From: Eledone cirrhosa
Lineage: Eukaryota
DNA: 64,000 nt
Assembly: GCA_964016885.1 (NCBI GenBank)
Contig: OZ024741.1
Span: 291,524,001-291,588,000, forward strand
Reading direction: 5' to 3'
Shown here: piece after piece, positions 1-64,000 of the stretch
Position numbering within the stretch: position 1 is the stretch's first letter
How the letters are laid out: each line of letters starts with the position of its first letter
Notes under the pieces: generated by a model
What the model saw: the letters and a program-made list of their open reading frames with translations, nothing else
The model's database searches: none
Told to the model about the DNA's origin: nothing
Position numbers and translations under genes: made by a program

Positions 1-26841: not shown

Positions 26842-27450
<609 letters not shown>

Positions 27451-27464
27451 TCTATCTCTCACTG

Positions 27465-27534
<70 letters not shown>

Positions 27535-27969
27535 CATATACATATATATATATATATATATAAATACAAATAAAGATTCAGCGAGAATCAAATTTCGGCG
27601 GGCAGGAAAAGCGAAGGGAAACGCAAAAATCAGAAATGGTACTGGCAAAGTGCTCAATAGTTAAAAACCAGAGCTAAACAATGTGTTAAGAAGCCGTGCA
27701 AAACTGAAAAGAGGGTAAGAAGGCATTAACCACCCAAGCCAAAAACCAAATCAAGCTAAACAGGTCAAAACAAAATAAATGATAAAAAATAAAGAAATAT
27801 ATTTAAAAAAATAGAGGTGTGACATACGAGTTGTGATATATTAGTAAAGAGGAAAAGAAAATGCTGACGAATTTTTTCCAGTGAAAAATAGTTTAATTAG
27901 GAATAAGTATAAATTAGTAATAAGTAGTAGTTAGTATTCACTTTTAGTTTTAAGTTTTTACCGGTTGTA

Positions 27970-28024
<55 letters not shown>

Positions 28025-28063
28025 AGAGATGTGAGAAAAACCACAGAAACCATCTCAACTGTA

Positions 28064-28099
28064 CTTTTGAAAAGCAGAAGAACTGCGAAACCGGTAAAG
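28064..28099 (+). ncRNA. Minimal type I HHR, U3:A8 variant
   Basis: CTT-TTGAAAA-GCAG aagaa CTGC-GAAA-CCGG-TA-AAG, with palindromic ACCGGT stem III. Confidence 0.6.
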
Positions 28100-28229
28100 G
28101 AACCGAGTAAATATATATATTTTTTTTAAAATAAGACTCTAGTTGCATTTTCGATTTCATCTTTTTTTCTTTATACTTTCACTCGTGTAGGACAACTCAG
28201 TTATTTTTAGTTTTGTCCAAAAACCTCAC

Positions 28230-28272
<43 letters not shown>

Positions 28273-28277
<5 letters not shown>

Positions 28278-29195
28278 GGAATAGAATGAAACGAAATTTC
28301 ATTTCTCACTCTTAGTACGGCACTTACTTAAATGTAAGTATGTATGTATACGTACATATATATGTATACAGACGTACAGTAGTATATATATATATACGCA
28401 CATACACACACATATATATGCACGTATCGATTTACCGAACATTTATTATAATGCTCGGTTTGTTCGTTTGTAAACAAACAAACAGCCCGAATTACGCCGT
28501 ACAGTGTTTAGGCATCCACGTCACCTTTTTGTTCAACACTGTCACAGGAACGATGTACTAGTTTCAAGCTTATTAGCTATCGTCAGCATCGTATACCTTC
28601 CCGCCTGATGGTTGAACGTCTGAAAGTATATACTATCCTTATGCATATTAATGGCCGAGCAGCCTAATTTGCATATCGAGTGAGTTCTATCGGCTGGGCA
28701 CACCGAAGACGATAAATGTAATAGAATGAAACGAAATTTCATTTCTCACTCTTAGTGAGTGCCGTACTAAGAGTGAGAAATGAAATTTCGTTTCATCCTA
28801 CTCCATTTATCGTTTTCGGTGAGCCCGGCCGACTGAACTCACTCGATATGCAAATTAGGCTGCTCGGCCGTTAATATGCATAAGGATAGTATATACTTTC
28901 AGACGTTCAACCATCAGGCAGGAAGGCATACGATGCTGACGATAGCTAATAAGCTTGAAACTAGTATATCGTTCCTCTGTCAGTGTTGAACAAAAAGGTG
29001 ACGTGGTTGCCTAAACACCGTACGGCGTAATTCGGGCTGTTTTTTTTTGTTTACAAACGAACAAACCGAGCATTATAATAAATGTTCGGTAAACCGATAC
29101 GTGCATATATGTATGTGTGCATGTATGTATGTATATATATACATACTACTGTACGTCTGTATACATATATGTATGTACGTATACATACATACATA

Positions 29196-29200
<5 letters not shown>
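28273..29200. mobile_element. Family A element, head-to-head palindrome with two HHRs (28551-28591 minus, 28931-28971 plus)
   Basis: Arms are reverse complements meeting near 28760. Both carry CGATG-CTGACGA..GAAACTAGTA. Partial family A copies lie at 37460-37790 and 56290-56590. Confidence 0.85.
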
Positions 29201-29244
<44 letters not shown>

Positions 29245-29260
29245 GTGTGGGTGTATGTCT

Positions 29261-29319
<59 letters not shown>

Positions 29320-29324
29320 TATGC

Positions 29325-29426
<102 letters not shown>

Positions 29427-30314
29427 GCACACACATATATACATATATATATATGGAAAGGTCTGTGTGTGTGTATATATCCGTGTGGTTATGCACGTGT
29501 GCTCTATATATGTGCGAAATGTAGCTTATCTGACTATTACATAATGTGTGAATGTATAAATATTTACGTAATTCAAATTATACATATGTTGAACACTTCT
29601 GGGGTACCATCTGCGGGGAACTGAGTTGTCGTTAAAACAACGCCCCCTAGTTGACGTAAATCTTCACGCTTTCTCAGAAACACACGCACTGATATATACA
29701 CACATTCAAACATATATACACATACACCCACAAAAATAATGAATATAATGTGGTTCAAATAAATCTTTCTTTAGATTTGATGATTAATGTGGAATTAAAT
29801 GAGTAACAGCTTTGATATTGTGATTCTTTACTCCGCAAACTCCCCCCGCGTCAATCCTCTCTCCCGACCGAACAGATTTGTTAAATATGTATGTAGGTGC
29901 TAACCGACTTTATTGTTGTGGGTTAAACAATCTAAATTTAATTCAATTTGATTTAAGCTATATTTGAGTTAGAAAAGAAACAAACAAAAACCATTAGCGT
30001 TTATTATTAATTTGAGCGATGGATTGTCAGTATCGGTAGAGGTTCGGATGCCATGCTTTGCAGCATGAAGTTGCGGCCCTTTATCATCTAAGTTCAAATC
30101 CCACCGAGGTTAATTTTTCCTTTCATCCTTATGGGGTAGATAAAATAATATACCAGTAATGCACTGGGATAATTGCTGGCCATGTGCCAAAAGTAGAAAC
30201 ATTTATTCATTCGGAGAAAGAATGAATTTAAAAAATTGAATGTAAACATGAATTATGGAGTGGATTTGAACTTTGGAAATTACAGGGACAAATCTGGATA
30301 TTTTTCAATCGTAT

Positions 30315-30345
<31 letters not shown>

Positions 30346-31533
30346 TTCAAGGGTTTAGTCAGGGTTGAAAGGGTTACGTCCATCACACTTTTCGAGGTTC
30401 TGAAACCTGAGGGAGGGAGAGTCGAAGTTAATTTAGGATCGAGGTCCTCTGAATTCTTGCAACAGACTACATTCTGATGAAGGAACTGAAGGACCACATG
30501 GTGGTTCTAATTCCGATGAGGGATCAATTTTAACTCCCCATTGAGCCTTAGTCTGACCAGCCAATATTTCCCACACTTTAGATCAGTGACTGTTATAAAT
30601 ATTTAGAGTGAATACTCACTTATAGACGTGATAACTTAAAATCATGTTTCTACTTTAGGCACAAGGCCAGCAATTACCCAGTTCATTACTGGTTCTTTAT
30701 TTTATCGATCCCGTAAGGATGAAAGGCAAAGTCAAAAGTTGTTATTTAGGATTATATTATCCAACGAAGGCAGCATGGTCAAAATTCAATAAGGACGTTG
30801 GTATAGTTTCGTGGGTGAAACTGAGAAGACGAAAACTGTTTGAAAGCTCGCTAAAAGGAATGTATCTATAATTGTATGACCCAGCCTTATCACATGCTGT
30901 GTCACACCGAATCTCTTCGAGATCACTGGATGGCATTACTAGTAGAGCACCAGTAAAATCTCTTAAGATATTTTACCACGTCATATTTATATTAATTTCT
31001 AGCATAGACACAATGCCATACATTTTAGTAGGGGAACGTATGTCACATAAGGCTATAAATTTGCAACTGGAGCGTTATTCCCTAAGGCGGTGGCCTAAGC
31101 ATGTTGCTTTTAATGGAAGATCAATAGTTGCTCATTTACGTCTCCTTTCTCTATACTACCAATGTTGTAGTAGAAAAATTAAGGGCCTATATAGCTTGTC
31201 ACCAGAGTCGTCAGAACTGTTGCCACATGAATGCAAAAATAATGATAAAATACCGCAAGGTATCTCGCCTGGCGTTCTACCTATTTTGTCAATGGGGCTG
31301 GAAAGGTTCTCGGCGATTTTGTCGACAATTATATTTGACCGATTCTTTCAATTACACATAATACATATTTATGTTAGCTGAGTTTAATGGAACAACAGAA
31401 AATAAAATGCTTTGCCGAGGGACACAATGCCCCACCGGAAATGAACTCACATTTAACCGAATCCTGTAACCACTCCGCCATGCGAACTATTTTAAATATA
31501 TACATACACACACACAAACACACACACACATAT

Positions 31534-31571
<38 letters not shown>

Positions 31572-31573
31572 GT

Positions 31574-31644
<71 letters not shown>

Positions 31645-31697
31645 CATACATATATATATATATATACATACATATATATATATATATATATACATAC

Positions 31698-31800
<103 letters not shown>

Positions 31801-31804
31801 TCTA

Positions 31805-31835
<31 letters not shown>

Positions 31836-32431
31836 ATATATATATATATATATATATACATACATATAAATATATATATATATATATAAATACAAATATA
31901 GATTCAGCGAGAATCACATTTCGGCGGGCAGGAAAAGCGAAGGGAAACGCAAAAATTAGAAATGATACTGCAAAGTGCTCAATAGTTAAAAACCAGAGCT
32001 AAACAATGTGTTAAGAAGCCATGCAAAACTGAAAAGATGGTCAAGAAGGCATTAATCAGACAAGCCAAAAACCAAATCAAGCTAAACAGGTCAAAACAAA
32101 ATAAATGATAAAAAATAAAGAAATATATTTAAAAAAATAGAGGTGTGACATACGAGTTGTGATATATTAGTAAAGAGGAAAAGAAAATGCTGACAAATTT
32201 TTTCCAGGGAAAAATAGTTTAATTAGGAATAAGTATAAATTAGTAATAAGTAGTAGTTAGTATTCACTTTTAGTTTTAAGTTTTTACCGGTTGTACTAAT
32301 ATATATGTGAATATAGACATAGAATATTCGAAAATATTCTGTATGTTTATAATAAACATTTTGAAGACCTAATCGCTATAGAATAGAATACGTCACGTAT
32401 TACAATTAGATTCTCGACAAAAGCAAGGGAA

Positions 32432-32474
32432 GTAATCTACGCGTTTCATTCTTGTTAGAAATCATCAGGACTAC
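32432..32474 (-). ncRNA. Minimal type I HHR (first of 11 minus-strand copies, every 310 bp to 35532-35574)
   Basis: GTAGTC-CTGATGA-tTTCT aaca AGAAt-GAAA-CGCG-TA-GATTAC. Confidence 0.88.
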
Positions 32475-35400
32475 ATATCCAGTGCTTTTATCGAGAATGA
32501 CACAGCTAGAGACTTATAGAATACTTAGCTGTGTACAGGAACTGGTTTGAAAGAGCGGTTGCCGGTCCGGCAGAAATTAGAAATTGGAATAAATGCTCTG
32601 AAATAGCGATATATATGTGAATATAGACATAGAATATTCGAAAATATTCTGTATGTTTATAATAAACATTTTGAAGACCTAATCGCTATAGAATAGAATA
32701 CGTCACGTATTACAATTAGATTCTCGACAAAAGCAAGGGAAGTAATCTACGCGTTTCATTCTTGTTAGAAATCATCAGGACTACATATCCAGTGCTTTTA
32801 TCGAGAATGACACAGCTAGAGACTTATAGAATACTTAGCTGTGTACAGGAACTGGTTTGAAAGAGCGGTTGCCGGTCCGGCAGAAATTAGAAATTGGAAT
32901 AAATGCTCTGAAATAGCGATATATATGTGAATATAGACATAGAATATTCGAAAATATTCTGTATGTTTATAATAAACATTTTGAAGACCTAATCGCTATA
33001 GAATAGAATACGTCACGTATTACAATTAGATTCTCGACAAAAGCAAGGGAAGTAATCTACGCGTTTCATTCTTGTTAGAAATCATCAGGACTACATATCC
33101 AGTGCTTTTATCGAGAATGACACAGCTAGAGACTTATAGAATACTTAGCTGTGTACAGGAACTGGTTTGAAAGAGCGGTTGCCGGTCCGGCAGAAATTAG
33201 AAATTGGAATAAATGCTCTGAAATAGCGATATATATGTGAATATAGACATAGAATATTCGAAAATATTCTGTATGTTTATAATAAACATTTTGAAGACCT
33301 AATCGCTATAGAATAGAATACGTCACGTATTACAATTAGATTCTCGACAAAAGCAAGGGAAGTAATCTACGCGTTTCATTCTTGTTAGAAATCATCAGGA
33401 CTACATATCCAGTGCTTTTATCGAGAATGACACAGCTAGAGACTTATAGAATACTTAGCTGTGTACAGGAACTGGTTTGAAAGAGCGGTTGCCGGTCCGG
33501 CAGAAATTAGAAATTGGAATAAATGCTCTGAAATAGCGATATATATGTGAATATAGACATAGAATATTCGAAAATATTCTGTATGTTTATAATAAACATT
33601 TTGAAGACCTAATCGCTATAGAATAGAATACGTCACGTATTACAATTAGATTCTCGACAAAAGCAAGGGAAGTAATCTACGCGTTTCATTCTTGTTAGAA
33701 ATCATCAGGACTACATATCCAGTGCTTTTATCGAGAATGACACAGCTAGAGACTTATAGAATACTTAGCTGTGTACAGGAACTGGTTTGAAAGAGCGGTT
33801 GCCGGTCCGGCAGAAATTAGAAATTGGAATAAATGCTCTGAAATAGCGATATATATGTGAATATAGACATAGAATATTCGAAAATATTCTGTATGTTTAT
33901 AATAAACATTTTGAAGACCTAATCGCTATAGAATAGAATACGTCACGTATTACAATTAGATTCTCGACAAAAGCAAGGGAAGTAATCTACGCGTTTCATT
34001 CTTGTTAGAAATCATCAGGACTACATATCCAGTGCTTTTATCGAGAATGACACAGCTAGAGACTTATAGAATACTTAGCTGTGTACAGGAACTGGTTTGA
34101 AAGAGCGGTTGCCGGTCCGGCAGAAATTAGAAATTGGAATAAATGCTCTGAAATAGCGATATATATGTGAATATAGACATAGAATATTCGAAAATATTCT
34201 GTATGTTTATAATAAACATTTTAAAGACCTAATCGCTATAGAATAGAATACGTCACGTATTACAATTAGATTCTCGACAAAAGCAAGGGAAGTAATCTAC
34301 GCGTTTCATTCTTGTTAGAAATCATCAGGACTACATATCCAGTGCTTTTATCGAGAATGACACAGCTAGAGACTTATAGAATACTTAGCTGTGTACAGGA
34401 ACTGGTTTGAAAGAGCGGTTGCCGGTCCGGCAGAAATTAGAAATTGGAATAAATGCTCTGAAATAGCGATATATATGTGAATATAGACATAGAATATTCG
34501 AAAATATTCTGTATGTTTATAATAAACATTTTGAAGACCTAATCGCTATAGAATAGAATACGTCACGTATTACAATTAGATTCTCGACAAAAGCAAGGGA
34601 AGTAATCTACGCGTTTCATTCTTGTTAGAAATCATCAGGACTACATATCCAGTGCTTTTATCGAGAATGACACAGCTAGAGACTTATAGAATACTTAGCT
34701 GTGTACAGGAACTGGTTTGAAAGAGCGGTTGCCGGTCCGGCAGAAATTAGAAATTGGAATAAATGCTCTGAAATAGCGATATATATGTGAATATAGACAT
34801 AGAATATTCGAAAATATTCTGTATGTTTATAATAAACATTTTGAAGACCTAATCGCTATAGAATAGAATACGTCACGTATTACAATTAGATTCTCGACAA
34901 AAGCAAGGGAAGTAATCTACGCGTTTCATTCTTGTTAGAAATCATCAGGACTACATATCCAGTGCTTTTATCGAGAATGACACAGCTAGAGACTTATAGA
35001 ATACTTAGCTGTGTACAGGAACTGGTTTGAAAGAGCGGTTGCCGGTCCGGCAGAAATTAGAAATTGGAATAAATGCTCTGAAATAGCGATATATATGTGA
35101 ATATAGACATAGAATATTCGAAAATATTCTGTATGTTTATAATAAACATTTTGAAGACCTAATCGCTATAGAATAGAATACGTCACGTATTACAATTAGA
35201 TTCTCGACAAAAGCAAGGGAAGTAATCTACGCGTTTCATTCTTGTTAGAAATCATCAGGACTACATATCCAGTGCTTTTATCGAGAATGACACAGCTAGA
35301 GACTTATAGAATACTTAGCTGTGTACAGGAACTGGTTTGAAAGAGCGGTTGCCGGTCCGGCAGAAATTAGAAATTGGAATAAATGCTCTGAAATAGCGAT

Positions 35401-36001
35401 ATATATGTGAATATAGACATAGAATATTCGAAAATATTCTGTATGTTTATAATAAACATTTTGAAGACCTAATCGCTATAGAATAGAATACGTCACGTAT
35501 TACAATTAGATTCTCGACAAAAGCAAGGGAAGTAATCTACGCGTTTCATTCTTGTTAGAAATCATCAGGACTACATATCCAGTGCTTTTATCGAGAATGA
35601 CACAGCTAGAGACTTATAGAATACTTAGCTGTGTACAGGAACTGGTTTGAAAGAGCGGTTGCCGGTCCGGCAGAAATTAGAAATTGGAATAAATGCTCTG
35701 AAATAGCGATATATATGTGAATATAGACATAGAATATTCGAAAATATTCTGTATGTTTATAATAAACATTTTGAAGACCTAATCGCTATAGAATAGAATA
35801 CGTCACGTATTACAATTAGATTCTCGACAAAAGCAAGAATATTCTATGTCTATATTCACATATATATCGCTATTTCAGAGCATTTATTCCAATTTCTAAT
35901 TTCTGCCGGACCGGCAACCGCTCTTTCAAACCAGTTCCTGTACACAGCTAAGTATTCTATAAGTCTCTAGCTGTGTCATTCTCGATAAAAGCACTGGATA
36001 T

Positions 36002-36044
36002 GTAGTCCTGATGATTTCTAACAAGAATGAAACGCGTAGATTAC
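36002..36044 (+). ncRNA. Minimal type I HHR (plus-strand copies at 36002, 36312, 36622, 36932)
   Basis: Stem I GTAGTC/GATTAC, CTGATGA, GAAA, palindromic ACGCGT. Predicted cleavage after A36038. The 36312 copy reads CTCATGA. Confidence 0.88.
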
Positions 36045-37131
36045 TTCCCTTGCTTTTGTCGAGAATCTAATTGTAATACGTGACGTATTCTATTCTATAG
36101 CGATTAGGTCTTCAACATGTTTATTATAAACATACAGAATATTTTCGAATATTCTATGTCTATATTCACATATATATCGCTATTTCAGAGCATTTATTCC
36201 AATTTCTAATTTCTGCCGGACCGGCAACCGCTCTTTCAAACCAGTTCCTGTACACAGCTAAGTATTCTATAAGTCTCTAGCTGTGTCATTCTCGATAAAA
36301 GCACTGGATATGTAGTCCTCATGATTTCTAACAAGAATGAAACGCGTAGATTACTTCCCTTGCTTTTGTCGAGAATCTAATTGTAATACGTGACGTATTC
36401 TATTCTATAGCGATTAGGTCTTCAAAATGTTTATTATAAACATACAGAATATTTTCGAATATTCTATGTCTATATTCACATATATATCGCTATTTCAGAG
36501 CATTTATTCCAATTTCTAATTTCTGCCGGACCGGCAACCGCTCTTTCAAACCAGTTCCTGTACACAGCTAAGTATTCTATAAGTCTCTAGCTGTGTCATT
36601 CTCGATAAAAGCACTGGATATGTAGTCCTGATGATTTCTAACAAGAATGAAACGCGTAGATTACTTCCCTTGCTTTTGTCGAGAATCTAATTGTAATACG
36701 TGACGTATTCTATTCTATAGCGATTAGGTCTTCAAAATGTTTATTATAAACATACAGAATATTTTCGAATATTCTATGTCTATATTCACATATATATCGC
36801 TATTTCAGAGCATTTATTCCAATTTCTAATTTCTGCCGGACCGGCAACCGCTCTTTCAAACCAGTTCCTGTACACAGCTAAGTATTCTATAAGTCTCTAG
36901 CTGTGTCATTCTCGATAAAAGCACTGGATATGTAGTCCTGATGATTTCTAACAAGAATGAAACGCGTAGATTACTTCCCTTGCTTTTGTCGAGAATCTAA
37001 TTGTAATACGTGACGTATTCTATTCTATAGCGATTAGGTCTTCAAAATGTTTATTATAAACATACAGAATATTTTCGAATATTCTATGTCTATATTCACA
37101 TATATATCGCTATTTCAGAGCATTTATTCCA

Positions 37132-37199
<68 letters not shown>

Positions 37200-37404
37200 A
37201 AAGAGAGATGTGAGAAATGTTGATATATATGTATAAAGAGAGATGTGAGAAATGTATAAAGATATGTATAAAGAGAGATGTGAGAAATGTTTTTAAAAAT
37301 AAGACTCCAGTTGCATTTTAGATTTCTTCTTTCTTCTTATTTTCTTTATACTTTCGCTCGTGTAGGACACCTCGGTTAATTTTCATTTTATCAAAAAAGC
37401 CCAC

Positions 37405-37464
<60 letters not shown>

Positions 37465-40014
37465 GGAATAGAATGAAACGAAATTTCCTTTCTCACTCTT
37501 AGTACGGCACTTACTTAAATGTAAGTATGTATCGATACGTGCATATATATATGTGTGCATGTGTGTGTATATATATATATACTACTGTACGTCTGTATAC
37601 ATATATGTATGTACGTATACATACATACAAACTTACATTTAAGTAAGTCCCGTACTAAGAGTGAGAAATGAAATTTCGTTTCATCCTATTCCATTTATCG
37701 TTTTCGGTGTGCCCGGCCGACTGAATTCACTCGATATGCAAATTAGGCTGCTCAGCCGTTAATATGCATAAGGAAAGTATAATATGCATTAGTAAAGAGT
37801 TGGAGCGGAAGTGAGAAAGAGAAAGAAAAACTCGGCCAAAATACTGAGCTGGCATTTTTTTATCGACCTTGAAATGATGAATGGGTAATTTGAGCTCGAC
37901 GGGTTTGGAAACGTATACCATACCGCAAAACATTCTGTTTGATATTCTAACGGCTCTGCTAATTCACAGTCGTGACCTCATTTACAGGTAGTTTAAATAC
38001 AAACATGACCAAGCTTCTTTTAATGTTAATTAGCCCATGGAAACAATACAGTTTAACAAGAAATTTATAGAATCCTTTGGTGGAGATCTCATTTAAAGAG
38101 AATAAAACAAATGATGCATGACTAATAATCCCAAGGTAATTGACGAAAACTTTGTAAATCTATTTAACTAAATAAAATGGCAAACACACGCGTGTGTGTA
38201 TGTGCGTGTGGGTGAGTATGTGTGTTTGTGTGTGTAGGTGTGTGTGTGATTGGGCGAGTGTGTGTGCGTATGTGTGTGTGTATGTGTGTGTGTAGCTGTG
38301 CGTGCGTTGTTGTGTATGCATGTGCATGCCCGCGTGCCCCGTGTGTGTGTATGTGTGTGTGAGTGTATGTGTCTATATGCGTGTGTGTATGTATTTGTGT
38401 GTAGCTGTGCGTGTATAGTCGTATATGTGTGTGCATGCACGCGCGCCACGTATGAGGGGATGTAAAATGAATGTACATATGTAAGTGTGTAGATATGTGT
38501 AAATCTGTGTGTTTTTGCGTAAATGTGATTGTAAGTATGTATGTGTGTGTGTAAATGTGCGTGTGCATGGGTGTGTAAGTATGTATGTGTAATTGTGTGT
38601 CTATATTCACATGTCCTTGACCTTCAAAAATACGTTGATCCGCCATTACCTTCATACAATTCCAATACAAGAGGAAGGAAAGAACAGACCTCTGTCAGTT
38701 TAAAGGATGAGCGTTCCAGTTGCCCGATCAACGCTAGAAACAGCTTATGAAATCAACGTTTAGGGGACTGAGCATTCCACAGACTTGTGTATCACTAACT
38801 AAATTTTCATAGCGATTCAGCGAATAACGGGTACAATCCGTTTATTGGGTTTCCAAGCGGCTTCTGTCAACCCAATTTCACTGATAGGACATGAGTCGAT
38901 CCGAGGCTCCATATTTCCAAGATAGCACGCAGTGGGTTCGAACCCGGAATATAATGATTGCATAATGATAAGCGAACTTCTTAATATTTTAACGTCTCAA
39001 CACTTCAGTATACACAGTGTGGGTGACATTCTTCGACAGTGTCAACTACTTTCAGCCTTGTTTCATTCACACATTACACGAACTCCAGAGGTGTTGGCTT
39101 TTAAAGTGACACCAGGGCCATATTGGTGTTGAAAAAGCCATTATTTATCTAAAGTTTGGAGGCGCCCTTGTTAAAAACCTTGCATCAAAATGACCTTCTA
39201 AAACTGAAACATATAAGCCTTTCTATTATTTCATTCTTACGGTGTGGATAAAATATTTCATCGACTTTCCCCTCCCCCAACATTTTTGCCTTCTGTCTAT
39301 ATCAAAAACTATTATCTTGAGCACTTGATGGCAGGGAGTGGCATATTCAGTACCTCTTCGGATAATATATTTTGCGGTTTGTGGCAAATTTGCCTTTCTT
39401 CCTTAGGGGATCAATATAATAAAGAACTAATCATGTACCGGGGTCAATATAATCGGCTCTCGCTTACCCAAAGAATTACTGATCTTATGTCTGAATAGAA
39501 ATCATTACTTTGAGACCCTTGCGTAGGGTGTCCCAAAGTGCTCGCTACCACTCTCCGGGGGGGGGGGGGAGAAGGTCCAGGACGTGATGGGGCCTAATGA
39601 GACGGTGGGGTGTGTCAGTAGGGGTGATATAATAGTGTATTAAATATCAAATGATACATATATATGTATAGATATAGTAAAAAAAATATATATAAAATAT
39701 CTATTTAGACATAGTACATATATTATTTATTGCACATAAATTAACGATTTTATTTATTATATATTATTTACAATTTGCGTGTAGGCAGTTCTCTCTGGAA
39801 ATAGGTTTGGGAGCGCTGAGGTTTTCATGTAGCCGAGAGGGGGTGGCTGTGGCTTAAACAATTTGAGAACCTCCGTCTTTGCGGTTTGTGAGGGCCCAAA
39901 CTAGATCACTTAGCTTACGCATACATCTGAAACTGAATGACTCTCTAAAACCGTTACCACACTGGATATATTAACATTTTCCAGTGTTAGAACATGTAAA
40001 AAAAAAATTCTATT

Positions 40015-40089
<75 letters not shown>

Positions 40090-40273
40090 CAGATCACCAA
40101 GTAAGGAAGAGTATTAATATTCGAATTGTTTTCCATACCAACACCGACTATCTGCGCATTTTAGTCTATAAGAGTTATATCCCTTGACCAATTATCAAGT
40201 TATGCAGAATAATTTCCCCTTAAACCAATATGCATACATATGTTAAATATATATGTATGTATATGTGTATGTA

Positions 40274-40306
<33 letters not shown>

Positions 40307-40328
40307 GTGTGTGTAGAAAATATATGTG

Positions 40329-40360
<32 letters not shown>

Positions 40361-40440
40361 CACATATATACACATATATATACACATATATATACACATA
40401 TATATATATATATATATACACATATATATATATATACACA

Positions 40441-40473
<33 letters not shown>

Positions 40474-40488
40474 GTGTATATATATATA

Positions 40489-40519
<31 letters not shown>

Positions 40520-41141
40520 GTGTATATATATGTGTATATATATGTGTATATATATGTGTATATATATGTGTATATATGTGTATATATATATATGTGAGTA
40601 TAATGTATATATATGTGTATATGAGTATATATATATGCGTATATATATATATATATGTAGAAAATATCCGTAGGTGTGAAAAATGAATAATATAAATATA
40701 TATATTCTATACATATATATTATATATTATATGTATATCAAAGGTAGAAGATATTAACAATTCTCATTAAAATTATATGTTTTTATAATTGTTTCTACTT
40801 TTTGTACAAGGCTAGCAATTACTCCAGTGTATTTCTGGTACTTTATTTTATCGACCCCGTAAGGAAGAAAGGCAAAGTTAACCTAGGTTGGATTTGAACT
40901 CAGAATGGCAAGGGCCGTAACTCTATGCGTCAAAGGATGGCGTCCGACCCTCTACCGATACTTCCAATCCACCAGGTTTGAAGAAGAGATATTAACGTAA
41001 AAACTGTATTTATTCTTTCGAGAATAAGCATGTTTTTTTTTAATGAAAGAAATATAGTTTTTCCATTAATACCTCTCTCTCACTCTCCCTTTCCCACCCT
41101 CTCCCTCTCTCTTCCTCTTTCTTTCTCTCTCTCTCCCTTTG

Positions 41142-41266
<125 letters not shown>

Positions 41267-41277
41267 TATATATATAA

Positions 41278-41360
<83 letters not shown>

Positions 41361-41364
41361 ATAT

Positions 41365-41443
<79 letters not shown>

Positions 41444-41847
41444 CCAGGCTGCTATTTTTAGCCGCACGAGATTTCGAGACAAGCACACAATTCAGTCTTC
41501 TAATATTTTTAGAAGTGGAAGGATCGCTAATTTCTTAACAACTACTAAGGAGCAGAGAAACGTGTTGACTTCACTTAATAAGATGTTGCGGAACTGTTTT
41601 CAAAACTGTCTAGTTGTTACCAGGCGTTTGCCCGATATAGGTCAGTTATTTTTCTTAATTTACTACTTAAAATTAAGTCTGACAAACCATATTGCTGTAG
41701 TTAGTATTTTTTCACCCTAGCTAACCTAATCCTTACGATTCGAACACATGTATGTTTATATTAGTGTTCATCTCTCTTGTTTATTCAATTATATTAAACG
41801 GCTCGGAAAAGCTTTTTTCTTAGAGCTATTTAATTGTAAGAGACTAC

Positions 41848-41926
<79 letters not shown>

Positions 41927-41928
<2 letters not shown>

Positions 41929-42115
41929 CGAAGGAAATGTGGTCAGGAACCAGGTGGACCATAACGCACCAAAGTACTCAATACTTAGGGTAGTAGAGTG
42001 GGTAATAGGAACAAGTAAGACCCCGACGGCTGAGCTCAAGCCGTTTCGACGGCTAATTCAGTCCAGAATTAGCCGTCGAAACGGCTTGAGCTCAGCCGTC
42101 GGGGTCTTACTTGTT

Positions 42116-42120
<5 letters not shown>
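41927..42120. repeat. Short fold-back element containing an HHR 3' half (same family at 57077-57252)
   Basis: GCCGTC-GAAA-CGGCT tgagctc AGCCG-TC-GGGG occurs in both arms. Flanked by (TA)n. Confidence 0.6.
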
Positions 42121-42149
<29 letters not shown>

Positions 42150-42151
<2 letters not shown>

Positions 42152-42517
42152 ACTCTTACAGGCCCTAACGGGTCTTTCCGTATCCGCCATGCCTTCACCT
42201 GCATATCCACCCACGTTGTCTATGCCTTCCGGTCTTCTCTTTGCGGGTCTTTACATATCGGACAAGCGGGACGCCGTATGGTGGACCGTTTTGCCGAACA
42301 TTTGAGGGACATACGACTCGGTTTGGATAATCCTGTCGCACGTCATTACTGTTCTCCTGGTCATTCTTCCCTACATGTTTCAGTCCTGGGTGTCCTTTTA
42401 CATCATGGATCACAGGCCTCACGCACCAGATCTGAACAAAGTCTGATTCACCGTCTTGGGTCCTATTCCTCTCTTGGACTCAACTCTCTAATACCCCGTC
42501 CATTATCACACCCCTAG
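42150..42517 (+). pseudogene. GIY-YIG endonuclease fragment of a second PLE lineage (Neptune-like)
   Basis: FTCISTHVVYAFRSSLCGSLHIGQAGRRMVDRFAEHLRDI..PVARHY...SEQSLIHRLGS..GLN. Confidence 0.8.
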
Positions 42518-42605
42518 ATTCCTATCGCTTTCTCTTTGCTCATAGCTTCGTACTTACACTGCACACACACTCTTTTACACATTTATTCTTAGCTTCGTAC
42601 GAACC

Positions 42606-42749
<144 letters not shown>

Positions 42750-43014
42750 GTCTAAAGTTTAACATGGCTCATTGATTACTCAATGAATATAGTTTTACAT
42801 TAGATTAAAAGCACTCTACAAGAAAAGTTTTCTGGAGTTATTATTATTCAGAATAATAATAAATGAAGACATTCACATAATCAAAATATATGTTTTATTG
42901 TATATATTTCGAAGGCACTGTGCTGTTTTTTCAGTACCTCCTCGGCAGATAAAATATATGAATTGATGTATGACATACCTCAACGGTCTTGAAAGTTCTC
43001 GATAAAATAACGGA

Positions 43015-43799
43015 GTCATAGACTCTCGTTATTCTCTGTCAATAAGGTGCTCAAAGGAAAAGGAAACCTTAGCTCTTTAAAGTACAATATGTTGAAAAGG
43101 TAACACACTAGAGAGAGAAAGTGTGCCACCAATAAAACAGGGAAAACCACCAGTGTATGGAATCTATACTCTATAGAAGGCAGGGTAGACACACAATAAT
43201 TAAAAATATAAATTAAAATGAATATACGCACCTCTACGCGAACAAATCCATAGAGATCTGTTTCGTCAGGAGGCTGTTGACTGAAATAGAATAGCGTATA
43301 GTTCATCAGCGTGTGCAAGACTATACATTCCAGACAACTCTAAGAGAATTTAAAGCGACCGTTCAGCTACACGCGGCAGAGAGATGTCACAGCGTGTTTA
43401 GGGCAGTGAACCAGTGGTATCAGCTAGAAAGAGCAGCACAAAAACCACTCAAAGAAGTGTGCTCAACCAAACAGAGAGAGAGGAAAGACTGTTATAAGGA
43501 GCGAAATATCATTATAAATTAGCGGAGCATTAGACTTGTTATTCCCTGTCAATAATGTGCTCAAAGGAAAAGGAATCGTGAGCTCAGGGTAGACACACAA
43601 TAATTAAAAATATAAATTAAAATGTATATAACTATATAACACACGCGTACAAATCCAAAGAGATCTGTTTCGCCAGGAGGCTGTTGACTGAAATGGAACA
43701 GCCTATTCTGTGTCTACCCTACCTTCCATGGAGTATAGATTCCATACACTGGTGGTTTTCCCAGTTTTATTGATGGTACACTTTCTCTCTCTAGTGTGT

Positions 43800-43805
<6 letters not shown>
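43015..43805. repeat. Degenerate tandem (~510 bp) plus inverted-arm element with a decayed minus-strand HHR
   Basis: 43020.. repeats at 43531.. and 43705-43805 is the reverse complement of ~43090-43195. Minus strand shows CTGATGA...GAAACAGATCT at ~43250-43310. Confidence 0.55.
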
Positions 43806-43891
<86 letters not shown>

Positions 43892-44169
43892 GAAAGTTAT
43901 AGAAAGTATTGTAGCAAGAAGCCAAAGAGAGAGAGAGAGAGAGAGGAGGGCAACGGTTTCAAACACAGAGACAAGATACTTTCATTGGAATTTAGATATC
44001 AATTAGTTAAATTCATTTCTATGTCTGTATGTGTTTTTGTTTTTATGTGTGCAGGTATAGGTCTTATTGCATTGTGGATCTGTATATTTTGTATTATATA
44101 TGTACACATGGATATGTTTCTGTATCTATACATGTGTATATGCAGTTATTACATGCTTAATTTCTGAAA

Positions 44170-45700
44170 CGTTTTACATATTTTGCAGTTCCGTTAACAG
44201 ACTGTACTTGCAACTTCAAACTAGTCGTGCGCTTTCTGGTTCTGTAAAGTCCAGTTTCTCAAGATTTGTAATGGGGCAGTTAGTAACGTATTCATGAGCC
44301 CCAATGGTCAGAGATATATATTTAAATGTATAGTCTGGGTGGAGATTCTGCAGATTCCTCATTAGTTCAGCACAAATATTCTCCTTTTCACCGATCTTTA
44401 GCCTTATATTGATATCTATTGGGGAGCTGACTTCCACTACTCTGCATGACTTCTTTTCTGTCCCATATCACTATGTCTGGTTTTGTTGGGTTTGATTTTT
44501 ATTGGGGTTTTGACTAGAACATACCACCAGTGCTCTTTCATGTTATGTATGTATATGTCCTTTACGTTGTTGGTCGCTACATCATGCCTCATAGATAGAT
44601 AGTATCGTGATGACATCTTTGACCAGCTGCTTAAGATATGGGTGACATCTCCGATCATAATCCATCTGAGTCAGCATCTGTTGTCACATTAAGTTGTTTT
44701 ACCGACATCCAAATCTCTTTTGTGGATGAGGTATTTCGTAGTTATTTCCTGTTCTTGGATTTCAAATACATATCCTTCAATATACCGGTTTTGGGTCCAA
44801 GATAGGCTACTTTGCTTATATATATATTACTCTCAATTTGAAGCTTTCTGGCAACATAACCATGCATGATTTCTATTGCTGATAAGCATAGAGTTTTTCA
44901 TTCATGGATTCATTACGGTGTTGCTGTTCCTGTTCAATATCCTTGGGTGTGAATTTTGGTTATCCTGTAAGGAGTAATTCTCAAGGAGTCCTTCCCAACT
45001 CTCATAATATTATCTGTCTCGTGTAAATAGATGGGCTCCTACACATGGTGTTTCGTAAATGTTGTAGGAGGATATGATGCGAAACTCAAATGCTGTCTGG
45101 ACTCATGTTAGGTCACTGCCTCTCTGTTTGGGTTTCAGTTAGAGTCGGTCTATATCATTGTTGATGTGGAAATTTCCTGTTGTTTAGGAATTGTCAGGTA
45201 ACATCGATGGTTTGAATTTATCTAGCTTCCAATCAAGTATTCCAAAAGTTGGTGTCAGGAAAAGCCAGCAAAAACATTGTCGCCACTGATTTATTGTGCG
45301 CAGAGAATTCAGAAGACCATATTTTTCTTATTCGGGTGTTGTATAGCCTGGTTACGTGTTCCTTGTTACAAACGCTTATGTTTATCTAACCTTAATTATC
45401 TGTAGTATGCATTGTCAAATACATGTTCTATAGTTAGGCCATTCATAAAAATGTTGATAGATTGGCTTTACAATAATATATGAGCATTTATCCTGACCAA
45501 ACTCTATTCCTATATCTTTCAAGAACATCGAAACCAGATCATGATTTTTTTTCAAACCATTTATGTTCTTGGCATAGAGTTGCAGGTTATCTACAAAAAA
45601 ATTATTGGTTAGGTTTATATTCTTGTCCTCCAGTGAGCCATTTATGTATCATTCATATTTCTTCAGTAGAAAGTACAAGGGGTATAATGTCAGTATAAAT
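44170..45700 (-). mobile_element. Decayed relative of the 18800-21880 R4/Dong-like element, including the RLE end
   Basis: Reverse-complement similarity to 21100-21880 plus an RLE-like EVSSP.DINI...YISLTIGA. A second 3' piece lies at 45955-46170. Confidence 0.75.
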
Positions 45701-47068
45701 AATATGTATATGTATGTTGCATATTCTTCTGGTTTCATAATTTTATAAAATTTCACCAACACTGGAGACAGAGTGTCGGTTTCTAACATAAACATAAGAC
45801 TCATTTGAATTTACACAACATCGATTAGCTAGTTATATACGCATGTCTGCATGCATATGTGTGCATGTATTGATGTTATTGAATGAGTAGATGTGTATGT
45901 TTTGAGTTGTATGTGTGCATGTGTATATGCTTTGTATCTGTATATGTGCACATGCATAATTTTTACTGTTCCATTAAAAGATTGTACTTGTAATTTCTTA
46001 ACTAGTCGTGTTTTTTCTGTTTCTGTGAAGCCTAGCTTCACAAGATTTGTACTGGGGCAATTATTAACATCCCAGTGCCCCAATAATCACTGGTATAAAT
46101 ATGAAGTTGTAGTCAAGGTATCTGCAGATTACTCGTTAGTTCTGCATAGATATTCTCTTTCTCGCTAATCTTTAATATTATTTTATGTATGTATGTATGT
46201 ATGTATGTATGTATGTATGTATGTATGTATGTATGTATGTATGTATGTATGTATGTATGAACACAGACACAAACAAACACATACATATTTATTGCAGAAT
46301 TGCTGAGAGCCACAATTAAAGTAATTTACTCAATACATCAGGTAATGATAATATCTAATTTTATTTCATTGACAGTAATATTAACCGGACTATATTATAT
46401 AGTTATATAGGTATAATTAATGATTATATAGTATTTACTGTTTAATTCTGGTTCATGAATTTAAGTTTCATCGCAGGAAAGAGAATTGTCAGATCTATAA
46501 TTTTATCTTTTAGTCAAAATAAAAGTTAACACCACGCCATCATACATACGATATATAAGTTAATTTTTATTTAAAAAAACATATTTTGATCATTATCAAT
46601 CTGATATCATTTATTCATTGACACAAACTTTAGTCATGGATCGTTGGCAGATTAAAACATATTTGAAATATGATATGAATAACTTTTATGATGGTTGTTA
46701 TTCTGTAACTATGAAGCGTTTTACAGTGGGTAATCCTTGTAAATCTAGTGATCGAATTTTTAGATTGAATTTCTCGTGTTTACCTACAAGAATTACACAT
46801 TGTAAAACCGTTTTGATTAAATTCTTTCGACAAAATCAGGTCTGCTCGGATAGCATTCCTAAAAAGGCTCTATGGGCCTTTGATTTGGGCCTCTCATGAG
46901 GACTTCTAGAGTGGGCTGCTGCTGTGACCTTCTCGTCATTATCCCCATGAAGTCTGTCTGATTCCGGCATTTAAAGCAGCCAGTTTACGCCTCCTTTGTA
47001 GGTATGTACTTTAGTGGTTTCTATGCTGTACTCCACTTACTCAAGGGACAATGTAGTTGACAAATATT

Positions 47069-47142
<74 letters not shown>

Positions 47143-47174
47143 TGTGTGTGTATGTGTGTGTGTGTGTGTATGTG

Positions 47175-47205
<31 letters not shown>

Positions 47206-48208
47206 CTGTGTGTGTGTGTGTGTGTAGTTGCTATTCTCTTTGTGTTACTGTTTTTGTTGTTCTGTGAATTGTGACTAATTCGCCGTGTCCCTACATACGT
47301 ACTATAAGAAATATTCTTAAAGCCTTCTAAATCAAATGGCCAGTACAAACAAAGGTTATCGACAATTTTAATGTATCTATAGAAAATATATTTGGTTCAT
47401 CTATTGAAAGGTATAATTTCTTATTAAACACAAGTAAAACTATCTAAAACTAGTAAACCCATAAATATTGATTCAATTGTTATATGAGGACTATTAAAAT
47501 AAGCAGCAAGCAGACAGACATTCAATTGAGGTTTTTAAGCTGCTGAAATTATGACGAATCATCTTTTACTTATATTTTTGTTCACTTTCGCAGTTACACG
47601 GAAATCAGGTATGTCCAACCCTTATTATTATTATCTCCCAACGAGCGGAATATTGAGAGTAAGTTAAACAATTTTTCACTTTTTATTGTGTTTTTGTTTT
47701 GATATGCAGTCTTTTTCCTGCTACTAATTTTGTCTCTCACTCTTTTAAGTTGTGAATTAGACTGGTTATCTACGCACGTGGCTGACACATTTCAGCTCGC
47801 TACTATATTGGTATATAATGGATGATCGCATTTAATGTCCGTTAAAGGTTCTTGGTACTACCATTGTTACCATCGCTTTCCTCTGGCCATGGGGCTTGGA
47901 GACATGAACCGAATGCTACCATTCTATTTTATATCAATGTGAACTGCTATTTCTAATAGCCATCTTTTCACCTCTTGATAATTTGTGTGTGAGACACGTT
48001 GGCTGAGGCTTCTGACAGGAACTAATAGATTGATTCTTTTTAGCTTCCCGTCCCCACGTAAAATTTGTAAATCAGTGGCTAGTTGAGAGATAGGGTCCTA
48101 TCGGTAGCCAGTTAATCGCTTTACCGTGTCGGTTGTCACAAACAGTCATGACCGGCGCGGGCCGGTGTTTGGATTATGTCGATCGATTGGTTATTGATTA
48201 GGCGATAA

Positions 48209-48316
48209 CCGCTGATGAAGCAGCATAAGCCGATTGTGCATTGTTGCTTAATATATGCAGACAGATGGTGCAGTGCACCTTACTGCTGCATTAGTGCTGC
48301 AGAAACTCGAATCCGG
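48209..48316 (+). ncRNA. Type I HHR with extended stem II
   Basis: CCG-CTGATGA-aGCAGCA..(~70 nt)..TGCTGCa-GAAA-CTCGAA-TC-CGG. Stem III has one mismatch. Confidence 0.6.
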
Positions 48317-48462
48317 GAACCTTATAGGCACCCGTTTTACGTGTGTTTTGTTGAGGCAAATAACTATGTGTATACTCTGGTAATGTATCTTACATTTCCC
48401 ATTGAGTGCGCTGAGATACAACCGGTACTGGCATTGATAAATATGCTGGGTCTGTCAAGCCT

Positions 48463-48510
<48 letters not shown>

Positions 48511-48513
<3 letters not shown>

Positions 48514-48937
48514 AAAGAACACAAGAGCGTCTACAACATCAAAAGATTTTTATTGGCTTACAATGTTTCTTCCTTACGTAACCGTAGAATTCGTCAGAGC
48601 TATAAAAGGGGTTTGATTGGTGTTATGGACTCTACCAACCAAACATTCAAGAACAAAGAGTAAAGAGAGTAAAGAGCAAAAGTAGTGTATACTGGAATGC
48701 CATGCCATAATACACTCTAAACCGAACCTGCTTAACAGGAAATCTGAAATTTTCTCCTCTTGCCAACACAAAATCCTGAGTTCCTTCTTCTATTTTAAAC
48801 CTTGCACATAGACGTAACAAATATCACGCAACCCCCACCAAGACTATAGCCCCCCCAACCCGTAACCCAGATAGATAGGTACCCTAAGGGTTGTACAGTC
48901 CCCTACAAGGTTGGTGTTTTTGCGTGTGTGTATGTGT

Positions 48938-48983
<46 letters not shown>

Positions 48984-51184
48984 TCTCCTTTTTTCTCTCT
49001 CACACACACACACACAGACATATGTATGTGTGTGTGCGTGCGTGTGTTCATGCATGCATGTGTGCGTGCATTGTATGCATGTATATATATATATGTATAT
49101 TGTATGCATGCGTATTATATTGTGTGTATGTGTATATGTGACATGTATGTGAATATATGTATGTATGCGTATGTGTGTGTATGTGTATGTGTGAGTGTAT
49201 GATGTGTGTATATATGTGTATATGTATGTATACTTTTCTGTAGAAATCCTCTCTATATGTGGTGTGTGGCACGAATTCCTCCTATAATACTCTTCTTTGA
49301 GAGGAGCACGATATGCAGAGTAACACATATGTATTGTTGAAGTTGAAACTGAGAACCACCACCCCTCCTGCTGACCCAAATGTTTACTGAGGACCAGAAC
49401 ACCATTCTCCACAATATAAGAGCGAAATGCGCTTGCCGGACTATTGATGACCATAACATCACATTCCAAGGTAATGGCAAAACACAGTGAATGCTATGCA
49501 CGACCAGAACACCACAACATGCACATCTGAGCAACACAGATATAATATCAATAGGCGAATCAACTGAATTTTTTTAGTTGAAATTCATATGGATATGTGT
49601 CTGTGTGTATCGGACACACGTACACATAAAGAAGCTGCTGACTTAAATGTACCTGTCATGCCTGTCTGAATTCCTAAGGGAATTTTCGGCCAGTTGCTAT
49701 CTTGACCGATTGTAGTACCAGTGGGTGAATCAATTGAGTTTTTTGAGTTGAAATACATATAAATGTGTGTCTGTGTGTGTCGGACACACGTACACATAAA
49801 GAAGCTGCTGACCTAAATGTGCCTGTCATGCCTGTCTGAATTCCTAAGAGAATTTTCGGTCAGTTGCTGACTTGACCGATTAACCCCACAATTACTATGT
49901 AGCGGTTCTCGCACGTGACTGCTGGACCCGGATGAAACGAAGACGAAGAATTTCCTTGCGTACCGTTTTGTACCACAGATGCGATCTCACCCTGCCTCGT
50001 TAATGTTCTATCGACACCAAAGTTCAACGTTCGGGCTAATAGAATTGAATTCAACCACCAACAACATAGCTGGATGACCGATAATCACACCAAACCGGAG
50101 TACTGTGATCCTTGTGATTTCCAGATATACAACCACTGACACTGTTACGAAGACCAGAAAACCATACTCCATAATATTGAACCAAGTGATTGATTTGTGC
50201 GACCAAACTAACACCACACACATATTGAACTAGGAATATTGGATCCTCCGTCAATGTCCGGGTGAGCAAAAATAGATTTCTATCTGCATTGGAATTTACG
50301 AACTTGTGCATCTGCTGTGGTGTTAAAAACAAACGCGCATGACCGCACAGTTAAACAATGGACTATGCCACGTGGCTTGAACCTGTAAGTGAATTGAAGG
50401 TTCTGTAACTCTGATACACAGATTATTTATTATTAAGATGTATAAACTTGACATAACTATTATCATCTTATATTCTCTCAACTAATCACATTTGATCATA
50501 TTTCTCTATCCCGTTTTCTCCCCCCATAATTATAATATTTTTATTTTAATTTGAAAAAAAATCGGTTTTTTTACATTGTGTTTTCCCCTCCAAATATTCG
50601 CTTATATTTCTTTATATATTCTCTATATATTTTTTTACATATATATTTTTTTTATCTTTATTATTTCCACTTTTATCCTCCTTTATATTTTACCTTATTC
50701 TTACTTTTATACCTTATTATAGTGTAATCTTCACCATGCCTTATTATACACTATTAATTATAGATTATTATTATTACTCTTTTTCCATTTCTAATTACCT
50801 CATGTACTTTCTCCTCCGCTATATATATATATATATATTGTATGCCCTTTGTGTTTGTGTAGCCTCTGCACACCCTCTGCACCATACTATCGACGCCACC
50901 CCATCTATGGTTCAGCTAACCACTCGACTCCCGGGAATGAATATGACCGAAGCTAGTAAACAAGGACCCACACCCCACCCTCCCGCACCAAAATTAGACT
51001 TATCGTCCCCTACTTCTGCTCTTTACTCTCTTTACTCTTTGTTCTTGAATGTTTGGTTGGTAGAGACCATGACACCAATCAAACCCCTTTTATAGCTCTG
51101 ACGAATCCTACGGTTGCGTAAGGAAGAAACATTGTAAGCCAATAAAAATCTGTTGATGTTGTAGACGCTCTTGTGTTCTTTATC
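48511..51184 (+). mobile_element. 5'-truncated PLE with inverted pLTR: GIY-YIG C-terminus, long 3' region and terminal HHRs
   Basis: 48511-48685 is the reverse complement of 51010-51184. 48686-48810 translates CILECHAII..LLNRKSEIFSSCQHK, homologous to ~25197-25290. HHRs at 51095-51139 (+) and 48556-48600 (-). Confidence 0.8.
51095..51139 (+). ncRNA. Type I HHR in the PLE pLTR
   Basis: GCT-CTGACGA-aTCCT ACG gttg CGT a AGGAa-GAAA-CATTG-TA-AGC. Confidence 0.75.
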
Positions 51185-51332
51185 ATATATACGGCTCTGC
51201 TCCAAAGCATAGAGCTAATTATTATGCTGCCAATACCTTAATGGGACACGGGTATACAATACCTAACTCCTATTAACCTAAGTATTTATATATATATATA
51301 TACATCTATATAGAGTATGCGCTGCTTAGTTT

Positions 51333-51402
<70 letters not shown>

Positions 51403-51703
51403 TAAAGTATAAATATTGCTGTGAGCGTGAAGCCAACAGTATTTCATAATATATAAGTGACTATAACGTCAAAATGGAAAAATAGTTAACGTAAGATGTG
51501 GGAATATATATGTATATATTTAATACAATAACAGAGATAGCTTAAAGCTAAACTCTGACTGGTAACCATATCACTCAACAAACATTAGGTTATATGTTAG
51601 TATAAACCCAATTTAAGTGTTTGGGGTGCTAACTATATGTATTATGTGGAAAGCCAGTTGTATTATTTTATGAGATATAATTAAAGTTAAAATATATCTC
51701 TCT

Positions 51704-51828
51704 TTCCAAACAATTGTTTCATTATAAGTTTTCTACAAATTAGGAGAATGTTTCCAATTTATGTAGAAGCCTAACATATATTCATGTAAGAATATATTTA
51801 GGTGGGCGTTTATAAATCATCAGTGGAA
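51704..51828 (-). ncRNA. Type I HHR with ~90-nt stem II insertion
   Basis: TTCCA-CTGATGA-tTTATAA...TTATAAt-GAAA-CAATTG-TT-TGGAA. Confidence 0.65.
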
Positions 51829-52557
51829 GCCCATTAAACTTTGATGTAAGAAAAAATTCTTACCGCAGTTAAAAATCGTGTCTGCTAAGCTGCTCCCTCA
51901 CGCATCGAATGACCACCAAATTTGAAATTCCAGCAGTTTTTGACTGAGGAAGTATTATAGCGTCACGAAGCGGGAAGGGGAGACAACTAATACACGAGAA
52001 AAGAAAAAATAATATTCACGCGGGTTAATTAGTTATTATCAATCCAACGTGTTCAGAACTCAATTGAAATTAAAAAAATAAATGCATGCGTGTATTAATT
52101 ACACACGCATATAGATATTTTCTTAGGCTAAAAACAGAAGTCGTACCCGAATAACAAACCGCATTTCATAACCGTAGTAAATACGGAAAGTTACGCTTTA
52201 AAGGGCAATCGGGAATGTAAATCTCTGGCCGAATTAAGAGTAAAATATTAAATATACGTGGGTTAATTAGTTATTTCAAAACTAATATCAATTCCACGTG
52301 TTAAGAACTCAATTAATTTTAAAAAAAATAAAAATATGCATGTAATTATTTACACAGGCATATATATATTTTCTTAGGCTAAAAACAGAGAAGTGACAAC
52401 CAATGAACCATCATATCGCACAACAGTAATAAATACGGAAAGTCATATTTATAAGGTACCTGGAAATAAATACCTCTGGCCAATCAAGAGTAAAATATTT
52501 AATACAATAACAGAGATAGCTTAAAGCTAAACTCTGACTGGTAACCATCTCAATCAA

Positions 52558-52623
<66 letters not shown>

Positions 52624-52794
52624 CAATATCGGGGAAAGCTTTTTAGCGATACTCCGGCCAAATTCCAACTCACTCAACAAACATTAGGAAATAAGTGATT
52701 ATATTCCCAATTATGTGTTCGGGGTGCTAACTAAAAGTATTGCGTGGAAAATTGGCTGTATTATTTCAAATGAGACATATCTAATATATCTCTT

Positions 52795-52921
52795 CCCAGA
52801 CGGACGTCTCGTTTCATTATAGGACTCCTACAATTTGGGTGAAATTATACCAGTTTATGTAGGAGCTTGTATACCATCAATAGATATATATTCAAGTGGG
52901 CTCCTATAATTCATCAGTGGG
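52795..52921 (-). ncRNA. Type I HHR with ~90-nt stem II insertion (diverged paralogue of 51704)
   Basis: CCCA-CTGATGA-ATTATAGGA...TCCTATAAT-GAAA-CGAGACGTCCG-TC-TGGG. Confidence 0.75.
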
Positions 52922-53189
52922 TGCCCCAATAATACTAATATTGATAATCTAACCAACATCAGCATTTAGCGATAATCACTTTCTGTGCCTGAGGTTTCTG
53001 TCAGGTAGCCAGTCCAGCAGTTCAGAAGAAGTGCTCGAACTGATTCAATATATATAGTTAGAGAAGCAAAAAATTGCTTATTGTGATCCAGTTTTTGGTT
53101 AAGAAAGCCAGTTTCATGGATGGTTTCAGCGTAAGGTTAGGGGGTAACTCCACAAGTTTGTAAGAATTCCGTTCAATCTTGGAGTATAA

Positions 53190-53307
53190 AGTATAAAAGA
53201 GAAAACACAGGTAAGCATTAAGAGAAGGATTTTATCCAGGTATTTACGGTCGTAAATACCTGGATAAAATCCTTCTCTTAATCCTTACCTGTGTTTTCTC
53301 TTTTATG

Positions 53308-53309
<2 letters not shown>
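53190..53309. repeat. 120-bp palindrome abutting (TA)n
   Basis: Arms are reverse complements around TTTACGGTCGTAAA. Confidence 0.85.
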
Positions 53310-53371
<62 letters not shown>

Positions 53372-53816
53372 ATGTATATATATATATACTCATATATATA
53401 TATTTGTGTGTGTATATTTTAAAAACCCCACATTGCTAAGTCTTTGGAACATGAATTCAAAATAGAGGACGAAGATGGAAGGCACAATGAAAAGTAAAGT
53501 AACGCAAAGACGGACATACCCATCTCCTCAGTCAACCTATAGGAATCACAACGGTTTGGACGAATTATTATTGATACCGTTCGTTCCCTTGAACATTGGG
53601 ATATAGAAAAGCTGGCAGAGACAAAGTTAGTATATGTTATGACTTGTATCTGCTACTTTTCTCTCCTTCCCTTCGCGCACTGTTCTCACCCTCTTTTTAA
53701 GGTGACACATTTGTAATACTTTTTCATCCATATTTGTGTAATTCGCCTAATTTCATTACTTTTTCTCTCTTTGTCTCTAATTTGTTTGTCGCTCTCTTTC
53801 ATATATCATACATTAG

Positions 53817-54004
53817 GTGGTAACACAATAAACGATGAAGAAGCAGTGAGGAAAGTCCTTCATATGAATACCCCTGATCAAGTCGTTGACAGACTTACAG
53901 ATAAAACAGACCTTGGTGATAAGTTTGAAGTTAGGTTTGAACTAGCGGCCACTTTCGGAAAACTGCATTTTGAATCTTTAAAGATGATTGACGACAATTT
54001 AAAA
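53817..54004 (+). CDS. Internal exon of an unidentified host protein gene
   Basis: Pyrimidine tract plus TAG acceptor, open frame GNTINDEEAVRKVLH...MIDDNLK, GTAAGT donor in phase 0. Confidence 0.65.
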
Positions 54005-54579
54005 GTAAGTCAAACATTCGCAATACCATTATTCTCTCTCAGATATTTCCAGTTACTTATTATCACACTAGTATGACTAATATTTATCAATTACTCTATA
54101 GTCTACTAGTTCCCAAATTTATCTTGTCACAGATCTCTTATAGGGTTTTCCACATTATCGGCCATCCTATAGATTGATAATATCATACCTTATTGTAATA
54201 AGTGGCTTCTACAATTTAGTGTATACGTGTTTATGAGGTTGGCTTCGCAATCATTAAGTCTCGGGTTCGATCGTTCTTCGTACCATCACTGTCAATGTGC
54301 ATATACCATGGCTTCAGGTCGATTCGCGCCATATGAGTAACGTTGGATAGACAGAAATATTTTGGAAACATTGGATTGACTGAGCTTTTAATTCAAAAAG
54401 GCACTGTTGCTACACACTCTGAACGCTGAATACCTCTGAGAATTACATTAAATTAAACTTACCTGCGGAATGCTCAAGTATTTATACGTTAATTTCATGA
54501 GTAGACTAGAAGTCCCATCGTCGATATCGGCGGAGATCCGTTCCTTGCATGTTTGTACGTATACATTTCTACTTCACAG

Positions 54580-54771
54580 ATAATGGTTGCTGGAGCTATA
54601 AGTAAAATCAATAACATGAATGTAAGAACTTGGAAAGGAATTTTGGATTCATTAGACGAAGTACCTTCTCTAAAGATGGTTGGTCGAAGAAGGGATTTTA
54701 CAGACGAATATATGATACAACCCCAAACTAAATTGATCGATTTTTATTCCCACACTGTTGACCATTTTGTG
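54580..54771 (+). CDS. Next exon of the same gene
   Basis: CAG acceptor, phase 0 to phase 0, IMVAGAISKIN...HTVDHFV, GTAGGT donor. Confidence 0.7.
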
Positions 54772-55143
54772 GTAGGTTACATATTGCACTTCTTATTTGC
54801 CCAGAATAACATGTTCTCTTTCATTGTTACAGAAATTTTTATTATCAAAGTACACATTATTTATAATGAATTTTTCAAAGGACACTTCTCCACGTTAAAA
54901 TTGCACACACACATATATAAGAATACATTTTTTGAAACATACTGAGCTTTTCTTTCAATAGACACATTTTTGTTATGGAAAATTACAACTACTTCCTATA
55001 GAAGAGAAAAGGTAAAACCTGTTCAGAAAATATTTAAACTTCTTTAAATTTGAAATTTATAAATTAAAACAATGAAAAAGTAAAACCTCAAATAGTATCT
55101 GAGCTATAGTATTTTATAATCAGGGAAAGACTTTATGCTCACC

Positions 55144-55201
<58 letters not shown>

Positions 55202-55252
55202 CAGGAAAGAAGGTTGACATGGTTTGCTATACAAAAAAGGTTTAATCACATA

Positions 55253-55357
55253 GCTTACATTTGTTTCACTGAGCTGGTAGGTCTAGAGTCGCTATTCGCT
55301 TATTTTCGCGTTACTCGATCGCCAATACAAAATTATAACCAGTCAGATCTTCGGAGC
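55253..55357 (-). ncRNA. Type I HHR (U4C variant) near a PLE-like 3' end, intronic and antisense to the host gene
   Basis: GCT-CCGAAGA-tCTGAcTGGT...ACCAgcTCAGt-GAAA-CAAATG-TA-AGC, ~55 nt before (TA)n. Same layout as 26760. Confidence 0.65.
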
Positions 55358-55735
55358 AATGAAGAAAATACACAGGCAAGAAAAGAATATACAGGCTACT
55401 ATATGAAGTAGTAATGGCATTCAATTAGAACACTAACAACAATTACAACAATGCTATTAATAAATTATTTAAGGAGACCCTAACATTACTTAGGTGGGGG
55501 GTATATAATGTATCTAACGTTACGGCGTGTAAAACTAGCTGTCATGAGGCAAAAGAAAGCGTTTGGCATGTACAGAGTATCGAAGTGTATATCAATTTTA
55601 AATTTTAAAGATAAGCTAGTGTTTACAGTCTTTCTCTTCATCTTCAATAGTATACATGAGTGGGACAACACTGTCAAAGCTAAATAGTTGTTGAGTTAAT
55701 ACAGAGGTTAACGAAGTAATATACGCATATATTTA

Positions 55736-55837
<102 letters not shown>

Positions 55838-56919
55838 TACACATGCATGTGTACATAGACACATACATACACATCAATATACACTCGTACAAAAATATAC
55901 ATACATGCAAAGAGATAAGCGTGCTAATTGTAATTATGGCAAAAAGAAGGTAAAGTTACATTGTGGTAGTGATTTGAGAAAAACTAGGATTTAGGATCAA
56001 ATGATGGCAGCAGCTGAGAAGGAATAAGTTTGTTGGTAGATGAGGTACTTACAGACAATTGTGTGGTATAGACTTGTGAAGGATATAGTATACTTAATGA
56101 ATATATTTCTGTGGGTAGTAGGTATCCTAATTTAAAGCTATGTTATGTTGGTTCGATTCACGGAGGTTTGAATCTTATGAATTTAGTAGCAATATATATA
56201 TATATATATATGTTGTGCTGAATAAGACACGTCCCACCCTTGCAAGCCGGGAAAAGCGGACGTAAAATGATGATGATGATATATATATATATGTGTGTAC
56301 ACGTACATACATATATGTATACAGACGTACAGTAGTATGTATATATATACATACATGCACACATATATATATATGTACGTATGGGTTTACCGAACATTTA
56401 TTATAATGTTCGGTTTGTTTACAAATAAATGTTCGGTAAACCCATACGTACATATATATATGTGTGCATGTATGTATATATATACATACTACTGTACGTC
56501 TGTATACATATATGTATGTACGTGTACATAATTATATTTAAGTAACAGCCGTACTAAGAGTGAGAAATGAAATTTCGTTTCATTTTTTCCATATATATAT
56601 ATATACAGTATATATGAAACGGATTACTCTCTCTATACATATATATGAGTGTTCGGAGCTAGGTGTCGAAAAGGCCCGAGTTCAGCCGCCGGGGCCCTAT
56701 ACTTTTCCTAGTGCCCACTTTACTACCCAAAGTTATGTTCCACCTGGTATCTTACCACACCCTCTTTGTTCTTTGTTATCTATATATATATATTGGAAAA
56801 TGTGTGAAATCCTTGGTACATTTAGGTATAGTTGCATGAAGAAAAATAATGATTCCACTTGTGGTTGGTATTCTAAACAATTTAATTTTAAAAGCCTAAC
56901 TGGTTTTTACCGCTTCCAT

Positions 56920-57079
<160 letters not shown>

Positions 57080-57251
57080 AACCAGTAAGACCCCGACGGC
57101 TGAGCTCAAGCCGTTTCGACGGCTAGCCGTCGGAACGGCTTGAGCTCAGCCGTCGGGGTCTTACTGGTTCCTATTACCCACTCTACTACCCCAAGTATTG
57201 AGTACTTTGGTGCGTTATGGTCCACCTGGTTCCTTACCACATTTCCTTCGT

Positions 57252-57282
<31 letters not shown>

Positions 57283-57405
57283 TATATATCAGAATGGAAG
57301 CGGTAAAAACCAGTTAGACCTTTACTCACCAGAGTACTCGGCATTTGGGGTAGTAGAGTGGCGATTCAGTCCGAATCTAGCTGTTCAAACAGCAGGAGCT
57401 CAGCC

Positions 57406-57452
<47 letters not shown>

Positions 57453-58490
57453 AGTTTATTTATATATTATTTCTTCATAGGTGCCTTTTAATCTTATAGC
57501 CTTGTTTAATTGGTTTTTTTTGTGTGGTTGATTATGCTGGTTGGGAGAGGAGATGGTGTATATATTATATCAAATGATTCTATGGACATACTTTATTGTA
57601 TATTGCTCTGATTGATGATTATTTAATTAATTAATTCCTCATTGGGCCACATCGTGAATGGTTGCAAAAAACATATATATATATATATATATATCACTTT
57701 GTCTAGTTTGTGTATATGTAAATCTTTATATTTGATAATCTCCCATATGGTTGAGATGCAATTTAGGCAGTATTTGGGTGCGCTTTCTAGCAACAAGCCC
57801 ACTCGCCGCAAGGCACCAATCACATTCTTTCTGACTTGACCACTGCCACGTAACAATTATTAGCCATTTTGAATTCGTTTCTTGCGCGGATCATTTAAGA
57901 AACATCTTCGTCCAAGTGTGTTTGTTTCCTGATGATTTCGAAACTCGTGAACTTATCCTTGATCGGATATTTACAAAATGCGAATGAAACCACATGGGGT
58001 AGGAACATAATTTTGGTATACTTATATACATTTTTTCTTCTAACTTTGATTTCATACCTAATTGTGTATGGTTGACGATATATTTAATTGATTTCCACGT
58101 GCTATTAGAAAAGCTGGGTAAATATTCTATAGATGTTGATCGCGAATAGACAGCTGTAGTTTATTTATCTATTATTTCTTCATAGGTGCCTTTTAATCTT
58201 ATAGCCTTGTTTAATTGTTTTTTTGTGTGGTTGATTATGCTGATTGGGAGAGGAGATGGTGCATATATTTTATCAAATGATTCTATGGACATACTTTATT
58301 GTATATATATATATATATATATAACTTTATGTAAAATTGTGATATGATCAGGCATTTACATACAGCTTGACCTATGTATGTCTAATATACACAAACATAT
58401 TGTTTAGGCGTTCAAATACACCATTATTCTAAAACACACACTTAGTGTTATCCCTAGCCTTTTTTTTTATTTTATTTTTATTTTCTACAG

Positions 58491-58703
58491 GCTTTTATGA
58501 TTGAATTCTGGTTTGACAGATTAACAGAAAATTATATTCCATTGCGTGAGATGAACATAAACATCACCAATTTAGCCTATTATGTTGCGAAAGGCGAACA
58601 AATCACCGCCAGTAATGCTCTTGTAGGTAACGACATTAAACATAAGGAACTCATGGATTTGGCAATTTTACGATTTCCTGATATCACAAATCCTTACTTA
58701 ACT
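58491..58703 (+). CDS. Third exon of the same gene
   Basis: Strong poly-T tract plus CAG acceptor, phase 0, AFMIEFWFDRL...FPDITNPYLT, GTAAGT donor. Confidence 0.72.
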
Positions 58704-58929
58704 GTAAGTATGCTTTCATATATAGAAAGTTTATATACTAATTTTTAAGATGGGCATAAAGGGTAGAAAAATGTCATGTTGTGATGTTCATGTGTTTCTC
58801 AATAATATTAGTGGTATTTTTCCAACATCATATTTTCCAGTCACTGCTTCACAATGTTTAGCACAAAATAGTTCTCTCTAACAAAGCCAATGTCATCGAC
58901 GAAGTACTTAGCTGCTTCATTATTTTATC

Positions 58930-59385
58930 AAGCGAAGGTGAAGGTGCTGTGGGATTTTAAGATACAGACGGACAAGAAACTGAAACACAATAGACCTGAC
59001 CTGGTGGTTTTGGACAAGCGAAAAAGATCGTGCCTGATTGTGGATGTGGCCTGCCCATTCGACACGAGAGTGCAAGAGAAGGAGAGGGAGAAAATTATCC
59101 GATACCAGGACTTAAAGTGGGAGGTAAAAAGGATTTGGAACTGCCATGAGGTCAAAGTGGTCCCGATTGTCATAGGCGCACTAGGTACTATCTCAAAGAG
59201 TTTCCAAGGATGGTTAAAGAAAATTGGTCCCGCCTCGCTTTTTGAACACTTCAAAAGGCATGTTTTCTGGGAACAGCAAGAACCCTCCGATACGTCCTGA
59301 ATATCTGAGGCTGCAGGTAGTGGCTTGATATTCATTTCAACAAACTTTCCAATTAAATAACATCAATGACTGAGACTCAAAGAAC

Positions 59386-59419
<34 letters not shown>

Positions 59420-59420
59420 G
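58930..59420 (+). mobile_element. R4/Dong-like element 3' fragment (RLE) with (TAA)n tail
   Basis: WDFKIQTD..HNRPDLVV..IVDVACPFD..EKI.RYQDL (PD..D RLE), 3'UTR and (TAA)n. Confidence 0.9.
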
Positions 59421-59699
59421 AAATAGGGAAGAAGACGCACATGGTGGATATATTGTTATGGAATCGCTCCCGTAAGTTTTTGATTTTTACATATTTAAAA
59501 CAATTGTGATAGAATAATTCTTATTACAAATGAAACATAAGATTACAGTTTTTCACTCACAGCAAGCGACAACGCATCACATTATGACATAGGGCCCCAA
59601 TATTTAATATTTAATTTTGGATCAGAAATGTTATAGTAAAAAAAGAGGAAAATCGCTACGTGGACAGACAGGCAAATAATTTCACCACCACCAACACCA

Positions 59700-60220
59700 C
59701 CACCGCCACCATCACCACTACCACACAAAAAAATCTAGCCAAGCCAACTGTTACTTCAACTTCTATTTCTACTTCAACTTCAACACCATCACTACAGTAC
59801 TACGATCACATCACCACCACCACCAAAAAAATCTAGCCAAGCCAATGATCACATCACCACTACCACACAAAATAATCTAGCCAAGCCAACTGTTACTTCA
59901 ACTTCTATATCTACTTCAACTTCAATACCATCACTACAGTACTACGATCACATCACCACCACCAAAAAAAATCTAGCCAAGCCAATGATCACATTACCAC
60001 TACCACACAAAATAATCTAGCCAAGCCAACTGTTACTTCAACTTCAACACCATCACTACAGTACTACGATCACATCACCACCACCACCACTACGTCATTA
60101 TCGCTACCGCTGCTATTCTCTCCCACTACCTCCTGCTAAGTACTACTATCATATCACCACCACCACTGCCTCATTATCGCTACCGCCGCTATTCTGTCCC
60201 ACTACCTCCTGCTAAGACAG
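59700..60220. repeat. CAC-rich minisatellite (~140-bp unit)
   Basis: 'taccacacaa..atctagccaagccaactgttacttcaac' recurs at ~59719, 59861 and 60001. Confidence 0.8.
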
Positions 60221-60739
60221 AGGGATCGTAGTATTCCCACTAAATGAGGAAGGTATCAAAAGATATAAATAGGCTGATTTGATGACCCGGTCAAAAAATC
60301 AAAAAATCAAAAATCAAAATCAAAACAGCACAGCAGCAACGAAAAATGTAAAGAAAAGAAAAACAAACAAATAAAAAAAATTAAAAAAACTAAGTCAGAC
60401 ATTCAAACATTACATTACAATGAAACTTATGCTTATTTTTAAAAGTGTTTACCTATTTATTTGTTTATTTATTTATGTTCGTCTACAGCGTGATAGTGCC
60501 ACGCTAAAATCACCGAGGGTGATCAAATCACTGGGGGTGATGAAATGACCGGTGGTTATGTAACCATACATTCACCAATTCTCGATATGAGAGTTTAAAT
60601 GTCGAACCTAAACAGTTCGAATAACGGTGAAGTGGAGACTGTAATGTCATGTGACAGACTCTCACCCAGCAGGTGCTCCCTGGCCCAGCAGCAGGGACCT
60701 TGCTGTCATCCAAATACTGCTGGTGTTGGAGGAAGAAGA

Positions 60740-63350
60740 AGAAGGAAAGGGACCAGAACCAACTGGACGAAATAATTGAATAGAACTGTTATGCAATGTT
60801 ACCTGAAGAGTAACCCCAAGGTAAAAGGCTATAGGAAACGGATGCATAGCATCTGGAACAGATTGGTCTATTTAAATTAGATGAACAAAAATTGGCCGGG
60901 CAGGCTCGGGTAATAAGAACTAATGGGTGGATAAGCGAGCTGGAACTAGAGGAACTCAGCAGAGAGATTAGATTGGAAATGGAGAGTGGAGTATGCCAGG
61001 CAAACGAGCCAGTGGGAAATGAAGGTGAAGAGGTTGAGAGAACGGAGGAAGCATCCGAAGCAGAGATTGATCTGAATGCTGAAATAAATAATACCTGGAA
61101 CAAAGATATGGCCATTGAGGAAATGAATGCTGATTGGCTAGGACAAGATTTGGTTGATATCCTAAACTTAGTCTTAGTGGTAGATGAAATGAACAATGAT
61201 AGTGGGAAACCTATGAATCTAAGATTTGTAGACAGGAAAAAGTTAAAAGAAACAACAGCTAAGGTAAACAAAGTCATCCCATACCTTGAGGCGAGGAACA
61301 TTCACCAGTGCAACAATATCCTTTAGCAAATGCGCTGAGGAAATTACGTGGCATAAAAGCGAGAGGAAACAACAAACAAGAAAGATCAGAACCTTGGTGG
61401 AAGAAACGACTGAATGGTCAAATCAGAGAAATGAGAAATGACATTGGAAAGCTTGAGTCCTTACTGAATGGGACACTACAAAACATAGACACTAAAAATA
61501 GAGTGGAAATAAAGTACAAAACTAGGAGGAAAAAGTTAAATATTATCATAGAGGAACTGAAGCAACGCATTGTAGCAAAGAGCGCAAAGATTAGGCGATA
61601 CGAGAGCACAGTCAGTCAGTATAAACAGAACTGCATGTTTGACAACAACCAGAAGATATTGTTTGGACAGCTTGAAGGGAAAGAAAGAGGCAACGACTTG
61701 ATCCCTAAGGCGGAACAAACTAAGACATTCTGGAGAGGAATTTGGAAGCAGGATGTTGAACATAATGATCAGGCAGTGTGGATTGAGACAGTACAAAAGG
61801 AGATTAGTGAACAGGCACACCAACAAACTGATTTGAGTATCACAGTTGAAACTCTTAAGGGGCAGGCCAGAAAACTAACCAACTGGAAATCACTAGGCCC
61901 AGATGGTGTGCAGGAGTATTGGATTAAAAATATAACATCCCTCCACCCGAAACTGACAACCATGTTCAATGACTGCTTGATGTCAGCTGAGGTACCAGAA
62001 TGATTGACAAAAGGTACCACAGTTCTGGTAATGAAAGACCGAACCAATGGTAATGATGTTACCAACTATAGACCTATCACATGTCTGTCCGTAATGTGGA
62101 AACTGTTAACAAGCATTATGTCTGAGGAAATCTACCATCACCTCCACATAAACAACTTGTTACCGGACGAACAGAAAGGATGCAGTAAATTCCCGAGCTG
62201 TGTCTATTATTAGGTACAGTGCGGGAATTCTGAGATGGAATGTTGCTGAACAAAAAGAAATGGATAGGAAGACTAGGAAGCTATTGAATATCTACATGTT
62301 CCACAAGAGGAGTGATGTCGATAGATTCTACTTAAGGAGATCTGAAGGTGAAAGAGGTCTTATCAGCATAGAGGACTGTGTTCGGATGGAGAAAAACAAC
62401 CTACACAAATACGTGATTGATAGTAGGGAGCCAATGCTCAGAATTGTACTGAAGGAGAGGACAATAGACCAGGGGATGTCCAAGGAGGAAATAACAAGGA
62501 GAAAGAGTAACCTTCATGAAAAATCCCTTCATAGTACCGTCTTTGAGAAAACTGAATTTAGAGATCCACAGACATGGAACTGGTTGAAAAGAGGAGACCT
62601 TAAAAAGGCTACAGAAGGAATGCTAATGGCTGCGCAAGAGCAGGCCCTCAAAACGAAGTGGCTGAAACACCATATTTACAAGGAAGAGGCTAGCCCACTA
62701 TGTAAGATCTGTGGAGAGAGAGAGGAGACTGTGGCGCACATTGTATCCGAGTGTAAACACCTAGCCCAGACTCACTATAAAGGCTGGAGACATGATGTGA
62801 TGGGCAGGGTGATCCACTGGCACCTATGCAAAGTAAACAATTTACCACATTCTGAAAAGTGGTATGAGCATAAACCAGAGTCGGTGATGGAAAGCGATCA
62901 GGTGAAGGTGCTGTGGGATTTTAGGATACAGACGGACAAGAAACTGGAACACAATAGACCTGACCTGGTGGTTTTGGACAAGGGAAAAAGATCGTGCCTG
63001 ATTGTGGATGTAGCCTGTCCATTCGACACGAGAGTGCGAGAGAAGGAGAGGGAGAAAATTAACCGATACCAGGACTTAAAGTGGGAGGTAAAAAGGATTT
63101 GGAACTGCCATTAGCTCAAAGTGGCCCCGATTGTCAGAGGCGCACTAGGTACTATCTCAAAGAGTTTCCACGGATGGTTAAAGAAAATTGGTCCCACCCC
63201 ACTTTTTGGAACACTTCAAAAGGCATGCTTGCTGGGAACAGCAAGAACCCTCCGATACGTCCTGAATATCTGAGGCTGCAGGTAGTGGCTTGATATTCAT
63301 TTCAACAAACTTTCCAGTTAAATAACATCAATGACTGAGACTCAAAGAAC

Positions 63351-63385
<35 letters not shown>
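60740..63385 (+). mobile_element. R4/Dong-like element with internal RT deletion, CCHC, RLE and (TAA)n tail
   Basis: WKSLGPDG, NYRPITCL and EQKGC, then a jump at ~62190 to IIRYSAG. Also CKICGEREETVAHIVSEC, RHD and NRPD. Confidence 0.9.
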
Positions 63386-63387
<2 letters not shown>

Positions 63388-64000
63388 TGGAAACTGTTGA
63401 CGAGCATTGTGTCTGAGGAAATCTACCATCACCTCCACAGAAACAACTTGTTACCGGACGAACAGAAAGGATGCCGAAAGAAGTCACGTGGTACAAAGGA
63501 TCAGTTACTTATTGATAAGATGGTAATGGGGAATTGCAGGAGACACACTGATCTTGCGATGGGATGGATAGACTACAGAAAGGCATTTGACATGGTGCCT
63601 CATTCTTGGATCACCAAAAGCCTGGAGATCTTCAAGGTGGCAGATAACATCAGACAGTTTTTGGGCAAAAGTATGAGGTCCTGGGAAACAGAGTTGACAT
63701 CAACTGGAGAATCCTTGGGAAGCGTGAAGATCAAGAGAGGTATCTTCCAGGGAGATAGCCTGTCCCCTCTGTTGTTTGTCCTTGCCCTGATGCCCCTGAC
63801 CAGTGTACTGCGAAAAGTGAGAGCAGGATACAGGTTGGGAAAGGGAGGGCTTACAATCAGTCACCTCCTCTTCATGGACGATCTTAAGCTCTTCGGGAAG
63901 AGTGAGAAGGAGTTGGATGTGCTTGTTGACACTGTCCGTATTTTCAGTGATATATGTATGCAATTTGGTATTAGTAAGTGTGGAGTCATTGTGATGAGGA
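63385..64000 (+). mobile_element. Third R4/Dong-like copy (5'-truncated RT), starting inside the previous (TAA)n tail
   Basis: [54 protein letters not shown]. Runs off the window. Confidence 0.9.

Follow-up and report, generated by a model that had tools for sequence, protein, structure and literature searches.

The window, a stretch of 64,000 nucleotides from contig OZ024741.1 of the Eledone cirrhosa assembly (GCA_964016885.1), holds an array of 15.6 near-identical 310-bp units that is divided into two divergent arms and carries 11 type I hammerheads on the minus strand and four on the plus strand. A sequence-only reading of this DNA had already described it in these terms, and both its unit number (11.42 + 4.19) and its hammerhead counts were borne out; of the limits given there, the right end at 37135 stands, while the left end lies at 32299 and not at 32301. 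The features are listed below with positions counted from the first base of the window. Phases within the unit are counted from the first base past the predicted ribozyme cut (36659, phase 1), and A and B are the two sites at which the arms end on the outside.

27555..28240, plus strand: paralogous empty site without the array, in which (TA)n at 27973-28021 is bordered by a matching left flank and a similar right flank
32299..35837, minus strand: left arm with 11.42 units, ending on the outside (3') at site A (phase 139) and on the inside at phase 11
35837..35837, no strand: head-to-head arm junction, one base common to both arms
35837..37135, plus strand: right arm with 4.19 units, ending on the inside at phase 109 and on the outside (3') at site B (phase 167)
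36320..36320, plus strand: core G5 substitution in one copy only, the second plus-strand ribozyme
36600..36684, plus strand: type I hammerhead domain (example copy) with extended stem I, cut predicted after 36658
36659..36968, plus strand: a complete unit between two successive cut sites, corresponding to the predicted 310-nt monomer or circle
37068..37085, plus strand: hairpin immediately upstream of site A, kept with altered letters in a sister family, as read from the alignment
37098..37135, plus strand: Penelope-type tail from site A to site B, among the stretches best conserved against the sister family
37135..37200, no strand: (TA)n target repeat, into which the right end of the array runs

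Exactly three substitutions (34223, 36116 and 36320) were found over the 4,838 bases of the array, the same three that had been noticed before and no others, and TRF gave a period of 310 with 99% matches. The unit has a GC content of 34.5%. As previously stated, the array is without an ORF: the longest stop-free frame, with the unit translated as a circle, is 59 aa, and no ORF for an RT plus GIY-YIG protein was present in the array.

In the example hammerhead the core is intact at 36628-36634 and 36649-36652, stem II comprises 4 bp above a U.U mismatch, and stem III is self-complementary. Core, stems and cut site recur in all 15 full copies, with a core change in one of them; on the plus strand, cuts are predicted after 36038, 36348, 36658 and 36968. 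The change at 36320 is predicted, from what is known of the core, to disable that single ribozyme. Folding gave z = -7.3 for the ribozyme region, with its long extended stem I, and z = -4.1 for the monomer, the predicted hammerhead fold lying 3.1 kcal/mol above the minimum-energy fold. Because stem III is self-complementary and its two-copy duplex scores -9.5 kcal/mol, cleavage as ribozyme dimers would be favoured. The scan with hammerhead models that had been suggested earlier agreed in kind, the best Rfam match being Hammerhead_HH9, and fell short in score: the match reached 18.3 bits (E 0.054), below the cut-off of 52, and nothing in the window was found at gathering score.

In regard to the position of the array, the presence of an empty paralog with matching flanks and a plain (TA)n in the same window leads us to read it as an insertion into a TA repeat. 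No target-site duplication is discernible at the window array. (TA)n flanks are also found at other mapped loci of the family, which is large: exact-pattern searches of the 2.996-Gb genome recovered at least 14,634 ribozyme 3' halves and at least 1,228 B-end junctions, both being lower bounds, together with 1,197 matches to the A-end pattern, a count that is not a lower bound as part of the matches are internal variants. Control searches with reversed patterns gave 0 matches. A number of 14,634 units would make up ~4.5 Mb, or ~0.15% of the assembly. The first 30 B ends listed all belong to the same retrozyme family, with unit alignments at 96% identity or above, one short stray match excepted, and an LTR-like layout was found at none of the mapped loci. 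Dispersed copies with varying phases, anticipated from the window alone, are thus present as at least 1,228 exact B junctions and as loci with junction phases of their own. Unit size, type I hammerhead, lack of an ORF and multicopy dispersal support the retrozyme identity proposed earlier, and we regard the array as a single insertion from a young family of non-LTR retrozymes, which belongs to a known class.

The architecture of the family was mapped at 51 sources, comprising the window, 20 best-match loci, which are biased toward the window haplotype, and 30 loci chosen by their B end and taken with 1.5 kb per side. The inversion is not peculiar to the window locus but the usual form of insertion in the family: 17 of the 20 best-match loci are two-armed and three are single-armed. 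Altogether 33 head-to-head junctions were found in the 51 sources. At the 24 two-armed loci whose outer ends could be classified, 17 of them picked irrespective of ends, the ends are 15 times A/B and nine times B/A, and pairs of like type do not occur; among the 33 junction loci, one beside an assembly gap fits neither end class and eight have an end beyond the examined stretch. Site A covers phases 127-139 (commonest 130) and site B phases 163-172 (commonest 165), with ~35 nt between them. The same exclusiveness is seen on contig C1, where, among the first 100 B ends listed, a divergent exact A partner was found in 46 (23 + 23) and a B partner in none, the A/B pairs spanning 0.6-6.9 kb. Fourteen apparent A/A pairs on this contig were rejected; they come from three places, in two of which the A pattern is an internal variant repeated at 310-bp intervals within an array, and ribozyme positions give the same reading for the third.

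Inside these fixed limits the arms are variable. A single arm may be as short as 0.2 units or as long as 18, and the arrays, of 2-22 units, are scattered over more than 1,200 sites. The inner ends are uniform in phase (n=66, Rayleigh p ~0.6): 0/66 lie within 5 nt of the cut, and phases 1-25 hold eight of the 66 against 5.3 expected. The closeness of an arm start to the ribozyme cut (~10 nt), regarded before as a clue to the mechanism, is real at the window locus, where it measures 11 nt, but it is no family trait, and with inner ends at random phase it is due to chance. Microhomology of at least 2 nt (2-6 nt) is present at 12 of 24 insert-free junctions, against 17.7% expected (p 3e-4), while inserted bases occur at nine of the 33 junctions. 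Judged from these sequences, the two fixed outer ends and the inverted arm match the Penelope 'tail' and inverted-copy signature.

Variants were surveyed in 49 clusters with about 340 units. Locus-wide variants are of 22 kinds, 14 of them present at a single locus only, and define 23 haplotypes; such founder variants are common to both arms of a locus. Singleton variants fill 93 rows, end and junction artefacts included. Intermediate frequencies were found in only four rows, two of which represent one deletion at L032, one an end effect, and one a real case (L067). The 11 core bases are hit by no locus-wide variant and by three singletons. Within the ribozyme domain, pairing is kept or gained versus broken in six versus zero locus-wide variants and in two versus 14 singletons (Fisher p 4e-4), where the test takes loci as independent though they are related and transition bias could inflate the pairing-kept count; the singletons tested were 17 hand-picked domain substitutions, one deletion from a noisy locus being left out, and 15% of the possible changes in the domain would keep pairing. 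The variant pattern and the pairing of the founders fit clonal copying of a circular monomer, and founders appear to be selected for a working ribozyme. The shared variants are equally compatible with one circle or with sibling circles of one donor. As there are 23 haplotypes in 49 clusters, a bottleneck of one monomer would have to be frequent.

The genome also contains a sister family with a 315-nt unit (L155), represented by 2,735 candidates that are 93-96% alike among the best matches. Its unit is colinear with the 310-bp unit around the whole circle and strongly conserved near the tail. In 18 classifiable loci of 30, the outer ends are 14 times A/B or B/A, three times A/A and once B/B. 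The sister family is older, and its end-pairing rule is looser. Insertions of one to two units occur chiefly in this family.

A scan of the genome for GIY-YIG yielded 10,596 first-look candidates, of which 150 were scored, and revealed a genome rich in PLEs, whose autonomous families also have the two-armed, tailed layout with (TA)n. One very young PLE, with a 4,202-bp unit and its own hammerhead, is 99.6-99.9% alike between loci, and its first end lies ~128 nt past the cut, as in the 310-bp retrozyme. At G000:C4:322.58 Mb copies of this element stand in tandem in both arms, about three units on one side and nearly two on the other, and private variants are common to both wherever the units overlap. 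Among the relatives of its protein, the named ones are from bivalve molluscs or from samples associated with bivalves, and its two-frame layout is already known for PLEs (PMC8557442). By age and geometry this PLE is the best candidate partner of the 310-bp retrozyme, with weak support from sequence: two weak, AT-rich local matches between the unit and PLEs (p 0.003 each) were obtained among 10 comparisons with PLEs or other families, they involve different families, and neither was repeated with the sister family. None of the 53 GIY-YIG/PLE loci examined holds a PLE that is clearly akin to the unit in sequence, and no parent element was named by 20 long-frame loci, protein search or local alignments. 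A degenerate tail pattern was discarded as a route to the parent, its 23 matches being read as retrozyme relatives, and a ribozyme look-alike in L116, L119 and L127 was discarded as a partner, as it belongs to a separate short non-coding family.

Sampled words of the unit are also contained, to 70-100%, in 20 sequencing runs, which represent 16 studies and 17 coded organisms. Four runs were inspected closely, namely X1, X3 and X5 from these 20 and, in addition, X24. The independent run X1 holds the unit together with host flank, many variants, and loose ends that pass into TA at site A. In X3 and X5 the unit takes the form of a single circular contig of 340 nt (0 and 1 differences, respectively), and the flank is almost absent, X3 having one low-depth flank contig. 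Circular contigs also arise from tandem DNA. In run X24, which consists of raw reads from organism K and belongs to the same study as the unit-holding run X13, 1,938 million letters contained 0 reads on the unit. For the unit in runs of other organisms, carry-over of a high-copy repeat is a simpler explanation than horizontal transfer, which we consider very improbable. None of the runs listed with the unit is recorded as RNA, and they are no evidence either way on expression.

We propose that the 310-bp unit is a non-autonomous retrozyme moved by the RT/GIY-YIG protein of a PLE through rolling-circle copying, and we assign to this whole model a probability of about 75%; mobilisation by a PLE, taken alone, seems very likely. 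Both Penelope-type mobilisation and a rolling-circle origin had been suggested from the window, and they gained support from the A/B ends, the clonal arms and the arrays of the 4,202-bp PLE. According to the proposed model, array transcripts would self-cleave, probably as ribozyme dimers, into 310-nt monomers that would be ligated to circles, as expected from the class. The PLE protein may then bind the circle near the conserved tail and cut both strands of a (TA)n target, after which the two cDNAs would be primed separately, at site A and at site B respectively, in agreement with the observed geometry of ends ~35 nt apart. Each polymerase would travel around the circle a variable number of times, giving arms of 0.2-18 units, and halt at a random phase, and the two cDNAs would be joined head to head, often via microhomology of 2-6 nt. 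Each insertion would thereby derive clonally from a single monomer, and new loci would be founded only by monomers whose ribozyme works. In a more specific version, double rolling-circle target-primed reverse transcription, one Penelope-type complex would act on one RNA circle with its active sites at A and B, and the 4.2-kb autonomous element would propagate likewise; for this version we see the chances as even. If it is true, the hammerhead of PLEs exists to make a circular template, and a single reaction yields tail, inversion and tandem repeats alike, with more than 1,200 near-fresh insertions as its record.

Alternatively, the same PLE machinery, with the same A/B priming, could copy long uncleaved linear multimers, circles being a side product or an occasional bottleneck. 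A lizard PLE inserts unprocessed linear RNA in vitro and does not need the ribozyme (PMC11167929), and a U.U-closed stem II with a weak stem III goes with poor monomer cleavage in axolotl retrozymes, 6-22% in 1 h (PMC7229834); a clonal donor array would also yield daughters that look clonal. However, new locus-wide variants require a one-monomer bottleneck, which the haplotype number makes frequent, partly cleaved transcripts should end at the cut, where no inner end was found, and founding variants are under apparent selection for the ribozyme fold. We consequently rate copying of linear multimers as unlikely. Expansion at the DNA level, by unequal crossing-over or slippage after short PLE-type insertions, has been suggested for vertebrate retrozymes (bioRxiv 10.64898/2026.07.22.740005), and the one- to two-unit insertions, mostly of the sister family, could represent its starting structures. 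Such stepwise growth should, however, leave mutations shared by subsets of units, of which the four intermediate rows are the only trace, and it would have to place founder variants in both arms and to produce arrays of 2-22 units at more than 1,200 sites, the one in the window with only 3 of 4,838 bases different, so that this explanation is highly improbable. Finally, near-identical tandem and inverted repeats assemble poorly, locus L038 looks noisy and L048 adjoins a gap, yet an assembly artefact or foreign DNA is barely credible given many loci on many contigs with their own junction phases and haplotypes, the empty paralog in the window, and the unit with host flank in the independent run X1.

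Having placed the proposed rolling-circle model among its competitors, we can compare the family with known systems. Metazoan non-LTR retrozymes, as described by Cervera and de la Pena 2020 (PMC7229834) and by Li, Clavereau and Pollet 2026 (bioRxiv 10.64898/2026.07.22.740005), likewise have tandem units of 150-450 bp with GC below 50%, a type I hammerhead per unit, no ORF, thousands of copies and coexisting PLEs. In axolotl retrozyme families (PMC7229834), too, stem III may consist of a single pair with a palindromic tetraloop, and a U.U may underlie stem II. On the other hand, the known retrozymes of these two studies form head-to-tail tandems with occasional long target-site duplications, whereas here two divergent arms, paired A/B ends and (TA)n are found and no duplication is visible. 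Circles have been demonstrated for known metazoan retrozymes; for the 310-bp family they are a prediction.

The insertion signature of PLEs includes an inverted truncated copy, a 30-40-bp tail at one end and a (TA)n bias (Craig et al. 2021, PMC8557442), and for the Anolis element PAc the tail was explained as the span between two internal RT start sites, both target strands being cut and extended (Frangieh et al. 2024, PMC11167929). The 310-bp family resembles endonuclease-positive PLEs in the inverted 5'-truncated arm, the 30-40-bp tail at one end, the (TA)n or AT-rich target and the two internal start sites downstream of the hammerhead, while the strict pairing of one A and one B per insertion is not among the PLE features described in the parts of these two papers used here. 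Non-autonomous Chlamys elements, such as MRC1, are similarly non-coding PLE passengers, often in multicopy head-to-tail insertions, but their 3' ends resemble those of their autonomous families, and hammerheads are absent from most Chlamys elements (PMC8557442); for the 310-bp family no such parent was found among the loci examined. In contrast to endonuclease-positive PLEs, the 310-bp family is without an ORF and repeats its 310-nt unit up to 18x per arm. Twin priming of L1 also produces a head-to-head inversion, as both target strands prime and microhomology joins the products, the second primer being placed at variable internal sites and the arms copying different parts of one linear RNA. 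In the retrozyme, unlike in L1, neither start site varies, and the complete unit is repeated in each arm.

The sequence-only reading took the family to be undescribed. The class has in fact been described already, but in the open literature (the supplements of PMC7229834 and bioRxiv 10.64898/2026.07.22.740005, subscription papers and repeat databases lying outside this scope) we found neither the 310-bp family nor any retrozyme with inverted arms and paired A/B ends; what appears to be new is the family with its two-armed, tailed architecture. The mobilising enzyme and circular template of animal retrozymes are hypotheses in PMC7229834, PMC7761336 and PMC4209133, the last of which also tentatively proposes circular templates for PLEs; the mobilisation mechanism remains to be worked out according to bioRxiv 10.64898/2026.07.22.740005, and the role of the PLE hammerhead is called unclear in PMC8557442. 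The form of the insertions appears to tie a retrozyme family to Penelope-type machinery and favours circular templates, and the 310-bp family represents a record of the insertion reaction in about a thousand very young copies. As the substrate measures 310 nt, its start sites are mapped and the genome itself offers a young candidate enzyme, the in vitro assay that exists for PLEs can put the circle model to a direct test.

Of the genomic loci elsewhere in the assembly that hold arrays of the 310-bp hammerhead retrozyme (L031-L080), L034, L044 and L046 include three arms very near a whole-unit multiple (10.00, 4.00 and 3.97 units), and these arms stop close to their own start at site A, around position 130 of the unit counted from the ribozyme cut. 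Pairing of a TA-like stretch with the target may be the cause of such lengths. Among L031-L080, some locus-wide variants (unit positions 20, 211 and 276) were found on several haplotype backgrounds, hinting at recurrent mutation or at template switching between circles. At the filled site in the window, the TA repeat is directly followed by three copies of a 35-bp unit (37188-37291), missing from the empty paralog at 27555-28240 and perhaps representing a repair scar. The 310-bp unit was also found, nearly unaltered, in sequencing runs from 17 organisms, and two of the runs (X3 and X5) each contained it as a single circular contig standing alone. These occurrences most likely stem from a high-copy repeat being carried over.

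Three further hammerhead repeat families were distinguished:

Window 1021-2097, 28272-29196, 37459-37781 and 56290-56596: family with a 442-bp unit, distinct from the 310-bp retrozyme
L082 2449-2870 and L131-L160: sister retrozyme family, unit about 315 nt, older than the 310-bp family
L116 7500-7705, L119 680-815 and L127 3130-3326: third short, non-coding family

The 442-bp family is likewise two-armed and flanked by TA repeats, stem III of its hammerhead is palindromic, and a related ribozyme is repeated at a spacing of 511 bp in L121. Insertions of the sister family comprise 1-3 units in most cases and have the tail region, the roughly 35-nt span between site A and site B (position ~165), in common with the 310-bp family; more divergent relatives are included in L191-L213. 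In the third family, the ribozyme core is nearly the same as that of the 310-bp unit, the insertions lie in TA repeats, and their arms fold back.

Reverse transcriptase (RT) sequences, including Penelope-like elements (PLEs), were found both in the window and elsewhere in the genome:

Window 2430-3976, 19061-21936 and 60850-63114: decayed LINE-type RT fragments
Window 22238-24933: broken PLE-like RT and endonuclease frames in an inverted layout
L111 3806-6598: PLE copy, open 930-aa frame, RT and C-terminal GIY-YIG
L113 1988-5065: PLE copy, open 1,025-aa frame, RT and C-terminal GIY-YIG
L214-L218, L114, L115, L120 and L125: very young, autonomous-looking 4,202-bp PLE carrying a hammerhead

Within the first LINE-type fragment, Pfam matched RVT_1 at 3332-3976, the other two being assigned by eye from translated frames. 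The PLE-like frames at 22238-24933 were also read by eye from translation, and Pfam gave no relevant match for them. Arrays of the 4,202-bp PLE are tandem, two-armed and clonal, and at the three loci that were translated the element has two overlapping frames, which measure 476 aa and 775 aa between stop codons. In the L113 PLE, a 38-nt tail lies immediately 5′ of the start codon.
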